Positions 1-64,000 of a DNA stretch of 64,000 bases are shown in pieces. Made by a program: the position numbers and the translations under genes. The stretch comes from Candidatus Aldehydirespirator sp. (GTDB lineage Bacteria > Actinomycetota > Acidimicrobiia > Acidimicrobiales > Aldehydirespiratoraceae). How positions within the stretch are numbered: position 1 is the stretch's first letter; each line of letters starts with the position of its first letter. The notes beneath the pieces were generated by a model, which was not told the origin of the DNA, did not search any database, and saw only the letters and a list, made by a program, of their open reading frames with translations. The DNA lies in assembly GCA_965220645.1 (NCBI GenBank), contig OZ244836.1, positions 2,112,237 to 2,176,236 of the forward strand. Direction: 5' to 3'.

Positions 1-1
1 C

Positions 2-811
2 GGATCGGTCACCGGCGCCAACACCGCGCAGCTCGCGGCGGTGGCCGACCTCGGGGTGGTGGAGGGCAGGGTGACCGGCCTCGGCCCGGACGAAGTGGCT
101 GTGCGCGAGCCCACCGCCGACAGCGAGGGCCTCGCAGTCGGTGACACCGTGACCGTGCGTTTCCAGCAGGGCGGAGCCTCCCTGACCGTGGCCGGCATCT
201 ACGACCGCGGATACCAGCTGGCCGGCGAGTGGCTGGTCGACAACTCGCTGCTCGACGCCAGCCTGGGCCGCAGTCTCGACACGAGGATCCTGGTGCGGGC
301 CAACGATGCGGGCCAGTCGCTGATCGCCGGCATCGACGCAGCCCTGGCGAGCGACCCGACCGCCCAGATCAGCACCCGCGACGACTTCATCGACGACCAG
401 GCGGGCCAGATCACCGATCTGTTGGCTGTGCTGTACGCGCTGCTGGGCATGTCAGTGGTGGTGGCCCTCATCGGCATCGTGAACACGATGTCGCTGTCGA
501 TCCACGAGCGCACCCGCGAGCTTGGCCTGCTGAGGGCGGTGGGCATGACCACCCGCCAGTTGCGGCGGACCGTGCGCTACGAGGCGGCCATCATCGCCCT
601 CATCGGGACGGTGGCCGGCCTGGTGCTGGGCCTGTTCTTCGGGTGGGCAGCCTTCGACGCCCTCGGTCTCGCCTACTCGGACTTCGCCATCCCGTGGGCC
701 GCGCTGATCGCCATCGGCATCGCAGGCCTGGTCGCGGGCCTCCTGTCCGGCGTCCTGCCCGCCCGCCGGGCCGGACGGCTGGAGGTACTAGACGCCATCG
801 CCACCCAGTAG
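2..811 (+). CDS. ABC transporter permease, FtsX/MacB type, C-terminal part (5' end outside window)
   Basis: Frame is open from the window edge to the stop at 809-811. C-terminal FtsX-like multi-TM block (LLAVLYALLGMSVVVALIGIVNTMSLSIHERTRELGLLRAVGMT...). Confidence 0.7.
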   Translation, partial: GSVTGANTAQLAAVADLGVVEGRVTGLGPDEVAVREPTADSEGLAVGDTVTVRFQQGGASLTVAGIYDRGYQLAGEWLVDNSLLDASLGRSLDTRILVRANDAGQSLIAGIDAALASDPTAQISTRDDFIDDQAGQITDLLAVLYALLGMSVVVALIGIVNTMSLSIHERTRELGLLRAVGMTTRQLRRTVRYEAAIIALIGTVAGLVLGLFFGWAAFDALGLAYSDFAIPWAALIAIGIAGLVAGLLSGVLPARRAGRLEVLDAIATQ

Positions 812-1492
812 CGCTTCGGCAGAGGTCGCGTGTAGCCGCCATCGCCGATGGTACGCGACGGCCACCATGGCAACCAGGACAACAGTCCAGACCACGGCCG
901 GGACGATCGCTCCCAGGTCGTGGACCTGCGAGCCCGAGCCGTAGCGCAACAGATTGCTGGGCCCCCGCAACGGGAGGACTGACCCGAGCCGCTCGTTGGA
1001 GGTCAGGCTGACGTCGATGCCAATCACGCCTATCAGGGCGATCGTCGACTCAAGATCCCGACTGGTGACTACCCCCAGCAGCATGCCGAGCGCGCCGGCG
1101 ACAGCGGTCATGGTCACCAGGCCCAACGCCAAGCCAACCGGCTTCGGCGGCTGGGAGATGACCCACACCACCGGGATCGTGACCACCGAGACCGTGGTGG
1201 CGATGGTTGCAACTACCGCCGAGCGTCCGAAGGCCAGTTCGATCCGGGAGAACCCGGTGAGACGAAGCCTCTGCTCGATGACAGCCGCGCCCTGTGTTGC
1301 GAAGAGCGCCCCGGCGCCAGCGGCCCAGGCGACTCCGAGACCGGCGTCGACGAGCGAGTTCGTGTGCGGGTTGTTGACGTTGGTCAGGTAGAACGCCGCG
1401 GGCAGCGCGACGAGGAGTCCCATTGCCACCCGACGGCGCAGGAGCTCCCTGATCCCAGCCCGGGCCACGGCCCAGATGTGGCTCAATCTCAC
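788..1492 (-). CDS. ABC-2-type transporter membrane protein (by context)
   Basis: 234-aa polytopic hydrophobic ORF. ATGA start/stop overlap (1489-1492) with the upstream ABC ATPase gene. No specific motif recognised. Confidence 0.55.
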   Translation of the reverse strand: MRLSHIWAVARAGIRELLRRRVAMGLLVALPAAFYLTNVNNPHTNSLVDAGLGVAWAAGAGALFATQGAAVIEQRLRLTGFSRIELAFGRSAVVATIATTVSVVTIPVVWVISQPPKPVGLALGLVTMTAVAGALGMLLGVVTSRDLESTIALIGVIGIDVSLTSNERLGSVLPLRGPSNLLRYGSGSQVHDLGAIVPAVVWTVVLVAMVAVAYHRRWRLHATSAEALLGGDGV

Positions 1493-2082
1493 GTCCCGGC
1501 CTCACCCCCGAGCGCAATGACCTGGTCGTAGGTGTCGGGATCATCGATCATGTGGGTCACGATCACCACGGCTCGCTGCTCGTCTCGCCAGTGGCCGAGC
1601 ATCGCCATGAAGGCTTCATAGGTCCGCCGGTCGAAGCCCTGGTAGGGCTCGTCGAGAAGGAGGAGATCAGGGTCGCTCGCCACGGTCAGCGCCAGGTTCA
1701 GCTTTTGCTGCGTCCCGCCCGATACCGAGGCGACCGTGTCGTCCAGCTCAGGGCCGATCCACAACTCCTTCAGCGCCGTCATCACCCGATCGATAGCCGA
1801 GGTCCGGCCGGCGGCGAAGAGCTCGACATGTTCCTGTACGGTCAGCCGCCCGGCCAGCCCTCGATCCTGCGGGCAGTACCCGACGGCGTCAGCCCTCAAG
1901 ACCGCGCCACTCGATGCGGCGAGCAGACCAGCGGCGATCCGAAGCAGCGTGCTCTTGCCCGAGCCGTTCTGGCCGACGACGGCCACGATTCGCCCGGGGT
2001 CCACCCGAAGAGAAACACGGTCGAGCACGGTCCGTTTGCCGAATGACTTCGACACCGAGCGCAACTCAAGGCGGCTGGTCAC
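1489..2082 (-). CDS. ABC transporter ATP-binding protein
   Basis: Walker A GQNGSGKST, ABC signature SGGTQQK, Walker B LLLLDEP. Confidence 0.85.
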   Translation of the reverse strand: MTSRLELRSVSKSFGKRTVLDRVSLRVDPGRIVAVVGQNGSGKSTLLRIAAGLLAASSGAVLRADAVGYCPQDRGLAGRLTVQEHVELFAAGRTSAIDRVMTALKELWIGPELDDTVASVSGGTQQKLNLALTVASDPDLLLLDEPYQGFDRRTYEAFMAMLGHWRDEQRAVVIVTHMIDDPDTYDQVIALGGEAGT

Positions 2083-2118
2083 GCGTGCCTCCCCGGCGGT
2101 CGGCGCCGCTACTGTCCC

Positions 2119-5100
2119 TCATCGGATGACGAAATGTCGGATCTCTCCCGAATAGTGGACCCCGACTATCAGACTGCCGTTGATCGCGAAGCGGTGCTCC
2201 CAGGCCGTATGGAGTTGCTCGACCAGCCAATTGACTCCGTCGGCCGAACCTATGACCTGCAGCGAGTCGTATGCGTTGTCCGTGTCCAGTCCTTCACCAA
2301 TTCCCACTGCGCCCGGTCCGTCGCCCCACAACCGGATGCGCCAGCGCCCGGGAGGCAGAGGCAATCCAATCGGTTGCCAATTCGACCCCGCCGCGTCGCC
2401 GAGCCACACCTGCGTTCCGGGTTCGTCCTGCCCGGAACCTGCTCGACCGCTGATCGAGGGGCCGGTCACCAGGACTCGGTCCTCTACTGCAAGGAGGCCA
2501 TACAGCCGCGCAGCGGCCCCGGCAGGAGGATCGACGGCCAGCCAGGACGAGCCGTCCGGAGAGTAGAACATAACCGGCCCGGGATCTCCCGGCGCTGGTT
2601 GCCCAGGTTCGTAGAGGTTCGCCAGCGCCACGTATCCGGCGCTGGTTCCGACCACCTGGCAGCAGGTCCCTCCGTCGACCTTGGGCAAGGCGGCTCGAGA
2701 CGGCTCCTCTCCCCAGGTCGCCGACCACACGTCCCCCGACGTCATCCCTGGGGTTGACGTCCGCAGCAGCCATCCGTCCGGCCCGATGGCCACCTGCTCG
2801 GCCCATGTGTCCGCACTCACGCCATGGGGCAGGCCTTGAACAGCAGGCGGGACGATCTCGACGGTCTCCCAGTCGATCAGATCATCGGTGATTGACACAT
2901 AGATTCTGTCGTCCTGCTGCAGGGCGAAGACCAGATGCAGCCCGTCGGACGTCACGTCGTGGATCGGACCTGGACTCGGAGGCACGTCGCCCGCAAGCAA
3001 GCTCTCGAATGGAACCGAGAACGGCTCTGGAGACGTCCAGTCGAGGCCGTCCGCAGAGACCCGCACAACTAATCGAGTACGGTCCCGTGTCCAGAACGTC
3101 CCATCCGTCGGGTGCCCGAACTCCAGGAACCCGTCTCGCCATGGCAATACCGCCGGACCGACTTGATTGCGGATGAAGAAATCGTCATAATGATCGATCC
3201 ATAGTTCGCCGTACGCTTGTCCCAGAAGAAGAGATGTTCGGAATTCGGTGTCCACGGCACATGTGTTCGGGCGAATGACAGCGTCGGAAGGCGCGGGCGT
3301 TTCGTATCGTTCTATGAGGCCGCCTTTGCCGAATGTAAGCAGCGTGTCGCCGTTCACGGCCGTGCCCGTCCAGCCCACGGGAGCCTTGTCGTGCATCATC
3401 AGGCATTCAATCAAACTGGTGCCTTCAGCTAGATCTATCTCGTAGAACTGGGAGCCGTCCGATTCTCCCAACAAGTACAGTGTCGTCTCGCTGCTGGAGT
3501 CCGTGTTGCTCGATCCGTAGATTATCGCGCCATCATTGACGCTGCCGATCTCATACAGCCAGAATTCCTCACCGGCTATAGGTCCGATCTTCTTCCAAGA
3601 CAGACCATCCGATGAGAAGACCAGAGACGCTGGCCCGAACCGCCAAGGAGCATAGCCAGCCTGAGAATGATCGGACAAACCGATATAACCGTCGCTAGTC
3701 GGCGCTATTGAGCAGCATCGGCCACCGACAGGCGGCAATTCGGCTCTGACCGGATCCTCACCCCATGCAGCCACCCAGACGGATCCGAACATCTGCGAGG
3801 TGGGAATATAGGGCTTGTTGCGTAGCAACCCGTCGATTCCGTACTCCAGGTACAAGTCCTGCGTTGTGCCGAGTTCTTCCCAGGAGAAGCGTCTGGTATG
3901 GGGTTCCGCGTCTGCAGATTCGTGATCCTCGTTCGCCGCCCATTCGAACGTGACGCCCTCGCCGTCATAGGCGGTGGGTCTGATCCATGAGGATGATCGC
4001 CTGATCTCCGCGGGCAGCAATGACGGCAAGTCCATGTAGGCGCTCGTCACTGCTTCCAGGAGCCACCCGCCCTGCGAGACGTCCAAGTCAGTGAGATCGA
4101 AGTAGACCTGCAACGATTGGTGCAGGAAGTCGGGCCGGGATATCAGGATCTCGCGCGTATCCCAGTCCGTGAGGTCGTTCGTGACAGAAACGTAGACCCT
4201 GGAATGCGGTGTCGGGCCATCGATCGTATCATCGCTCTCATCGTCGGACCATGCACTCTTATGTGGAGGCCAAGGGACGGCGACCACAAGATGTTCGCCG
4301 TTCGATGCGACATGAACACCGGGTGAGTATGGTGGTTCGATCTGATAATCGTCCCGCCGGATGATGAGGGGTTGGGAGAGGTGCTCGCGAGGAACATCCA
4401 GGGTATCGAAGTCGGTCCACTCAAGGCCGACGGCGGAGAAGCGGAAGAAGAATTGAGATTCATCCCAATACCCGTCGTCGATCATCGGATGACCGACTTG
4501 CAGGAATCCGTCCTTCCAAGGCACTAGCCACGGAGCAATGATCCGCCCGCCGCCGTGATCGTATTCTGCGTCGATGCGGTACGGATTGTAGGTACTCCAA
4601 CTCGTCGAGCTGAAATTCTCGCCATCCTCCTCAAGGACGGATGAGCTATCTAGGTCGTTCGTTTGCGTGTCTGGGCTGTGTAAGTCTTCTGTTGACTCTG
4701 GATCTACCAATAGCTCTGAGTCTTCTGTTGACTCTGAGTCCTCGGCGCCTCCATCCTCAGACTGTGCTTCTTGTGATTCGTAGTCTGCCTCGGGCGTTTC
4801 GGCCTCTGCTGCTTGGTTCTGCTCGACCGGCTCTGTGCTGTCTAGGTCGTCTGTTGGGGTGTCTGTGGCGTCCCTGGGGGTGAGGTCCGCTTCGTCGCGG
4901 GGCTGGACGCTCGCGGTCGTCGTTGCTTCGGCCGTATCGGAGGCGGTCTCGCCCGTCGTGGTCGAACTGCATCCGAGTGCGCCGAGGGGGAGCAGGAATC
5001 CAGGAGCCAATGCGCATAGTGCGGCCACACGCCTCCGAGTTCGGTGGCTGGCTGCGCCCCTCGCAACGGTCGCGCAACGATCGGAGCTGCACGCCACGCT

Positions 5101-5121
5101 CGCATCATAGATGGACCTCAC
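2119..5121 (-). CDS. Large secreted lipoprotein with BNR/Asp-box-like repeats and an internal duplication
   Basis: Lipobox-like signal (LPLGALGCSS) and a long D/E/S/T-rich linker. Two homologous ~400-aa modules follow, carrying SxDGxxW motifs (SADGLDWT, SSDGLSWK, SPDGSSWL, SADGVNWL) and a repeated WG(E)(D/E)P...CC...TS.GY segment. Confidence 0.6.
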   Translation of the reverse strand: MRSIYDASVACSSDRCATVARGAASHRTRRRVAALCALAPGFLLPLGALGCSSTTTGETASDTAEATTTASVQPRDEADLTPRDATDTPTDDLDSTEPVEQNQAAEAETPEADYESQEAQSEDGGAEDSESTEDSELLVDPESTEDLHSPDTQTNDLDSSSVLEEDGENFSSTSWSTYNPYRIDAEYDHGGGRIIAPWLVPWKDGFLQVGHPMIDDGYWDESQFFFRFSAVGLEWTDFDTLDVPREHLSQPLIIRRDDYQIEPPYSPGVHVASNGEHLVVAVPWPPHKSAWSDDESDDTIDGPTPHSRVYVSVTNDLTDWDTREILISRPDFLHQSLQVYFDLTDLDVSQGGWLLEAVTSAYMDLPSLLPAEIRRSSSWIRPTAYDGEGVTFEWAANEDHESADAEPHTRRFSWEELGTTQDLYLEYGIDGLLRNKPYIPTSQMFGSVWVAAWGEDPVRAELPPVGGRCCSIAPTSDGYIGLSDHSQAGYAPWRFGPASLVFSSDGLSWKKIGPIAGEEFWLYEIGSVNDGAIIYGSSNTDSSSETTLYLLGESDGSQFYEIDLAEGTSLIECLMMHDKAPVGWTGTAVNGDTLLTFGKGGLIERYETPAPSDAVIRPNTCAVDTEFRTSLLLGQAYGELWIDHYDDFFIRNQVGPAVLPWRDGFLEFGHPTDGTFWTRDRTRLVVRVSADGLDWTSPEPFSVPFESLLAGDVPPSPGPIHDVTSDGLHLVFALQQDDRIYVSITDDLIDWETVEIVPPAVQGLPHGVSADTWAEQVAIGPDGWLLRTSTPGMTSGDVWSATWGEEPSRAALPKVDGGTCCQVVGTSAGYVALANLYEPGQPAPGDPGPVMFYSPDGSSWLAVDPPAGAAARLYGLLAVEDRVLVTGPSISGRAGSGQDEPGTQVWLGDAAGSNWQPIGLPLPPGRWRIRLWGDGPGAVGIGEGLDTDNAYDSLQVIGSADGVNWLVEQLHTAWEHRFAINGSLIVGVHYSGEIRHFVIR

Positions 5122-5333
5122 CGAGTCTCACAGATCGGCGTCACCGAGGCCAAGACCCCGGAGCCCGGCGCTTCAGAGATGGCCGCCAGCGGTCGCCGTC
5201 TTCGCCGGTGCGCTCGAAGACACCGACACTTGGCGGCGCACCCAAGAACGGTGAGATATCTGCTGAAGCGAGCGGGCTCCTGAGGGCCGTACCTTAGTGC
5301 TGTCAAGGATTTAGGCCATCTGAGGTGGGCTTA

Positions 5334-5347
5334 TCTGATATTGGGAC
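5334..5347. repeat. Left copy of the 14-bp target-site duplication TCTGATATTGGGAC of the IS481-family element
   Basis: Identical 14-mer at 7064-7077. It directly abuts the TGT terminus of the element. Confidence 0.75.
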
Positions 5348-7063
5348 TGTGCTGTCCCGGTACATGCTTGACGCGTTGGCTCCGGTAGGTGTGTTACACC
5401 TTTGGGACGCGGGTCCGGTAGCTGGGCGACACTGGCTCCGGTAGCTGTGTTACACGTGGGTGGTCCGCATTTGGTGGTGCTGAGCCTTCTTCACTTGTGA
5501 CGGCCTGGTCGTCACATGGGAGGGGGTCGTCGTGTTGGTGGAGCTCGGTGTGGTGGAGCAGCGGCATGCGGCGGTGTTGGAGGTGTTGCGCGACGGCGCT
5601 GCGGTGTCTGAGGTGGCACTGCGGTTCGGGGTGACCCGCCAGACGGTGCATCGGTGGCTCAGGCGGTATGCGCAGCGGGGTTTGGCGGGGTTGGCGGATT
5701 CGTCGCCGCGTCCGGGTTCGTGTCCGCACCAGATGCCGCCGGAGGTGGAGGCGCTGGTGGTGGGGTTGCGGCGTGAGAATCCGGGGTGGGGGCCGCGCAC
5801 GTTGTTGTTCGGGCTCGAGGCGCGCGGTGTTCAGCCGTTGCCGGGGCGCTCGTCGGTGTATCGCTGTTTGGTGCGCCATGGGCTGATCCAGCCGCAGGCC
5901 CGCCGTCGCAAGAGATCCGACTACAGGCGTTGGGAGCGCAGCCGGGCGATGGAGCTGTGGCAGATGGATGTGGTGGGCGGGGTGATGCTTGCTGACGGCT
6001 CCAAGGCGTCGATCGTGACCGGGATCGATGACCATTCGCGGTTCGCGGTGTCTGCTTTTGTGGTTGAGCGGGCGACGTCTCGCCCGACGTGTGACGCGCT
6101 GGCGGCGGCGATGCGGGCGTGGGGGGTGCCTGATCAGGTCCTGACCGACAATGCGAAGGTGTTCACGGGCCGGTTCGGGCCCAGCGCCGGCGGTGAGGTG
6201 CTCTTTGATCGGATCTGCAGAGAGAACGGGATCGGGCACCTGTTGACCGCTCCTCGGTCGCCGACGACCACGGGCAAGGTCGAGCGGTTCCACAAGACGC
6301 TTCGACAGGAGTTCCTCACAGGCAAGGTCTTCGAGTCCATCGCAGACGCCCAGGCGCAGCTGGACGGCTGGGTGCGTCACTACAACTTCGAGCGCCGCCA
6401 CCAGGGCATCGGCGACGTGGTGCCGTGGGAGCGGTTCCGCCTAGTCGTCGAGGACCGCCCCGCCGTGCCCGCACGGCCGGCTGCGCCCCAGCTGCCGCAG
6501 GCCCCTACACAACCGTCGGCGACTCGCAAGGTGAGCCGCTCGGGCAAGATCAGCTTCGCAGCCCAGCAATATGCGGTCGGTGTGTGGCTCGCGGGTGAGA
6601 CCGTGGAGGTCACGGTGGACGCGGGGCTGGTCACGATCAGCCACCGCGGCGTCGTGGTAGCCACCCACGCCCAGCGCCACACTCCCGCGAAGGGGGTCAA
6701 GGCTCTGCGCCGCAAACCCAGACCCCTGCGCAGTGCGAGGCCGCGTCAGCCGACGGTGGGCCAGGTGGTGACCCGCAAAGTCGACTCGTCGGGCTGCGTT
6801 TCGTTCGCGGGGGTCAGCTACCGCGCCGGCAGCTCTCATCGGGGCCGCCAGGTCCAGGTCGCCATCGTCGACAACAGCGTGGAGATCACAGCCGGTGGGG
6901 AGGTGCTGCGGGTGCATCCGATCCGCCATGACCGCAGCCGAGAGCACGGCGCGTTCGCCAACGCCGGCGGCCGCCCGTCGCGCATAAACGCCGCCTGAAA
7001 CCTGCGCCAACCTGTAACGCAGCTACCGGAGCCAGCCTGTAACACGGGTACCGGAACTTGACA
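5348..7063 (+). mobile_element. IS481-family insertion sequence (~1.7 kb)
   Basis: Single DDE transposase ORF with termini TGT...ACA. Imperfect subterminal inverted repeats on both ends share CCGGTAC and TGGCTCCGGTAG..GTTACA. Flanked by a 14-bp direct repeat. Confidence 0.8.
5532..6998 (+). CDS. IS481-family DDE transposase (integrase core domain)
   Basis: N-terminal HTH (VSEVALRFGVTRQTVHRWLRRY). DDE triad context WQMDV / LTDNAKVF / ERFHKTLRQE. Typical IS481 N-terminus. Confidence 0.9.
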   Translation: MLVELGVVEQRHAAVLEVLRDGAAVSEVALRFGVTRQTVHRWLRRYAQRGLAGLADSSPRPGSCPHQMPPEVEALVVGLRRENPGWGPRTLLFGLEARGVQPLPGRSSVYRCLVRHGLIQPQARRRKRSDYRRWERSRAMELWQMDVVGGVMLADGSKASIVTGIDDHSRFAVSAFVVERATSRPTCDALAAAMRAWGVPDQVLTDNAKVFTGRFGPSAGGEVLFDRICRENGIGHLLTAPRSPTTTGKVERFHKTLRQEFLTGKVFESIADAQAQLDGWVRHYNFERRHQGIGDVVPWERFRLVVEDRPAVPARPAAPQLPQAPTQPSATRKVSRSGKISFAAQQYAVGVWLAGETVEVTVDAGLVTISHRGVVVATHAQRHTPAKGVKALRRKPRPLRSARPRQPTVGQVVTRKVDSSGCVSFAGVSYRAGSSHRGRQVQVAIVDNSVEITAGGEVLRVHPIRHDRSREHGAFANAGGRPSRINAA

Positions 7064-7077
7064 TCTGATATTGGGAC
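7064..7077. repeat. Right copy of the IS481 target-site duplication TCTGATATTGGGAC
   Basis: Identical to 5334-5347. Its last 6 nt (TGGGAC) are also the first 6 nt of the island att repeat. Confidence 0.75.
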
Positions 7078-7089
7078 GTGGAGCTAAGG
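7072..7089. repeat. attL-type direct repeat TGGGACGTGGAGCTAAGG of the tRNA-Ala island
   Basis: Exact 18-mer repeated at 15418-15435, where it overlaps the tRNA-Ala 3' end. Confidence 0.8.
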
Positions 7090-7441
7090 TAATCCTAACA
7101 CCCTTGACGAACCACGAGGTCAGAGCGCTTTTTGCACAGCCAGATTTCCCGGTGGTTTACCGCGAACAGCGTACGGTTCGAGATAGGGAATCGAACCCCT
7201 GCCGCAAGGGGAATCGAACCCCCTGCTTGTGGCTGTCGGCTCAGAGTCTCTGGTGTCAGTGGCGAGTGCGCAGAGCCCTGCTCGCACGAGGCCCGCACGA
7301 GACCCCAATGCCCCATGCCTGCAAGATCGTCGAGGTTCCGCGTCGGGCTCCGCGGAGTGACCGTCCAGTTGGAGTTCGCCTATCGGGGGCCGGGCGCAGT
7401 CGCAGCGGGACGGCGTCCGCCTGTAGCGAAGAACAATTGGG

Positions 7442-8182
7442 CTAGGACCGATACCCCTCAAGCGCATAAGGGTTGAGAAACTGGCGCCCCCAGAGCCGTT
7501 CCTCGTCGGCGTGGCTGGTTGCGGCGATGTCGCAGATCTCGTGCCAGTGGGCGTGGATCGCGGCGACTTGTTGGTCGACGATCTCCTTGGCCTGGTGGGC
7601 GGTCAGGTGGTAGCGCCCAGCGTGCGCGACACAGCGCGCGACCTGGCTCAGGCGGTCCCCGTCGGGTCCGAAGGCCATCGCTTGGGCGGCCTCTCCGCCG
7701 GCGCGGGGCTGTGGGCAGATGTCGTATGCCGGCGTGAGCGTCAGATCCGCGCCGTCCCAGAAGGCGGATTGGTTGCGGGCGTGGTCGTCGGTGTTGCCGA
7801 CGAGGATGTTGAAGACGATGCGCGAGAACATCTCCCGCAGCGTCGCGTCAGCGTCGGTGAAGCGCGCCCGGATCTGGTGGGCCAGGTCGGCATAGGTCGC
7901 GTAGCGGCCTGCGATGCCGTATGCGTCGTGTCGTTGCAGGATGGTCACTGCCGAGACCATCATCCGTCGAGCGCCGTGGCGGGTTCGATCGAATCGCTCC
8001 ACCATGAGAACCTCTCGGCCGAGCGCCTTCTCAAGTTCGACGGGGGCGGCGTCGATCCCAGCACGGCGCGCCAGTTCCATGGCGATGTACTCGGCCTTTG
8101 AACCACGGTGAAGCGCCGCTCGGCCGTTCGTCGTGGCCGAAGAAGTGCCCGTGCTCCGCTCTATTAATGACAGATATGGCAA
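7442..8182 (-). CDS. HipA-like Ser/Thr kinase, C-terminal domain only (probably an N-terminally truncated remnant)
   Basis: HipA_C hallmarks: VERFDR, catalytic loop VGNTDDHARNQS, AYDICP. Only 246 aa, so it lacks the N-terminal domain and P-loop region of ~440-aa HipA. An AT-rich junction lies directly upstream. Confidence 0.7.
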   Translation of the reverse strand: MPYLSLIERSTGTSSATTNGRAALHRGSKAEYIAMELARRAGIDAAPVELEKALGREVLMVERFDRTRHGARRMMVSAVTILQRHDAYGIAGRYATYADLAHQIRARFTDADATLREMFSRIVFNILVGNTDDHARNQSAFWDGADLTLTPAYDICPQPRAGGEAAQAMAFGPDGDRLSQVARCVAHAGRYHLTAHQAKEIVDQQVAAIHAHWHEICDIAATSHADEERLWGRQFLNPYALEGYRS

Positions 8183-8215
8183 TCTAGACTGGATTATTGT
8201 CTGTTAGAGTGCAGT

Positions 8216-9499
8216 GTGGCGCGCTTGGAGGAGCGGTTCTGGGATTCACAGACGTGGGTGTCGCGCCGGCTGGGGCCTGGTGATGATCCGTCGGGGATCT
8301 TTGGGGCGTTCGTGCCGGATCGGCTCTGTGGATGGTCGCCGACGCTTGCCTCGCGCACTTGGCAGCACACTCGGCTCGCTGAGGACACCGCCAAGGCAGC
8401 TTGCGAGGCGGTGGGTTCTGACGCCATGGGGCATGGGCATTGGCTGCTGGTGCGCCTTGAGAGTGCTGCCTCGAGCCTCATCGAGGGGGTGCAGGTCTCG
8501 CCTCGGCGGCTGGCGCTGGCGGAAGCCGAGATGACCCTGGTCGGCCGAACGCCGCAGCCGCTGGAGTTGGAGGCGATCGGTGATGTAGCCGCCATCGAGC
8601 ACGCTTTGCGTATCGGGGCGGGCTCAGAGCCGGTGACGGTTGAGGATCTGTGTGCGATTCATCGCAGCTTGATTGGTGACGATCCGATCGCCGGTGAGAT
8701 CCGCACCGCTCAGAACTGGATCGGAACCGGATACTCGACGCCGTTGCGGGCCGTGTTCGTGCCGCCACCGCCGGAGCGGGTGCCGGAGTTGGTTGAGGAT
8801 CTGGTCGCTTCGATCAACGAGGACGGACATCCTCCGCTGGTGCACGCCGCGATGGTGCACGCCCAGTTCGAGACGATCCATCCCTTCGCGGACGGCAACG
8901 GCCGCACCGGCCGCGCTGTGATCCAGTTGATGCTGCGCCGAAGGGGCCTGACCACTTCGGCGCTGCCGTTGAGCACGTCTTTGGTGTTTCAACACGCCCG
9001 TTTCTACATCGGCGCCCTCAACGGTGCCCGCGTCGTGTGTGCCGCTGATGACCCGCAGCGCTCAGATGCGCTTGTGGAGTGGGTCATGCTGCTTGCTGAC
9101 GCTGTCCAAACGGCGGCGAGGTACGCCGCTGAAATCGCGTGTGAGGTTGCCGCGATCGGGCACCTCTGGCAAGACCTGCTCACCGACGCGAGCCGTCGCC
9201 ATGGCCACACCACCGCGCGCCTGCTCGATGTGCTCGCGTCTTTTCCGATGCTCACCGTCAAGTGTGCTGCTGAGGTGCTGGGCGCTGATGAGCGCACCAC
9301 CAGGCGCGCCGTCCAGAGACTCTGCGATGCCACCATCCTCGCCCAAGCGGGCACCAGCAAGCGCAACCGCGTCTTTGAGGCCACCGACATCATCGACCTC
9401 CACAACGACAACGTCACCATCAATCCCAGCGGATGGCAGATGGGGCGCCCGCAACGGCGCTGGAACCGCCGACTCGACCACCCCCCGGCACCGGCTTGA
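8216..9499 (+). CDS. Fic family protein (class II, intramolecular inhibitory helix)
   Basis: Canonical Fic motif HPFADGNGRTGR (H222). SSLIEG matches (S/T)xxxE(G/N) about 130 residues upstream. FGAFVPDRL-type N-terminus. Confidence 0.9.
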   Translation: MARLEERFWDSQTWVSRRLGPGDDPSGIFGAFVPDRLCGWSPTLASRTWQHTRLAEDTAKAACEAVGSDAMGHGHWLLVRLESAASSLIEGVQVSPRRLALAEAEMTLVGRTPQPLELEAIGDVAAIEHALRIGAGSEPVTVEDLCAIHRSLIGDDPIAGEIRTAQNWIGTGYSTPLRAVFVPPPPERVPELVEDLVASINEDGHPPLVHAAMVHAQFETIHPFADGNGRTGRAVIQLMLRRRGLTTSALPLSTSLVFQHARFYIGALNGARVVCAADDPQRSDALVEWVMLLADAVQTAARYAAEIACEVAAIGHLWQDLLTDASRRHGHTTARLLDVLASFPMLTVKCAAEVLGADERTTRRAVQRLCDATILAQAGTSKRNRVFEATDIIDLHNDNVTINPSGWQMGRPQRRWNRRLDHPPAPA

Positions 9500-9586
9500 C
9501 CGTGCCTGCGGCGTAGTGGACTTCCGACGCGCAACATCCCGCTACTGGCGTGCGGGCCTGTCACAGTCGACTCATACGATGGGCTC

Positions 9587-10504
9587 ATGCAGTCGCGGCC
9601 GCTGTCATCGGGCAGCTACGAGTTCCTCAAGCGCTTCGTGTTCGGGTCCGAGCGCGCCTGGAACAACGACGCCGCCGTGGGCGACGACGCAGTGGCACGG
9701 GTGCTGCTGTTGGGCGACATCCACGACAACAGCCGCGTGTTCGAGGTGGCCCAGCAGGCCGCTGTCGACGAGGGCTGCGATGTGTTGGTTCAGGTGGGGG
9801 ACTTCTGGTTGCAGGACTCCACATGGCGCGGCTTCGCGCCCGAAGAGGCGGAGCTGATGTGGGCCGCGGTGCATTCGCCGTTACCGGTTGTGGTGGTGGA
9901 CGGCAACCACGAGGTGTGGCCCTGCCTGACGGGATTCCTGCACCGCCCCGAGACTCTCGCCGCTCTACGTCACCACCAGCCGCTGCATCTAGCCGGCTCG
10001 CTGTGGTGGGCTGACCGTGGCAGCACCTGGACATGGTCCAGCCGGCGCTTCGGCGCGCTCGGAGGCACCGTCTCCCCCGACAAGTGGATCCCCGCAGCCG
10101 CAAGGTACCGCTGGGATGAGGAGACCACCACCCAAGAAGACCTCGACCGGCTCATCGACAACACACCCGACGGCCTTGACGTGCTCGTCTGCCACGACGC
10201 GCCTGCCGCCACCCGAGGGTTGGTGAGCGGGTTGCCGTGGAAGATGCCCACGGGCCTCGAACGCCGGGCTGAAGCGGTGCGCGAACTGCTGCAGGAGGCT
10301 GTCGACGCGACCATGCCCGCTTTGGTGTTCCACGGGCATTGGCACCAACAGAACCGCTGCATCATCAACCGCGGCGCCACCGAAGTAGTAGGCCTAGCAG
10401 CCGACGGAGACAGCGGCTGCGCTGCTGTGCTGTCGGTCAGGGACCTGCAAGCCCGCTACGTCGACATCTTCGGCAGAGCCACTCAGGCACGCCTCGGCAT
10501 CTAG
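9587..10504 (+). CDS. Metallophosphoesterase (calcineurin-like)
   Basis: Motifs GDIHDN, VGDFW, DGNHE, CHDAP, GHWH appear in the canonical order. Confidence 0.75.
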   Translation: MQSRPLSSGSYEFLKRFVFGSERAWNNDAAVGDDAVARVLLLGDIHDNSRVFEVAQQAAVDEGCDVLVQVGDFWLQDSTWRGFAPEEAELMWAAVHSPLPVVVVDGNHEVWPCLTGFLHRPETLAALRHHQPLHLAGSLWWADRGSTWTWSSRRFGALGGTVSPDKWIPAAARYRWDEETTTQEDLDRLIDNTPDGLDVLVCHDAPAATRGLVSGLPWKMPTGLERRAEAVRELLQEAVDATMPALVFHGHWHQQNRCIINRGATEVVGLAADGDSGCAAVLSVRDLQARYVDIFGRATQARLGI

Positions 10505-10546
10505 CAGAATGGTAGGCAGGAAGGCTCAGATGGCTAGTGGTGACAC

Positions 10547-11104
10547 ATGTTGAAACGATCTGAGCGAAGGACGATTGCCGCTGAGCGTGAAGAGCAGATC
10601 ATCGAGAACATCCACTCCAACCTGTGGAATGATGACAAGAATGACATCAAGGATGACCTGACCTACGGGGAGGCACTCCTCGAACAATACAAGTTGTATG
10701 TGGAGCTTGCTGACCGCGTGAGTCAACGTCGTGGCGTAGCAAACAGTTTCTTTCTCTTGGTTAACTCCTCAGCAGTTGTGATTCTTGGGAGTCTGGGCGT
10801 GTCGTTCAAAGCGGCATCTCCGTGGCTATTCGTCTTCCCTACAGTCATCCTGATCTGCATTTGTATAGTTTGGTTCTATCTAGTGCGAAGCTACAGCCAA
10901 CTGAATTCTGGCAAATGGAAAGTCGTTGGCGTCATGGAAGAACGGTTGCCTGCCTCCCCCTGGTGGCGAGCCGAGTGGCAAGCGCTAGGAGCAGGGAAAG
11001 ACCGTTCTCTATATTGGCCCCTGACTCATCTAGAGAAATGGGTGCCGCTGGTGTTTGTTCTGCTGTATGCCGGGATGCTAGCGATCGCCTTATGTGTAAG
11101 ATAG
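10547..11104 (+). CDS. Uncharacterised 3-TM membrane protein (candidate effector)
   Basis: 185 aa with a charged N-terminal ~65 aa. Hydrophobic helices FFLLVNSSAVVILGSLGV, WLFVFPTVILICICIVWFYLV and WVPLVFVLLYAGMLAIALCV follow. GC is visibly lower than the flanks. Family not recognised with certainty. Confidence 0.6.
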   Translation: MLKRSERRTIAAEREEQIIENIHSNLWNDDKNDIKDDLTYGEALLEQYKLYVELADRVSQRRGVANSFFLLVNSSAVVILGSLGVSFKAASPWLFVFPTVILICICIVWFYLVRSYSQLNSGKWKVVGVMEERLPASPWWRAEWQALGAGKDRSLYWPLTHLEKWVPLVFVLLYAGMLAIALCVR

Positions 11105-11129
11105 AGGCTGCAACACAGCGATAGAGAAG

Positions 11130-11540
11130 CTACGGGACAAGCTGTCGGATGCAACCGACAATCGAGTCAGTATTCCAATTGGCAATCAGGTCGGCGTCGT
11201 TACGTACCACGGACGAGACGTTCGTTTGTGCGTAAGGCTTTATGCCAAGTACGGGTTTGTTGAAGTAGCGCTTTGCGATATCAAGTTCAATGTTGATCCA
11301 CTTGCTATAGGTTGCATAGACCCCAGCGATCACGAGAACAATCTGAGTGCTGTTCATCTGGCGGATGATCGCATCACGTAAGGCTTGTTGGTTCGGAGCA
11401 TTGTGGATCGGATCGTCTTGTGGTACCGAATAGTTGAGATAGCTGAAGTACGACGCGTTGTCGAGCAAGTTGCAAAGACGAGTGTAGGCGTCTCCATAGC
11501 TCCAAGAATGACTAATGAATAGGTAACGGGTCTTGACCAC
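11130..11540 (-). CDS. TIR-like domain protein (DUF1863/ThsB type), paralog 1
   Basis: 136 aa with YLFISHSW, NYSVPQDDP, IVLVIAG, KWINIE(85)LDIAK, PVLGI. GTG start preceded by AAGGAG. Low GC. Confidence 0.75.
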   Translation of the reverse strand: MVKTRYLFISHSWSYGDAYTRLCNLLDNASYFSYLNYSVPQDDPIHNAPNQQALRDAIIRQMNSTQIVLVIAGVYATYSKWINIELDIAKRYFNKPVLGIKPYAQTNVSSVVRNDADLIANWNTDSIVGCIRQLVP

Positions 11541-11573
11541 TAGGGTCTCCTTTCCCTGTCTGCACTGTAGGCG

Positions 11574-11984
11574 CTAGATCGAATAGTCGCGCATCGCCCG
11601 AACGATGGAAGAGGTATTCCAGCCGACCATGACATCGGCTGCTTCTTGCACAGCGATAGGCGTGCGCCGGTGTCCTCGTGGATTGACGCCAACGATTGGC
11701 TTTCCGAGCTTCTGAGCTATCGATATCTCCTTCTTGATCCATTTTCGATGGTTGGCATACATGCCAGCCAAGATCAAGACACAGTTGACAGGTCGGATTT
11801 GGCGTCTAAGCGCCGCTGTGAGTTTGGCGTCGTTGTTCGCATCTAGGGGGTCGTCCTTTGGGACGGAGTAGTTCCGCGGCTTGAAGTTGGGCGTGGCTCG
11901 AAGCATTCTGACGAGTCGGTCGTACTCGGCGTTATGTGTCCAGGCGTGGCTGATGAACAGGTCGTAGGTCTTCAGTGCGGGCAC
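11574..11984 (-). CDS. TIR-like domain protein (DUF1863/ThsB type), paralog 2
   Basis: YDLFISHAW, NYSVPKDDP, CVLILAG, KWIKKE(86)ISIAQ, PIVGV. About 40% identical to paralog 1 by eye. I place the start at GTG 11984, which gives 136 aa and overlaps the upstream TAG as TAGTG. The ORF-track alternative is ATG 12029. Confidence 0.75.
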   Translation of the reverse strand: MPALKTYDLFISHAWTHNAEYDRLVRMLRATPNFKPRNYSVPKDDPLDANNDAKLTAALRRQIRPVNCVLILAGMYANHRKWIKKEISIAQKLGKPIVGVNPRGHRRTPIAVQEAADVMVGWNTSSIVRAMRDYSI

Positions 11985-12343
11985 TATGGCGTCCTCTCGC
12001 TCTTGCGGTTGTAGGTGGACAGCGCCCACCCCTCGGGGAGCAGCTTCCGCAGCGCCTCTAGCGGGTCTACCCGTTTGAGGGTCATCTTGATGTCCACGTA
12101 AGGGGTGGTGTCGCTCGCCCTTCTCGGGCTGGGGGTTACCCGTCCGTCTGGGCTGACGGCGAGTTCGACGGTGACCTGCTCGGCCTGGTCTGGCGCGGCT
12201 GCGGCGGCTCGGTCGATCTCGGCGGGTAGAGCGGTGGACAGGGAGTCGAATGACATAGCTGTAATGCTACCTCTACCCTCTGACGCTAGCTCCCAATCTT
12301 GCGAACTAATGTTCGCGTCGAGGGGATGCGGTGACGAAGGCAC
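11984..12343 (-). CDS. Small hypothetical protein, translationally coupled to TIR-like paralog 2
   Basis: 119-aa ORF, or 90 aa if it starts at ATG 12256 (MSFDSL...). Its stop TAG overlaps the GTG of the downstream gene. No motif recognised. High GC, unlike the TIR genes. Confidence 0.4.
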   Translation of the reverse strand: MPSSPHPLDANISSQDWELASEGRGSITAMSFDSLSTALPAEIDRAAAAAPDQAEQVTVELAVSPDGRVTPSPRRASDTTPYVDIKMTLKRVDPLEALRKLLPEGWALSTYNRKSERTP

Positions 12344-12478
12344 TCAGGGTTTTCTGTTGACGCTCGCCAGCAGGGCACCTCTCGCCTTCGCGCCGCTCTG
12401 ACCTCGGGAAACGCTGATCGTTGGGTGACCCGTTTCAGAATTGGCGAAATCCCGTTTCGCGCAGGGCTACCTGGCCCT

Positions 12479-12508
12479 CCAAGATCGTTGAAATATCAAC
12501 GATCTTGG
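12479..12508. repeat. Perfect 30-bp palindrome CCAAGATCGTTGA-AATA-TCAACGATCTTGG
   Basis: 13-bp arms with a 4-nt centre. It lies in the divergent intergenic region between the small-ORF/TIR operon and the DMT-like gene. No T-tract follows. Confidence 0.8.
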
Positions 12509-12719
12509 CATTACGCGCGAGTCCCTCCTCGGGTGGGACGGCGCAAAATGTGGCGCGTAATTCGGTTGGGTTGGTTATGGACGCCGATGAGGCTATCTGA
12601 GGAAGGCCGCTCAGCGGGTGGGTCGCTGGTATGGCGCGGTGGGCGTCCACAGGCAGCGCACGAGGCGCCGCCGACAGTGGTGGAGTCGTGGACAGCGCCT
12701 AGGGGGCTAGGGTCCTGTC

Positions 12720-13763
12720 GTGATGCGCCCGCGTCGCCGGAACACTCTCGGTGCGGCATGCATCGCCGGGGCCGCCGTCGCCTACTCGCTGATCCCGCTG
12801 CCGATCCGATTCGCGGGTGAGGGCTTCTCCGTTCTGGTATTGGGCACGCTGATGGAGTCAGCTTGCGCGACGCTGCTGCTGGCTGCGCTGGCCGTGTCGG
12901 CTAGGCCCGTGCTGGGAGTGGGTCCGCTCCAGGCGATGCGTCCAGCACGACACGTGGCGTTGCCTCCCGTCGCGCTGGCAGGCCCGCGCGCGGGCGTGCT
13001 GTTGACGCTGCTGCTGGTCACGGCACCCAATGTCCTGCTGTATGCCGGCACGGCGGCCCTGCTGCCGCTCGTGGTGTTGTCCTGCTTCTCGGACGGCCTG
13101 GATGTCGTGCCCCAGTCCCTTCTGATTGCGCGCTGGAGCGGCAGCAGCAGAAGCATCTCGACCCGCAGCGCCACCATGATGTGCGGAATGCCGATCGCGG
13201 TGGCCGCTGTCGTGTGGAGTCAGACGGCCCCCGGCCAACTCGAAGGAGGTTCATGGCAGAACACGACAGTCGGGTTGGTGCTGGGGGTGCTGACCACGGC
13301 GACATACGCCGTGCGGCCAGCGGCAGGGATCATCTACGGCGACCGTTGCGCATCGGCTTGGCGCTCTGGACCTAGCGCTGTGTCCGTCAAGGAGTACGGC
13401 GCTGCCCTGTGGTGGTCGACGTTCGCCGCCTCGGCGGTCAGCGTTCCGATCGTGGCAGCGGTTGGGCTGACGTTCGCCCTCGGCGGATTGGGCGCCACCC
13501 GCTCGGCGGCATTCGGGGCAGCGTCCGGACTGATCATGGGTTGCGCCCGCCTGCTGCACCGGGCGGGCAACATCGTCACTGCCGACACGCGCGTCAACAG
13601 TTTGCTCTACGCATCGCCGGCGCTGGCGGCCATATGGCTAACGAGCGCAGGCGACCCCATCTACCAACCTGTGCTGTTCGGTTGCGGCATGGCGGTCATC
13701 TTCGGACTCAACGCGGTCATCGCAGCAGACCGCGACGGGCAGCAATCAGCCCAGTCGCAGTGA
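12720..13763 (+). CDS. Polytopic membrane protein, DMT/EamA-like (tentative)
   Basis: 347 aa with about 10 hydrophobic segments. High GC. No diagnostic motif. Confidence 0.45.
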   Translation: MMRPRRRNTLGAACIAGAAVAYSLIPLPIRFAGEGFSVLVLGTLMESACATLLLAALAVSARPVLGVGPLQAMRPARHVALPPVALAGPRAGVLLTLLLVTAPNVLLYAGTAALLPLVVLSCFSDGLDVVPQSLLIARWSGSSRSISTRSATMMCGMPIAVAAVVWSQTAPGQLEGGSWQNTTVGLVLGVLTTATYAVRPAAGIIYGDRCASAWRSGPSAVSVKEYGAALWWSTFAASAVSVPIVAAVGLTFALGGLGATRSAAFGAASGLIMGCARLLHRAGNIVTADTRVNSLLYASPALAAIWLTSAGDPIYQPVLFGCGMAVIFGLNAVIAADRDGQQSAQSQ

Positions 13764-13991
13764 CGCCTTTGTCTTGACTCGGGCTGGGTTGCCGGGAAGG
13801 CGGCGAGGGATCACTTCCTGGCGCTGTGGTACTCCGGTGCGGGCGGCGTCGAAGGGGCGGTCCAATGGGCGACCTAGGTCAGCCGGGGTCGCGGCCGACA
13901 GTCGTACGCTGCTACAAGGTTGTAGGCCGTCTCGCTATGCAGGAGCCCGTTACGGCGGGTCAGGTGCGATCGGCCAAGGACCGCTGAGATC

Positions 13992-15296
13992 TCAACGACC
14001 TTCGGGATTGTGCCCCGGCCCCTCATTCGTGCTCAAGCCCCACTCCCTCAGGAGCCGCGCCTCGCGTCGCTGCCGCGCCGCTTCTGGACCTGCGACGGTC
14101 GTTCGGCGAACCTCCACGTGCTTGGCCCACTGCTCCATCAGCACCCGCCGCTTCTCGAAGAGGTCGCCCCGCACGTAGGCGGCCTCGGTCTGGTTGCCGA
14201 TGCGGTGGGCGAGAGCGGCCTCGGTGACGGCCCCGGTGGTGTCGGCGCATTCGATGGCCCACGTCTTGAAAGAACTTCGGAAGCCATGCACGGTCGCGGA
14301 GATTCCGTGGTCCCGCAGCGCCTTCAGCAGGGTCTCCGCGGACATCGGGTGGCCTGGGCGCTGCGCGGAGGGGAAGATCAGTCCGCTTCCGTCCCGCACC
14401 CACTTGGCCCTGTCGAGCGCGTCCAGCGCCCCGGTGCTCAGCGGCACCCGGTGAACGATGCGCCGCTTCATGCGCTCCGCGGGGACGGTCCAGACCGCGG
14501 CATCGAGGTCGACCTCGTCCCAAATGGCCTTGCGCGCCTCGCCGGAGCGGACCGCGGTCAGCACGATGAAGTCGATGCAGGCCTTGGTTGCCTCGGTGGC
14601 CTGAGATGACCTGATCGTTGCCAGCGCGTCGGGCACGTCTAGATAGTGAACTGCGGCGAGCGGGGCCTTGGTGCGGGGCTGCGGGGGCAGGGCCGCTGAG
14701 ATCCTCTCGCCGGCGGGGTTGGAGTCGATGAATTCGTGGGCCATTCCCCATCGCATCACCTTCTGGATGCGCTGGCGGACCCGGCGCATGGTTTCGGGAT
14801 TCTCGGTCCACTTGGGTGCCAGGCATGCGATCACGTCACGGGGCTCGATCATGTTCAGCGGCTTGTCCCACAGCGGAGCGGCGTGCAACACGAGACTGTG
14901 CAGCCAGAATTTCGCGTGGTGCTCGCTGCTCCAGCGGGCCCGGTTGAGCGCATGCACCTCCCTGGCTGCTTCGCCGAAGGTCGGCGCCGGCGGGCGGTAA
15001 CGGCCCGTGGCGGGATCGCGACGGGCTTCGGCAGCCTCCCTGCGGTCGCGCGCGAGTTCCCGCGCTCGTGCGAGGCTCACACCTGGATAGGAGCCGAGCC
15101 CGATGTCGCGTCGCTGTCCCGCGACGCTGTAGCGGAGCACCCACGACTTCGACCCAGCGGGCGTCACATTGAGGAACAACCCGTTGCCGTCGGAGTGCCG
15201 GCCGGGCGCTCTAAGGCTCTTTACCGCCAACGCGTTGAGTCTTGAGGCCGACCTGGTGGCTTTGCTCACGCGCCCCCTTTGCCACATTCTTACCAC
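13992..15296 (-). CDS. Tyrosine-type site-specific integrase (P4-like, DUF4102 arm-binding N-terminus)
   Basis: GNGLFLNVTPAGSKSWVLRY N-terminal domain. C-terminal HGFRSSFKTW and AAYVRGD (catalytic Tyr region). Adjacent to the tRNA gene. Confidence 0.9.
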   Translation of the reverse strand: MVRMWQRGRVSKATRSASRLNALAVKSLRAPGRHSDGNGLFLNVTPAGSKSWVLRYSVAGQRRDIGLGSYPGVSLARARELARDRREAAEARRDPATGRYRPPAPTFGEAAREVHALNRARWSSEHHAKFWLHSLVLHAAPLWDKPLNMIEPRDVIACLAPKWTENPETMRRVRQRIQKVMRWGMAHEFIDSNPAGERISAALPPQPRTKAPLAAVHYLDVPDALATIRSSQATEATKACIDFIVLTAVRSGEARKAIWDEVDLDAAVWTVPAERMKRRIVHRVPLSTGALDALDRAKWVRDGSGLIFPSAQRPGHPMSAETLLKALRDHGISATVHGFRSSFKTWAIECADTTGAVTEAALAHRIGNQTEAAYVRGDLFEKRRVLMEQWAKHVEVRRTTVAGPEAARQRREARLLREWGLSTNEGPGHNPEGR

Positions 15297-15380
15297 TGAG
15301 TAGCGATACTGTAGGGGTATTCTTGGCGCGGCGCAAGTCGTTCAGCTTTCAAAAAAACCGCTTTTGACCTTGATTTTTGG

Positions 15381-15420
15381 CACCGTATGAGACTCTATGG
15401 CACTCTATGGAACCTTATGG
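15381..15420. promoter_or_regulatory. Four phased 10-bp direct repeats (caccgtatga / gactctatgg / cactctatgg / aaccttatgg), candidate integrase arm-type sites
   Basis: Exact 10-bp periodicity between the int start and the att core. The last unit runs into the att repeat. Confidence 0.4.
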
Positions 15421-15435
15421 GACGTGGAGCTAAGG
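15418..15435. repeat. attR-type direct repeat TGGGACGTGGAGCTAAGG
   Basis: Identical to 7072-7089. Positions 15425-15435 are the 3' end of tRNA-Ala. Confidence 0.8.
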
Positions 15436-15497
15436 GGAATTGAACCCCTGACCTCTTCCATGCCATGGAAGCGCTCTACCAACTGAGCTATAGCCCC
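15425..15497 (-). tRNA. tRNA-Ala (anticodon GGC)
   Basis: 73-nt cloverleaf. Acceptor GGGGCUA/UAGCUCC with G3:U70, anticodon loop AUGGCAU, T-arm AGGGG-UUCAAUU-CCCCU. CCA is not encoded. Confidence 0.9.
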
Positions 15498-15556
15498 GAG
15501 GGTCCCGACAGGTTAGCGGGTCCTCGTGCGGGGCCGTCATGGCTCTACCCGTTGTC

Positions 15557-16498
15557 TCAGTGAGAGTGGCTCGGCGGTCGGGCGTCGACCGGGAATGAAC
15601 CGTTGCCGTTCTCGTCCGGCGGCGCCCACATCCAGCACCGGGTTGTTCCGTCGGGGAAGTGCCGGTGCCCGAACAGCGTGCTGTCAGGGAGCAACGCGTA
15701 GGAGATCTCGAACGGGTCGCCTCGGTGGTCGTCGAGGTCGTGGTGGGTGTTGACGTGGTCCACCACCGGGCAGACGGGGCGAGCCACTGGGGTGGTCGTG
15801 CCGGATCCGGGGTTGTTGGTTCCGGGGTTGCGTGACCCGGAGTTACCGGATCCGGACTTGCCGGTGTTCGCGCCCGCTCCGGATCCGCCCGAGTTGGAGT
15901 CGCTCCTCTGGAGCGCCCGGTACAGCAACACGGCCCCCTGCTGGCGGCTGACCGGATCGTCGGGGCAGTAGCGCAGCGGTTCGGTGGCGCAGCCGTTGGT
16001 GATGTCCGCCCTCTCGACCGCAGCGATGTTCCTGGCGTGGACGCTGCCGGGATCAACATCGGTGAACACGCCGCGCCGGCCGGCTCTGAGATCGAACGCG
16101 CGGGCCAGGAACGACGCCATCTGTGCTCGCGTGGTGTGATCCTCGCCGCAGAATCGGAATGGCTCGGTGTCGCAACCCAAGGTCACGCCCTCCCGAGCCA
16201 CCGCGGCCACCGCGCCGGCGATGGTCGTGTCGGCAGGCACGTCGGCGATCGAGACCGTCTCGCCGGCCTCGAGATCGAGAGCATTTGCGAACCACAGGGC
16301 GGCCTCCCAGCGCAGCAAGTCGCCGTCGCAGGACTCAGTCGAGCAGTTGGTGCCGGCCAGGACGCCGGCCCGCTCCAGGGATCTGACCGCCTCGTCGGCG
16401 GCAGGCCACGCCGCGGCAGCCGGGGACCCGGTCGCTGCAAGCACCGCCGAGAGGGTTGCCGCGGTCACGAGAGCCGTCCAGAACTTTCTCGTCGTCAT
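15557..16498 (-). CDS. Secreted protein with three SLH-like repeats
   Basis: Signal peptide (LVTAATLSAVLAATGSPAAAA). Three repeats of the type F.DV....HA..IAAV...GIT.GC...P..FCP...V.R.Q.A.FL.RA. G/S/N-rich linker. Confidence 0.6.
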   Translation of the reverse strand: MTTRKFWTALVTAATLSAVLAATGSPAAAAWPAADEAVRSLERAGVLAGTNCSTESCDGDLLRWEAALWFANALDLEAGETVSIADVPADTTIAGAVAAVAREGVTLGCDTEPFRFCGEDHTTRAQMASFLARAFDLRAGRRGVFTDVDPGSVHARNIAAVERADITNGCATEPLRYCPDDPVSRQQGAVLLYRALQRSDSNSGGSGAGANTGKSGSGNSGSRNPGTNNPGSGTTTPVARPVCPVVDHVNTHHDLDDHRGDPFEISYALLPDSTLFGHRHFPDGTTRCWMWAPPDENGNGSFPVDARPPSHSH

Positions 16499-16581
16499 GT
16501 CCAGTCATCGCCATGGCGACTGGATCATTTCGCTTGTTCAAGTTCCTCAGGCCCGGCCCATGGCGCCGCGGTCGTGGGCGC

Positions 16582-17610
16582 TCAGGCTGCTTTGATCTCC
16601 TCGATGATGGGGCCCCAGCGTTCCTTGTCGCGCACGCCGGCGTAGAACTGGAGCCGGTCGAGTGTGTCGCCGAAGCGCTCGGCTATGCGCCCCGGCACCT
16701 CGTGGGGTTCGGCCACGACGGCGAACGCTCCGAGCATGTCGTCGTCGATCACGTTGCCCATCTCGACCCATTGCCCCCGCTTCGACAGGCGGTTGAGCTC
16801 GGTCTGGGCGTCGCCCCAGCCGTGATGCTCCAGCACGCCCCGGTAGGCGGGCGTCGACCCGTAGAAGGCGATCTGCTGGCGGGTCCGGGCCGCCTGGGCC
16901 GCGACCTCCTCCTCGCGGAACCCCGACACCACGAACACCGGCATCGAGAGCTGGAAGTCGGACCGGTCCCGCCCCGCCTCGGCCAGCCCGGCGTGCACGT
17001 TGGGCATCATCACGTCGCGCAGGTACTCGGCCGTCTGGAAGGCGTGGCACACCAGCCCGTCCGCGGCCCGACCGGCCACCCTGGTCATCAGCGGACCCAC
17101 GGCCGAGATCAGGATGGGCGGGGGCGCCACGTCGATGGGGCCGGGGCTGAACATGGGCGTCATCAGGGTGTGGCGGTAGAAGGCGCCCCGGAAGTTGAGG
17201 CGCTCGCCGGTCTGCCAGGCCTCCCAGATGGCTCGGATGGCGGTGATCATCTCCTCCATGCGGGCCGCGGGCCGCGACCAGGGCATCGAGAAGCGCTTGG
17301 TGATGTGAGCCTGGATCTGGCTGCCGAGCCCGAGCAGGAACCGCCCGCCCGACAATGCCTGCAGGTCCCAGGCCGTGTGGGCCAGCACCATCGGGTTGCG
17401 GGCGAAGCCCACCGCGATGGCGGTCATCAACTCGATGCGCTCGGTGTGCTCGGCCGCCAGCGCGAGGGGCAGGAACGGGTCGTGGCTGGTCTCAGCCGAC
17501 AGCAGCCCGCTGTAGCCGTCCTGCTCCATCATCCGGGCCCGGGCGCCGATCCCGGCTAGTTCTTGGCTGCTGGACGCCTCCGGGAGGCCGATCCAGGCGT
17601 CGATCTTCAT
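16582..17610 (-). CDS. LLM-class (luciferase-like) F420-dependent oxidoreductase
   Basis: 342 aa, luciferase-like monooxygenase fold pattern (GRFLLGLGSQ..., ...AFYGSTPAYR...). Confidence 0.75.
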   Translation of the reverse strand: MKIDAWIGLPEASSSQELAGIGARARMMEQDGYSGLLSAETSHDPFLPLALAAEHTERIELMTAIAVGFARNPMVLAHTAWDLQALSGGRFLLGLGSQIQAHITKRFSMPWSRPAARMEEMITAIRAIWEAWQTGERLNFRGAFYRHTLMTPMFSPGPIDVAPPPILISAVGPLMTRVAGRAADGLVCHAFQTAEYLRDVMMPNVHAGLAEAGRDRSDFQLSMPVFVVSGFREEEVAAQAARTRQQIAFYGSTPAYRGVLEHHGWGDAQTELNRLSKRGQWVEMGNVIDDDMLGAFAVVAEPHEVPGRIAERFGDTLDRLQFYAGVRDKERWGPIIEEIKAA

Positions 17611-17630
17611 GGGTGGTCTCCCTGCGGGGT

Positions 17631-17690
17631 TTGGCTGAATCCGGGTTAACCGGACTGAGGTTGGCGGAATCGGGAATTGGCTGAATCCGG
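17631..17690. promoter_or_regulatory. Three direct repeats TTGGCTGAATCCGG / TTGGCGGAATCGGG / TTGGCTGAATCCGG in a divergent promoter region
   Basis: Copies at 17631-17644, 17661-17674 and 17677-17690, between the LLM oxidoreductase (-) and thioredoxin-like (+) starts. Confidence 0.4.
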
Positions 17691-17711
17691 CGCGACGTCC
17701 GATACGTTGCG

Positions 17712-18437
17712 GTGCTGATGGCCGACATTACCGACGCCACGTTCCAAGCCCAAGTAGTGGAGCGGTCCGGGACCGTTCCGGTGATCGTGGATCTCTGGGC
17801 CGAATGGTGCGAGCCGTGCCGGCAGCTGACCCCGCTACTCGAGAAGGTGGTGGCCGAGACCAACGGAGCGGTCGAGCTGGCCAAGGTTGACATCGAGAAG
17901 AACCCGCAGGTGGCGCAGGCGTTCCGGGTTCAGTCGATCCCGGCGGTCTACGCCATGGTGGACGGCCAGGTCGCCGACGGCTTCCTCGGGGCCCAGGGCG
18001 AAGCCGCCGTGCGCGAGTTCGTGCAGCGGCTGCTGTCGACTCCGGAAATGACCGAGATCGAGAAGCTGATCGCCGCGGGCGACGAGGCCTCTCTGCGAGC
18101 CGCACTGGAGATCGAGTCGGACAACGTGGCCGCGGTGACCGCTCTGGCCGCGCTGCTGATAGACGGCGGCCGCGCCGACGAAGCGACCGGGTTGCTGGAA
18201 CGGGTCCCCGAGACCCCGGAGAGCCGCCGCTTGATCGCCCTCGCTCGAGTGCAGGGCTCGGATGACGCCCCGGCTGGCGGTGCTTCCGGCATTGAGGCCG
18301 AGCTGGCCGAACTGCTGCCCTCGGTAAGGGCCGATGAGGACGCCCGCCAGCGTTTCGTCGACCTGCTGGAGGTGCTCGGATCCGACGATCCCCGGACCTC
18401 GACCTGGCGTAAGCGGCTCTCGACCGCGCTGTTCTAG
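17712..18437 (+). CDS. Thioredoxin-domain protein with TPR-like C-terminus (YbbN/CnoX-like)
   Basis: WAEWCEPCRQL thioredoxin motif followed by a helical repeat C-terminal half. Confidence 0.8.
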   Translation: MLMADITDATFQAQVVERSGTVPVIVDLWAEWCEPCRQLTPLLEKVVAETNGAVELAKVDIEKNPQVAQAFRVQSIPAVYAMVDGQVADGFLGAQGEAAVREFVQRLLSTPEMTEIEKLIAAGDEASLRAALEIESDNVAAVTALAALLIDGGRADEATGLLERVPETPESRRLIALARVQGSDDAPAGGASGIEAELAELLPSVRADEDARQRFVDLLEVLGSDDPRTSTWRKRLSTALF

Positions 18438-18673
18438 GGGCCGCGCGGCAATACGACCGCTCTGGAAACGGATGGTTCCTTCTTGACGTAGTTCTGCCGC
18501 TATGAGGTGCACAACCACGTCAATTTGCGGTACCGGCACGGCCGCGGCCAACCGCCGGTCAGGCGCCGCGGGCCGCCGGGTGCCGGACTGAATTGAAGGG
18601 CGCTATTCTCACTGGCGGCTAGCCGGCCGCCTCCCCGTGTCGGCCTGATTGCAGGCTTCGCGGGAGACACGCA

Positions 18674-19384
18674 GTGGGCACACCACCGGTTGGCGAGAAC
18701 CAACGCAAGCTCGCCGTGCCGTCTCCGGGAGCACTGGCCGACCGCTTGGGCGTGTCGGTGGCGACGGTGGTTCTCGGTGTGCTCGCGGTCGCCTCGGCCG
18801 CGATCGGGGGCTGGTGGGCGCTGCGCGCTCCGCCCGGCCCGGACCCGGCGGAGATACTCCCCATGGCCGGCTCGGTTGAGATACCCACTCCAGAACCGTC
18901 GCCGGTGCGGGATCCAGGTCGGATCATGGTGGACGTGGTCGGGGCTGTGGCCCGTCCCGGCTTGCACGAGTTGCCCGCGGCCAGCCGCGTCGCCGACGCC
19001 GTGGCCGCCGCGGGCGGGCTCACGGCCGAAGCCGACCGGGTACGGCTCAACCTGGCCGAGCCGCTGAGCGACGGATCGCGCCTGTGGGTTCCGGCGGTGG
19101 GGGAGTCGGCGGGACCCGAGGTCGTGCCGATCACGTCCGGCCCGGGCGACGGCAGCCCGGAAACGAGCGCCGCCGCGGGAGGTGCACCGCTGAACGTCAA
19201 CACCGCCAGCGCGGCCGCGCTCGAAGCGCTGCCTGGCATCGGCCCGGCACTGGCCGCAGCCATCGTCGAGCACCGTCAGCGCTCCGGCCCGTTCGCCACT
19301 GTCGACGAACTCGTCGAGGTGTCCGGCATCGGTCCGGTCAAGCTCGAGCAGATCCGTCCCCTGGCGACGGTGGACGGCCCGTGA
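18674..19384 (+). CDS. comEA: ComEA family DNA-binding protein
   Basis: N-terminal TM, SLBB-like middle, C-terminal tandem helix-hairpin-helix (LNVNTASAAALEALPGIGPALAAAIVEHR...GIGPVKLEQI). Confidence 0.8.
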   Translation: MGTPPVGENQRKLAVPSPGALADRLGVSVATVVLGVLAVASAAIGGWWALRAPPGPDPAEILPMAGSVEIPTPEPSPVRDPGRIMVDVVGAVARPGLHELPAASRVADAVAAAGGLTAEADRVRLNLAEPLSDGSRLWVPAVGESAGPEVVPITSGPGDGSPETSAAAGGAPLNVNTASAAALEALPGIGPALAAAIVEHRQRSGPFATVDELVEVSGIGPVKLEQIRPLATVDGP

Positions 19385-19426
19385 GGGAATGGCCCGTGGC
19401 TGTGGACGGCCAGTGAGAGAACGGCC

Positions 19427-21271
19427 GTGATGGCGCGCCAGGCGACGGTGGAGCAGATCCGCGAGTGCTGGGGCGGGCCGGCGATGCCCTACGCGGCCGC
19501 AGCCGGTGCGGTGGCGGGGTCGTGGCTGCTGATCGGAGTCCCGCTCGCAGTGGCGGCGGCGCTGGCCGCGGCATGCCTGTGGAGGCCGAGCCCGCTCCTC
19601 GTGCTGGCTGCCGTTGCGGCCTTCGCCGGGTTCTTCGGTTCCAGAGCCCTGGACGGACTCGCCGATCCGCCCGACGGACCCCTGGAGGGCTGGGTCACCC
19701 TGCTCGACGACCCCAGGCCGCTGGGCACCCACGGGATCAGAGTCACGGTCCGCCACAGCGACTCCAGGTTGGAGGCCAGAGCCTACGGAGCGGTGGCCGC
19801 CCGGCTGGACGACGCTCTGTCCGGAGAGCGGGTGCACATCTCGGGGACGGCCCGGCCCGCCGGGAGCGACTGGCACCGCTGGCGGCATGTCGCGGCGACT
19901 GTGAGCGTCAACGCCGTCGGCGAGCGGGCCGGGGCCGCGCCGCTGACGGCATTCACCAACCGGGTGAGACGGCTGCTGGAGTCGGGAGCCCGCAGCCTGC
20001 CCGACGACAGCCGGGCCATGTTCGCGGGGATGGTCTACGGCGACGACCGCAGCCAGTCGCCCCGCCTGTACGACGACTTCCGGGCCGCGGGCCTCGGCCA
20101 CCTGCTGGTGGTGTCGGGCCAGAACGTCGCCTTCGTGCTCGCGCTGGCCTCGCCGCTGGCGGTCCGGGCCCGTCCCGGTGTCCGGCTGATCGTGCTGCTG
20201 GCGCTGCTGGCGGTGTTCGCGGTGCTAACCCGCTTCGAGCCGTCAGTGCTGCGGGCGGTGACCATGGCGGGAGTGGCCGTGACCAGCGCCGCGCTGGGAC
20301 GGCCCGAGACGGGCCGCCGGACCCTGGCCTGGGCAGTGGCCGCGGTACTGGTGGCCGATCCGTTCCTCGTGCGAGTCCTGGCCTTCCAGCTCTCGGTGTG
20401 CGCGACCTGCGGCCTGTTGTGGATCACCCCCACGCTGACCGAGCTGCTGCCCGGTCCCCGCCCTCTGAGGCTGGCGGCGGCGACCACGGCCGGCGCGCAG
20501 CTGGCGGTGATGCCGCTGCTGGTGGCGGTGTTCGGCACCGTTCCTTTGGCCTCGCTCCCGGCCAACGTGATCGCCGGGCCGGCGTCGGCGCCGGTCATGA
20601 TGTGGGGACTCACCGGAGGGCTCGGCGCCGGCCTGTTCGGTGGACCTGTCGCGTGGTTGATCCACCGGCCAACCGCCGCGCTGTTGTGGTGGGTGCGAAG
20701 CGTCGCCGCAGCCGCCGCGGCCGCGCCCGCGGCGGTGCTCGGTGCCGGCGGCGCGGCGATGGTGGGAGCCGGGGTTGCCCTGGTGCTGGCCTCCCGCAGG
20801 CTGGAGCGAGCCAGGGCGCTGGCGGTGCTGGGCGCGGCGGTGGTCGCAGTTGTCCTCGTTCACAGCGTGCTCGCGGCGGCGTCGCCGGTGCCGGGCTGGT
20901 CGGAGGTTGCCGGCGCCCGGCTGTTCCGCCACGAGTCGACGGTCGTAGCCGTCCTGGACGAGCCGGCGAGGCCTCGGGACCTGCTGGAGTCGCTGCGCCT
21001 CGCGGGCGTTCGCCGGTTGGATCTGGTGGTGGCGTCCCACGGGGGCGCGTCGGACGCTCACGCCGTGCTGGCACTGCGCGACCGCTACCGGAGGGCGGTC
21101 GTCGTGGCCCCGCCCATGCATCGGGTGCCGGGTGCCCGTACCGTCCGGGCCGGCGACGTGGTGCGGGTCGGCGCGGTGGCGGTGGAGGTCGCCGCCGACG
21201 AGCCGGAGCTCGCCGTCGACATCGTCCACTCCGCCCCTTCCGAAATTCCTGTAGAAAAGGTCCTCAGGTGA
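19427..21271 (+). CDS. comEC: ComEC/Rec2 family competence protein
   Basis: 614-aa polytopic protein immediately after comEA. Competence-domain motif region GLGHLLVVSGQNVA. Confidence 0.8.
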   Translation: MMARQATVEQIRECWGGPAMPYAAAAGAVAGSWLLIGVPLAVAAALAAACLWRPSPLLVLAAVAAFAGFFGSRALDGLADPPDGPLEGWVTLLDDPRPLGTHGIRVTVRHSDSRLEARAYGAVAARLDDALSGERVHISGTARPAGSDWHRWRHVAATVSVNAVGERAGAAPLTAFTNRVRRLLESGARSLPDDSRAMFAGMVYGDDRSQSPRLYDDFRAAGLGHLLVVSGQNVAFVLALASPLAVRARPGVRLIVLLALLAVFAVLTRFEPSVLRAVTMAGVAVTSAALGRPETGRRTLAWAVAAVLVADPFLVRVLAFQLSVCATCGLLWITPTLTELLPGPRPLRLAAATTAGAQLAVMPLLVAVFGTVPLASLPANVIAGPASAPVMMWGLTGGLGAGLFGGPVAWLIHRPTAALLWWVRSVAAAAAAAPAAVLGAGGAAMVGAGVALVLASRRLERARALAVLGAAVVAVVLVHSVLAAASPVPGWSEVAGARLFRHESTVVAVLDEPARPRDLLESLRLAGVRRLDLVVASHGGASDAHAVLALRDRYRRAVVVAPPMHRVPGARTVRAGDVVRVGAVAVEVAADEPELAVDIVHSAPSEIPVEKVLR

Positions 21272-21320
21272 CCACTGCCACAAGAATTTCGGAACGGGGC
21301 CGGGTGGCGCCCACCGGCCG

Positions 21321-22337
21321 GTGAGTGTCCAGCTCGTCACCGGCGACGATCCGGTGCTGATGGCCGAGGCGGTGACGAGGATCGTCAAGGAGACGCTGGG
21401 CGTGCAGGACCGCAGCCTCGCCCTGGAACAGCTCGACGAGGCCAGCCTCAGACACCCCGACGGGGAGTGGCGCCTCGCCCCGCTCGTGGATGCGGCCCAG
21501 ACGGAGCCGTTCCTGACCTCCCGGCGGGTGGTGGTGGGACGCCATCTGGCCCGCTTCGCCCGCTCCGGCGACTGCGACGACCTGGTGCGCCTGCTGGAGA
21601 CGCTGCCCGCCACCACCGACCTGGTGCTGGTGTGGGAGCGGGGAGTGGAGCCCGTGATGGGCGGCCGCCTGCCAACGGTGCCCAAGGCCCTCAAGGACGC
21701 AGTGAAGGCGGCCGGGGGCAGTTCGCTGGACGTGACCCCGCCGAGGGGCAAGTCCGATGCTCACAAGTGGCTGAAGAATCAGCTCGAGCAGTCGGGTCTG
21801 GATTTCGAGCCGGCCGCGGTGACCGCGGTGGACGACCTGGTGGGCGCGGACCGAGGCAACGTCGTCGGGCTGCTGCGAACCCTGGAGGGTGCGTTGGGTT
21901 CGGGCGCGACCGTCACCGCCGACGACGTGGCCGTTTACGGCGGGGATCCCGGCTCGGTGGTTCCCTGGGAGCTCGACGACGCCATCGACCGCGGCGACAT
22001 CACCGAGGCGCTGAGGGTCCTGCACCGCTTGCTGCCGTCGCGCCATTCGCTGCAGTTGCTGGCCGCGCTGCACGGCCGGTACCAGCGGATGCTGCGCCTC
22101 GACGGCGCGGGCGCGGCCGATGAGCGCCAGGCCGCGGAGATCCTGGGAATGAAAGGCTCGACATTCCCGGCCCGCAAGATCCTGGGCCAGACCCGCAGGC
22201 TTGGCTCTGAGCGAGTCGCCCGGGCCATCCGCCTGCTGGCCGACGCTGATCTAGTCCTGCGGGGAACGATCGACTGGCCCGAGGAGCTGGTGCTCGAGGT
22301 GCTGGTCGCCCGGCTGGCTGCTCTGTCGGCCCGCTGA
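21321..22337 (+). CDS. holA: DNA polymerase III subunit delta
   Basis: 338 aa in the conserved position comEC-holA-(rpsT). Delta-subunit-like N-terminus ([14 protein letters not shown]). Confidence 0.75.
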
Positions 22338-22339
22338 AC

Positions 22340-22618
22340 CTAGGCGTCTTCGGACCGGAGGCTCTCGATCTCGCGAACCAGGTGGCTCTTGCGGCGGGCC
22401 GCGGTGTTCTTGTGGATCACGCCCTTGGCTGCCGCCTTGTCGATCCGCTTGATGGCCTGGCGCAACTCCTCGGCGCCAGCCTCGTCGTCGTGCTCGACCG
22501 CGGCCAGCGCCGCCTTGCTCCGGGTGTTGATCTCGGAACGGACGGTGCGGTTGCGCAGGCGGAGCTTCTCGTTCTGCCGGTTGCGCTTGATCTGAGACTT
22601 GATGTTGGCCACACTCAC
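22340..22618 (-). CDS. rpsT: 30S ribosomal protein S20
   Basis: [15 protein letters not shown]...[16 protein letters not shown]. The start may be the second GTG (22612). Confidence 0.9.
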
Positions 22619-22720
22619 CTGCCGGTCGTCTTGGGGTCGCTGGGCCGAGGGTCGAGGCTAGCGTTGCTGGGCCGTCGTCCCACCGCCGCGGCCCTCCCTC
22701 GGGAGCCGATCGAGAGCCCT

Positions 22721-24505
<1,785 letters not shown>

Positions 24506-24515
24506 CATCTCGGGC

Positions 24516-25508
24516 ATGCTCGACGACCGCAAGGCCGCCATCCTCTACGCCGTCGTTCAGGAGTACATCCGCACCGCCCAGCCGGTGGGTTCGATCCGCG
24601 TGGCGCGCTCGCCGGGGGTGGATGCGTCGTCGGCGACGGTGCGCAGCGAGATGGTCGCGCTGTCCGAGCAGGAGTACCTGGTCCAGCCCCACACCAGCGC
24701 TGGCCGGATGCCGACCGTGAAGGGCTACCGCTTCTTCGTCGACCAGTGGCGGCGGCGCTCGCCCTCGCCCACCCTCGACTCCGCCGACCGCCGGCAGGTC
24801 AACGACTTCTTCTCGGTTCCCCACGGCGGGTTCGAGTCGATCCTCAGCGACACCACCGGGCTGCTGTCGGACCTGACCGACTGGACTGCGGTGGTGGTGG
24901 CGCCCAGCCCCGCGGCAGCCACCGTCCGCTCGGCCCAGCTCGTGGAGCTGGCCACCGGCACCGTCATGGTGGTGGCGGTCATGTCCAACGGCGTGATCGA
25001 GAAGCGCACCCTCGACGTACCCACCGACACCACCCCGGAGGTGGTGGCCGACGCGTCGGAGCGGCTCGCCCGACGGGTGGTGGGGCGGACCCTGGCCGAC
25101 ATCGACGAATCCGACCGGCCCGACGACAGGCTGCTGGCCGCGGCCATCGCCGCGCTGCGCGAGGCCCGCGCCCACCACGAGGTGTTCGTGGGCGGCACCT
25201 TCAAGCTGGCCGCCGCCTTCGACGCGGTGGAGCAGCTCAGCGAGGTGCTGGGGCTTCTGGAGCAGCAACTGGTGGTGGTGACGCTTATGCGCCGGGTGCT
25301 CGACCGGGGCCTGCGGGTCGCCATCGGGGAGGAGACCGGCGTGCCCTCGCTGGCCGAGTGCTCACTGGTTCTCGCCCCCTACAGCACCGAGGGCACCGAC
25401 GGCGGGACGATCGGCGTCATCGGACCCACCCGGATGGACTATCCGCAGGCGCTGTCGGCAGTGACGGCGGTGAGCCGCCGCCTCGGCCCGGCCCTGAGCG
25501 ACGTCTGA
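24516..25508 (+). CDS. hrcA: Heat-inducible transcription repressor HrcA
   Basis: MLDDRKAAILYAVVQEYIRTAQPVGS N-terminus. Position upstream of dnaJ. Confidence 0.9.
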   Translation: MLDDRKAAILYAVVQEYIRTAQPVGSIRVARSPGVDASSATVRSEMVALSEQEYLVQPHTSAGRMPTVKGYRFFVDQWRRRSPSPTLDSADRRQVNDFFSVPHGGFESILSDTTGLLSDLTDWTAVVVAPSPAAATVRSAQLVELATGTVMVVAVMSNGVIEKRTLDVPTDTTPEVVADASERLARRVVGRTLADIDESDRPDDRLLAAAIAALREARAHHEVFVGGTFKLAAAFDAVEQLSEVLGLLEQQLVVVTLMRRVLDRGLRVAIGEETGVPSLAECSLVLAPYSTEGTDGGTIGVIGPTRMDYPQALSAVTAVSRRLGPALSDV

Positions 25509-25555
25509 GATGGCTGATCGCTGGGAGCCGGCGCCGGTTCTGAGCGAAGTCTGAC

Positions 25556-26674
25556 ATGGCCGACCACTACGAGACGCTGGGGGTGGCGCGCGACGCCACC
25601 GACGAGGAGATAAAGCGGGCCTACCGCAAGATGGCCCGCCAGTACCATCCCGACGCCAATCCGGGCGATCCCACCGCCGAGACCCGTTTCAAGGAGGTCA
25701 GCGCGGCCTACGAGGTGCTGTCCGATGCCGAGCGGCGCTCGCTGTACGACCGCTTCGGCACCGACGACCTGCGCGAGGCCCGCATGTCCGATCCGTTCAG
25801 CGGGGGGCTGGGCAGCATCTTCGACGCGTTCTTCGGCGGCGACTCGCCCTTCGGGGGCTTCAGCTCGCCTGGTCGGCGGGCGGGGCCGCCTCCCGGAGAG
25901 GATCTGGAGGCCCACATCGACCTCGATCTTCACGACGTGGTGTTCGGTGCCGAGCGAGAGGTGAGCGTGCGCACCGCGGTGCACTGCGAGTCGTGCGACG
26001 GCAGCGGCGCCGAGACGGGCACTTCGCCGGTGCGGTGCTCGCAGTGCGGCGGTTCGGGACAGGTTCGCAAGGTGCGCCAGTCGATGCTGGGCCAGATGGT
26101 GACCGCGGCGGCTTGCGACCTCTGCGGGGGCTTGGGCGAGATGATCGAGCAGCCGTGCAGCGACTGCGAGGGCCACGGGCGCAAGCTGGAGCGGCGCACC
26201 TACAGCGTCCAGGTGCCGGTTGGAGTGGACGACGGCACCACGTTGCGGCTCAGCGGCAGGGGAGCGGCCGGACCCCGCGGCGGCGCCCACGGCGACCTCT
26301 ATGTCCACACCAGGGTCCGTCCCCACCCGCGGTTCCATCGCAGCGGCAGCGACCTGGTGCATGAGCTGCACGTGCCGTTCACCCAGGCCGCTTTGGGGGC
26401 TCGACTCGAGTACGAGACGCTCGACGGCACCGAGGAGATCGTGATTCCCAGGGGGACCGAGACGGGTGCGGTGCTTCGGCTGCGGGGCCGCGGCGTTCCG
26501 CACGTGCGGGGCCGCGGCCGTGGCGATCTGCTCATCCAGTTGATGGTGGACGTGCCCGACGATCTCACCGACGAGCAGGAGGAGCTGGTGCGCCGGCTGG
26601 CCGAGCTGAGGGGCGAGGACGTCGCCGAACCGAGCGAGAGCCTGCTGGGTCGGATCCGCACCGCGTTTCGGTGA
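25556..26674 (+). CDS. dnaJ: Molecular chaperone DnaJ
   Basis: J-domain HPD (QYHPDANP), G/F region, four CxxCxGxG zinc motifs. Confidence 0.95.
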   Translation: MADHYETLGVARDATDEEIKRAYRKMARQYHPDANPGDPTAETRFKEVSAAYEVLSDAERRSLYDRFGTDDLREARMSDPFSGGLGSIFDAFFGGDSPFGGFSSPGRRAGPPPGEDLEAHIDLDLHDVVFGAEREVSVRTAVHCESCDGSGAETGTSPVRCSQCGGSGQVRKVRQSMLGQMVTAAACDLCGGLGEMIEQPCSDCEGHGRKLERRTYSVQVPVGVDDGTTLRLSGRGAAGPRGGAHGDLYVHTRVRPHPRFHRSGSDLVHELHVPFTQAALGARLEYETLDGTEEIVIPRGTETGAVLRLRGRGVPHVRGRGRGDLLIQLMVDVPDDLTDEQEELVRRLAELRGEDVAEPSESLLGRIRTAFR

Positions 26675-26685
26675 GCAGTGCGGGG

Positions 26686-26823
26686 GCGTGGATCTCGGGT
26701 TGGAATCGTGGAGTGGCTCCACACAGACAGCCCGAGAATCGTGAGATCGGCGTGGCGTGGATCTCGGGTTGGAATCGTGGAGTGGCTCCACACAGACAGC
26801 CCGAGAATCGTGAGATCGGCGTG
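26686..26823. repeat. Tandem duplication, 69 bp x 2, intergenic dnaJ-rsmE
   Basis: Two identical units starting at 26686 and 26755. Each unit contains the hairpin GTGGAG-TGG-CTCCAC and the imperfect inverted pair GATCTCGGG / CCCGAGAATC. Confidence 0.85.
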
Positions 26824-26846
26824 GCGGCGCCGGTGGGGGCAGACCG

Positions 26847-27566
26847 GTGAGCGGCCTGGAGTCGGTCGCGGGCGACGCTCGGTCGGGACCGCACGTGCTG
26901 GTGGCCGACGTGGACGCTCCCGAGCTGGCCGGTGAGGACCGGCACCACCTGGAGCGGGCGCTGCGCCTCCGTCCGGGTGACCTGCTGACCGTCGGCGACG
27001 GGGCCGGCCGGTGGCGGCCGTGCCGCTTCTGGGACCGGGTCGAGCCGGTGGGCGATGTTGTGACGGTGGCCGCTCCGAGTCCCTTGTTGGCTGTTGGCTT
27101 CGCGGTGCTCAAGGGCGGACGCTCCGAGACGATCGTGCAGAAGCTCACGGAACTGGGGGTGGACCGGATCGTGCCGTTCGTGGCCGAGCGGTCGGTGGTG
27201 CGCTGGGACGAGGTCAAGGCGGCCAGGCTGGTGGAGCGATGGGGGCGGGTGGCCCGCGAGGCGGTGATGCAGTGCCGCCGTCTGTGGCTTCCGCAGGTGG
27301 AGCCGGTGCGGGCCTTCGAAGATCTCGACCTGGGCGGTGCCGTGCTGGCCCTGTCGGCCGGCCGGCCGCTGCGGGCGGATGAGAACTTCTTGCTGATCGG
27401 TCCCGAGGGCGGATGGACCGAGGCCGAGACGGACGCGGTGCCGCGCCATGTGGCCCTCGGCCCGCACGTGTTGAGGTCCGAGACGGCCGCGATCGCTGCG
27501 GCGACCGTGCTGGCCGCCCGCCGCAGCCGCCACTTGCCGGTCGCAGGAGGTGTCAACGGGGACTGA
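26847..27566 (+). CDS. rsmE: 16S rRNA (uracil1498-N3)-methyltransferase RsmE
   Basis: 239 aa. C-terminal LIGPEGGWTEAE and LGPHVLRSETAA motifs. Confidence 0.85.
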   Translation: MSGLESVAGDARSGPHVLVADVDAPELAGEDRHHLERALRLRPGDLLTVGDGAGRWRPCRFWDRVEPVGDVVTVAAPSPLLAVGFAVLKGGRSETIVQKLTELGVDRIVPFVAERSVVRWDEVKAARLVERWGRVAREAVMQCRRLWLPQVEPVRAFEDLDLGGAVLALSAGRPLRADENFLLIGPEGGWTEAETDAVPRHVALGPHVLRSETAAIAAATVLAARRSRHLPVAGGVNGD

Positions 27567-27813
27567 CGTCGTTGATCGTGAATTCGGCTTCCGGAGCGCT
27601 GGGGGTCTGGCTGGAGTCGTAGCCGGGGGTCGGAACGGCGCCGATGTCGCTGATCCTGAACTCGGCCGGCGGCGCCGGGCCGATGTCGCCGATGGAGTAG
27701 GGGACGGTGCTGGCTGTGGCGGCGGCTGTGGTCGATGCTGCGGCCGCGGTCGACACCAGGGCTGCTGCCAGCCAACGGCCGGCAACGCCGACGACTCGAC
27801 CGGCGATGGTCAT
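27553..27813 (-). CDS. Small secreted hypothetical protein
   Basis: Start MTIAGRVVGVAGRWLAAALVSTAAAAS (signal-like) overlaps the stop of the upstream gene as ATGA. The ORF-track start at 27876 lies inside the upstream gene. Confidence 0.4.
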   Translation of the reverse strand: MTIAGRVVGVAGRWLAAALVSTAAAASTTAAATASTVPYSIGDIGPAPPAEFRISDIGAVPTPGYDSSQTPSAPEAEFTINDVSPR

Positions 27814-29114
27814 GAGGCGTCGCCGGGGTTGAACAGCCGCGAGCCTGCCGTGGTGTAGACCCGGAGCAGGTCGCACTCGCCGTGAGCGACCGCCTCCGCG
27901 CCGGTGGGCGAGTCCACGCTCCAGCGCACGGGCAGCGCGATGGTCTCGCCCGGAGCGGGCCAGGCGTCGAACAGCACTATTCCGCCGGTGCTGGGACGCA
28001 CGATCGCCGCAGTGGCCTGACCGTCGCAGTCCCAGTCTCCGGTCTCCACGAAGTCCCCGGTGGTGCCTATCGTGTAGCGGCGCCCGCCGTGCTCAAGCAC
28101 CGCAGCCGCCTCGCTCACCGATACCGCTCCATCCGATGCTGCGTCGATCCGGCCGGGGTCGTCGGTCGGTTCTGTGATCTGGCTGGGGTCGCCTATTGGT
28201 TCGGTTGTGTCGATCTGGCCGGGGTCGTTGGCCGGTTCGGTTGTGTCGATCTGGTCGGGGTCGTCGGTCGGCTCTGTGATCTGGCTGGGGTCGCTTGTTG
28301 GTGCCGTTGCATCCGCCGAGTTGGACTCGTCGAGGTAGCCGGTTCCAGTTCCGGCAAGGCCGCTTGAGACTTCGGCCGATGCCACCGCCACAGTTGTCGG
28401 TGTGGGCTCCGGGACCTGGCTTCGGGTGCCTACCACGAACGCCGCGATGACTGCAGCGACCACGGAGCCGACCACGATCAGCGACTTGGGCCTGCAGCGC
28501 CTCTGGACGCCCGCGAGTACACCGCCGCCGACCGCACGGACCGGCTCCGATCCGGTCGGTCGCTTGGCTGCGAGCAGGTCGAGTCGCCTGGCGAGCTCGC
28601 GTGCGCTGAGCCTTCCGGCTCTGGCCGCGTCGGCCAGCGAGGACAGCTTCCCGGCGAGGGCTCCTCTCCCCAGCGCCGGGTCGTGGCAGAGATCGGCCAG
28701 CGCGGCCAGGTCGGTATGGCGGTTCTCGGGTGTGGCTTCGGCGGCAGAGGTCAACCCGCACAGCACGGGGCGGTCGTTCTCGCCGTGCAGCACGTGCGGC
28801 GCGGTGATCTTGAGGTGAGCGACGCCCATCTGGTGGAGGTCGGCCACCACCGCAGCCAGCGCGGCCATCCCCGCAGCCCGTTCGGCGGGATCGGTCAGCG
28901 CCCGGGTGGCCCACGTGTCGGAGTTGACGAACTCGGTGTGCAGGGCACGCCCGCCGTCCGCAGCCTCGACGATGTCGATGAAGCGCACCAGTCCCGGGTG
29001 GTTGAGACGCTGGAGCAGATCTGCCTCCCGCTCGACCTCGCCGGCCCGTTCCGCCGGGACGTGCTTGACCGCGATCAGCCGGCCCTCCGACCGGCTGACC
29101 GTCACGGCCGCCAC
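27810..29114 (-). CDS. Membrane-anchored kinase-like protein (probable pseudokinase) with extracellular repeat region
   Basis: Kinase subdomain-like AVKHV..E..LLQRLNHPGLV. The catalytic-loop position reads VAHLKITAPHVL (no HRD Asp), and there is no Gly-rich loop. One TM (LIVVGSVVAAVIAAFVV). DPxQI(D)T(T)EP repeats. Confidence 0.5.
   Translation of the reverse strand: MAAVTVSRSEGRLIAVKHVPAERAGEVEREADLLQRLNHPGLVRFIDIVEAADGGRALHTEFVNSDTWATRALTDPAERAAGMAALAAVVADLHQMGVAHLKITAPHVLHGENDRPVLCGLTSAAEATPENRHTDLAALADLCHDPALGRGALAGKLSSLADAARAGRLSARELARRLDLLAAKRPTGSEPVRAVGGGVLAGVQRRCRPKSLIVVGSVVAAVIAAFVVGTRSQVPEPTPTTVAVASAEVSSGLAGTGTGYLDESNSADATAPTSDPSQITEPTDDPDQIDTTEPANDPGQIDTTEPIGDPSQITEPTDDPGRIDAASDGAVSVSEAAAVLEHGGRRYTIGTTGDFVETGDWDCDGQATAAIVRPSTGGIVLFDAWPAPGETIALPVRWSVDSPTGAEAVAHGECDLLRVYTTAGSRLFNPGDAS
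28141..28300. repeat. ~36-bp in-frame tandem repeats (about 4-5 units) inside the kinase-like gene
   Basis: Encodes DPSQITEPTDDPDQIDTTEPANDPGQIDTTEPIGDPSQITEPTDDPGRID. Confidence 0.7.
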
Positions 29115-29277
29115 AGCCTGACCCCTGTTCTCGCGGTCGGTGTGTCACAGCATCGCAGTAGAACTTCAAACATGTACATAACAGTAAAATACATGACATT
29201 GATTCATACTGCAACTGAAGGGCTGCGAAGTGTGCTGGCCGCCCTGCTGGTTCGAACTCGCCCGGTAGCCTTGGACG

Positions 29278-30684
29278 GTGGCCGGTCCGCAGATTGTGGC
29301 TGTCGCGTCCGGATCTCCGGCCGAGCGGGCAGGGCTGAGGCCCGGAGACGGGGTCGCGGCCATCGCCGGGGAGGCGCCCCGCGACGTCATCCGCTGGCAG
29401 CTGCTGAGCGACGGAGCCGAAGTCCGGATGGACGTGGAGCGCGACGGCGAGAGCTTCACCGTGACGGTCACCAAGCAGGAGGGCGAGCCCCTCGGCGCGG
29501 AAGTAGACACCGCCGTGTTCGACGGGGTGCAGACCTGCGACAACCACTGCGAGTTCTGCTTCGTGCACCAACTGCCGAGGGGGATGCGCCGCTCGCTGTA
29601 CCTCAAGGACGACGACTACCGGCTGTCGTTCCTCTACGGGAACTTCACCACCCTCACCCGGTTCACCGAGCTCGACTACGAGCGGGTGGTGACCGAGCGG
29701 CTGTCGCCGCTGTACGTGTCGATCCACGCCACCGACCCCGACGTGCGGGCCGCGATCCTCCAGAACCGGCGCGGGGCAATATCACTGCGCTGGCTGCGGC
29801 TCCTGCTCGGCGCGGGCATCGAGGTGCACGGCCAGGTGGTGGTGTGCCCGGGCGTCAACGACGGCGGTGTGCTGGCCGACACCCTCGCGGGCGTGCTCGA
29901 CCGCTTCCCGGAGCTGCGGACGCTGTGCGTGGTGCCCCTCGGGCTGTCGAGGTTCAACCGTCAGTCCAGGATGCGGCTCCACACCCGGGCCGAGGCCGCC
30001 GCGGTGGTCGATCTTGTCGAGAGTTGGCAGTCGGTGTTCCTGCGGGTCCTCGGTCGCCGGCTGGCCTTCGTGGCCGACGAGTACTACCTGATGTGCGGGC
30101 GCGGGTTCCCGGCCGCGGAGCACTACGAGGGCTTCGACATGCACGAGGACGGCATCGGCATGGCCCGAGCCTTCGAGACCGAGTTCTCGGAGGAGGGCCA
30201 TGCGCCCACCGCGCCGCGCTCGGGTTTCTTCGCCTGGGTGGACGGCGCGCCGGCCGACGGCTACCGCGCTCCCCGCCAGGGCTCCGCCGCCGAGGTGGTG
30301 GCTGGACCGAACGGCTCACCGGTGGCGGTGTCGCTGGGGCCGCGCCGCGCCCGCCGGGACACGCCCGTCGCGGTGCTCACCGGGACCCTGGGCGCGGAGG
30401 TGGTGTCGCCGCTGGTGGCCTCGCTGGGCCGCCACGACGCCCGCGTCGTGCCGGTCGAGAACCGCTTCTTTGGCGGCAACATCGGCGTGACCGGGCTGAT
30501 GGTGGGCACCGACATCGCCCGAGTCCTCGCCGACGAGCCGGAGGGCGACCGCTACCTGCTGCCCGACGTGTGCCTCAGCCGAGGTCGTTTCCTCGACGGG
30601 ATGGCCACCCAGGACCTTCCCCGCCCGGTGGAGGTGGTGTCCACCCACGGCAGGGCGCTGCGACTGGCGCTGGAGACGTCGTGA
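29278..30684 (+). CDS. PDZ + radical-SAM-like DUF512 protein
   Basis: N-terminal PDZ-like (GSPAERAGLRPGDGV), CDNHCEFC (CxxxCxxC) motif. Stop overlaps the der start (GTGA). Confidence 0.7.
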   Translation: MAGPQIVAVASGSPAERAGLRPGDGVAAIAGEAPRDVIRWQLLSDGAEVRMDVERDGESFTVTVTKQEGEPLGAEVDTAVFDGVQTCDNHCEFCFVHQLPRGMRRSLYLKDDDYRLSFLYGNFTTLTRFTELDYERVVTERLSPLYVSIHATDPDVRAAILQNRRGAISLRWLRLLLGAGIEVHGQVVVCPGVNDGGVLADTLAGVLDRFPELRTLCVVPLGLSRFNRQSRMRLHTRAEAAAVVDLVESWQSVFLRVLGRRLAFVADEYYLMCGRGFPAAEHYEGFDMHEDGIGMARAFETEFSEEGHAPTAPRSGFFAWVDGAPADGYRAPRQGSAAEVVAGPNGSPVAVSLGPRRARRDTPVAVLTGTLGAEVVSPLVASLGRHDARVVPVENRFFGGNIGVTGLMVGTDIARVLADEPEGDRYLLPDVCLSRGRFLDGMATQDLPRPVEVVSTHGRALRLALETS

Positions 30685-32018
30685 AGCCGGTGGTGGCCGT
30701 GGTCGGGCGGCCCAACGTCGGCAAGTCGACGCTGGTGAACCGCATCCTGGGGCGCCGGGAGGCGATCGTCGAGGAGCGTCCGGGCGTCACCCGCGACCGC
30801 AAGGCGGTCGACGCCGAGTGGCAGGGTCGCCGCTTCACGCTGCTCGACACCGGCGGATGGACTGCCACCGGCGACGGGCTCGACGCCAAGGTGAGCGCCC
30901 AGGTCGAGCGGGCCGTGCGCGAGGCCGACGCGGTGCTGTTGGTGGTGGACGCCTCGGTGGGTCTGACCGCCGACGACGAGCAGGTCGCCCGGGTGTTGCA
31001 CGCCGCGGACGTGCCGGTGCTGGTGGTGGCCAACAAGGTCGACCATGCCCGACACGCCGACTCCGCCTGGGAGTTGCTCGGGCTCGGTCTGGGCACCCCG
31101 CACCAGGTGAGCGCGCTGCACGGCCTCGGCACCGGCGACCTGCTGGAGGAACTTGTCGCCCGCCTCGACGCGGCCGTCACCGCATCGGCGCAGGACGCGC
31201 CAAGCGGATCGGCTACGGCTGGCGACGTCCTGGCGGCGGCCGTGTCCGAGTCGTACTCGGTGGTGCTGGTCGGCCGGCCCAACGCCGGCAAGTCGACGCT
31301 GTTCAACCGGCTGATAGGGGAGGACCGCGCCATCGTGCACGACCTTCCCGGCACCACCCGCGACGCCATCGACACCCTCATCGAGACCGAGGAGGGACCG
31401 GTCCGCTTCATCGACACCGCCGGGATGCGCCGCCGGGCGCGCATCGACTCGGGCACGGAGTACTACTCGCTGGTGCGGGCCCTGCGGGCGGTGGACACCG
31501 CGGATGTTGCCCTGCTGGTGCTCGACTCGTCGGTCGGGGTCACCCATCAGGACCAGCGCCTGGCCGAGCGGGTGGACGCGGCGGGCTGCCCGATCGTGAT
31601 CCTGCTCAACAAGTGGGACCTGATCAGCACCGAGGCCCGGCTCGACTTGGGCCGTGACGTCAAGGACAGGCTGGGTTTTCTGGGCGATCCGCCGGTGCTG
31701 CGCATCAGCGCGCTCAGCGGCAAGGGCGTCACCAGGCTGTGGCCGTCGCTTAGCGCGGCGGTGGCCGAGTACCGCACCCGCATCCCCACCAGGAGGGTCA
31801 ACGAGGTCGTGCGGGCCGCCCAGGGTGCCCAGCCCGCGCCCGGCGGGGCCCGCATCCTGTACGCCACGCAGGTGGCCACCGACCCGCCCACGTTCACGCT
31901 GTTCGCCAACCGCACCCTGCCCCGCACGTACCTGCGCTATATCGAGCGCAAACTGCGCGAGCACTTCGACCTCGGGGTGACCGCGCTCAAGTTCAGGGTC
32001 CGCCGCCGCGACGAGTAG
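30681..32018 (+). CDS. der: Ribosome biogenesis GTPase Der (EngA)
   Basis: Two G domains (GRPNVGKST...DTGG...NKVD; GRPNAGKST...DTAG...NKWD) and a KH-like C-terminus. Confidence 0.95.
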   Translation: MKPVVAVVGRPNVGKSTLVNRILGRREAIVEERPGVTRDRKAVDAEWQGRRFTLLDTGGWTATGDGLDAKVSAQVERAVREADAVLLVVDASVGLTADDEQVARVLHAADVPVLVVANKVDHARHADSAWELLGLGLGTPHQVSALHGLGTGDLLEELVARLDAAVTASAQDAPSGSATAGDVLAAAVSESYSVVLVGRPNAGKSTLFNRLIGEDRAIVHDLPGTTRDAIDTLIETEEGPVRFIDTAGMRRRARIDSGTEYYSLVRALRAVDTADVALLVLDSSVGVTHQDQRLAERVDAAGCPIVILLNKWDLISTEARLDLGRDVKDRLGFLGDPPVLRISALSGKGVTRLWPSLSAAVAEYRTRIPTRRVNEVVRAAQGAQPAPGGARILYATQVATDPPTFTLFANRTLPRTYLRYIERKLREHFDLGVTALKFRVRRRDE

Positions 32019-32141
32019 CGGGGCGGGCGGGCGAGTCTGCGGCGTCCGAGGGCCCCGAGCGCGACGCTGCGATCGTCGGGTCCCTCCTAGGCGGTACGAT
32101 GATGGCGGCAGCGGGCCGCTGAAACGAGGGGAGGGGCGCGC

Positions 32142-33221
32142 GTGGTAACGATCGTTCTCGATCTGCTGGCCCTGAGTTGCGCGCTCGCCACCGTGTTCTA
32201 CATCCGGTCGGCCCGCCACCGGCAGCGGTTCCTGCGCTTGATCGAGGGCGACCCCGGCACCCATCCCGAGGCGCTGACGCTGGCGGAGGCATCGTTCCGC
32301 AAGGAGGTCCACGGAGCGGTCGTCTACGGGCTGCTGGTGGTGGTGGCGCTGCTGGTGGGCCGAGTGGATGTGGCCAACATCACGGTCGTGCTCGCGCTGC
32401 TGGCGGTGCCCGCGGTGATGTCGGTGTGGTGGGCCCGAACCGCCGTGCAAGAGGCCCGGATGGCCCGCAACCGGTATGCGCTGGAGCGCCGGGCCGAGCA
32501 GGCCCTCGAGCAGGAGCAGCTTGCGCCCAAGGCGTGGGCGGCCCGGTTGGCGCCCGAGGAGGTGCCCGACTTCAGCGGGTTCGAGATCGGCCGGGTCTAC
32601 CAGGCGGGATCGGGTCTGATGGCCGGCGACTTCTTCGACGTGCACCGGGTGGGGCGCCACCGGGTGGCCGCGGTCATCGGCGACGTGGCCGGCCACGGCA
32701 TCGAGTCGTCCATCACTGCGTTCCAGGCCAAGTATCTGCTGAGGGTGTTCCTGCGCCAGTTCCGTGACCCGGCCCAGGCCTTCGAGGAGATCAACGCGCA
32801 GTTGGCGGCGGGGGACCGCAACGAGGAGTTCATCTCGGCGTGCGTGGTGGTGTTCGACACCGAGGCTGGCACGCTGCGCTACTCCTCGGCTGGGCACCCG
32901 GCCGTGTTCTTGTTCCAGGAGGATGGGTCCAAGCCGCTGCGCTCCACCGGTCCGCTGCTGATGCTCGACCCCCAGGCGACGTACTTCTCTAGGGAGATCC
33001 CGATGGCGTCGGGCGATCTGGTGGTGATGTACACCGACGGCCTGGCCGAGGCCCGAGCGGGGAGCCAGCAGTTCGGCGAGAGCCGCATCATCAAGTCGGT
33101 GGAGCGCGACCTGAATGCGTCGCCGGATGTGCTGTGCAAGTCGCTGCTGGACGCGGCCAAGGACTTCGCGGGCGGCTCGATCGGCGACGACACTGCCATC
33201 ATGGCCATCCGCCGCGACTGA
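32142..33221 (+). CDS. PP2C/SpoIIE-family serine phosphatase with N-terminal TM segments
   Basis: Three N-terminal hydrophobic helices, then GDFFDV, GDVAGHGIESS, YTDGLAEAR, DDTAIMAI. Confidence 0.8.
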   Translation: MVTIVLDLLALSCALATVFYIRSARHRQRFLRLIEGDPGTHPEALTLAEASFRKEVHGAVVYGLLVVVALLVGRVDVANITVVLALLAVPAVMSVWWARTAVQEARMARNRYALERRAEQALEQEQLAPKAWAARLAPEEVPDFSGFEIGRVYQAGSGLMAGDFFDVHRVGRHRVAAVIGDVAGHGIESSITAFQAKYLLRVFLRQFRDPAQAFEEINAQLAAGDRNEEFISACVVVFDTEAGTLRYSSAGHPAVFLFQEDGSKPLRSTGPLLMLDPQATYFSREIPMASGDLVVMYTDGLAEARAGSQQFGESRIIKSVERDLNASPDVLCKSLLDAAKDFAGGSIGDDTAIMAIRRD

Positions 33222-33225
33222 GCCC

Positions 33226-33471
33226 ATGGCATGGTGCCGGTCCTGCGAGCGATACCTGACACCGGCCACGCTCACCGCTGAGGGCGCCTGCCCGTCGTGC
33301 GGCAACGAAGTCCAGCACCCAACTGAGTATCAGGCTTCGGACACCGGCCCGTCCGACAGCCCGGCTGACGTAGCCGCCGAGCGGATCCCGTGGCACTTCT
33401 GGCTGCTGCTGGCCGGGGCCGCGGTCTACCTGGTGTGGCGGGCGGTGCAGGGTGTCGCCCTGTTGCTGTAG
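33226..33471 (+). CDS. Small zinc-ribbon membrane protein
   Basis: CRSC...CPSC pairs and a C-terminal TM (WHFWLLLAGAAVYLVW). ATG at 33226, 5 bp after the phosphatase stop. Confidence 0.45.
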   Translation: MAWCRSCERYLTPATLTAEGACPSCGNEVQHPTEYQASDTGPSDSPADVAAERIPWHFWLLLAGAAVYLVWRAVQGVALLL

Positions 33472-33490
33472 CCGCTAACCTCGGCCCCTA

Positions 33491-33565
33491 CGGGCTGTGG
33501 CGCAGCTTGGTTAGCGCGTCGGTCTGGGGGACCGAAGGTCGGGAGTTCAAATCTCCCCAGCCCGA
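33491..33565 (+). tRNA. tRNA-Pro (anticodon GGG)
   Basis: Acceptor CGGGCUG/CAGCCCG, anticodon arm UCGGU-CUGGGGG-ACCGA with G37, T-arm GGGAG-UUCAAAU-CUCCC. Confidence 0.85.
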
Positions 33566-33826
33566 CAAAACCGCGGAGTTCGCGATCACAAAACCCCAGG
33601 TCAGAGGTTCGCGGGTCGCGCCGAAACCGGATTGCTCAGCAGTTTCCTCGGCCGACAGGGCCTTCAGGAGTTGGGGTGCTCGTTTCGTGGTGACGGTCAG
33701 CCTGCGGGTTTGGCCGTTGCGGTGGGATTCGACCGTGATCACCCTCTCGCCACCCAGGGAGCATAGAAGGTCGCGCCGTTTGCCCTTGAGGTCCCAGCCC
33801 CCGTCGTCGGTTGCCGAGGGCGAGGG

Positions 33827-34903
33827 TCAGGTGGCGGTCACCGGGGGGTGGGTGCGCAGGAAGTCCAGGGCCTCGCCGGCGGTGTCGACCACGCCGATCA
33901 TGGCCGCGTAACGGCGGTCGCCTGCGAGCTGGCGCAGCAGTGGGACGGCGGGCAGCGCCTCGGTGAAGAACCTTCGGCCCAGGAAGACCATCGGGCTCAC
34001 CGCGCCAAACACCTCGTAGTGGTTCTGGGTGGCGTCCAGGAAGACCTCGCCGATGGTTCCGGCCGAACCGGGTGTGAACACCACGCCGCGGGTGGCGATG
34101 GCCAGCAGGCCGTCCTCGCGGATCGAGTTGGCGAAGTATTTGGCGATATGGCTGGCAAACGGGTTGGTCGGCTCATGGCCGTAGAACCAGGTGGGAACCG
34201 CTAACGACTCCCCGCCGTCACCGAAGGCGTCCAGCACGGCCTGTCCTGCGGCCCGGTAGAGCTCGCCGCGGTGGTAGTCGGGGGCGCCCGCGAGCAGCGC
34301 GATAGCGGTGTCGGTGTCGTCGTCGGTGTAAGGGGAGAGCCACGCGCCGAGGTTGGCTGCCTCCATTGCTCCGGGTCCGCCGCCGGTGGTCACGTGCCAG
34401 CCCGCCCGGGCCAGTTCCCGTCCCAGCGCTGTTACCGAGCGGTAGCCGTCGTCACAGCGCTGCAGGTTGTGGCCGCCCATCACGGCCACGACCTCGCGAG
34501 CCGCGAGGTGGCCGTGCAGGGCATCGTCGATGGCGTGGTCGTGCAGGCGCCGGGCCAAGGCGTCCATGACGGGCAGGTGCGACCCCCGCGGATGGCGGCT
34601 GGCCCACCGGTAGATGGCGAGATCGATCTCGGGAGTCAGCTCCGCCTGGGAGTAGAGCCGAGGCCGGTAGGGGTTGAAGGGCAGGTCTCGCAAGGGCGGA
34701 AGCACCACCGCGCCGCTCGCGAGCACATGGCGGAGCGTCTCGTCGCTCATCGCCGCGCCGAGGAAGGCGGCGCCTGGGCAGGCCGCCGTCCGGAGCTCGT
34801 CGGCGCGACCGCGCAAGTCGATGCCCTGCACCACCGCATCGGCGAGAGTGCCGTGGCGGCGCAGGTGGGCGTCGAACTCGGCGAGCGAGTGGATGTGGCG
34901 CAT
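33827..34903 (-). CDS. LOG/Rossmann-fold nucleotide-binding family protein (PpnN/YgdH-like, tentative)
   Basis: GGHNL...TGGGPGAMEAANLGA and PGSAGTIGEVF motifs of the LOG/TIGR00730 fold. Start placed at ATG 34903 (MRHIHS...). The ORF extends to 35077. Confidence 0.6.
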   Translation of the reverse strand: MRHIHSLAEFDAHLRRHGTLADAVVQGIDLRGRADELRTAACPGAAFLGAAMSDETLRHVLASGAVVLPPLRDLPFNPYRPRLYSQAELTPEIDLAIYRWASRHPRGSHLPVMDALARRLHDHAIDDALHGHLAAREVVAVMGGHNLQRCDDGYRSVTALGRELARAGWHVTTGGGPGAMEAANLGAWLSPYTDDDTDTAIALLAGAPDYHRGELYRAAGQAVLDAFGDGGESLAVPTWFYGHEPTNPFASHIAKYFANSIREDGLLAIATRGVVFTPGSAGTIGEVFLDATQNHYEVFGAVSPMVFLGRRFFTEALPAVPLLRQLAGDRRYAAMIGVVDTAGEALDFLRTHPPVTAT

Positions 34904-35111
34904 CACGTCAGAACTCGCAGCGGCTCTTGCGGTTGCTTCCGGGGATTGCTGGCGGCCGGGTCTGTCTCGGGACTGCCCGCTTGGACACCCTAGGGTGTTC
35001 CGAGTTGCGTGAGCACCCCAGTGCTGTTCGGATATGCCCATGGATCCTGGGAACTGATCCGTGCCTTGTGTCGTCATAACCTCCCGACTGCACTAGGAGG
35101 GCTGCCAATCC

Positions 35112-38100
35112 ATGCCGGAACTCTTGAGGCGTTGCCTAACCGTAGGAATCGTTGTTGTGCTGCTGGCCAGCGCTTGCTCAGACGATGGCGACCCCGACGC
35201 GGGAGAGGGCGATCGGTCCGGCGATGCTCCCACGGTTGCTCCTGGCGACGAGGGTGACGGGTCCGGCGATGCTCCCACGCTTGCTCCTGGCGACGAGGGT
35301 GACGGGTCCGGCGATGCTCCCACGCTTGCTCCTGGCGACGAGAGCGACGGGTCCGGCAATGCTCTCACACTTGCTCCCACAGCTTCGGCCCGCGGCGCGG
35401 GCGGTTCGGAGCGGGGAACATTGTTGACCGTTCGGCTGAGCGAGGGCGATGAAATCGGCGGTCTGAGTTCGTCCGCAGTGAGCCAAGTGGACGGCAGTCC
35501 GCTCGATGCTGCGGAAATCCGCTCGGTGACCGACCGGCTGCCGCCATGGGACGACGACGAGAGCGACGCAGCCGACTTCAACCGCCCGCCCGAGACGCTG
35601 CCGCCGCCCCGCACCGGCGAGACCATTGATCGACCGTTCCCGGCCGGGCCGGACATCGACGCAATCGATGTCGATCCCGGGCCTCTAGCGGTTCTGCGGG
35701 TGCAGCCTGAGGGTGAAGTGGGGATCGCTCCCTTCGCCAGCGTCACCTTCAACCAGCCGATGGTGCCGCTCGCCACCATCGGCCAACTCGACGACCTCGA
35801 CATTCCAGTCACGATCACGCCGTCGTTGCCGGGGCGCTGGCAATGGATCGGCACTCGCACACTCCGCTTCGAGCACGACCCGGAGATATTCGACCGCTTG
35901 CCGATGGCGACTTCCTATGTGGTCGAGATCCCGGCGGGGACGGCGTCGCAGTCCGGCGGCGAACTGGCCGAGGCCGTTCGCTTCGAGTTCGAGACCCCTG
36001 CGCCCAACATGGCGTGGCTCGTCCCCCAGCACGACTCGCTCGATCTTCAAACGCTGTTCCTCGTCGCCTTCGATCAGCGGATCGAGTCTGCCGCCGCGCT
36101 CGAGGCCATCACGTTCTCAGCCGACGGAGACCAGCATCAGATCCGCCTTGCCAGTGCTGCCGAGATCGAAGGCGATGAGTACATCAGTTCCCTGCTCGGG
36201 TATGCACTCGACGACACATGGGTCGCCTTCCGCCCGGCGGCGCCGCTCGAGCCGGACTCATTGATCAGGATCGAGGTCGGCCCCCATGTGCCGTCGGCCG
36301 AGGGCCCGAACACCAGCGGCAACTCCTCTGTTGTGGAGGCCCACACGTACGCGCCGCTGCGGGTGGAGGACACAAGTTGCTCATATCAAGGGTGCCGGCC
36401 GGGGCGTGCGCTCGACGTCTGGTTCAACAACACGCTGGATGCCGAAACGCTCGATGCGGCCGACGTCGCCATAACGCCAGAGCTCCCCGGCGCCACCGTC
36501 TCGGTACACGGCCGCACCATGACCATCGCCGGGCCCACAGCTGGCGGTACCACCTATGAGGTGGTGATCCCCGAAGGGCTGGGCGACGTGTTCGGTCAGA
36601 CCCTGGGTGAGCCCGAGACCGTGGAGTTCAGCATCGACGAAGCCCTCCCGCACCTCGGCTTCATGGGCGGGCGACTTGCCACCGTTGATCCGCTCGGTGT
36701 GCAACAGACGATTCCTGTCATGGTGCGCCAATGGGAGCAGCTCCGTGTGCGCCTCTATGCCGTGGAGCCCAGCGATTACGGGTCGTTCTTGGATTTCGTG
36801 TCTCGCTGGCGACGGAGCCGGGACCCGGGTGTTGTGGATGTGCCGTGGCCGCTGGCAGTCGACGAGATCGTCGACACCGGTATCGACCATGATGCCCTCA
36901 CCGAGGTTCCCATAGATCTCTCCGGCGCCCTCAACGGCGAGCACGGTCATGTGGTCATGATCGTCGACGGGGCTGGTCGGCTCGCCGAGACCGAGACCGA
37001 GACCGAGACCGGGACCGGCCAGTCGACGATGGCCTGGGTGCAAGACACCGATATCGGCGTCGACATGATCACCGACTATCGCGATGTGGTGGTGTGGACC
37101 ACCGACCTGCGCTCTGGCGATCCGCTGGCCGGTGTGGAAATCGAGTTGGAGGGCCGGGGCGCGACGCTCACCACCGATGACCACGGCCTCGCCCGCGCCT
37201 CGCTCGATGCCGACGGACATGGGTGGGTCGTGGCCTCGCTCGGCGCCGACCGGGCCCTCAACCCGGTGAGCCTCTCGGCGTGGCCGCAGGACGACCAGAC
37301 CATTTGGTACACCGCCGATGATCGCGGAATCTACCGACCCGGCGAGACGCTGCAGCTGAAGGGCTGGGTCCGGAATCTCGATCTGAGCGGCGATGGCGAC
37401 CTTGAGTTCCTTCCCCGCGGGGCACTCGTCACCTACAGCGTCTCCGGCCCGTTCGGCAACGATCTCGGCAACGGTGAGATCCGTTTGGACGAACACGGCG
37501 GCTTTGATGTCACCGTCGAATTGCCGCAAGGGGCAAACCTGGGCTGGAGCAGCATCGTCTTTGAGCGTCCGGGCAGCTACGGAAGTGACCGGCACTACCA
37601 CTCGTTCCAGGTCCAGGAGTTCCGCCGCCCCGAGTTCGAAGTGGAGACACGCCTCGAATCAGCCGGTCCCCATCTGGTTGACGAGCCGGCGGTGGCCGCG
37701 GTCGAAGCCACGTACTTCTCCGGCGGCCCCCTCCCCAACGCCGAGGTCACCTGGACGGTCACCACCCGGCAGGGCTCGTACTCCCCGCCCAACTGGAGCG
37801 CGTTCACGTTCGGCATATGGCGTCCATGGTGGTATTTCGGTTACTTCGACGAGCCGTGGCCCGAGCCGCAGCGCAAGACCTTCTCGGGCAAGACCGACTC
37901 CAGCGGCAGCCATTACCTGCGCATGGATTTTGAAGGCGACGGCGACCATCTCCCCACCACGGTGACCGCTGAAGCTCAAGTGTTCGACGTGAACCGCCAG
38001 CAATGGGCGTCGGCGACCGACGTCCTGGTCCATCCCGCCAGCCTCTATGTCGGTGTTCGCTCCGCCCGTACCTTCGTGAGGGCCGGAGACGGGCTCGACA

Positions 38101-41100
38101 TCGACGCCGTGGTAACCGACATCGACGGCAACCCGGTTCCCGGCCGATCCTTCGAGATCACCGCGGCGCGCATCGTCTACCAGTACGTCGACGGCCAATG
38201 GACTGAGGTCCCGGTGGACGCCGAGACCTGCGAGGCCGTTTCGGAGCAGACGCCGGTCGGCTGCGAGTTCGCGGCTGGCATCGGAGGCCGCTACCGCATC
38301 TCTGCCAACGTCGTCGATGACACGGGGCGGACCAGCCGCAGCGAGTTGACCCGCTGGGTTGCCGGCGCAAGCAGCGGAGCGCCGAGCCGCAGAATCGATC
38401 TCGAAGCCGCCAACCTGATTCCCGACGCCGCGAGCTACGCCGCGGGCGACACTGCAGAGATCCTCGTCGACTCGCCCTTCGCGTCGGCGACCGGCCTCCT
38501 GACGATCGCCCACAACCAGATCATCGAGTTCCGCACCTTTGAGATCGCCGACCATGCCGCCGTTCTCGAAGTGCCGATCACCGACGATCATGTTCCCGAG
38601 CTCGCGGTGCAGGTCGAGATTGTCTCCACCACCGAGCGAACCGCCGATGACGGAACCAGCTTGGACGGTGTGCCCCATCGTCCCGCCTATGCGTCCGGGC
38701 AAGCCTTGCTGCGAGTCCCGCCCTTGCTGCGGACTCTCGACGTCACCGCCGAGCCCGCGTCGACAGTGGTCAAGCCGGGCGCGGCCACGAGCATCGCGGT
38801 GGAGGTCAACGACGCCGGCGGTGCTCCCGTCGAGGGGGCCAACGTGCTTCTCATCGTTGTGGACGAGGCGGTGCTGGCCGTGTCGGGCTACCAGCTGCTC
38901 GACCCCATCGACGTCTTCTACCGCCCCCGGACAGCGCGCCTGCACACCGCGCGAGGCCGAGGCACCATCCTGCTCGAGAGCCCCCAAGACCTCCTTCGCC
39001 TGATCGAGGAGGACTTCGCAGAACCTATGGCCGAGGAGGCCATGGCGGAGGCGGCCGATGATTCCGGCGGGGGCGGCAGGTCTGCCTCGGCAGGACTCCA
39101 AGTTGATGTCCGCGAGAACCTCGACGCTCTGGCACTGTTCGACCCCGAGGCAGCCACCGATGCCGCGGGCCGGGTCACGGTCGAGTTCGACCTGCCCGAC
39201 AACCTCACCCGCTACCGGGTGATGGCGGTCGCGGTCGACGGCGCCGAGCGCTTCGGCACGGCCGAGTCTGCCATCACCGCGCGATTGCCCCTCCAGGTCC
39301 GGCCCTCGGCCCCCCGGTTCCTGAACTATGGCGACGAGTTCGAGCTGCCGATCGTCGTCCAGAACCAGACCGACTCCGCTATGGAGGTGGATCTGGTCGT
39401 GCAGACCTCCAACCTCGAGCTGGCCGGGTCACCGGGACGGCGGGTGACGGTGCCCGCCAATGATCGGGTCGAGGTCCGGTTCCCGGCGCGAACGAAGGAA
39501 CCGGGCACGGCCCGCTTCCGGGCGGTGGCGGTGTCGGACGACCACGCCGACGCCCAGATCGTCGCCCTGTCTGTGTACACCCCGGCCACCAGCGAGGCAT
39601 TCGCCACCTACGGGGTGGTCGACGAGGGCGCGGTCGTCCAGTCGATAGCCGCGCTGCGAGACGTGATCCCTCAGTTCGGCGGGCTCGAGATCAACACCTC
39701 ATCGACCGCGCTCCAGGCCCTGACCGACGCCGTGCTGTACCTCTCCGGCTACCGGTACGCCAGCTCCGATGCCTACGCCAGCCGCATCCTGGCCATCTCC
39801 GCACTGCGCGACGTGCTCGGGGCCTTCGAGGCCGAGGGTCTCGCCAGCCCCGACGAACTCGACGCCGCCGTGCGCCGCGACATCGCCGAACTGTCGGCCC
39901 TCCAGAACAGCGACGGCGGCTTCGGGTGGTGGTCGCGCAACCGTCCTTCGAGCCCATACCAGTCGATTCAGGCGATGCATGCTCTGACAGTTGCCCAGAA
40001 CGAGGGCTTCACCGTGTCCGATGGCGTCATGGCCAGCGGGCACTGGTATCTGCAGAGCATCGAAGACCGGATCCCGGCCTACTACAGCCAGCGAAGCACC
40101 GACATGCTGTTGGCCTACGCGCTTCATGTCCGATCACTGGGCGGAGATCGAGACGCCCGCGCCGCCCTCGCCCTCTGGGAACGCCGGGGCACGGATCTGG
40201 AGTCGGATGCCCTCGCCTGGATTTGGCCGGTAGTCGACGACGACGCCGTCGAAGCCAGTATCGAGCGGGTCCTCAACAACCGAGTCGTCGAGTCCGCTGG
40301 GGCAGCCGCATTCATCACGGACTACGCCGAAGACGCCTATCTGCTACTGCATTCCAACCGTCGCACCGACGCCATCGTGCTCGATGCTCTGATCACGATG
40401 GCTCCCGAGTCGGATCTCGTTGCCAAGGTCGTGGCTGGACTGCTGGCCAACCGGGTCAAGGGACGCTGGAACAACGTCCAGGAGAACTCGTTCATTCTGC
40501 TGGCCCTGAACCGTTACTTCGCCGCTTTCGAGGCGACTGATCCCGACTTCGTTGCCCGGGTGTGGCTCGGCGACCTCTACGCCGCGCAACACCAGTTCTC
40601 CGGGCGCAGCACCGACCGCGCCCTGACGCTGGTCCCGATGGCGGAGCTGCTGGCAGTGGGCGACTCCGATCTCATCATCGAGAAGGACGGAGAGGGCCGC
40701 CTCTACTACCGCCTCGGTCTTCGCTACGCCCCCGACGACCTCAACCTGGATCCTCTGGACCGAGGCTTCGTGGTGCAGCGCAGCTACGAGGCAGTCGACG
40801 ATCCCGGCGATGTGTGGCTCGACGACGACGGTGTCTGGCATGTGCTGGCCGGGGCCCAGGTGCGGGTCAACGTGACCATGGTCAACGACAGCCGACGCAC
40901 CAACATGGCGCTGGTCGATCCCATGCCCGCAGGCTTCGAGTCGCTCAACCCGGCACTGGCGGTGACCGGCGAGGTAGACGCCCGCCGCGGCGGGGCCGCC
41001 GATTCATGGTGGTGGTGGACTTGGTACGAGCACCAGAACCTCCGCGACGATCGTGCCGAGGCCTTCTCGTCGTACCTGCGGGCCGGCACCCATGAATACA

Positions 41101-41228
41101 GCTACGTCGTCCGGGCCACCACCCCGGGCACCTTCGTCGTGCCCCCAGCCAAAGCCGAAGAAATCTACGCCCCCGAAGTATTCGGCCGCTCCCGCACCGA
41201 CACAGTCATCGTGCAAGACCAGCGGTGA
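35112..41228 (+). CDS. Alpha-2-macroglobulin family lipoprotein, thioester-less (2038 aa)
   Basis: Lipobox LLASACSDD. Length and MG-domain-like organisation fit the family. The expected thioester site reads YRYASSDAYAS, and there is no CxEQ anywhere in the ORF. Confidence 0.8.
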   Translation: MPELLRRCLTVGIVVVLLASACSDDGDPDAGEGDRSGDAPTVAPGDEGDGSGDAPTLAPGDEGDGSGDAPTLAPGDESDGSGNALTLAPTASARGAGGSERGTLLTVRLSEGDEIGGLSSSAVSQVDGSPLDAAEIRSVTDRLPPWDDDESDAADFNRPPETLPPPRTGETIDRPFPAGPDIDAIDVDPGPLAVLRVQPEGEVGIAPFASVTFNQPMVPLATIGQLDDLDIPVTITPSLPGRWQWIGTRTLRFEHDPEIFDRLPMATSYVVEIPAGTASQSGGELAEAVRFEFETPAPNMAWLVPQHDSLDLQTLFLVAFDQRIESAAALEAITFSADGDQHQIRLASAAEIEGDEYISSLLGYALDDTWVAFRPAAPLEPDSLIRIEVGPHVPSAEGPNTSGNSSVVEAHTYAPLRVEDTSCSYQGCRPGRALDVWFNNTLDAETLDAADVAITPELPGATVSVHGRTMTIAGPTAGGTTYEVVIPEGLGDVFGQTLGEPETVEFSIDEALPHLGFMGGRLATVDPLGVQQTIPVMVRQWEQLRVRLYAVEPSDYGSFLDFVSRWRRSRDPGVVDVPWPLAVDEIVDTGIDHDALTEVPIDLSGALNGEHGHVVMIVDGAGRLAETETETETGTGQSTMAWVQDTDIGVDMITDYRDVVVWTTDLRSGDPLAGVEIELEGRGATLTTDDHGLARASLDADGHGWVVASLGADRALNPVSLSAWPQDDQTIWYTADDRGIYRPGETLQLKGWVRNLDLSGDGDLEFLPRGALVTYSVSGPFGNDLGNGEIRLDEHGGFDVTVELPQGANLGWSSIVFERPGSYGSDRHYHSFQVQEFRRPEFEVETRLESAGPHLVDEPAVAAVEATYFSGGPLPNAEVTWTVTTRQGSYSPPNWSAFTFGIWRPWWYFGYFDEPWPEPQRKTFSGKTDSSGSHYLRMDFEGDGDHLPTTVTAEAQVFDVNRQQWASATDVLVHPASLYVGVRSARTFVRAGDGLDIDAVVTDIDGNPVPGRSFEITAARIVYQYVDGQWTEVPVDAETCEAVSEQTPVGCEFAAGIGGRYRISANVVDDTGRTSRSELTRWVAGASSGAPSRRIDLEAANLIPDAASYAAGDTAEILVDSPFASATGLLTIAHNQIIEFRTFEIADHAAVLEVPITDDHVPELAVQVEIVSTTERTADDGTSLDGVPHRPAYASGQALLRVPPLLRTLDVTAEPASTVVKPGAATSIAVEVNDAGGAPVEGANVLLIVVDEAVLAVSGYQLLDPIDVFYRPRTARLHTARGRGTILLESPQDLLRLIEEDFAEPMAEEAMAEAADDSGGGGRSASAGLQVDVRENLDALALFDPEAATDAAGRVTVEFDLPDNLTRYRVMAVAVDGAERFGTAESAITARLPLQVRPSAPRFLNYGDEFELPIVVQNQTDSAMEVDLVVQTSNLELAGSPGRRVTVPANDRVEVRFPARTKEPGTARFRAVAVSDDHADAQIVALSVYTPATSEAFATYGVVDEGAVVQSIAALRDVIPQFGGLEINTSSTALQALTDAVLYLSGYRYASSDAYASRILAISALRDVLGAFEAEGLASPDELDAAVRRDIAELSALQNSDGGFGWWSRNRPSSPYQSIQAMHALTVAQNEGFTVSDGVMASGHWYLQSIEDRIPAYYSQRSTDMLLAYALHVRSLGGDRDARAALALWERRGTDLESDALAWIWPVVDDDAVEASIERVLNNRVVESAGAAAFITDYAEDAYLLLHSNRRTDAIVLDALITMAPESDLVAKVVAGLLANRVKGRWNNVQENSFILLALNRYFAAFEATDPDFVARVWLGDLYAAQHQFSGRSTDRALTLVPMAELLAVGDSDLIIEKDGEGRLYYRLGLRYAPDDLNLDPLDRGFVVQRSYEAVDDPGDVWLDDDGVWHVLAGAQVRVNVTMVNDSRRTNMALVDPMPAGFESLNPALAVTGEVDARRGGAADSWWWWTWYEHQNLRDDRAEAFSSYLRAGTHEYSYVVRATTPGTFVVPPAKAEEIYAPEVFGRSRTDTVIVQDQR
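35219..35378. repeat. 45-bp in-frame tandem repeat, about 3.5 units (GDEGDGSGDAPTLAP)
   Basis: Units start near 35219, 35264 and 35309, plus a degenerate fourth. N-terminal linker of the A2M lipoprotein. Confidence 0.8.
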
Positions 41229-41250
41229 GCCTCACCGCTCAGCTGGGCTG
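40128..41250. repeat. Copy A of a 1,123-bp dispersed duplication (3' end of the A2M gene plus 22 bp downstream)
   Basis: Collinear with 45368-46490 at a constant offset of 5,240 bp. About 33 mismatches counted by eye and no indels. Confidence 0.9.
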
Positions 41251-41516
41251 GCCACCGAGTAGACGCGTTTGCTGTCGAATCTGTCGTGCTGCTGGGCGTC
41301 AGACTCTCACAGTCACGCAGGAATGCTCCAGTCGACCGCGTCGAGACCGGTGTCGGCGACAGGCACATTGCGCCACGCTGACGAAGTTCTCAGCGGGCCC
41401 GCGGGCAAGTTCGCCCGCCGAGAACGGCCATAGATCGATGATGGCCAGCCGCCCGGCCAGCAATTCCGACACCGTGGGCACGGTCAGCGGCGACGACACG
41501 CAAGGTCTCCGCGGTA

Positions 41517-41623
41517 GGCAAGATCAGCTTCGCAGCCCAGCCGTATCCCGTTGGTGTGTGGCTCACGGGTGAGACCGTGGAGGTGTCTGTGGATGCCGGG
41601 CTAGTCACGATCAGCCACCGCGG
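41517..41623 (+). pseudogene. Relic of an IS481-family transposase gene (~107 bp)
   Basis: Aligns with 6543-6649 of the intact IS (GGCAAGATCAGCTTCGCAGCCCAG...GTCACGATCAGCCACCGCGG), same orientation, with several mismatches. Confidence 0.75.
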
Positions 41624-41702
41624 TCCGATCGTGGATCAGCGGCTGTCTCAGGGCTGTCTCATGTTGAGACACAGGGCCTCCGCGAGGTGATGTACCCTTG
41701 AC

Positions 41703-42962
41703 GTGGTGCTCGAACCTCTGGGGAGCGTTCGGGCGGCTCGACATCGGTTTCGGTACACCGGGGGAGGTGCGGTCGGGGTGAAGACAGCCACGACAACAGT
41801 CGGGTTGATCGCCAATCCTGCCTCGGCACGCGATATCCGCCGCCTCGTCGCCCACGGAGGCGCGGTGACCACCCACGACAAGCTGAACCGGCTCCAGCGA
41901 GTACTGGCCGGTCTCGCCGCTACCGGTGTGGAACGGGTCATCTCGATGGCCGACCAGGCTGGCATCATGGACGGCCTCGGTCGTCTCGCCGAACGGGCAT
42001 CCGCCGGGGGTTGGCCTGCGCTGGAGTTCGTCGACCAGGACATCGCCCAGACCGGGGCCGATACCACCGCCGCCACGAGAGCCATCGTCGACGCGGGAGT
42101 CGGCTCGATCGTCGTCCTCGGGGGCGACGGAACCAACCGGGTCGTGGCGGCCGCATCGGCGGATGTCCCGCTGGTCTCGATCTCGACCGGAACCAACAAC
42201 GCCTTCCCGCGACCGGTGGAACCGACCGTCGCCGGGCTGGCGGCGGGGCTCGTCGCCACCAACCCGCACAGCCGTCAGGCTGGCACCTACCGAGCGAAGA
42301 AGCTCATCGTCCACTGCGGCGATCGTGTCGAAGAAGCCCTGGTCGACGTCGCCATCACCGACAGCGACGGTGTCGGCGCCGGTGCGCTGTGGGATGCGAC
42401 GTCGATCTCGGAGCTGTTCGTGTGTTTCGCTGAGCCCGACGCCATCGGACTGTCGGCGATCGGCGGCCACGTGCAACCGACACCGCGCCGTTCCCCGACG
42501 GGGTTGGCACTCGTCCTCGGCGAGCCGGTCGCCATCATCGTGCGAGCACCGATCGCGCCGGGACTCGTCGAGCCCGTCGGCGTCAGCTCTGTCTCAGTTC
42601 TCGAGCCCGACTCGACCGTCGTCGCGCGGGCCGCTGGCGGTGTCGTCGCCATCGATGGTGAACGCATGTTCCGCTTCGGACCGGCCAATCGTCCCGCGAT
42701 CACGCTGCGTGCGGACGGCCCCGTCGTCGTCGATGTGACCACAACCCTCGAACACGCCGCCACCCACGGTCATCTGGCGGCAGCTGGCGTCGTCGGCCGC
42801 GGAATTCGCCCCGGTGACGAGGCGCCCCCGACGCCCGAAGGCGCAACCAAGCCGAACCCAAGGAGGTATCAACGTGAAAACACTGAACCGACTCGACCTC
42901 TACACCGAGATGGTCCGCGTCAGGCAATACGAGTCCCGAATCCTGCAGGAGTACCACGCTGA
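41703..42962 (+). CDS. ATP-NAD kinase family protein (AcoX-like)
   Basis: GGDGTNR diacylglycerol/NAD-kinase motif, located upstream of E1 alpha/beta genes. Start uncertain. The 3' end overlaps the next gene by about 90 bp. Confidence 0.55.
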   Translation: MVLEPLGSVRAARHRFRYTGGGAVGVKTATTTVGLIANPASARDIRRLVAHGGAVTTHDKLNRLQRVLAGLAATGVERVISMADQAGIMDGLGRLAERASAGGWPALEFVDQDIAQTGADTTAATRAIVDAGVGSIVVLGGDGTNRVVAAASADVPLVSISTGTNNAFPRPVEPTVAGLAAGLVATNPHSRQAGTYRAKKLIVHCGDRVEEALVDVAITDSDGVGAGALWDATSISELFVCFAEPDAIGLSAIGGHVQPTPRRSPTGLALVLGEPVAIIVRAPIAPGLVEPVGVSSVSVLEPDSTVVARAAGGVVAIDGERMFRFGPANRPAITLRADGPVVVDVTTTLEHAATHGHLAAAGVVGRGIRPGDEAPPTPEGATKPNPRRYQRENTEPTRPLHRDGPRQAIRVPNPAGVPR

Positions 42963-43851
42963 CAAGGCGCCGGCCTGGGACATCGGGGCCGGTCTGATCC
43001 CGGGGGAAATGCATCTCTCGGCTGGCCAGGAACCGGCCGCCGTCGGCGTTTGCGCTCACTTGAAGAAGGGGGACGCCATCACCGCGCCGCACCGGCCTCA
43101 CCACTTCGCGCTGGCTCACGGCGTCGACATGAATGCCATGACGGCTGAGATCTACGGCCGCACCACCGGCCTGTGCAAGGGCAAGGGCGGTCACATGCAC
43201 CTGTTTGATCCGGAGAACCACTTCTCCTGCTCAGGGATCATCGCCCAGGGCTACCCCGTGGCCTGTGGCCAAGCGCTCGCCATGAAGCGAAACGGCACCG
43301 ACAATGTCGCCGTCGCCGTCGCCGGCGAAGGGGCGGCCAACCAGGGAGCGTTCCACGAGTCGCTCAACCTTGCTGCGGTTTGGAACCTGCCGGTCATCTT
43401 CGTCATCGAGGACAACGACTGGGCGATCTCGGTTCCCCGCGCCGCGTCGACCGCCATCAACTCCAACGCCGATCGGGCGGCGGGCTATGGCATCCCCGGC
43501 GTGCGGGTCGAGGACAACGATGTCGAAGCAGTCTTCGAGGCCGCCGGTGCCGCCATCGACCGGGCCCGGGCCGGAGAGGGTCCGAGCTTGATCGAGATCC
43601 ACACCCTGCGGCTCTGGGGGCACTTCGAGGGCGACGCGCAGGCCTACCGAGGAGCCGATCTCGACACCGTCGACGAACGCGACCCCATTCCCCGCTACGC
43701 CGCCGCACTCGTCGAGTCGGGCGACCTGGCCGAGGCGCAGATCGACGACATCAAAGGAGCCGCCGACGCCGACGCCGACGCCGCGATCCAATTCGCGGTC
43801 GCCAGCCCCATTCCCGCCCCCGAAGACGCCCTGCTGCACGTCTTCGCCTGA
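42874..43851 (+). CDS. TPP-dependent 2-oxoacid (acetoin-type) dehydrogenase E1 alpha subunit
   Basis: GTG start 7 nt after AGGAGG. ...GKGGHMH..., GEGAANQGAFHESLN TPP-binding region. Confidence 0.85.
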   Translation: MKTLNRLDLYTEMVRVRQYESRILQEYHADKAPAWDIGAGLIPGEMHLSAGQEPAAVGVCAHLKKGDAITAPHRPHHFALAHGVDMNAMTAEIYGRTTGLCKGKGGHMHLFDPENHFSCSGIIAQGYPVACGQALAMKRNGTDNVAVAVAGEGAANQGAFHESLNLAAVWNLPVIFVIEDNDWAISVPRAASTAINSNADRAAGYGIPGVRVEDNDVEAVFEAAGAAIDRARAGEGPSLIEIHTLRLWGHFEGDAQAYRGADLDTVDERDPIPRYAAALVESGDLAEAQIDDIKGAADADADAAIQFAVASPIPAPEDALLHVFA

Positions 43852-43879
43852 GCAACCAGACCGACAGGAGAACAACGCA

Positions 43880-44902
43880 ATGACCACGACTGAGACACCC
43901 ACCCGCCGGATCACCACGGCCAAGGCAATGGCGGAAGCCATCGGTCTCGAGATGCGTGCCGACCCCGACGTGTTCGTCATGGGCGAAGACGTCGGCGCCT
44001 ATGGCGGGATCTTCGGATCCACCACCGACCTGTTCGGCGAATTCGGACCCGAGCGGGTGATGGACACCCCGATCTCGGAGACCGGCTTCATCGGTGCCGG
44101 CATCGGCGCCGCAGTGGAAGGGCTCCGCCCCGTCGTCGAGCTCATGTTCGTCGACTTCTACGGCGTCTGCATGGACCAGATCAGCAACCACATGGCGAAG
44201 ATCCACTACGAGTCCGGTGGCGCAGTGAACGTGCCGATGGTGCTCATGTCCGCCACGGGCGCCGGCTACTCCGACGCCGCGCAACACTCCCAGTGCCTCT
44301 GGGGGATGTTCGCCCATCTCCCGGGGATGAAGGTGGTCGTGCCTTCCAATCCCTACGACGCCAAGGGTCTGATGACCTCGGCCATCCGCGACGACAACCC
44401 GGTCGTCTACCTCTTCCACAAGGGCGCTCAGGGCCTGGTGTGGATGGAGAAGAACCCGCGCTCGGTCGCCCACGTCCCCGAAGAAGCGTTCACCGTCCCG
44501 ATCGGTGAGGCCGCCATCGCACGCGAAGGCAGCGATGTCACCCTCGTCACGATCTCGCTGTCGGTGCAGCACAGCCTCGACGTTGCCGAGGAGCTCGAAG
44601 GCGAGGGCATCAGCCTGGAGGTCGTCGATCTGCGAAGCCTCGTACCTCTCGATCGCCAGACCGTGTTGGAATCGGTGGCGAAGACCGGCAAGTTGCTAGT
44701 CGTCGACGAGGACTACAAGAGCTTCGGGCTTACGGGCGAGATCGCAGCCATCGTGGCCGAGACCGACCCGACGATGCTGACCAAGCCGGTGTCCCGTCTT
44801 GCCGTGCCCGATGTCCCCATTCCGTATGCTCGCTCGCTCGAGTACGGGATCCTGCCCACGCGCGAAAGGATCGCCGCTGCGGTCAAGGACCTGATGTCGT
44901 GA
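43880..44902 (+). CDS. 2-oxoacid dehydrogenase E1 beta subunit
   Basis: MGEDVGAYGGIFG..., DTPISE, transketolase-like C-terminal domain. Confidence 0.9.
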   Translation: MTTTETPTRRITTAKAMAEAIGLEMRADPDVFVMGEDVGAYGGIFGSTTDLFGEFGPERVMDTPISETGFIGAGIGAAVEGLRPVVELMFVDFYGVCMDQISNHMAKIHYESGGAVNVPMVLMSATGAGYSDAAQHSQCLWGMFAHLPGMKVVVPSNPYDAKGLMTSAIRDDNPVVYLFHKGAQGLVWMEKNPRSVAHVPEEAFTVPIGEAAIAREGSDVTLVTISLSVQHSLDVAEELEGEGISLEVVDLRSLVPLDRQTVLESVAKTGKLLVVDEDYKSFGLTGEIAAIVAETDPTMLTKPVSRLAVPDVPIPYARSLEYGILPTRERIAAAVKDLMS

Positions 44903-45138
44903 TCACCGAGGTCCCGTTCCCGATCATGTCGGAACAGGACCCCACCGCCGAAGGCGTCGTCGGAACCTGGTTCGTCAACCATGGCGAGCAGGTGGTCGCC
45001 GGCCAGGTCATCGCCGAAGTCCAGGTCGACAAAGCATCCCAAGACGTCGAAGCCCCGGTAGCGGGCGTCATGTACCAGTTCGTACCCGAGGGTGTCCCCA
45101 TTACCCAAGGCGACTCGCTGGCCCGCATCGACTCCTGA
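44899..45138 (+). CDS. Stand-alone lipoyl-domain protein (79 aa)
   Basis: EVQVDKASQDVEAPVAGV lipoyl-lysine motif. GTGA overlap with E1 beta. No catalytic E2 domain follows. Confidence 0.7.
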   Translation: MITEVPFPIMSEQDPTAEGVVGTWFVNHGEQVVAGQVIAEVQVDKASQDVEAPVAGVMYQFVPEGVPITQGDSLARIDS

Positions 45139-45139
45139 A

Positions 45140-45298
45140 GGGGAGGATCCGGCACTTCGGATCATCCTCGAGTGGCCCTCCAAAGAGGCCGCGCTCGCGT
45201 TCATGAACGATCCCGCCTATGCGCCCCACCCCAAAGCCCGCCAGGCTGGTTCGATCAGCCACCACGTTCTGATCGACGGCATCGACGACTTCGCCTAA
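45140..45298 (+). pseudogene. DUF1330-like C-terminal fragment
   Basis: RIILEWPSKEAALAFMNDPAYAPHPKARQAG...VLIDG resembles the C-terminal two thirds of DUF1330 proteins. The N-terminal part is absent. Confidence 0.35.
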
Positions 45299-45367
45299 CG
45301 GCCAAGAGACATCGCCAGGGGAGGAACGCAAGAGTCTCGCCGATCTGGTCGCCACCATCATCGGGGG

Positions 45368-46468
45368 GTCCGATCGCTGGGCGGAGATCGAGACGCCCGC
45401 TCCGCCCTCGCCCTCTGGGAACGCCGGGGCACGGATCTGGAGCCTGACGCCCTCGCCTGGATCTGGCCGGTAGTCGACGACGACGCCGTCGAAGCCAGTA
45501 TCGAGCGGGTCCTCAACAACCGGGTCGTCGAGACCGCCGGGGCAGCCGCATTCATCACGGACTACGGCGAAGACGCCTATCTGCTGCTGCATTCCGACCG
45601 CCGCACCGACGCCATCGTGCTCGATGCTCTGATCACGATGGCTCCCGAGTCGGATCTCGTTGCCAAGGTCGTGGCTGGACTGTTGGCCAACCGGATCAAG
45701 GGACGCTGGAACAACGTCCAGGAGAACTCGTTCATCCTGCTGGCCCTGAACCGCTACTTCGCCGCCTTCGAGGCGACCGATCCCGACTTCGTCGCCCGGG
45801 TGTGGCTAGGCGACCTCTACGCCGCGCAACACCAGTTCTCCGGGCGCAGCACCGACCGCGCCCTGACGCTGGTCCCGATGGCGGAGCTGCTGGCAGTGGG
45901 CGACTCCGATCTCATCATCGAGAAGGACGGAGAAGGCCGCCTCTACTACCGCCTCGGCCTTCGCTACGCCCCCGACGACCTCAACCTGGATCCTCTGGAC
46001 CGAGGCTTCGTGGTGCAGCGCAGCTACGAGGCAGTCGACGATCCCGGCGATGTGTGGCTCGACGACGACGGTATCTGGCATGTGCTGGCCGGGGCCCAGG
46101 TGCGGGTCAACGTGACCATGGTCAACGACAGCCGACGCACCAACATGGCGCTGGTCGATCCCATGCCCGCAGGCTTCGAGTCGCTCAACCCGGCACTGGC
46201 GGTGACCGGCGAGATCGACGCCCGCCGCGGCGAGGCCGCCGATTCATGGTGGTGGTGGACCTGGTACGAGCACCAGAACCTCCGCGACGATCGCGCCGAG
46301 GCCTTCTCGTCGTACCTGCGGGCCGGCACCCACGAATACAGCTACGTCGTCCGGGCCACCACCCCCGGCACCTTCGTCGTGCCCCCAGCCAAAGCCGAAG
46401 AAATCTACGCCCCCGAAGTATTCGGCCGCTCCCGCACCGACACAGTCGTAGTGCAAGACCAGCGGTGA
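45368..46468 (+). pseudogene. Detached 3' fragment of an alpha-2-macroglobulin gene
   Basis: Frame is open from 45299 with no ATG/GTG/TTG before GTG 45617 (283-aa ORF 45617-46468). About 97% identical to the C-terminal ~374 codons of the full gene. Confidence 0.7.
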
Positions 46469-46490
46469 GCCTCACCGCTCAGCTGGGCTG
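45368..46490. repeat. Copy B of the 1,123-bp dispersed duplication
   Basis: See copy A. The same 19-bp palindrome overlaps the stop codon (46461-46479). Confidence 0.9.
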
Positions 46491-46521
46491 ATAGCCACGT
46501 CGTGATCCGCACCCTCCACCG

Positions 46522-47505
46522 CTACGGCAACCTCCTGTAGCTCTCGCTGGGGTTGCCCAACAGGGACGCGGTGAGGTCGCGGTGATTGAGAGTTCCGGGC
46601 AGGCCTATCACCACGAGCCGGCCGCGCAGCGTTGAGTCAAGGCCGTTGAGAGCTTCCTCGATGCTCCAGCGCCGCCCGACCCGGTGGATGACGTGGTGCC
46701 TGTCGGGGTGGCCGCTGAGTTGGAGGAAGCCCTTCACCCGCAGGATGGAGTCGGGCCAGTCCCGAAGCGCGGCTTCGACCCGGTCTCGTTCGAGGGCGCC
46801 GTTGACCTCGACGACAACCGTGTTGAAGGCTGCTTCGAGGTGGTCGGTGCTGGTGTTGGACCGCTGTGGCGGGGTTGCCTCGCTGGCCCCGCTGGCCCGG
46901 CCGGCCGCCAGGAGCAGCGCCGGGTCAGGCCCGCCGGCGCGCCAGGCCAGGATCGGTGCGCCAGGAACGTTCTCAGCAATCCAGCCCATGACGGTGGCAA
47001 GCTCGGTCTCGGTCACAAGGTCGCACTTGGTCACCATGACGATGTCAGCGCGGTGGAGTTGGCGGGTGACGAGTTCGCCGACGAACTGGTCTCGAGACTT
47101 GGCCCGCACCGTCTCGGCATCGGCGAGCACGATGACCGCGTCGAGGCGGCAGCCGGGCCAGCCTTGCCCATAGGCCGCCACGTTGGCCGGGTCGGCGACG
47201 CCGCTGGCCTCGACGACGACCTGATCGGGTGGCGGTTCCAGGGCGAGCACCCGGTCGAGCGCATCGCCGAGCTCGTCGGCGATCGAGCAGCAGATGCATC
47301 CGTTCCTCAGGCTGATCGTCTGGCCGCGGTGCTCCGCGATGAGGGCCTCGTCGATGTTGACCGCGCCGAAGTCGTTGACAAGCACCGCCAGGCGCCGGCC
47401 GTGTTCGTGGGCCAGCAGCTCGTTGATCAGGGTCGTCTTGCCCGCGCCGAGGTAGCCGGCGACCACGGTTACGGGGACGAGGTCCTCACGGATGCGGGAT
47501 CCCAT
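46522..47505 (-). CDS. CobW/COG0523-family G3E GTPase (metallochaperone)
   Basis: P-loop GYLGAGKTT, CICCS metal motif. Start placed at ATG 47505 (MGSRIREDLVP), 2 nt after the upstream stop. Confidence 0.8.
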   Translation of the reverse strand: MGSRIREDLVPVTVVAGYLGAGKTTLINELLAHEHGRRLAVLVNDFGAVNIDEALIAEHRGQTISLRNGCICCSIADELGDALDRVLALEPPPDQVVVEASGVADPANVAAYGQGWPGCRLDAVIVLADAETVRAKSRDQFVGELVTRQLHRADIVMVTKCDLVTETELATVMGWIAENVPGAPILAWRAGGPDPALLLAAGRASGASEATPPQRSNTSTDHLEAAFNTVVVEVNGALERDRVEAALRDWPDSILRVKGFLQLSGHPDRHHVIHRVGRRWSIEEALNGLDSTLRGRLVVIGLPGTLNHRDLTASLLGNPSESYRRLP

Positions 47506-47507
47506 CA

Positions 47508-49157
47508 CTAGCGGGGCGGGATCGGGAACTTCTGGCCCTCGAAGACGGTCCCCCATATGGGGATGTCGCGCAGCGCTTCGACACCGGCGTCGTAGGGGTC
47601 GGCCTCGAGGACCGTGAAGTCGGCTCGCTTGCCCCAGCGCAGCGACCCGATCTCGTCCTCAAGCCCGAGTACGTAAGCGGCGTTGGTGGTGATCGCTTTG
47701 ACGGCGGCGTCCAGTGAGGCCCGCTCGTTGGCGCCCATCACCGCTCCCGACTGGGTGAGGCGGTTGGCCGCCACCCAGGCGTTGTTAAGTGGTTTGGCGG
47801 GCGCCATCGGGAAGTCGGAGTGCACCGCGAAGCGCACTCCGGCCCGCTCCAGCGAGCCGACTCTCGAGATCTGCGACGCTCGCTCGTAACCCAGGGTGCT
47901 GGCCGCGAACGCTTCCGAGAGTTCGTAGACGTAGTAGGCGTTGACCGAGGCCACCGCCCCTACCGCGGCCATGCGGTCGACCTGTTGTGAGCTGGAGATG
48001 CCGAAGTGCTCGAAGGTGAAGCGATGATCGAAGCGGGGCCGTTCTGACTGGAGCTTCTCGAGGGTGACGAGCGCGAGCTCCACGCCGAGGTCTCCGCTGC
48101 AGTGGACATGGATCTTCAGCCCGGCGTTCCACAGCACCCGGGCGATGGCTTCGAACCTCTCCGGGGGTGTCATCCACTCGCCGTGGCGACCGTCGATGTG
48201 GCCGGGCGGTTTGAGCATCAGCAGCTCGGCGAAGAACCCGCCGTCGGCGAACATCTTGACGTGGTCGCTGAACCGCAGGCGATGGGTGTTGCGTGACGGA
48301 TACGCCAGCACCCGCTGAAGGAACTCCTCGTCGGTTCGCTCGTCGCCTTGGGGGCCCATCGCGAAGGGCATCAGCTGGACCCGGAACGGTGTGTCGGGCT
48401 GTTCCATCACGGCCTGGAGGTGGCCCCACTCCTGCTCGAACCCGTAGAAGCCCAAAGCGGCGTCGCCGATGGTGGTGTGGCCGCCGTGATGGATGACCTG
48501 GCGCATCCGGTCGAGCCCGCCGCGGAAGCGCTCCGTCTCGAGGATGAAGCCGCGCAGGCAACGCAAGGCGACGCTCATGCCCGTTTCGAAGAATCTGCCT
48601 GCGTCGAGATCGATCTGGGGGTGGCGGGCGGCGGCCGCGGTGTCGAGGTCCATCCACTGTATGCAGGCGTCGTTCACCGCCAGCGAGTGGTAGCCGCGGT
48701 GCCATACCACGATGGGTCGGGTCGCCGATATCTGGTTGAGCGCGCTGCGGTCGACGGAGCGGTGCCAGATGGGGTGATGCCCGAACACGAACAGCGGCTC
48801 GCCGGCGGCCAGGTCGGCGTCGAGGCCGACCAGCCGGGCGAGGAACTGCTCCTCGTCGTGCACGGGTCCGATTTCCTGCCAAGGCAGGTCCCATCCCACT
48901 GCCGTCGTGAAGTGCATCGGCAGGAGGATCGCGGCCATGGAGGGATGCAGGTGGGGATCGATGAACCCCGGCATGATGCAGTGGTCCTTGAACGTGTCAT
49001 CGATCTCGTGGCTGCGTGACTCCAGCCACGGCCCCATGGTGTCGAGGGTCCCCACCTCCACGATGCGGCCGCCCGAGACCGCGACGGCCTCCGCCACCGG
49101 CAACGACGCCTCCATCGTGCGCACCGTGCGGGCCACGAACACCGTGATGTCAGCCAT
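47508..49157 (-). CDS. Amidohydrolase family protein (amidohydrolase_3-like)
   Basis: 549 aa with PGFIDPHLHP metal-binding motif and C-terminal ...KRADFTVLE.... Confidence 0.8.
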   Translation of the reverse strand: MADITVFVARTVRTMEASLPVAEAVAVSGGRIVEVGTLDTMGPWLESRSHEIDDTFKDHCIMPGFIDPHLHPSMAAILLPMHFTTAVGWDLPWQEIGPVHDEEQFLARLVGLDADLAAGEPLFVFGHHPIWHRSVDRSALNQISATRPIVVWHRGYHSLAVNDACIQWMDLDTAAAARHPQIDLDAGRFFETGMSVALRCLRGFILETERFRGGLDRMRQVIHHGGHTTIGDAALGFYGFEQEWGHLQAVMEQPDTPFRVQLMPFAMGPQGDERTDEEFLQRVLAYPSRNTHRLRFSDHVKMFADGGFFAELLMLKPPGHIDGRHGEWMTPPERFEAIARVLWNAGLKIHVHCSGDLGVELALVTLEKLQSERPRFDHRFTFEHFGISSSQQVDRMAAVGAVASVNAYYVYELSEAFAASTLGYERASQISRVGSLERAGVRFAVHSDFPMAPAKPLNNAWVAANRLTQSGAVMGANERASLDAAVKAITTNAAYVLGLEDEIGSLRWGKRADFTVLEADPYDAGVEALRDIPIWGTVFEGQKFPIPPR

Positions 49158-49290
49158 GAATGCCCCCGCGCGCCGGCGAAAGCCCGCTACGCCCTCGCCT
49201 CCAGCGTTCGGCTAGTCTATTGCCTTCAGGGGGATTGGCCGGCGTCGAGTCGTAGTCGGCACCGGCCTTAGGAGTGCTTGGCTTACGCCG

Positions 49291-51051
49291 GTGCCGGGAG
49301 CAGCTGTGAACGTCATTGCGAGCCGATGGGCAACCTGCCTTATCGTAGGGCTAGCGGTTCTGGCTTCCGCGTGTTCCGGAAGCAGTTCGCCAGAGGACCT
49401 GAGCAACGCGCTCGAGGATCCGGGAACGCGTCGTCTTTCCTTTGCCGATATCACCAGCGATCTCGGTCTGCCGACCGAGTCTTACGGCACGGGATACTCG
49501 GGTCCGTGTGTGCCCGACGCGGTCGGCATCACCAGTGGGGGCATGGGTTGCATGATTGACTCCATGACCGGAGGCGTCGCGTTGGCCGACTTCAATCGCG
49601 ACGGCTGGATCGACGTCGTTGGCACGCGCGCCGGTCTACCCGTATTCGTGGGTGTGTACGACTCCAGCGACGGCACCTACCGGCAGGTGGAGATCTCCGA
49701 GGAGGTGACCGGCAACGGTATCGCCATTGGCGATATAGACAGCGACGGCGATGCGGACATCTTCATCGCCGGTTATGGGACTCAGCAGCACTTTCTGCTC
49801 ATCAATGACGGGCATGCAGGCTTCAGCGAACAGGCCAGAACTCGTGGGGTGAGCGGCACAAGACGTGATGGTCAAGCACTCCTGGGTACCAGTGCCGTGG
49901 TCGAAGATGTCGACGCTGACGGTCAGCTCGACGTCATCGTCACTGAGTGGCGGGCCGGAACCGCCCTCAACGCAGCAGGTGAGCCGACGACCCGCTACTT
50001 CCGCGGCGATCAAGCGCAGCCGGGAACGTTCATCGATGCGACCACCTCGAGTCGCCTGAGCGTGATTGCCGCGACTGGCTATGGCTTCTCCATCTCCGTC
50101 TCGGATTTTGACCTGGACGGCCACAATGACATCCTGCTGGCCAGTGACTACAACACATCGCTGATCGCCTTTGGGTCCGCGGCGGGCACATTCCATCTCA
50201 ATGACGAGGTCCAAGCCTCGCTGACCGACGAGAACGGCATGGGTGGCTTGGTCACCGACCTCAATGCGGACGGCATCGATGATTGGCTCGTGACATCAAT
50301 CTTTGCGCCTCCGCCATGTCCGTTCTCCGCCTGCGGCTCCGGCCTGTCGGGCAACCGTGCCTACGTCAACACCGCAGGTGCCCCGCCTGAGGATGAAGCC
50401 TCGGCTCTGGGAATCGCCGCCGGTGGGTGGGGCTGGGGAATCATCCTCGACGACTTCGATCACGATGGCCATGATGATCTTGTCTCGGCCGCCGGAATGT
50501 ACTTCCCGGAGGACTTTGGCGGTGCGCCGCTTGACGAGAGCGGCTATGCGACCGCTCCCCTGCTCGCGTGGGGAGGTCTCCCCGGCGGATCAGGATTTGA
50601 TGAGATCGAGGTCGAGATACGCGGTGGTCATCCACCTTCAGCCCGGTCGCTACAGGCCGCCGATTTCGATCATGATGGCGACTTGGACCTGTTCGTGGGT
50701 GGCTCAGGCCTCCCGGTCAGAGTCTTGGAGAACACGACAGTCACGGGATGCAACTGGGTTAGCGTTGATGTGGACGGGTCACACGGCGGGACCGTTGCGC
50801 TCCATGACGGCGAGAGAGTGGTTTCGGAGGATCGTTTCGGAACGTCAACGGGTTTTCTTGGTACGAGCAACGTTCCGGCACTGTTGTGGCTACCCGACGC
50901 AGACACTGCCTATGAGGTTCGTGTTGCAAGCCACGAGGGTGTGTCCACATCCCGAGCTGTCGAAGGCGGCTTCATGTACCACTTCATTCAACGGGGAGGA
51001 CGACTTGAGCTTCGCGACCTAAGTGGTCCCGGGTGCGACGCGGTGCGCTGA
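49291..51051 (+). CDS. FG-GAP/VCBS-repeat lipoprotein (CRTAC1/ASPIC-UnbV-like)
   Basis: Lipobox LASAC. Repeated DxDxDGxxD motifs (FNRDGWIDV, DIDSDGDADI, DVDADGQLDV, DFDLDGHNDI, DFDHDGDLDL). Confidence 0.7.
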   Translation: MPGAAVNVIASRWATCLIVGLAVLASACSGSSSPEDLSNALEDPGTRRLSFADITSDLGLPTESYGTGYSGPCVPDAVGITSGGMGCMIDSMTGGVALADFNRDGWIDVVGTRAGLPVFVGVYDSSDGTYRQVEISEEVTGNGIAIGDIDSDGDADIFIAGYGTQQHFLLINDGHAGFSEQARTRGVSGTRRDGQALLGTSAVVEDVDADGQLDVIVTEWRAGTALNAAGEPTTRYFRGDQAQPGTFIDATTSSRLSVIAATGYGFSISVSDFDLDGHNDILLASDYNTSLIAFGSAAGTFHLNDEVQASLTDENGMGGLVTDLNADGIDDWLVTSIFAPPPCPFSACGSGLSGNRAYVNTAGAPPEDEASALGIAAGGWGWGIILDDFDHDGHDDLVSAAGMYFPEDFGGAPLDESGYATAPLLAWGGLPGGSGFDEIEVEIRGGHPPSARSLQAADFDHDGDLDLFVGGSGLPVRVLENTTVTGCNWVSVDVDGSHGGTVALHDGERVVSEDRFGTSTGFLGTSNVPALLWLPDADTAYEVRVASHEGVSTSRAVEGGFMYHFIQRGGRLELRDLSGPGCDAVR

Positions 51052-51175
51052 CACGCTAGCTCGGTGTCGATGCGTGTTGGTCCTCTTCAGCATGCAGCGT
51101 AGACGACCGGATTGGCGCGCTCGCCGGGCTTGCCGAGCCTGTCGAGCCCGAATCAGCAGTCACCTTGCGTCCACA

Positions 51176-51204
51176 TTGACAACACGATCCTGGCGCCCTT
51201 TAAT
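51176..51204 (+). promoter_or_regulatory. Candidate sigma-70-type promoter TTGACA-N17-TTTAAT
   Basis: -35 at 51176-51181, 17-nt spacer, -10 at 51199-51204, about 44 bp upstream of ATG 51248 (which is preceded by GGGGGAG). Confidence 0.35.
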
Positions 51205-51247
51205 TGCTGCAGTCTCGTTGCGTGCAAGTCGCTAGGGGGAGCGAGAA

Positions 51248-51946
51248 ATGACTGTAGAGAAGTATGTGGTTCTGCTCGATGCCGACCACGCGGTCACGCC
51301 GGGTGAGCGCGACGACGCGGTGGGCCGGCTGGTAGATGGTGCCGGTGGTGCTGGCGCGGGGCTGGTTGGTTTGACGGTGAGCAGCCTGACCGAGTCGCTG
51401 ACCGGTCCGGCAGAGACTATTGCGGTGGTGCAGGCGTGGATTGAGGGATCCTCTGGAGCCGATGCGGAGTCGGTTCTTGCTCATCTCACCGGTGCGGTCG
51501 GCGCGAAGGTGTCGAGTTGGCGTGTCGAGGAGATCGCGTTCTTGGCGCCGGTTGATCGCAGGCCCTCGGGGGAGCATTCCCGGCTGAACTTGTTCGGCAC
51601 GGCCGCGAAGCGGGAGGACTTCACCACCGAGGGGTTCTTCGACTATTGGAAAACGGTGCACGCGCCCATCTCGGCGTCGATTCCGGGCAGTTCGGGCTAT
51701 GTGGTGTCTCGGATCCACGAGACGGTGAACGCTCCGGTGGAGCGCACAGTCGATGCGTTCATCGAGTTGTGGTATCCGAACCGCGACTCTCATGCGAGCG
51801 CTAACGCGCATCCGCTCGCGGCGAAGGCCTGGGATGACGTCGCCAACTACGCGAGGACCGACGGCCAGTTCTGGTTGACCTATGAGCACGTGGTCGTTGC
51901 GCCGCCTGACACCGGTCGAGGCATGTTTGACTCGAACGGGGATTGA
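51248..51946 (+). CDS. EthD-domain-like protein (tentative)
   Basis: FFDYWKTVHAPI... pattern in the second half. 232 aa, possibly two EthD-like halves. Confidence 0.45.
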   Translation: MTVEKYVVLLDADHAVTPGERDDAVGRLVDGAGGAGAGLVGLTVSSLTESLTGPAETIAVVQAWIEGSSGADAESVLAHLTGAVGAKVSSWRVEEIAFLAPVDRRPSGEHSRLNLFGTAAKREDFTTEGFFDYWKTVHAPISASIPGSSGYVVSRIHETVNAPVERTVDAFIELWYPNRDSHASANAHPLAAKAWDDVANYARTDGQFWLTYEHVVVAPPDTGRGMFDSNGD

Positions 51947-53115
51947 TGCGGGTACGCCCCCATCTGCTGGAGACACCGCATTCGGGCATCCGGCGGATGG
52001 CGGACCTAGCGGCCACCATCGACGATCCGATCGGGCTGGTGGGGGGAGACCCGAACTTCACTACGCCCCAGCACATCATCGACGGTGCCGCTGATCGGTC
52101 GAGCGCGGGAGCAACCGGCTACGCGCCGGGTGAGGGCTTTCTGGAGTTGCGCGAGGCGATCGTCGACAAGCTCCAACGGGTCAACGGCGTCACTGCAACC
52201 CCTGACCAGATCTGTGTGACCACCGGAGCCTGCGGCGGGTTGTTCACCAGCCTCACTCTCGCGGTGGAGCCGGGCAGCGACGTGCTGGTTCCCGACCCCG
52301 GATGGGCCAACTACGCCGCAATGATCCATGTCTTGGGTGCTCGCTGTGTGCCCTACGCGGTGGATGCGTCGACGAACTGGCGGCTCGATGCCGCGGTTGT
52401 CGAGGCGGCCATAACGCCGGTGACGGCCGCGCTGATACTGAACTCGCCTGGTAACCCGACCGGCGTAGTCTTCGACCCTGACGACCTCACAGCGGTGGCC
52501 GAACTGGTCACCGGCCGTCAGATCGCGGTGATAAGCGACGAGGCCTACGACGAGGTGGTGTTCGGTGCCGAGCTGTTCTCGGTGGCATCACGGGTGCAGT
52601 CCGATCAGTTGCTGACCATCTATTCGTTCTCGAAGACGTACGCGATGACCGGCTGGAGAATCGGGTACGCGGTCGGGCCGGCCGACTTCGTGGGCGAGCT
52701 GTCGTTGCTTCAGGAGCCGGTCGTGTCCAGCGCGTCCACCATCTCCATGCACGGCGCCGCGGTGGCGCTGCAAGGCCCGCAGCAGTGTGTGGCCGAAATG
52801 GTCTCCGCGTACGCAGAGCGCTGCCAGAAGGCGATGGCGCTGCTCGACTCCGAGGGGATCGCCTACGTCGAGCCGGGCGGAGCGTTCTTCATCCTGGTCG
52901 ACATACGCGACAGCGGCCTCGACTCGTGGACGTTCGCCACCAGGCTCGCGGAGCAGCACCGGGTGGTGGTCGTGCCGGGACTGGCCTTCGGTCAGGGCGG
53001 CGAGGGATTCGTGAGGGTGAGCCTGGCCGCGGCTCCCGAGGCCATCTTGGAGGGTTTGGCGCGGATTGCCGAGACCTTGCACGACCTCACGACCCGCGAA
53101 CCGGCTGCCGTGTAG
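51943..53115 (+). CDS. PLP-dependent aminotransferase, class I/II
   Basis: SFSKTYAMTGWRIGY PLP-lysine motif, NSPGNPTG. Confidence 0.85.
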   Translation: MMRVRPHLLETPHSGIRRMADLAATIDDPIGLVGGDPNFTTPQHIIDGAADRSSAGATGYAPGEGFLELREAIVDKLQRVNGVTATPDQICVTTGACGGLFTSLTLAVEPGSDVLVPDPGWANYAAMIHVLGARCVPYAVDASTNWRLDAAVVEAAITPVTAALILNSPGNPTGVVFDPDDLTAVAELVTGRQIAVISDEAYDEVVFGAELFSVASRVQSDQLLTIYSFSKTYAMTGWRIGYAVGPADFVGELSLLQEPVVSSASTISMHGAAVALQGPQQCVAEMVSAYAERCQKAMALLDSEGIAYVEPGGAFFILVDIRDSGLDSWTFATRLAEQHRVVVVPGLAFGQGGEGFVRVSLAAAPEAILEGLARIAETLHDLTTREPAAV

Positions 53116-53144
53116 CCGCCGCAGCGCGAAAGGAGACCACAAGA

Positions 53145-53939
53145 ATGCAACGACTCGACGGTATTTCTGCGTTGATCAGCGGGGGAGCGAGCGGTGTCGG
53201 GCGGGCCACCGCGCACCGCTTCGCCCAGGAGGGAGCAGCCCTGATCACGCTCTTCGACAGGGATGTCGAGCGCCTTGCCGATGTCGCCTCCGAACTGGCC
53301 GAGATCGGCACCAAGCCCCGGTCGGTGGTCGGCGATGTCAGCCGCCCGCCGGACTGCCAGCGGGCCGTGGACGAGGCCATTCGCGGCGACGGCCGCCTCG
53401 ACGTGCTGGTAAGCAACGCCGGCGCCGACTCGATCTACCCGTTCCTTGAGCTGGAACTTGAAGAGTGGTACCGGATCGTCGACATCAACCTCACCGCGTC
53501 GTTCGTGCTGGGCCAGGCGGCGGCCAGGGCGATGGTGGCCGCCGGCAACGGTGGCACGATCCTGTACACCGCGTCGATCTCGGGCGTGTTCGCGTCGACC
53601 GGCGACGCCCACTACGGCGTGTCGAAGGCCGGCATCATCAGCCTCGTCAAGACGATGGCCATCGAACTCGTGGAACACAACATCCGGGTGAACTGCATCA
53701 GTCCCGGCCCGCTCGACACCCCGATGTCGCTCGCGCTGCTCGGCAGCGAAGAGGCGATGCAAGCCGCCCGGGAGAGCTGGCCGATGGTGCCCATGAACCG
53801 GCTGGGTCTACCAGAGGAGATCGCGGGCACCTACGCGTATCTGGCGTCGCCCGACGGCGCCTACACCACCGGCCAGAACATCGTGGTAGACGGGGGATTG
53901 ACGGCGAACGTCTACCCGTTGGCAGACGAACTCGAGTGA
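53145..53939 (+). CDS. SDR family oxidoreductase
   Basis: GGASGVGRA, NAG, YGVSK catalytic motif. ATG 53145 preceded by AAAGGAG. Confidence 0.9.
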   Translation: MQRLDGISALISGGASGVGRATAHRFAQEGAALITLFDRDVERLADVASELAEIGTKPRSVVGDVSRPPDCQRAVDEAIRGDGRLDVLVSNAGADSIYPFLELELEEWYRIVDINLTASFVLGQAAARAMVAAGNGGTILYTASISGVFASTGDAHYGVSKAGIISLVKTMAIELVEHNIRVNCISPGPLDTPMSLALLGSEEAMQAARESWPMVPMNRLGLPEEIAGTYAYLASPDGAYTTGQNIVVDGGLTANVYPLADELE

Positions 53940-53976
53940 AGACCGCTCCTGATCTTCACATCGTCGGCAGAGACTG

Positions 53977-55509
53977 ATGGCTAGCGGAACGACTATTGCC
54001 GGCGGACCAGTCTTCAGGGAGGGGTTCGAGTACGAGTTCTCTGCGCTCCATCCGATGTCGGACCACATCGACCCGCCCGCGTTGGCGGCCTACGAATCAC
54101 CGCTGGCCAAGGGCACCGATTCGCAGCCGGTGGGGCTGCTTGCCGAATCATGGCGGATCAATGCAGACGGCACCGAGTGGTTGATGAAGATCAGGCCGAA
54201 CGTCACCTTCCACTCAGGGGCACCATGTGATGCGCAAGCTGTCCTAGAGGCACTCAACGCTATTCGGGCGGTCCTCGGCGAGTCTGGTGACGACTCGTAT
54301 TGGAACGCGGTGAGCGACGTGACGCTAGCCGATTCCGAGACGCTGCGTTTCGCGTTGCACCACCCGAGTGCTCGTGTGGCTTCATTGTTGTGGGGACCAC
54401 ACACCTTGATCCACAACGAGGCGGGTCGGCGCGAGCACGGGGAGGACTTTGGGACGGCGGTCGTCGACGGTACCGGTCCGTATCGCGTTATTTCCTGGTC
54501 CGAGGAGCGAGTTGCGGCCGAACGCTGGGATGCGTATGCGCGGCCGCCTGCACCGATGTTCGCTCAACCGTCGGCAAACATGCCTGACCGCATCGAGTGG
54601 ATCGCCGTGCTCGGCGAGTCTGAGCGTCTGGCAATGCTTGAAGCCGGCGAACTCGACTGCATCCACGCCCCGCCGGCCGATCAAGTCGCCCGACTTGCGG
54701 ACGATCCGCGCTACAAGATGTTCCGGCATTCGCAGCCGGCGAGCATGTACCTGACGTTGAACTGGGAATACCATGACCTCGGGTTCGACGACCTCAGAGT
54801 GCGCAAGGCCTTCCATCTTGCTGTCGATCGCGAGGAGATCGTCGCAACTGCGTTGGCGGGCTGTGGGTCGCCGACCTGGGGTCCGCTACCACCGGGTCTC
54901 GAGTTCTATGATCCGAGCATCGATGCCCGGGGCGCCTTCGATCCTCGGCAGGCCGGTGCGCTCTTGGATGCTGCGGGGTTCGCAGTAGGTGCCGACGGGA
55001 TTCGACAGCGCGATGAGCATCGCATGTCTGTTTCATGCGTCATCCAAGACGACGAGACTTTCCGGCGGGTCAGTGCGATCGTCGCCCGACAACTCGCGGA
55101 CATCGGTGTCGATCTTCGCTTCGAGTTCTACAAGCCGTTCGTCGAGTACTACGAGGCATGCCGACACAGTCCCGCTTGCACGATCAACAAGTGGCTTTGG
55201 CAGGATCCGATGGACGCCCTGATCGGATTCTGTGCGACCAATAACCGTCCGTTCCTGAACTGGTCGAACGCATCGAGCCCGCCACTTGACGATGCGTTCG
55301 ATGCGTGGACCCGGGCCGAAACCCTGGATGATCTCCACACCGCGGCGAGTCGGGCTCAACAGGCGTTCGCGAGGGACCTTCCTTATGTTCCGCTTCTCAC
55401 TCCTGACGATGTCTGGGTTTGGGATTCTCGATTCAGCGGCTATGACCCACGGCCGGGCATGCTCTACCCGTACTACCACACCCTCCACAACAGTCTCGCG
55501 AGTCGGTAG
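53977..55509 (+). CDS. Family-5 (peptide/nickel type) solute-binding-protein homolog without signal peptide
   Basis: SBP_bac_5-like body from residue ~10. There is an in-frame stop upstream of the ATG and no hydrophobic or lipobox N-terminus. Confidence 0.7.
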   Translation: MASGTTIAGGPVFREGFEYEFSALHPMSDHIDPPALAAYESPLAKGTDSQPVGLLAESWRINADGTEWLMKIRPNVTFHSGAPCDAQAVLEALNAIRAVLGESGDDSYWNAVSDVTLADSETLRFALHHPSARVASLLWGPHTLIHNEAGRREHGEDFGTAVVDGTGPYRVISWSEERVAAERWDAYARPPAPMFAQPSANMPDRIEWIAVLGESERLAMLEAGELDCIHAPPADQVARLADDPRYKMFRHSQPASMYLTLNWEYHDLGFDDLRVRKAFHLAVDREEIVATALAGCGSPTWGPLPPGLEFYDPSIDARGAFDPRQAGALLDAAGFAVGADGIRQRDEHRMSVSCVIQDDETFRRVSAIVARQLADIGVDLRFEFYKPFVEYYEACRHSPACTINKWLWQDPMDALIGFCATNNRPFLNWSNASSPPLDDAFDAWTRAETLDDLHTAASRAQQAFARDLPYVPLLTPDDVWVWDSRFSGYDPRPGMLYPYYHTLHNSLASR

Positions 55510-55684
55510 CGCACTTCGAGCCGGCTGAGGCGGTGGGCCGACTCATCCGGGGAAGACCTCGCCAGGTTGGCCGTTTTCGAGCCCAAGTCGGCCGCATGGC
55601 GAGTTTGACCAAGAGACCCGCCTGCAATATGGTTCTTGCACGTGACGGACGGGAATCCGTCATTTCACCCGGGGGGAGTTCATC

Positions 55685-57391
55685 ATGGGTTCGACGGATG
55701 CTGAGCATTCACTAACTGAGTTGGCGCGAGCGGATATCTCACGTCGCGCCTTCATGAGGCGCGCGGCGCTGTTGGGGATTGGTGCGGCCACTGCTGGCCA
55801 GATCCTTGCTGCGTGTGGCGATGACGACGCCACAACGGACGCCCCGGCGGAAGCACCTACCACAACGGCTGCGCCGGACACCGCCCCGCCCGAGGCGCCC
55901 GAGCCAAGCGGGCCCAAGGTCGGTGGGACGTTCCGCGAGGGCTACGACCGAGACCTGACAGGGCCTGACACAGTCTCCAGCGCGTGGGCCGACCCGACCT
56001 TCAACGCCTTCCACGAGGCGGTGGCAATCCGCAACCCAGAGGGCGCCCTGGTTCCCATGCTGGCCTCGGCGTTCGTCAGCAGCGACACCGGCTGGGAGTT
56101 CACCCTGCGCGACGGCCTCAAGTTCCACCACGGCGGTGATGTCACGCCGGAGGTCATTGTCGAGAACTTCAACCTGTTCCGGGATCCTGCTACTGGCGTC
56201 AACGCCGTCTTCTGGGCTCCGATCACAGATGTCACCAGCGAAGGAGACGTCATCCGGTGCCACACAGATGGTCCGTTCGCGGCCTTCCAGGAGACCGTGA
56301 GCACCGAGTACTCCTATATTCTCAATACTGCGACCCGTGAGGAGAATGGCGATCAGTACGGGGCAGCCATTGTCGATGGAACCGGCCCGTTCAGGATGGC
56401 ATCGTTCGATACAAGGCAGGGGGCCGTCGGTGAGCGTTGGGATGACTATCCCGGGTCCGTCGTCCCGTTCTTTGAGAACAAGGGCACGGCATATCTGGAT
56501 GCGGTCGAATTGATTCCGATTACGGAGTCAGCCCAGAGACGCAATGAGATCGAAACCGGCAACGTTGATGCGATCAAGAACCCGCCGCCACAAGATGTCG
56601 AAGCGCTCAGCAACAACGAGGACTTGGTTGTACAAGAGTTCCAGGAACTCTCAAACTTCTTCCTCAGCTTGAACATCGGAGCCACACAGCACGGGTTCGA
56701 TGACCTCCGCGTGCGGCAGGCGATCAGCCACGCGATCGATCGCGAGGGCATTGTCACTGCGGTATTGCGCGGTCGAGCTGTTGCCACCTACGGGCCATTC
56801 TGGCCTGCCTACAAGTGGTACAACCCCGACGTTGAGAACTTCAACCAATTCGACGTGGACAAGGCACGCTCGCTCCTGGATGACGCAGGCTGGGTGTCCT
56901 CCGGCGGTGGCATCCGCGAGAAGGACGGCGCCCAGCTCTCGTTCCCCATGCTGCACCTGTCGGAGGCGACCGAGAATGCCGTGATGGAGGCGATCGTAGA
57001 GATGCTGAAGGAGGTCGGCGTCGACATGCAGAACACCGATGAAGAAGCCTCCGCCTACTGGCCGCAGATAAACCTCGAGCTTGCCTCGTTCAGCCTCAAG
57101 GGACTGTGGTCGAGCGCTCCTGACCTGTCCGCGTACTTCTTCAACAACCTTCAGCCTGCAGGCGCCGCGGCGGGCGCATCGGCGTCGTATGTCCAGTGGC
57201 AGGTCGCCGGCGACGAAGAGAGCCTGCGCGCCGCGGCCATGCAGATGCAGGCAGTGGTCGCGGAGGAGCTGCCGTTCATCCCGATCTACACCCCGAACAC
57301 CGTCTGGGTGAACCACAAAGATGTGGTCGGCTGGCAGCCGAATCAGGTCAACTTGTACCCCTTCTACAACGATGTCTGGATGAACCGCTAG
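55685..57391 (+). CDS. ABC transporter substrate-binding lipoprotein, family 5, Tat signal
   Basis: SRRAFMRRAALLGIGAATAGQILAACG (twin-arginine plus lipobox). Confidence 0.85.
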   Translation: MGSTDAEHSLTELARADISRRAFMRRAALLGIGAATAGQILAACGDDDATTDAPAEAPTTTAAPDTAPPEAPEPSGPKVGGTFREGYDRDLTGPDTVSSAWADPTFNAFHEAVAIRNPEGALVPMLASAFVSSDTGWEFTLRDGLKFHHGGDVTPEVIVENFNLFRDPATGVNAVFWAPITDVTSEGDVIRCHTDGPFAAFQETVSTEYSYILNTATREENGDQYGAAIVDGTGPFRMASFDTRQGAVGERWDDYPGSVVPFFENKGTAYLDAVELIPITESAQRRNEIETGNVDAIKNPPPQDVEALSNNEDLVVQEFQELSNFFLSLNIGATQHGFDDLRVRQAISHAIDREGIVTAVLRGRAVATYGPFWPAYKWYNPDVENFNQFDVDKARSLLDDAGWVSSGGGIREKDGAQLSFPMLHLSEATENAVMEAIVEMLKEVGVDMQNTDEEASAYWPQINLELASFSLKGLWSSAPDLSAYFFNNLQPAGAAAGASASYVQWQVAGDEESLRAAAMQMQAVVAEELPFIPIYTPNTVWVNHKDVVGWQPNQVNLYPFYNDVWMNR

Positions 57392-57466
57392 CCGCGCTCG
57401 ACCGTTCGGGACTCCTCGGGCCCAGCCCGGGGCGGAGGGTTCGGCCCAAGACAAGCCGGAGCACAC

Positions 57467-58402
57467 GTGCAGTACGTGGTCCAACGTATCGCTCACGCTG
57501 TGGGTGTCATCTTCCTGGTCTCGATAGTGACGTTCCTGGCGCTGCGCACGACGCCCGGGAATGTCATCACGTCGCTGTTCAATCCCATCACCGTGGGAGA
57601 AGAGGCGGTCGAGCAGGCCATCGCCGATCTGGGGCTCGACGACCCGTTGTGGGAACAGTACTGGGACTACATATCCGACGTGCTCCGAGGTGACCTCGGC
57701 TTCTCGATAGTCCGCGGCAAGGATGTCATCGACTTGGTGGGTAGCGCCATCGGCTACACGCTCATGCTGGCAGCGGCAGCCTTTGTCGTGGCGTTCGGCA
57801 TCGGTGCACCGGTCGGTGTGGTCTCCGCGCTGAATGCTGGCAAATTGCTGGACCGCGTCATCCGGGCCTTCATCAGCGTCTTCCAGGCGGTTCCCAACTT
57901 CGTTCTCGCCCTGCTCGCGGTACTCGTCTTCGGGGTGCGACTCGACTGGCTGCCGGTGTCCGGCGCCGACGGACCTCTACATCTTGTGTTGCCGACCCTC
58001 GTTCTCGCCGCCGAACCCGGCGCGCTAACGGCCCGAGTCAGTCGCACTGCCGTGCTGGAACAGCTCTCGTCGGACTTCACGCGGACGCTTCGGGCTCGTG
58101 GCGTAGCGATATGGCGGATTCATTGGGTCCACGTGCTGCGGAACTCCTTGTCACCCGTCATCTCGCTCGGCGGCGTCCAGGTTCGAAGCCTGTTGGGCTA
58201 CACCCTCATCGTCGAGGTGATCTTCCGCTGGCCTGGACTCGGATCCGAGCTCGTCGGCAGCGTGCTCAACCGCGACTACCCAGTGGCGCAGTCCTTGACG
58301 CTGCTGCTGGCGGCCGTCGTTGTCGGGTCCAGCGTGCTGGCCGACCTGCTGCACCGGTGGGCCGATCCGCGAGTCCGGTTGGCCGGCTCGGAGGCGGAGT
58401 GA
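57467..58402 (+). CDS. ABC transporter permease (DppB/OppB-like)
   Basis: 311 aa, 6 TM, binding-protein-dependent transport signature region. Confidence 0.9.
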   Translation: MQYVVQRIAHAVGVIFLVSIVTFLALRTTPGNVITSLFNPITVGEEAVEQAIADLGLDDPLWEQYWDYISDVLRGDLGFSIVRGKDVIDLVGSAIGYTLMLAAAAFVVAFGIGAPVGVVSALNAGKLLDRVIRAFISVFQAVPNFVLALLAVLVFGVRLDWLPVSGADGPLHLVLPTLVLAAEPGALTARVSRTAVLEQLSSDFTRTLRARGVAIWRIHWVHVLRNSLSPVISLGGVQVRSLLGYTLIVEVIFRWPGLGSELVGSVLNRDYPVAQSLTLLLAAVVVGSSVLADLLHRWADPRVRLAGSEAE

Positions 58403-58418
58403 TCGCGGGGGCGCAGCG

Positions 58419-59279
58419 ATGCTGACGACGACGGAGTCGAGACACACTCCAAAGTGGCGGTCCGGGCGATTTCTAGCCGTGGCGCTCGGTGTGTATGCAG
58501 CCGCCGCTCTGGTCGGGCTGGTCACCCCGATCGTTCCGCCGCTGGAGCGGCTGGTCAACGAGCAGAACCTGGCCGACTTCCTCCTACCGCCGCTCTCTGA
58601 GGGCTACCCGTTCGGAACTGATGAGTTGGGCCGGGACTTCATGTGGCGGCTCATCGGTGGCCTCGGCGTCTCGATGAGCGTTGGCGTGGTGGCGGCCGTG
58701 CTGTCCATCGTTCTCGGACTTGTGCTGGGCATTGTCGGCGGGTTCTTCAGGCGAACTGCGGGCGTGTCGGTCGCGGTGGTGGTCGACGTCACATGGGCGT
58801 TCCCGGAGATATTGCTGGCCATCATGCTGGCCGGATGGCTCGGTCCGGGTCTTCGCGCGGTAGTCTTGGCCGTAGCTCTCACAGGGTGGGCGAGCTTTGC
58901 AAAGATCGTTCGCGGGGAGGTGCTGTCGCTGCGCGAGCGAGACTTCGTGGCGGCGTCGAGGGTTCTCGGGATGTCGAAGCTACGCATCAGCCTCCGCCAC
59001 CTGGTGCCGAACCTGGTGCCGGTCATGATGGTGATGACCGTGTTCTTCATGGCGGCAGCCATCATCGCGGAGGCTGGGCTGTCGTTCCTTGGCCTTGGCG
59101 CACAGCCGCCGACGCCGAGCCTCGGTCTGATCCTGGCGCGGGGCCGCGATTCTCTCCACGAAGCGTGGTGGCTCGTAGTCTTGGCCAGCGTGTTGCTTGG
59201 AGGGCTGGTCATGCTTCTCAACGCGGCCAGCGACTATCTCCGCGACCGGCTAGATCCCGCCAACGCCGAACGTCAATAG
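58419..59279 (+). CDS. ABC transporter permease (DppC/OppC-like)
   Basis: Start placed at ATG 58419 (MLTTTESRH...). EAGLSFLGLG motif. Confidence 0.9.
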   Translation: MLTTTESRHTPKWRSGRFLAVALGVYAAAALVGLVTPIVPPLERLVNEQNLADFLLPPLSEGYPFGTDELGRDFMWRLIGGLGVSMSVGVVAAVLSIVLGLVLGIVGGFFRRTAGVSVAVVVDVTWAFPEILLAIMLAGWLGPGLRAVVLAVALTGWASFAKIVRGEVLSLRERDFVAASRVLGMSKLRISLRHLVPNLVPVMMVMTVFFMAAAIIAEAGLSFLGLGAQPPTPSLGLILARGRDSLHEAWWLVVLASVLLGGLVMLLNAASDYLRDRLDPANAERQ

Positions 59280-59290
59280 AACACCGACAG

Positions 59291-60304
59291 ATGCCCCTCC
59301 AATCGATCCCGAACACAGCAGCCGTGGCTTCCGACACATCAACCCTTGAGCTCCAGCAGGTCTCCATCTCGGCGCGTTTCGCCCGCGGCCTGCGCCCGCT
59401 GACGACTGGCGTTGACCTTCGGATCGATCAGGGGGAGATCGTGGGCTTGGTCGGGGAAAGCGGCTCCGGAAAGACCATCACTGCCCTGTCGTGCATGGGG
59501 CTTCTTCCCGGCGGTCTCGAACGCGTGAGCGGGCGCGTCTTCTTGGCTGGACGCGACATGACGGAGGCTTCCGAGCGCGAATGGAACCGCGTACGCGGTC
59601 CCAATGTGGCCATGATCTTTCAGGATCCGATGACGAGCCTCGATCCCTGCTTCAGCGTCGGGAAGCAGATTGTCGAAGCGGTGCGGGCACACCGCGATGT
59701 CTCCAGGCAAGCCGCTCGCAAGATGGCGATCGAGGTGATGGGCGAGGCCGGGATACCCGAGCCGGAGTCCCGATTCGAGGCCTTCCCCCACGAGCTGTCG
59801 GGCGGGCTGCGTCAACGAGCCATGATCGCAGGCGCCTTGGTGCTCGAACCTTCCGTTCTCATCGCCGACGAGCCAACTACCGCTCTGGACGTCACGACCC
59901 AAGCGCAGATAGTGGAGCTGGTACTGGGATTGTGCGAGGTCAGGTCGATGAGCGTGTTGTGGATCTCTCATGATCTCGCGGTCGTGTCAGATCTGGCCGA
60001 CCGCGTCTCTGTCATGTATGCAGGCGAACTGGTCGAGTCAGGCCCGACGCTCGAGCTCTTTGCGCAGCCCAGCCACCACTACACAGCCGGTCTTCTGGAC
60101 AGCGCCACGCACCGGCCCTTCGGGGAGCCCTTCGGGTTCATCCAGGGGACAGTGCCAGAAACATCAGACTGGGGGGACGGGTGCCGGTTCGCGCCACGAT
60201 GCCCGAGGTTCGACGATGTGTGCACGGCTCACCCGGAATTGGCGCCGACCGGCCCCGGTCGAATGACCCGTTGCCATCATCCGGCGCCTGAGGCGGGTCC
60301 ATGA
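59291..60304 (+). CDS. ABC transporter ATP-binding protein (DppD-like)
   Basis: GESGSGKT, LSGGLRQR, IADEPTTALD, C-terminal oligopeptide-type Cys cluster. Start placed at ATG 59291. Confidence 0.9.
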   Translation: MPLQSIPNTAAVASDTSTLELQQVSISARFARGLRPLTTGVDLRIDQGEIVGLVGESGSGKTITALSCMGLLPGGLERVSGRVFLAGRDMTEASEREWNRVRGPNVAMIFQDPMTSLDPCFSVGKQIVEAVRAHRDVSRQAARKMAIEVMGEAGIPEPESRFEAFPHELSGGLRQRAMIAGALVLEPSVLIADEPTTALDVTTQAQIVELVLGLCEVRSMSVLWISHDLAVVSDLADRVSVMYAGELVESGPTLELFAQPSHHYTAGLLDSATHRPFGEPFGFIQGTVPETSDWGDGCRFAPRCPRFDDVCTAHPELAPTGPGRMTRCHHPAPEAGP

Positions 60305-61074
60305 GCACAATCGTTCTCGCCGAGCACCTCACGAAGGAGTTCAAGTCGCGCCATGGCAGGGCCACAACGGTCGCGGTTGACGATGTCTCGTTCGTCGTGA
60401 ACGAGGGGGAGTCCTTCGGAATCGTAGGTGAGAGCGGCTCGGGCAAGACAACCGTTGCTCGCATGATGCTCGGACTGATCTCGCCCTCCTCGGGCAGGGT
60501 GGAAGTTGACGGGATTGATGTGTGGAGAGGTGAACGTGAGGGACGGCAGACCCTGCCGAAGGTCATTCAGGCAGTCTTTCAGGATCCGTTCTCCTCGATG
60601 AATCCGCGCATGCGTGTCGGGCGGATCGTCACCGAGGGGCTGCGAGGTCTCGCCTCCGGTGAGCGGCAGACCGAAGCGGAACGACTCCTGGAAATGGTTG
60701 GGTTGTCGAAGCGAAATGTCGATGTCTTCCCGCGCCGGTTGTCGGGCGGCCAGAGACAGCGTGTGGCGATCGCCCGTGCATTGGCGATGGAGCCGCGGAT
60801 AATCGTTGCCGACGAGCCCGTGAGTTCACTCGATGTCTCCCTTCAGGGCCAGATCCTCAACCTCCTCGCGGAACTGGGCGACGAGTACGGCCTCACGACG
60901 GTCATGGTCAGCCATGACCTCGGCGTGGTCCGGCAGTTCTGCTCCCGAGTCATCGTCATGTCCGAGGGACAAGTGGTCGAGGAGGGTGACCCGGATCGAA
61001 TCCTGCGCGAGCCCGAGCACAGCTATACGAAGAATCTCGTCGCCGCGATCCCGCGCTTGCCCGGCGAGCCATGA
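60301..61074 (+). CDS. ABC transporter ATP-binding protein (DppF-like)
   Basis: GESGSGKT, LSGGQRQR, VADEPVSSLD. ATGA overlap with the previous gene. Confidence 0.9.
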   Translation: MSTIVLAEHLTKEFKSRHGRATTVAVDDVSFVVNEGESFGIVGESGSGKTTVARMMLGLISPSSGRVEVDGIDVWRGEREGRQTLPKVIQAVFQDPFSSMNPRMRVGRIVTEGLRGLASGERQTEAERLLEMVGLSKRNVDVFPRRLSGGQRQRVAIARALAMEPRIIVADEPVSSLDVSLQGQILNLLAELGDEYGLTTVMVSHDLGVVRQFCSRVIVMSEGQVVEEGDPDRILREPEHSYTKNLVAAIPRLPGEP

Positions 61075-61742
61075 CCGCCATCGTGTCGGGCGATATCGTC
61101 GAGTTCCCGCTCGGCTCGGGTGTGGCCTGCATCGGCGAATGGTTCCGAGCACGAGACGCGATGGGCGCTGTTGTGCTGTTTCATGACAAGGGTGAGGATC
61201 TGGACGCCCTCCGCCCAATCTCGCTGCCACTGCGCAAGCTGCGGCTCGACGCCCTGCTCATCGACCTGCCCGGGCACGGCTTGAGCGGCGGTTCCTGGGA
61301 TGAGCACGGATGTCAAGCGGTTGAGCTCGCCATGGCGCACTGCGCCTCGCAGACAACGCCGCCGCCTGCGGTGGTGGCGCACGGGCAGGCGACGAACCTG
61401 GTTGTAGCCCAGAACACTGCCGTCGTATCAGCGTTGGTGACCATCGGCCCTCGGTTGTCAGAGAGTGACCTCGCGCCCGAGAGTCCGTGGCGTCACGTCC
61501 CGACGTTCGTTGTCGTCGATCCGACCGATGCCGAAGCCCAGCAGTCGCAACGGCATATCCAGCGCTGGCTCAGAGCCTGGAACCTCCTACTGCAACTCCA
61601 CTACGAGAAGGCGCGGCGCCAAGACCCCACGGACTGGCCGCCACAGGTACCGACGGGGAGCGCAGCATTTGCTGCTGAACAGATCGCCTACCGCATACCC
61701 GCGAAGGATCGGCAAGCGCCTCAAGCGCGGCGAACTCCGTGA
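61071..61742 (+). CDS. Hypothetical protein, possibly alpha/beta-hydrolase-like
   Basis: VVLFHDKGEDLD...LIDLPGHGLSGG resembles the beta-strand/oxyanion region of alpha/beta hydrolases. I see no clear GxSxG nucleophile. ATGA overlap with the ABC ATPase. Confidence 0.35.
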   Translation: MTAIVSGDIVEFPLGSGVACIGEWFRARDAMGAVVLFHDKGEDLDALRPISLPLRKLRLDALLIDLPGHGLSGGSWDEHGCQAVELAMAHCASQTTPPPAVVAHGQATNLVVAQNTAVVSALVTIGPRLSESDLAPESPWRHVPTFVVVDPTDAEAQQSQRHIQRWLRAWNLLLQLHYEKARRQDPTDWPPQVPTGSAAFAAEQIAYRIPAKDRQAPQARRTP

Positions 61743-61790
61743 TGCCAGCCATACGAGCCCCCGCACGCCGGCTAGGGCCCGCCCCGACCT

Positions 61791-61940
61791 CGCAGTCCGC
61801 GCCGGCCGAACTCCAATAGCGATCCCGCTAGTCGTCGCCGCGCAGTCCGCGCCGGCCGAACTCCAATAGCGATCCCGCTAGTCGTCGCCGCGCAGTCCGC
61901 GCCGGCCGAACTCCAATAGCGATCCCGCTAGTCGTCGCCG
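61791..61940. repeat. Tandem repeat, 50 bp x 3
   Basis: Unit CGCAGTCCGCGCCGGCCGAACTCCAATAGCGATCCCGCTAGTCGTCGCCG starts at 61791, 61841 and 61891. Each unit contains the reverse complement of the last codons (RGDD-stop) of the amine oxidase gene. Confidence 0.9.
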
Positions 61941-63226
61941 CGCAGCCGCGGGCTGAGCGCGGCTGCAGCGTCGGCGCCGCTCTCGATGGCGCCGTCCATG
62001 AATCCGGCCCATCCCCGGGCGAGGTCCGAGCCGGCGAAGTAGAGCCGGCCGTGAGGGACGGAGAAGTCGGAGTAGTAGCGCGACAGCTGACCCGGCCGGT
62101 AGGTGGTCCAGGTTCCCTTGGCGTAGCGGTCGGCGGTCCAGTTGTGGCTGTCGCACACACGGACGGTCGCCTCGGGCGCGAATTGGCGGAGGGCTTGCTG
62201 CACCTGGGCGGGATCGTTCCCGTCGATCGCCGAGTCGTCGGCGCCGATGCCCACCAGGAGCCGCCCGCCGTCGAAGTTGGCCTGCTCGGAGGTCCAGCAC
62301 AGCGGTCCGCCCCAGCCCGAGGCCATGAGGAATTCGGGAACGTTGTCGACCAAAGCGTGGAGCTTGACCGCTTGACCCGCCAGCCCTTCTTGGGCGAACC
62401 GGGCCTTGAGCGAGTCGGCCGGGATGGGCAGCTCGATGTCTTGCCAGGTGTTGACCGGGGCGGCCAGCAGCGCGAACCGAGCGGTGTGGGCGTCGCCGCC
62501 GGCTGTGGTCACTTCGATGTGGTTGCCGGCGTCGGCGATTGAGGCGACCGGCGCCGACAGCTCGATGTCAGCGCCGCTGTCGGCTGCGAGGGCCTCGACG
62601 AGGCTGGCCGTTCCCTTCGCGAACTTGGTGGCGGGGGCGTCGTCGAGCGTCCAAACGGCGTTGTCGTAACCCGCGACCCAGGTGAGGACCTGCAGTGCCG
62701 AGTTGTCTGAGGGGTGGCAACCGAACGCGAAGGCAGACCACATCGTGAGGTACTCGGCGACGAACTGGTGGTCGGTGTACGGCGCGATGAACTCAGAGAA
62801 GGCGATGTCCAGGTCGTGCAGATCCGGGTTGTCGAGGTCGGCGCCGAACGTGACCCGGCGGGATTGCTCGATGACGTGGTCGAGTGCCTTGTCGAGATCG
62901 GGACGGAACTCTCGAGGTACGGGCTGGTCGGGGCGAGGGAGGCTGCGGCCGCAGAGCGACACCCGGAACTCCTGACCGGCGGGGCTAAGCACGGTGGGCA
63001 GGGAGTAGCGCTGGATCTCGCGGGCAATGTTGAGCTGGGTGGCTTCGTCGAACCACGTGCCGCCCATCTCGTTACGGCGGTCGGTGCCACCGAATTGCTT
63101 GTACCAGGTGCGCCCGCCGAGCCGGTCGCGCGCCTCCAGCACGAGCACCGCGTTTCCGTCGTGGGCCAGGTCTCGGGCGGCGGTCAGGCCGGCGATACCC
63201 CCGCCAACGACGACGACGTCATGCAT
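61928..63226 (-). CDS. Flavin-dependent amine oxidase family protein
   Basis: MHDVVVVGGGIAGLTAARDL dinucleotide-binding motif, ...GGRT..., C-terminal FAGSD motif. Start placed at ATG 63226. Confidence 0.8.
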   Translation of the reverse strand: MHDVVVVGGGIAGLTAARDLAHDGNAVLVLEARDRLGGRTWYKQFGGTDRRNEMGGTWFDEATQLNIAREIQRYSLPTVLSPAGQEFRVSLCGRSLPRPDQPVPREFRPDLDKALDHVIEQSRRVTFGADLDNPDLHDLDIAFSEFIAPYTDHQFVAEYLTMWSAFAFGCHPSDNSALQVLTWVAGYDNAVWTLDDAPATKFAKGTASLVEALAADSGADIELSAPVASIADAGNHIEVTTAGGDAHTARFALLAAPVNTWQDIELPIPADSLKARFAQEGLAGQAVKLHALVDNVPEFLMASGWGGPLCWTSEQANFDGGRLLVGIGADDSAIDGNDPAQVQQALRQFAPEATVRVCDSHNWTADRYAKGTWTTYRPGQLSRYYSDFSVPHGRLYFAGSDLARGWAGFMDGAIESGADAAAALSPRLRGDD

Positions 63227-63446
63227 GAGGCTGGCCTCCCCGCTGGGCCTTGAAGTCCCCAAGCCAACATACCGCACCGCGAGACGCCGGTCGGTGTCGG
63301 AAGCACCCGGGGCGGGGCTGGACGCTGACGCCCGCGACGGAGAAGAGGTCGAGGTTGCAGCCGGGAGTGGTTAGTGCCGGGTTGGGCCCTCAGCCCTGCA
63401 GGTCTTCGGGTGTGGGCTCGGGGGTCACGATCTGGATCCGGTTCCC

Positions 63447-63758
63447 GTGTGCGCCCTCAACGACGTCATAACCACCCACTGGGTGATGACGCAGGGCAAC
63501 GCGACGCTGCCGATCTACGGGCCGCCGGGCACCGCGCAGTTCGTCGAACGGCAGATGGCCGCGCTCGAAGCCGACGACTACCACTCAGGTGTGATCGAGG
63601 CAGCCCAGACCGCGGCGAGGACCCGAGCCAAGCGGCTCGTCCTCACCCACCTGGTGCCGCCGGCGCCCGAGCAGTACCCGGAGTGGATCGCCCGCGCCGC
63701 CGATCACTTCGACGGAGAGATCGTGATCGGCGACGACCTGACCACGATCACCATCTGA
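63447..63758 (+). pseudogene. C-terminal fragment of an MBL-fold hydrolase
   Basis: LPIYGPPGT...AKRLVLTHL... matches the C-terminal half of MBL-fold or RNase Z-like proteins. There is no HxHxDH region, and the frame closes at 63372. Confidence 0.4.
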
Positions 63759-63802
63759 TCACCATCTGACGCCGCCTCATCGATCCCGGTGGCTGGACGG
63801 CA

Positions 63803-64000
63803 TCAACGGGTGATTGCGTCCTCGCGGCGGGTGGTTAGCCAGGCGCTGAACAGCACGACTGCGGTCCCGGCCCACTGCAGTGGGTGGATGACTTCGGAGC
63901 GGAAGGTGATGCCCAGCACCATGGCGACGATGGGGATGAAGTAGATGGCCACACCGCCACGGGTTGCGCCCGCCCGGCCGACCAGCGCGGCCATGAGCAC
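63803..64000 (-). CDS. DMT/EamA-family transporter, C-terminal part (5' end outside window)
   Basis: ...IYFIPIVAMVLGITFRSEVIHPLQWAGTAVVLFSAWL... is a typical EamA C-terminal repeat. Confidence 0.6.
   Translation of the reverse strand: MLMAALVGRAGATRGGVAIYFIPIVAMVLGITFRSEVIHPLQWAGTAVVLFSAWLTTRREDAITR

Follow-up and report, generated by a model that had tools for sequence, protein, structure and literature searches.

The cassette described here lies in the window (the whole 64,000-nt stretch of DNA analysed) within an integrative island of approximately 8.4 kb, inserted at a tRNA-Ala gene, that also carries a SoFic-like Fic gene. The features of the cassette and of its island, in order along the window, are as follows.

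7072-7089, no strand: distal att-like direct repeat TGGGACGTGGAGCTAAGG, an exact 18-nt repeat of 15418-15435.
8216-9499, same strand as 8xMP: Fic gene, matching the stand-alone SoFic defence family.
9587-10504, same strand as 8xMP: metallophosphoesterase.
10547-11104, plus strand: 8xMP ('RipA family octameric membrane protein'), 185 aa with three transmembrane (TM) segments; the proposed membrane effector.
11105-11129, no strand: convergent intergenic gap of 25 bp, with a weak 5-bp hairpin at 11107-11119.
11130-11540, minus strand: TIR1, a ThsB-family TIR protein of 136 aa; GTG start preceded by the Shine-Dalgarno-like (SD) sequence GGAAAGGAGA.
11574-11984, minus strand: TIR2, a second ThsB-family TIR paralog of 136 aa; GTG start at 11984 preceded by the SD-like sequence GAGAGGA.
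11984-12256, minus strand: ORF-D, a small ORF upstream of TIR2, 90 aa from an ATG at 12256.
13992-15296, minus strand: island tyrosine integrase (Pfam Arm-DNA-bind_3, Phage_int_M and Phage_integrase).
15424-15497, minus strand: tRNA-Ala(GGC), the integration site, its 3' end overlapped by the proximal att-like repeat (15418-15435).

The gene set given in the initial annotation, a 185-aa 3-TM gene separated by a 25-bp convergent gap from two 136-aa paralogs, was recovered in full, as was the translational coupling of a small ORF to the pair: the TAG stop of ORF-D and the GTG start of TIR2 overlap by one base at 11984. That GTG is internal to the longest TIR2 frame (11574-12029, minus strand, 151 aa) and yields the 136-aa form, whose N-terminus (MPxLKTYDLFISHAW) is kept in homologues. 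The longest form of ORF-D is 119 aa (11984-12343, minus strand, from a GTG at 12343); gene callers on identical contigs use the 90-aa form. The gap between the convergent genes is possibly a shared terminator. Its hairpin was no better than expected from shuffled sequences, and scans for promoters and terminators likewise gave nothing above shuffles.

In 300-nt windows, GC content was 0.48-0.55 between approximately 10500 and 12000, compared with 0.65-0.70 in the flanks, and direct computation gave 0.52 for 10547-11984 against 0.667 for the whole window. The dip in GC seen earlier by eye is therefore real, although the 45-50% then estimated was slightly too low. GC3 values of the three core genes were 0.59, 0.61 and 0.69, whereas those of neighbouring genes were 0.78-0.83. 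ORF-D is not part of the dip (GC 0.64-0.66; GC3 0.82, which is host-like). The cassette was low in GC in every host examined, and the three-gene core is a horizontally moving cassette of foreign composition.

Both 136-aa proteins proved to be ThsB-family TIRs, as had been proposed from their motifs. TIR1 matched Pfam PF08937 at 1.9e-12 and the PADLOC ThsB profile PDLC00418 at 6.5e-9; TIR2 matched PF08937 at 1.2e-18 and PADLOC ThsB at 1e-17. The two are 40% identical, in line with the earlier by-eye figure, and all of the motifs quoted for them are present, including the catalytic-type Glu at E85 in TIR1 (in the motif SKWINIEL) and E86 in TIR2. This residue is invariant across 24 aligned homologues, experimentally validated ThsBs among them, and the S.W...E motif in which it lies is shared with validated ThsBs. 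The closest validated TIR is the type IV ThsB of E. coli 328, which is 47% identical to both paralogs and has every invariant residue in common with them. An AF2 model of TIR2 (pLDDT 72.5) matched the folds of MTH538, EcThsB (8wcf), EcThsB2 (8v6t), the ThsB-Tad3 complex (9b7d) and the TIR domain of SARM1.

The same model was also similar to the CMP N-glycosidase MilB, to nucleoside 2'-deoxyribosyltransferases (NDTs) and to DNPH1, which lends some weight to a non-immune reading: TIR1 and TIR2 would be TIR-like nucleotide or nucleoside N-glycosidases of the MilB/NDT kind, and 8xMP a housekeeping RipA-like membrane protein. RipA, a name taken over from source annotation, is the only named relative of 8xMP, and a Francisella protein of that name, a putative member of PF24838, has been linked to LpxA and intracellular growth in the literature consulted. 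However, the likeness to NDT and MilB is at the level of fold only. When the proteins were compared with the NDT families, a check that the initial annotation had proposed, Pfam gave ThsB_TIR and TIR_2 and assigned neither to an NDT family. The 47% identity to a validated ThsB and the defence-island and mobile-element contexts of related loci (restriction-modification (RM), toxin-antitoxin (TA) and DUF499 genes, and plasmids) also argue against a non-immune role, which we regard as quite improbable.

The 185-aa protein matched Pfam PF24838 with E=1.7e-38 and a score of 131.9 bits (gathering threshold 30), over profile positions 1-135 of 136. This family, called 8xMP in Pfam and 'RipA family octameric membrane protein' at NCBI, falls into about 3,460 clusters when grouped at 50% identity. 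Two stretches of the protein, its first ~65 residues and the loop between TM2 and TM3 (residues ~113-163), are Lys/Arg-rich, highly conserved and predicted to be cytoplasmic; R57, R61, R62, K123 and R133 are among the invariant residues. The AF2 monomer model is all-helical (pLDDT 75). Searches by single sequence, by profile and by fold found no PDB relative, and family members had no match to PF10028 (DUF2270; 18 members scanned) or to SLATT even at E<=10. Neighbours of type V TIRs found on plasmids, sought for a comparison of ThsF and 8xMP profiles, were not PF10028 proteins. The octameric ring is stated in the name given by the family annotation and is putative here. No paper describing PF24838 or giving it a function was found in the literature searched, and the linkage of the family to TIR and STING proteins is not part of its name.

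Conservation of the TIR and 3-TM synteny, which the initial annotation had left to a neighbourhood search, was found in many unrelated genomic contexts. The pairing of TIR with 8xMP takes several gene orders and spans Acidimicrobiia, Chloroflexi, cyanobacteria, clostridia, proteobacteria and haloarchaea, and this recurrence indicates that the arrangement is not due to chance. Among the TIR-anchored loci of the TIR1/TIR2 clade that we examined, 8xMP adjoins the TIR in all except one (L100); the loci with the pair represent several phyla and show two gene orders. The convergent form, with one or two TIRs, lies beside a type I RM system in L084-87, DUF499 in L089, PIN/Vsr/MTase genes in L088 and Ymh/helicase/TA genes in L098. 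A co-directional form, TIR-8xMP-TIR with a 4-nt overlap, is found in Chloroflexi-type contigs. TIR-8xMP pairs are also carried on plasmids of Synechococcus (4-nt overlap), Halorubrum and Haematospirillum (46-nt annotated overlap), and TIR and 8xMP matches are adjacent on plasmids of Haladaptatus, C. perfringens and Natronosalvus; of the 23 plasmid records that contain an 8xMP match, at least 12 also carry an adjacent TIR gene. As the conserved partner in TIR loci, 8xMP is the best effector candidate, which upholds the earlier proposal of the 3-TM protein for that part.

More distant 8xMP loci had a neighbour with a TIR_2 domain in 18 of 80 cases and a prok_STING neighbour in one, and the distant 8xMP genes adjoin other TIR architectures, namely TIR-WD40, SIR2-TIR and STAND-TIR. 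A phmmer search with the window TIRs matched only 1 of the 80 genome loci; reading this result as an absence of TIR linkage was dropped, since Pfam TIR_2 domains are present in 8xMP neighbours. Most actinomycete 8xMP genes have no recognisable TIR next door. A 476-aa Nocardia partner of 8xMP, searched for a TIR domain, gave an hhalign probability below 1%, and in two Mycobacterium loci a 531-aa Metallophos protein adjoins 8xMP.

Scans of all island ORFs with Pfam, PADLOC and NCBIfam detected no SIR2, SLOG or Macro domain, bearing out the absence of a known ThsA that had been noted before. The metallophosphoesterase (9587-10504) or the Fic protein (8216-9499) had also been suggested as the effector, with the 3-TM protein incidental. 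Their arrangement is suggestive, as Fic, metallophosphoesterase and 8xMP are co-directional and separated by 87 and 42 bp, and the Metallophos protein of the two Mycobacterium loci points the same way. However, the contigs in which these two genes occur with the cassette are all near-identical and from the same organism, neither was found in any other TIR-8xMP locus examined, and their GC3 is host-like, unlike that of the cassette. Furthermore, no homologue of the window metallophosphoesterase was detected in the 80 8xMP loci, and the Fic protein belongs to a family that stands alone. Given that neither gene is syntenic with the module outside this strain, an effector role for either is scarcely credible.

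The two TIR genes belong to separate lineages. TIR1 is 91-93% identical to the 8xMP-proximal TIR of L084 and L088 and 66-79% identical to the single TIR of L089 and L098, and its lineage is also found as the only TIR beside 8xMP. For TIR2, identity to the TIR that opens the Chloroflexi-type TIR-8xMP(-TIR) operons is 60-63%. Either lineage can be found elsewhere as the sole TIR with 8xMP, and for this reason the two most likely serve one effector as parallel or heteromeric sensors. In L084-L088, where the genomic surroundings differ, the TIR pair is likewise preceded by a relative of ORF-D (58-82% amino acid identity). The 33 homologues of ORF-D, mostly 80-95 aa, have no Pfam domain, and L001, L089 and every co-directional TIR-8xMP operon lack the gene; by this distribution it appears to be a lineage-specific accessory gene.

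Insertion sequences (IS) have disrupted the cassette in sister contigs, which indicates that it is dispensable: TIR1 is interrupted by an IS in L081, an IS lies between TIR2 and ORF-D in L085, and the TIR has been lost in L097. These cases raise the prospect of a remnant, decaying or already inactive, in this genome as well. We consider that very improbable, as all four ORFs in the window are intact with good SD sequences, and TIR1 retains 91-93% protein identity across contexts compared with ~80% nucleotide identity over the whole cassette, suggesting selective constraint.

Both elements common to Thoeris loci in general, a ThsB-family TIR with a catalytic Glu and a conserved adjacent gene for a candidate effector, are present. 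We propose that the locus is probably a Thoeris-type TIR-signalling anti-phage cassette with two ThsB-family synthases and an 8xMP membrane effector. TIR1 and TIR2 would act as ThsB-family sensors and signal synthases, and upon phage infection one or both would convert NAD+ into an ADP-ribose-derived messenger. Judging by the clade of the two proteins, this messenger would most likely be a cyclic ADPR isomer, such as canonical cADPR or N7-cADPR; validated ThsB relatives of the window TIRs make one or the other. The messenger may be read by the convergently encoded 8xMP, an octameric ring according to its family annotation, through ligand sites formed by its two conserved Lys/Arg-rich cytoplasmic segments. 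Activated 8xMP would then breach or depolarise the membrane, and infection would be aborted. A caveat to this model is that 8xMP shows no sequence relation to DUF2270 and has no solved or structurally matched relative, so that both the ring and its gating are predictions.

In the TIR-WD40, STAND-TIR, SIR2-TIR and STING architectures, the TIR is usually the NADase effector, and many of the distant 8xMP loci hold large TIR proteins of the first three kinds, with a STING protein in addition. The window TIRs might, in the same way, be effectors that deplete NAD+; 8xMP would then either activate them, as a membrane-located sensor, anchor or regulator, or be a second, independent effector. Yirmiya et al. 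raise the caution of an NAD+-depleting TIR for Thoeris types that are unverified (bioRxiv 10.64898/2025.12.03.692087). However, the window TIRs are minimal, single-domain proteins of 136 aa and of the ThsB type, in the same clade as the signal makers of types IV, VII and VIII, and in each of the characterised cases cited, a small multi-TM protein encoded next to a signal synthase is the effector. We therefore consider an effector role of the TIRs unlikely and favour signalling from the TIRs to 8xMP.

The distribution of 8xMP allows a broader proposal, which is possible but on the doubtful side. 8xMP may be a membrane effector of general use, gated by what TIRs produce, that five or more TIR architectures (minimal ThsB, short TIR_2, TIR-WD40, SIR2-TIR and STAND-TIR) and a bacterial STING protein have recruited. 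In the present cassette, two ThsB lineages of ancient divergence would drive it as parallel or heteromeric sensors, perhaps by way of an undescribed signal, and it would constitute a new class of Thoeris effector with a new ligand-binding fold.

If the signalling model is true, PF24838 would be a second family, without sequence kinship to DUF2270, of very small ring-forming effectors that read TIR-derived nucleotides. The cassette offers a compact four-gene test case for whether the signal is cADPR, N7-cADPR or a new molecule, for how a 3-TM protein of ~170 aa without a known ligand-binding domain senses it, and for why two TIR lineages stay together. The linkage of 8xMP to TIR-WD40, STAND-TIR, SIR2-TIR and STING suggests that signalling to a membrane effector may likewise be a function of many large actinomycete 'NADase effector' proteins. 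In practical terms the gain is modest, as the pairing is already a predicted Thoeris type; our finding refines that prediction and opens no new field.

Several thsB copies per locus are often seen in type I and type II Thoeris, which resemble the present cassette in this respect and in their ThsB-type TIR genes. They differ in their effectors, a SIR2-SLOG ThsA in type I and a Macro-TM protein in type II, of which the island has no counterpart. Type IV Thoeris pairs ThsB with the caspase-like ThsE and uses N7-cADPR; in B. cereus AH187, a TIR of the TIR1/TIR2 clade is followed by a caspase gene. The type IV effector is a soluble protease, unlike the membrane protein 8xMP. Types VII and VIII, with SLATT and CMP-hydrolase effectors, respectively, use canonical cADPR, and type VII kills through an oligomeric membrane protein, although 8xMP has no SLATT match. 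The window TIRs are 33-36% identical to type VIII ThsBs. More generally, scans of the island ORFs with Pfam, PADLOC and NCBIfam found none of the validated type I-XI effectors that were compared, a list drawn from part of the published account that leaves out the type III effector (ThsA (SIR2-SLOG), Macro-TM, caspase-like, DUF2270, DUF6650, SLATT, CMP hydrolase-TPR, TIR-SLOG, ion channel and HIT hydrolase).

Type V Thoeris, which has been validated, is by analogy the best mechanistic counterpart of the present cassette. It combines ThsB with ThsF/DUF2270, a 3-TM ring effector that responds to 3'cADPR; the predicted binding sites are positively charged pockets between ring protomers. This precedent weakens the earlier objection that the 3-TM protein is too small for ligand sensing. 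Both systems pair a minimal TIR with a 3-TM protein of ~150-200 aa, predicted in type V to form a ring; they differ in that the effector is PF10028 in type V and PF24838 here, with no cross-match at E<=10, and in that the example type V TIRs in the consulted rows of Table S1 fall in other TIR clusters.

The closest catalogued relative makes untenable the view that no described system matches this architecture. The preprint of Yirmiya et al. (bioRxiv 10.64898/2025.12.03.692087, Dec 2025) lists 29 putative Thoeris types, among them a '3TM' configuration (Table S1 and Fig. 1C) that is putative and outside the 30 operons tested. The window TIRs are 39-61% identical to the ten '3TM' rows of Table S1 (45-61% for nine of the ten; E 1e-28 to 1e-56), with TIR1 at 50-53%. 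Among the rows consulted, the '3TM' TIRs belong mostly to TIR cluster 2734565194, which also holds at least one type VII ThsB (Pseudohongiella) and both tested type VIII ThsBs. On a Synechococcus plasmid, the gene after a TIR 64.9% identical to '3TM' row 2676542066 belongs to PF24838; from this one neighbourhood, the preprint giving IMG gene IDs only, the published 3TM protein is a putative member of the curated family PF24838. The two systems share a ThsB-type TIR and a small 3-TM protein with no known effector domain. The preprint does not name a family for the 3TM protein and reports neither a structure nor a signal or phenotype. The present cassette differs in having two TIR lineages convergent with the effector, together with a coupled small ORF. 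Its architecture is thus uncharacterised but already catalogued as a predicted Thoeris type.

The ORF map of the low-GC cassette comprises a gene for a three-transmembrane (3-TM) protein, 8xMP, two TIR genes and a small coupled ORF:

10547-11104 (+), 8xMP gene, 3-TM protein of 185 aa
11130-11540 (-), TIR1 gene, 136 aa
11574-12029 (-), TIR2 gene, with an internal GTG at 11984 giving a 136-aa product
11984-12343 (-), ORF-D, a small ORF of 90-119 aa ending at the TIR2 gene start

This map matches the layout of the initial annotation, including the 25-bp gap between the convergent 8xMP and TIR1 genes. The sequences GGAAAGGAGA and GAGAGGA lie upstream of the GTG starts of TIR1 and TIR2, respectively, and the ORF-D stop codon TAG has one base in common with the TIR2 start codon. 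The dip in GC content noticed by eye is real (0.48-0.55 in the cassette versus 0.65-0.70 in both flanks, 300-nt windows), with the by-eye figures needing minor correction: computed GC is 0.52 at positions 10547-11984 and 0.667 over the whole window. In the three core genes, GC3 is 0.59-0.69, versus 0.78-0.83 in neighbouring genes, but ORF-D (GC3 0.82) falls outside the dip. A perfect 13-nt inverted repeat, CCAAGATCGTTGA / TCAACGATCTTGG, with a 4-nt spacer (12479-12508), occupies the intergenic region between ORF-D and a gene for a 347-aa membrane protein and could be an operator or terminator.

All cassette genes are enclosed in an integrase-bearing island of ~8.4 kb, bounded by an exact 18-nt direct repeat, TGGGACGTGGAGCTAAGG, at 7072-7089 and 15418-15435 (copies 8.3 kb apart). 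An rve-type IS transposase gene (5532-6998) lies just beyond the distal repeat. Other island features are:

7442-8182 (-), HipA_C fragment (Pfam), truncated, beside Fic
8216-9499 (+), Fic, PADLOC SoFic 1.7e-60, match spanning almost the whole profile
Metallophosphoesterase, Pfam Metallophos
347-aa membrane protein, no family match
13992-15296 (-), tyrosine integrase, adjoining tRNA-Ala
15424-15497 (-), tRNA-Ala(GGC), its 3' end overlapped by the repeat at 15418-15435

Given its SoFic match, Fic is probably a second, stand-alone defence gene of the island. Cassette GC was low in every host examined (0.47-0.55 versus 0.60-0.67 for the hosts), which fits horizontal movement of the cassette. In the sister contigs L081 (8767-10316) and L085 (6434-7630), IS insertions have cut TIR1 to a 94-aa remnant, separated Fic from the metallophosphoesterase, or separated TIR2 from ORF-D; IS elements thus target the cassette repeatedly, and it is dispensable.

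TIR1 and TIR2 are 40% identical, as estimated earlier, and their proposed ThsB-type identity was borne out. Both matched Pfam ThsB_TIR (PF08937; 1.9e-12 and 1.2e-18) and the PADLOC ThsB models, and the Glu at E85 (TIR1) or E86 (TIR2) was invariant in 24 aligned homologues. By sequence, the PDB yielded just two relatives, MTH538 and an E. coli ThsB. When TIR2 was modelled with AF2 (pLDDT 72.5), its fold matched MTH538, EcThsB, EcThsB2, a ThsB-Tad3 complex, SARM1 TIR and a TIR from B. cereus. The model also resembled the fold-related MilB and NDT N-glycosidases, so structure alone cannot tell TIR from NDT; the sequence families do separate the two and point to TIR, and a non-immune N-glycosidase role appears improbable.

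The 3-TM protein belongs to Pfam PF24838, 'Octameric membrane protein family (8xMP)', with a full-length match (131.9 bits, cutoff 30). NCBI and UniRef label its homologues 'RipA family octameric membrane protein', and a profile search put the family at about 3,460 clusters (50% identity). We found no PDB relative by sequence or by fold, and no DUF2270 or SLATT match. In the monomer model, 8xMP is helical throughout. Most invariant residues fall in two Lys/Arg-rich segments, the N-terminal ~65 residues and the TM2-TM3 loop, both predicted to be cytoplasmic by the positive-inside rule. That the cassette is an inactive remnant seems very improbable.

Linkage of 8xMP to TIR genes extends well beyond this organism. 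Contigs with an identical 8xMP protein came from ENA metagenome assemblies, and the closest genome match was an Acidimicrobiia MAG. Close homologues (69-84% identity) always had one or more convergent TIR genes 25-34 bp away, in varied surroundings:

L084-L087, type I RM system
L088, PIN, Vsr and methyltransferase genes
L089, DUF499 protein
L098, Ymh, helicase and TA genes

The only contigs in which Fic and the metallophosphoesterase accompany the cassette are near-identical ones from this organism. Either enzyme had been suggested as the effector. We rejected them, and consider this reading extremely improbable, because they lack synteny with TIR-8xMP and differ from the cassette in composition.

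The TIR tree resolved two orthologous lineages. TIR1-type proteins (91-93% conserved) are 8xMP-proximal and also found as the sole TIR; TIR2-type proteins (79-80% conserved) are distal and orthologous to the first gene of a Chloroflexi-type operon. Thus, a TIR of just one lineage, whichever it is, can partner 8xMP; in the window, both are present. TIR2-type homologues (60-64% identity; Chloroflexi-type and other contigs) form a co-directional operon of TIR, 8xMP and a divergent TIR, with a 4-nt overlap between 8xMP and the first TIR gene; one such locus is TIR-8xMP without a second TIR. The last gene of these operons in L099 (4919-5314) and L102 (4987-5376) encodes a very divergent ThsB_TIR (FISFDYDND...) with no SH.W motif and 17-24% identity to the window TIRs. 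On annotated plasmids, including those of Synechococcus elongatus, Halorubrum lacusprofundi, Haladaptatus, Clostridium perfringens, Natronosalvus and Haematospirillum, a PF24838 gene directly follows or overlaps the TIR gene, or TIR and 8xMP matches are adjacent; at least 12 of 23 plasmid records with an 8xMP match had a TIR beside it. In B. cereus AH187, a caspase gene follows a TIR of the same clade (the type IV Thoeris arrangement). ORF-D is 58-82% conserved ahead of the paired TIR genes in L084-L088; it has no known domain, and just 33 homologues were found. Its absence from other forms of the system makes it a lineage-specific accessory.

Among 80 distant 8xMP genome loci (41-59% identity, mostly actinomycetes), ThsB-type TIRs occurred in only one, the closest. 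TIR_2 was the commonest Pfam family among immediate neighbours (15/81), and an iterated local search found a TIR_2-domain immediate neighbour in 18 of the 80 loci. TIR architectures beside 8xMP were:

TIR-WD40 (~900 aa), L021, L028, L032, L034, L043, L057
SIR2-TIR, L071, L006
STAND-TIR (NB-ARC/TPR), L013, L023, L059
Short TIR, L035, L036, L068

One 8xMP gene (L093 5001-6600 and L094 1693-3292) is followed 8 bp on by that of a 359-aa protein with prok_STING at residues ~201-338 and an N-terminal half without an assigned domain. The 8xMP family thus behaves as a module that nucleotide-signalling immune loci have in common, and not as a housekeeping gene. In its other close partners, no domain was recognised. 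Among the sampled genomes, the commonest single partner is a 476-aa Nocardia protein whose N-terminus has a TM region; it lies 11-19 bp downstream of 8xMP (L004, L010, L011, L017-L019, L022, L026); it had no Pfam domain, and profile comparison of its family with TIR alignments was negative. In the Mycobacterium-type loci L024 (6384-7979) and L025 (6381-7976), a 531-aa Metallophos protein immediately follows 8xMP; it has no detectable homology to the window metallophosphoesterase, so the likeness to the gene layout of the window may be coincidental.

Collectively, the best-supported model, which we consider probable, is a Thoeris-type system in which a TIR-made cADPR-type messenger is read by a membrane effector. 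TIR1, TIR2 or both would detect infection and produce the messenger, an 8xMP ring would read it on the cytoplasmic face, and the activated ring would breach the membrane. Conserved synteny with the TIRs makes the 3-TM protein the likeliest effector, as first proposed, and domain scans of the island ORFs agreed with the initial annotation in finding no SIR2, SLOG or Macro domain. Alternatively, the TIR could itself be the effector, working as an NADase, and 8xMP a sensor, an anchor or a second effector; Yirmiya et al. caution that the TIR of unverified types might act in this way (bioRxiv 10.64898/2025.12.03.692087), although we consider it unlikely here.

The initial annotation could match the architecture to no described system; this no longer holds, as the candidate effector falls in a curated family and a TIR/3-TM pairing of this kind is already on record as a predicted Thoeris type. 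Yirmiya et al. scanned ~600 million proteins and proposed 29 putative Thoeris types, validating types V-XI; at least 100 rows of their Table S1 list '3TM' as 'putative associated effector', and most of the '3TM' rows examined belong to TIR cluster 2734565194, shared with type VII and VIII ThsBs (bioRxiv 10.64898/2025.12.03.692087). The '3TM' type was outside the 30 operons tested in that study, and our literature search found no later paper naming or testing it. Against ten '3TM' rows, the window TIRs showed 45-61% identity with nine and 39% with the tenth; they share 47% identity with the E. coli 328 ThsB (type IV) and 33-36% with ThsBs of type VIII. The '3TM' effector family is probably PF24838, because a Synechococcus plasmid TIR 64.9% identical to a '3TM' row precedes a PF24838 gene. 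New here, besides this probable identity of the effector, are the two-lineage make-up of the TIR pair, ORF-D as a small accessory ORF, the siting of a mobile low-GC cassette in a tRNA-Ala island, and the wide range of other TIR architectures, as well as STING, to which 8xMP is linked. The signal is canonical cADPR in types VII and VIII and N7-cADPR in type IV. In type V, a 3-TM DUF2270 protein, for which a ring with basic pockets between protomers is predicted, is the 3'cADPR-responsive effector. Type V is thus a validated analogue that likewise uses a 3-TM effector, but a different one.

Follow-up and report, generated by a model that had tools for sequence, protein, structure and literature searches.

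In bacteria, Thoeris systems correspond to the TIR signalling of plants and animals, and so far every new class of Thoeris effector has yielded a new signal-receptor pair. Several described systems come close to the locus analyzed here. In type IV Thoeris, the TIR protein makes N7-cADPR and the effector is a caspase-like protease (Rousset et al., doi 10.1101/2024.10.24.620036). More recently, a survey of defence islands for systems that signal through TIR proteins led Yirmiya et al. (bioRxiv, December 2025, doi 10.64898/2025.12.03.692087) to propose 29 types of Thoeris, of which types V to XI were validated. The type V effector ThsF (DUF2270, PF10028) has three transmembrane (TM) helices and in models forms a circular homo-oligomer, with a basic pocket wherever two protomers meet; addition of TIR-made 3′cADPR makes it toxic, presumably through disruption of the membrane (doi 10.64898/2025.12.03.692087). 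The same study lists a putative effector class called “3TM” (its Table S1 and Fig. 1C), which falls outside the 30 operons that were tested, includes some loci with several TIRs, and has a cluster of TIRs within which a type VII TIR from Pseudohongiella also lies (doi 10.64898/2025.12.03.692087).

Here we describe a gene for a small membrane protein (the target) that stands beside two ThsB-type TIR genes in a 64,000-nucleotide stretch of a Candidatus Aldehydirespirator genome (the window). Family membership and gene neighborhoods suggest that the 185-residue product is probably the membrane effector of a three-gene, Thoeris-type anti-phage cassette in which a TIR-made signal would lead to membrane damage.

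The target gene and its predicted protein

The first-pass annotation of the window had described a 185-residue open reading frame (ORF) at this position, encoding a charged, helical N terminus that runs into two closely spaced TM helices, a W/R-rich loop of about 45 residues, and a third, C-terminal TM helix. The ORF is confirmed, with the quoted sequence exact, and a hydropathy scan and an AF2 model agree on the charged N terminus and all three TM helices. The gene ends in a TAG codon at 11102-11104. Homology searches returned 525 homologues of the target at E ≤ 1e-3 (counted as 90%-identity clusters), and a profile search returned 3,488 clusters at 50% identity, 2,098 of them at E ≤ 1e-10, which shows that the ORF is a real gene and not a chance occurrence.

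A 19-residue Kyte-Doolittle scan of the protein finds three hydrophobic segments (residues ∼65 to 85, 93 to 113, and 165 to 183), preceded by a charged stretch at residues 1 to 64 (11 K/R, 14 D/E). The loop between TM2 and TM3 (residues 114 to 164) exists much as described, with 5 Trp and 8 K/R, but is 51 residues long rather than 45. The AF2 monomer, built from 28 homologues, is all-helical with a mean pLDDT of 81.5 (helices at residues 4 to 26, 37 to 84, 93 to 133, 138 to 146, and 160 to 184); helix 37-84 begins in the cytoplasmic part and continues as TM1, and helix 93-133 comprises TM2 and its cytoplasmic extension. By the positive-inside rule, the N terminus and the long loop are both predicted to be cytoplasmic.

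The target shares the low GC content of the TIR genes, as had also been pointed out: GC is 0.49 to 0.54 over positions 10450 to 11650, compared with 0.66 to 0.70 in the flanks, and the low-GC stretch is limited to 10450-11950. The spacing reported for the neighboring genes is likewise exact, with 42 bp between the TAG stop of an upstream metallophosphoesterase gene (10502-10504) and the target ATG, and 25 bp between the target stop and position 11130, where the convergent gene for TIR paralog 1 ends. The metallophosphoesterase, which that description had set beside the target, is no conserved partner of it (see below).

Table 1. Features of the window around the target gene, and predicted segments of the target protein
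Feature	Position	Strand	Remarks
Left 18-bp direct repeat, TGGGACGTGGAGCTAAGG	7072..7089	.	putative att site
Calcineurin-like metallophosphoesterase, 305 aa	9587..10504	+	42 bp upstream of target; island neighbor
8xMP-family (PF24838) three-TM membrane protein (target)	10547..11104	+	ATG start; 185 aa; predicted effector
TIR paralog 1, ThsB-type, 136 aa	11130..11540	-	predicted sensor and signal synthase
TIR paralog 2, ThsB-type	11574..12029	-	longest ORF 151 aa; public calls: 136 aa, start 11984
90-aa ORF just upstream of TIR paralog 2	11984..12256	-	possibly an accessory gene, or mere leader/promoter region
Tyrosine integrase of the island, 434 aa	13992..15296	-	Pfam Arm-DNA-bind_3, Phage_int_M, Phage_integrase
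Right copy of 18-bp direct repeat	15418..15435	.	overlaps 3′ end of tRNA-Ala
tRNA-Ala	15424-15497	-	
Target protein: cytoplasmic N-terminal helices	residues 1-64		predicted
Target protein: TM1	residues 65-85		predicted
Target protein: outer loop	between TM1 and TM2		predicted; 7 aa
Target protein: TM2	residues 93-113		predicted
Target protein: cytoplasmic loop	residues 114-164		predicted
Target protein: TM3	residues 165-183		predicted

Assignment to the octameric membrane protein family

Residues 45 to 182 of the target match Pfam PF24838, “Octameric membrane protein family (8xMP)”, at E = 1.7e-38, with a score of 131.9 bits against a cutoff of 30 and with positions 1 to 135 of the 136-position profile covered; all 28 aligned relatives of the target match the same family. 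The first-pass annotation had instead noted a resemblance to SLATT proteins. That resemblance is not borne out by HMM searches, which gave PF24838 and, for the target, no SLATT Pfam match at E ≤ 1; three TM helices are predicted rather than two, and we reject SLATT membership. The families that the 28 relatives match at E ≤ 10 (25 of 27 listed) include neither SLATT nor DUF2270; HMMER filters are able to mask very weak SLATT matches. The target also has no match among PADLOC 2.0 and NCBIfam models, and searches of the PDB by sequence (single and profile) and by fold, and of BFVD by fold, returned nothing significant for it. Some target homologues carry the NCBI label “RipA family octameric membrane protein”; literature searches, whose results were dominated by RIPA buffer, did not trace the origin of the RipA/8xMP name.

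Distant 8xMP members are 27 to 54% identical and share a set of invariant or near-invariant positions (in target numbering, Q47, Y48, R61, R62, L70, W109, S115, Y116, L119, N120, K123, E131, L134, P135, E143, W144, L147, E163, P167, and F170). The conserved columns fall within residues 46 to 70 and 109 to 170, nearly all of them in membrane-adjacent cytoplasmic segments and not in the TM cores. In the longer members that were checked (244 to 486 aa), we found no second domain or fusion, only the 8xMP domain.

A cassette of three genes on an integrative island

Conserved gene order indicates that the 8xMP gene and the two ThsB-type TIR genes travel as one cassette. Relatives at 78% identity (L001 to L004) have the 8xMP gene and then two convergent 136-aa ThsB_TIR genes, beside type I restriction-modification (R-M) genes. 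The closest locus in the genome collection, from an Acidimicrobiia MAG (L010, 82% identity), holds the same three genes, and a relative at 55% identity (L005 to L007) holds an 8xMP gene and one convergent TIR gene. DNA similarity between the window and L001 (80%) is restricted to positions 10616 to 12321, in agreement with the low-GC patch, and these limits delineate a unit made up of the 8xMP gene, TIR paralog 1, TIR paralog 2, and ∼300 bp upstream of the latter. Sister strain L172 has an IS element between the 8xMP and TIR paralog 1 genes, which has truncated TIR paralog 1 and left 8xMP intact.

The metallophosphoesterase was considered as a further conserved part of the cassette and rejected, since it is not found beside 8xMP elsewhere: other genes lie upstream in relatives, and the DNA similarity to L001 begins only at 10616. 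Its product matches Pfam Metallophos (3e-10) and, weakly, PADLOC PDC-S10 (8e-8), and its GC content (0.66 to 0.69) is host-like.

Both TIR paralogs are readily recognized by existing models. Paralog 1 matches Pfam ThsB_TIR at E = 1.9e-12 and PADLOC ThsB at 6.5e-9, and paralog 2 matches the same two models at 1.2e-18 and 1e-17; the two proteins are 40% identical. The shorter, 136-aa form of paralog 2 is the one called in L173. The glutamate of the WIxxE motif, which from general knowledge of ThsB/TIR enzymes we take to be the catalytic residue, is invariant in the alignment of the TIR clade, both window TIRs included, and the other clade-invariant residues are kept as well. The 90-aa ORF upstream of paralog 2 is called in L172 to L174 and is 76 to 81% conserved in L001, L003, and L004; it is missing from L010 and has no Pfam match.

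The cassette lies on an island of 8.3 kb bounded by exact 18-bp direct repeats, the right one at tRNA-Ala and beside the tyrosine integrase gene (Table 1). The island further holds a HipA C-terminal fragment and a SoFic-like Fic protein; no Peptidase_C14 gene was found within it.

Correspondence with the predicted 3TM class

We compared the window TIRs with 20 TIRs from Table S1 of the preprint. Each paralog has its best BLASTP match in a 3TM row, paralog 1 at 60.8% identity and paralog 2 at 61.1%, and these rows belong to different subclades. The type IV TIR (E. coli 328) reaches 46 to 48% (48% with paralog 1), the type VII TIR ∼40%, and the type VIII TIRs 29 to 37%. Loci L106 and L114 correspond to the Table S1 scaffolds Ga0247841_10000945 and Ga0172380_10000146, with exact matches to the listed 3TM TIR sequences, and the gene that follows the TIR in each encodes a PF24838 protein (E = 2.6e-43 and 1.9e-41, respectively). 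It is on these two loci that we equate “3TM” with the 8xMP family. Like the target, both neighboring proteins carry the motifs EQYK..Y....R.S.RR, SY..LN..K, and RLP....EW.

By these comparisons, the target is assigned to a Thoeris class that had already been predicted. The searched main text and supplementary tables of the preprint mention neither PF24838 nor “8xMP” (doi 10.64898/2025.12.03.692087). What our analysis adds is the equation of 3TM with a Pfam family, the exchange of caspase and 8xMP inside one TIR clade, the pairing of 8xMP with STAND/WD40-fused TIRs in actinomycetes, and the boundaries of the cassette and its island.

Co-occurrence of 8xMP and TIR genes

Starting from the TIR side, we used a profile of the window's TIR clade to fetch 80 metagenome loci. 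Because these loci were picked by similarity to a 3TM-type TIR, the proportions among them are biased to that class: an adjacent 8xMP gene is present in 48 of the 80 (immediately downstream and on the same strand in 44), and a caspase-like gene flanks the TIR in another 25, all of them other than the 8xMP loci. Where at least 650 bp of DNA was available on both sides of the TIR (42 loci), 25 have an adjacent 8xMP gene. The caspase-like genes came to light when the longest TIR-flanking ORF on each side was taken from the 32 loci without 8xMP. Twenty-five of the resulting 41 ORFs encode Peptidase_C14 caspase-like proteases, with the GHG and CHSG caspase motifs in the alignment consensus. With a caspase-like protease beside the TIR in these sister loci, 8xMP fills the slot of a validated effector.

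The view from the 8xMP side is based on the best 80 genome loci, which are mostly from Actinomycetota and provide 94 immediate neighbors. TIR_2 is the commonest Pfam family among these neighbors (17), and ThsB_TIR accounts for 6. TIR counts on this side use HMM searches of all ORFs together with Pfam, because GC3-based gene calling lost low-GC TIR genes; counted in this way, and with L010 and L057 added, a TIR gene lies within ∼600 bp in about 19 of the 80 loci. Four TIR architectures stand beside 8xMP: short ThsB-like proteins; TIR-WD40 proteins of ∼950 aa, in Nocardia, Rhodococcus, and Nocardioides; TIR-nSTAND1-WD40 proteins of ∼1,600 aa, in Cellulomonas; and a TIR domain followed by ∼300 unassigned residues, in Amycolatopsis. 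A 1,396-aa Streptomyces protein is probably also TIR-nSTAND1-WD40, its N-terminal TIR matches being weak.

Among the best 80 loci, a recognizable TIR neighbor is missing from some three in four of the closest actinobacterial 8xMP genes. In nine Nocardia loci, a 476-aa membrane protein without a Pfam match is encoded 16 bp downstream of 8xMP, and in Nonomuraea a 582-aa one. Some members, such as one in Nonomuraea, stand amid ordinary metabolic genes. With many members TIR-free and some among metabolic genes, the family may have other partners or roles.

Pairs of TIR and 8xMP genes extend well beyond actinomycetes. On a plasmid of Polaromonas (Betaproteobacteria), the TIR stop overlaps the 8xMP start, with type I R-M and PIN genes alongside; further pairs occur on a megaplasmid of the archaeon Halorubrum lacusprofundi and in a Saprospiraceae MAG (Bacteroidota). 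Both plasmid-borne pairs stand in defence-gene surroundings.

The first-pass annotation had put the target forward as a candidate abortive-infection effector, and comparative genomics strongly supports an effector role with the adjacent TIR genes through the conserved module, the frequency of adjacency in the TIR clade, the caspase swap, and the match to 3TM. Co-occurrence with TIR genes in other genomes, whose absence it had said would refute the idea, is found from both the TIR side and the 8xMP side.

The same neighborhoods bear on which protein acts last. The TIRs could themselves be NAD+-depleting effectors, a role common among bacterial TIRs, with 8xMP serving as a membrane sensor or regulator that responds to membrane perturbation or DNA injection and activates or localizes them. 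The 8xMP protein is small, has no recognizable enzymatic or pore signature, and resides in the membrane, the first place to register injection; convergent genes do not, moreover, require a one-way signal. We nevertheless consider this reading unlikely. Small stand-alone ThsB-type TIRs of this clade produce signals in types IV, VII, and VIII, and the caspase-like protease that flanks the TIR in 25 sister loci is the established effector of a signal-producing TIR. In actinomycetes, 8xMP pairs with TIR-WD40 and TIR-STAND-WD40 proteins that already hold sensor domains of their own, which argues for 8xMP as effector rather than sensor.

It is very unlikely that 8xMP is an autonomous abortive-infection or toxin-like protein that senses phage cues by itself, with the TIRs a separate module that merely travels along. 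Most actinobacterial members do lack an adjacent TIR, and in the sister strain the IS element truncates TIR paralog 1 and leaves 8xMP intact, as such a reading would have it. Hitch-hiking, however, does not account for how often and how tightly the genes pair (48 of 80 loci in the TIR clade; overlapping stop and start codons in Polaromonas). Moreover, 8xMP is found with four TIR architectures that are unrelated to one another, and the pair occurs in both Bacteria and Archaea. A housekeeping envelope function, to which TIR adjacency would be incidental, is suggested by the NCBI “RipA family” label (if that label means Francisella RipA), by a RipA layout that agrees with the predicted topology, and by the members found among metabolic genes, but is hardly credible for a gene whose cassette is low in GC, was horizontally acquired, and rides on an integrative island. 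The gene also changes context together with its TIRs, has TIR as its top neighbor family, and occurs on plasmids beside R-M and PIN genes.

Proposed mechanism

With 8xMP taken as the membrane effector, the cassette could work as follows. One or other TIR protein would sense infection, and the presence of two divergent paralogs probably broadens the range of triggers, a benefit also proposed for Thoeris loci that encode multiple ThsB proteins. The activated TIR would then turn NAD+ into an ADP-ribose-derived signal. A cyclic ADPR isomer is the most likely product, because N7-cADPR is made by the related TIR of type IV and canonical cADPR by those of types VII and VIII, which lie in the same TIR cluster. 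This signal would bind to 8xMP assembled as a ring-shaped homo-oligomer, on a conserved cytoplasmic face of positive charge that is predicted to consist of the juxtamembrane helix before TM1 (R61/R62) together with the helix and loop after TM2 (K123, E131, and E143/W144). Binding may open or rearrange the three-TM bundle so that the membrane is depolarized or permeabilized, and the infected cell would stop growing or die ahead of phage release (abortive infection). The identity of the signal, the ligand site, the oligomeric state, pore activity, and the defence phenotype are all points that we infer. Counting against the scheme, the effector and TIR genes are convergent in the window's lineage and do not form one operon.

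A broader proposal, which we put forward tentatively and regard as possible but doubtful, is that 8xMP is a general TIR-signal-gated membrane ring, serving small ThsB-type Thoeris systems and, in trans, the very large TIR-WD40 and TIR-nSTAND1-WD40 proteins of actinomycetes. STAND-type TIR proteins are usually viewed as self-contained NADase effectors; here they would be signal generators, and the signal would be a cADPR isomer new to membrane effectors, for example N7-cADPR. Francisella RipA might share the ligand-gated principle of 8xMP.

For the window alone, the outcome is a routine but clean annotation: a small integrative defence island that carries a Thoeris-type cassette. More widely, a large family (∼3,500 clusters at 50% identity) gains a testable role, and the unnamed 3TM class of the preprint gains a Pfam handle. 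The caspase in sister loci, the pairing with STAND/WD40-fused TIRs, and the two divergent TIR paralogs per effector mark the 8xMP class as well suited to identifying the cADPR isomer by which a minimal membrane ring is gated, and the class could also show whether STAND-TIR proteins signal in trans.

Comparison with known systems

The RipA protein of Francisella tularensis is described as a homo-oligomer of the inner membrane whose two cytoplasmic domains are both essential for function, and it is linked to LpxA and lipid A. Its layout is the same as that predicted for 8xMP, a likeness drawn from its description and from the NCBI label. RipA is an envelope and virulence factor, related to intracellular growth and lipid A and without a TIR partner.

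SLATT effectors, such as the Cap15-like proteins of CBASS and ThsH of type VII Thoeris, resemble 8xMP in being small membrane proteins in a nucleotide-signalling defence context. They have two TM helices, however, whereas the target has three, with different conserved motifs.

Among the systems compared, type IV Thoeris supplies the nearest characterized relatives of the window TIRs. The effectors differ in kind, that of type IV being a soluble protease and 8xMP a membrane protein, and N7-cADPR as the signal of 8xMP systems is a guess. Within the TIR clade itself, most loci are co-directional operons in which the TIR gene precedes 8xMP, whereas the window has a convergent 8xMP gene and two TIRs divergent in sequence, in a high-GC actinobacterial genome.

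ThsF of type V belongs to a family with no detectable relationship to the target in our searches: PF10028 gave no match to the target (E ≤ 1) and does not appear in the family list of the 28 relatives (E ≤ 10), and a viral DUF2270 model in BFVD aligned to the target fold only at a non-significant level (Foldseek E = 6.4, TM 0.37). A search from a type V TIR, plasmids included, returned TIRs beside other genes and no DUF2270. The partner TIR clades of the two effectors also differ. In working principle, ThsF is nonetheless the closest validated analogue of 8xMP, each being a small three-TM protein for which a signal-gated ring is proposed.

Island boundaries and cargo

The 18-bp direct repeat TGGGACGTGGAGCTAAGG, present in two exact copies, together with a tRNA-Ala gene and a tyrosine integrase, marks the limits of an 8.3-kb integrative island, and all of the defense and toxin genes discussed here fall inside it. 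The Fic-domain gene and its neighbor, which encodes no HipA domain other than HipA_C, are additional defense or toxin cargo. The stretch separating the integrase from the TIR genes holds a gene whose hydrophobic product is probably a multi-TM protein, without match in Pfam, NCBIfam, or PADLOC; its GC content is host-like, as is that of the metallophosphoesterase gene. The latter is not kept beside 8xMP (the predicted three-TM effector) at other loci, and a role as hydrolase of an ADPR-type signal is pure speculation.

Features of the island and its margins (window coordinates)
Feature	Position	Strand	Remarks
Three 23-nt direct repeats	5377-5455		Immediately 5' of transposase
IS-type transposase, 488 aa	5532-6998	+	Just outside left island repeat; rve-like per public gene calls in locus L173
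18-bp repeat, left copy	7072-7089		
HipA_C-only protein, 246 aa	7442-8182	-	Pfam HipA_C, from profile position 35; adjoins Fic gene
Fic-domain protein	8216-9499	+	PADLOC SoFic match, 1.7e-60
Calcineurin-like metallophosphoesterase	9587-10504	+	PADLOC PDC-S10, weak match (8e-8)
90-aa ORF	11984-12256	-	End coincides with 136-aa start of TIR paralog 2
Hydrophobic protein, 347 aa	12720-13763	+	Probable multi-TM
Tyrosine integrase	13992-15296	-	Beside tRNA-Ala and right repeat copy
18-bp repeat, right copy	15418-15435		
tRNA-Ala(ggc)	15424-15497	-	3' end overlapped by right repeat copy

In a sister strain of the source organism (L172), an IS3-like element (HTH_Tnp_1 plus rve, 4559-6350) lies between 8xMP and TIR paralog 1, reducing the latter to a 94-aa fragment, and a second IS separates the Fic and metallophosphoesterase genes; these insertions are a natural decay of the cassette. 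The 90-aa ORF upstream of TIR paralog 2 has no Pfam match; it is 76 to 81% conserved in three relatives carrying the cassette (L001, L003, L004) and missing from the Acidimicrobiia MAG locus L010. An accessory function for this ORF is possible, but the conserved sequence could equally be just a leader.

Neighbors of 8xMP at other loci

Two proteins without Pfam match directly follow 8xMP on the same strand and may be unrecognized partner enzymes: a conserved 476-aa membrane protein in Nocardia, ∼16 bp downstream (L013, L019, L020, L024-L026, L028, L032, L086), and a 582-aa protein in Nonomuraea (L008/L009/L017 6577-8325).

On the archaeal plasmid pHLAC01 of Halorubrum lacusprofundi (L176, 1-3151), the TIR and 8xMP pair lies next to another TIR gene as well as a gene with an adenylate/guanylate cyclase domain.

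Elsewhere, 8xMP adjoins large TIR-fused sensor proteins, namely, TIR-WD40 (L033, L038, L044, L056, L057, L061, L066, L070, L082), TIR-nSTAND1-WD40 (L043, L088), and TIR with an unassigned region (L074, L076). Hosts include Nocardia, Rhodococcus, Nocardioides, Cellulomonas, and Amycolatopsis, and probably also Streptomyces (L043), where the TIR domain is weakly supported. The adjacency is a hint that the target of signaling by STAND/WD40-TIR proteins may be a membrane effector distinct from them.
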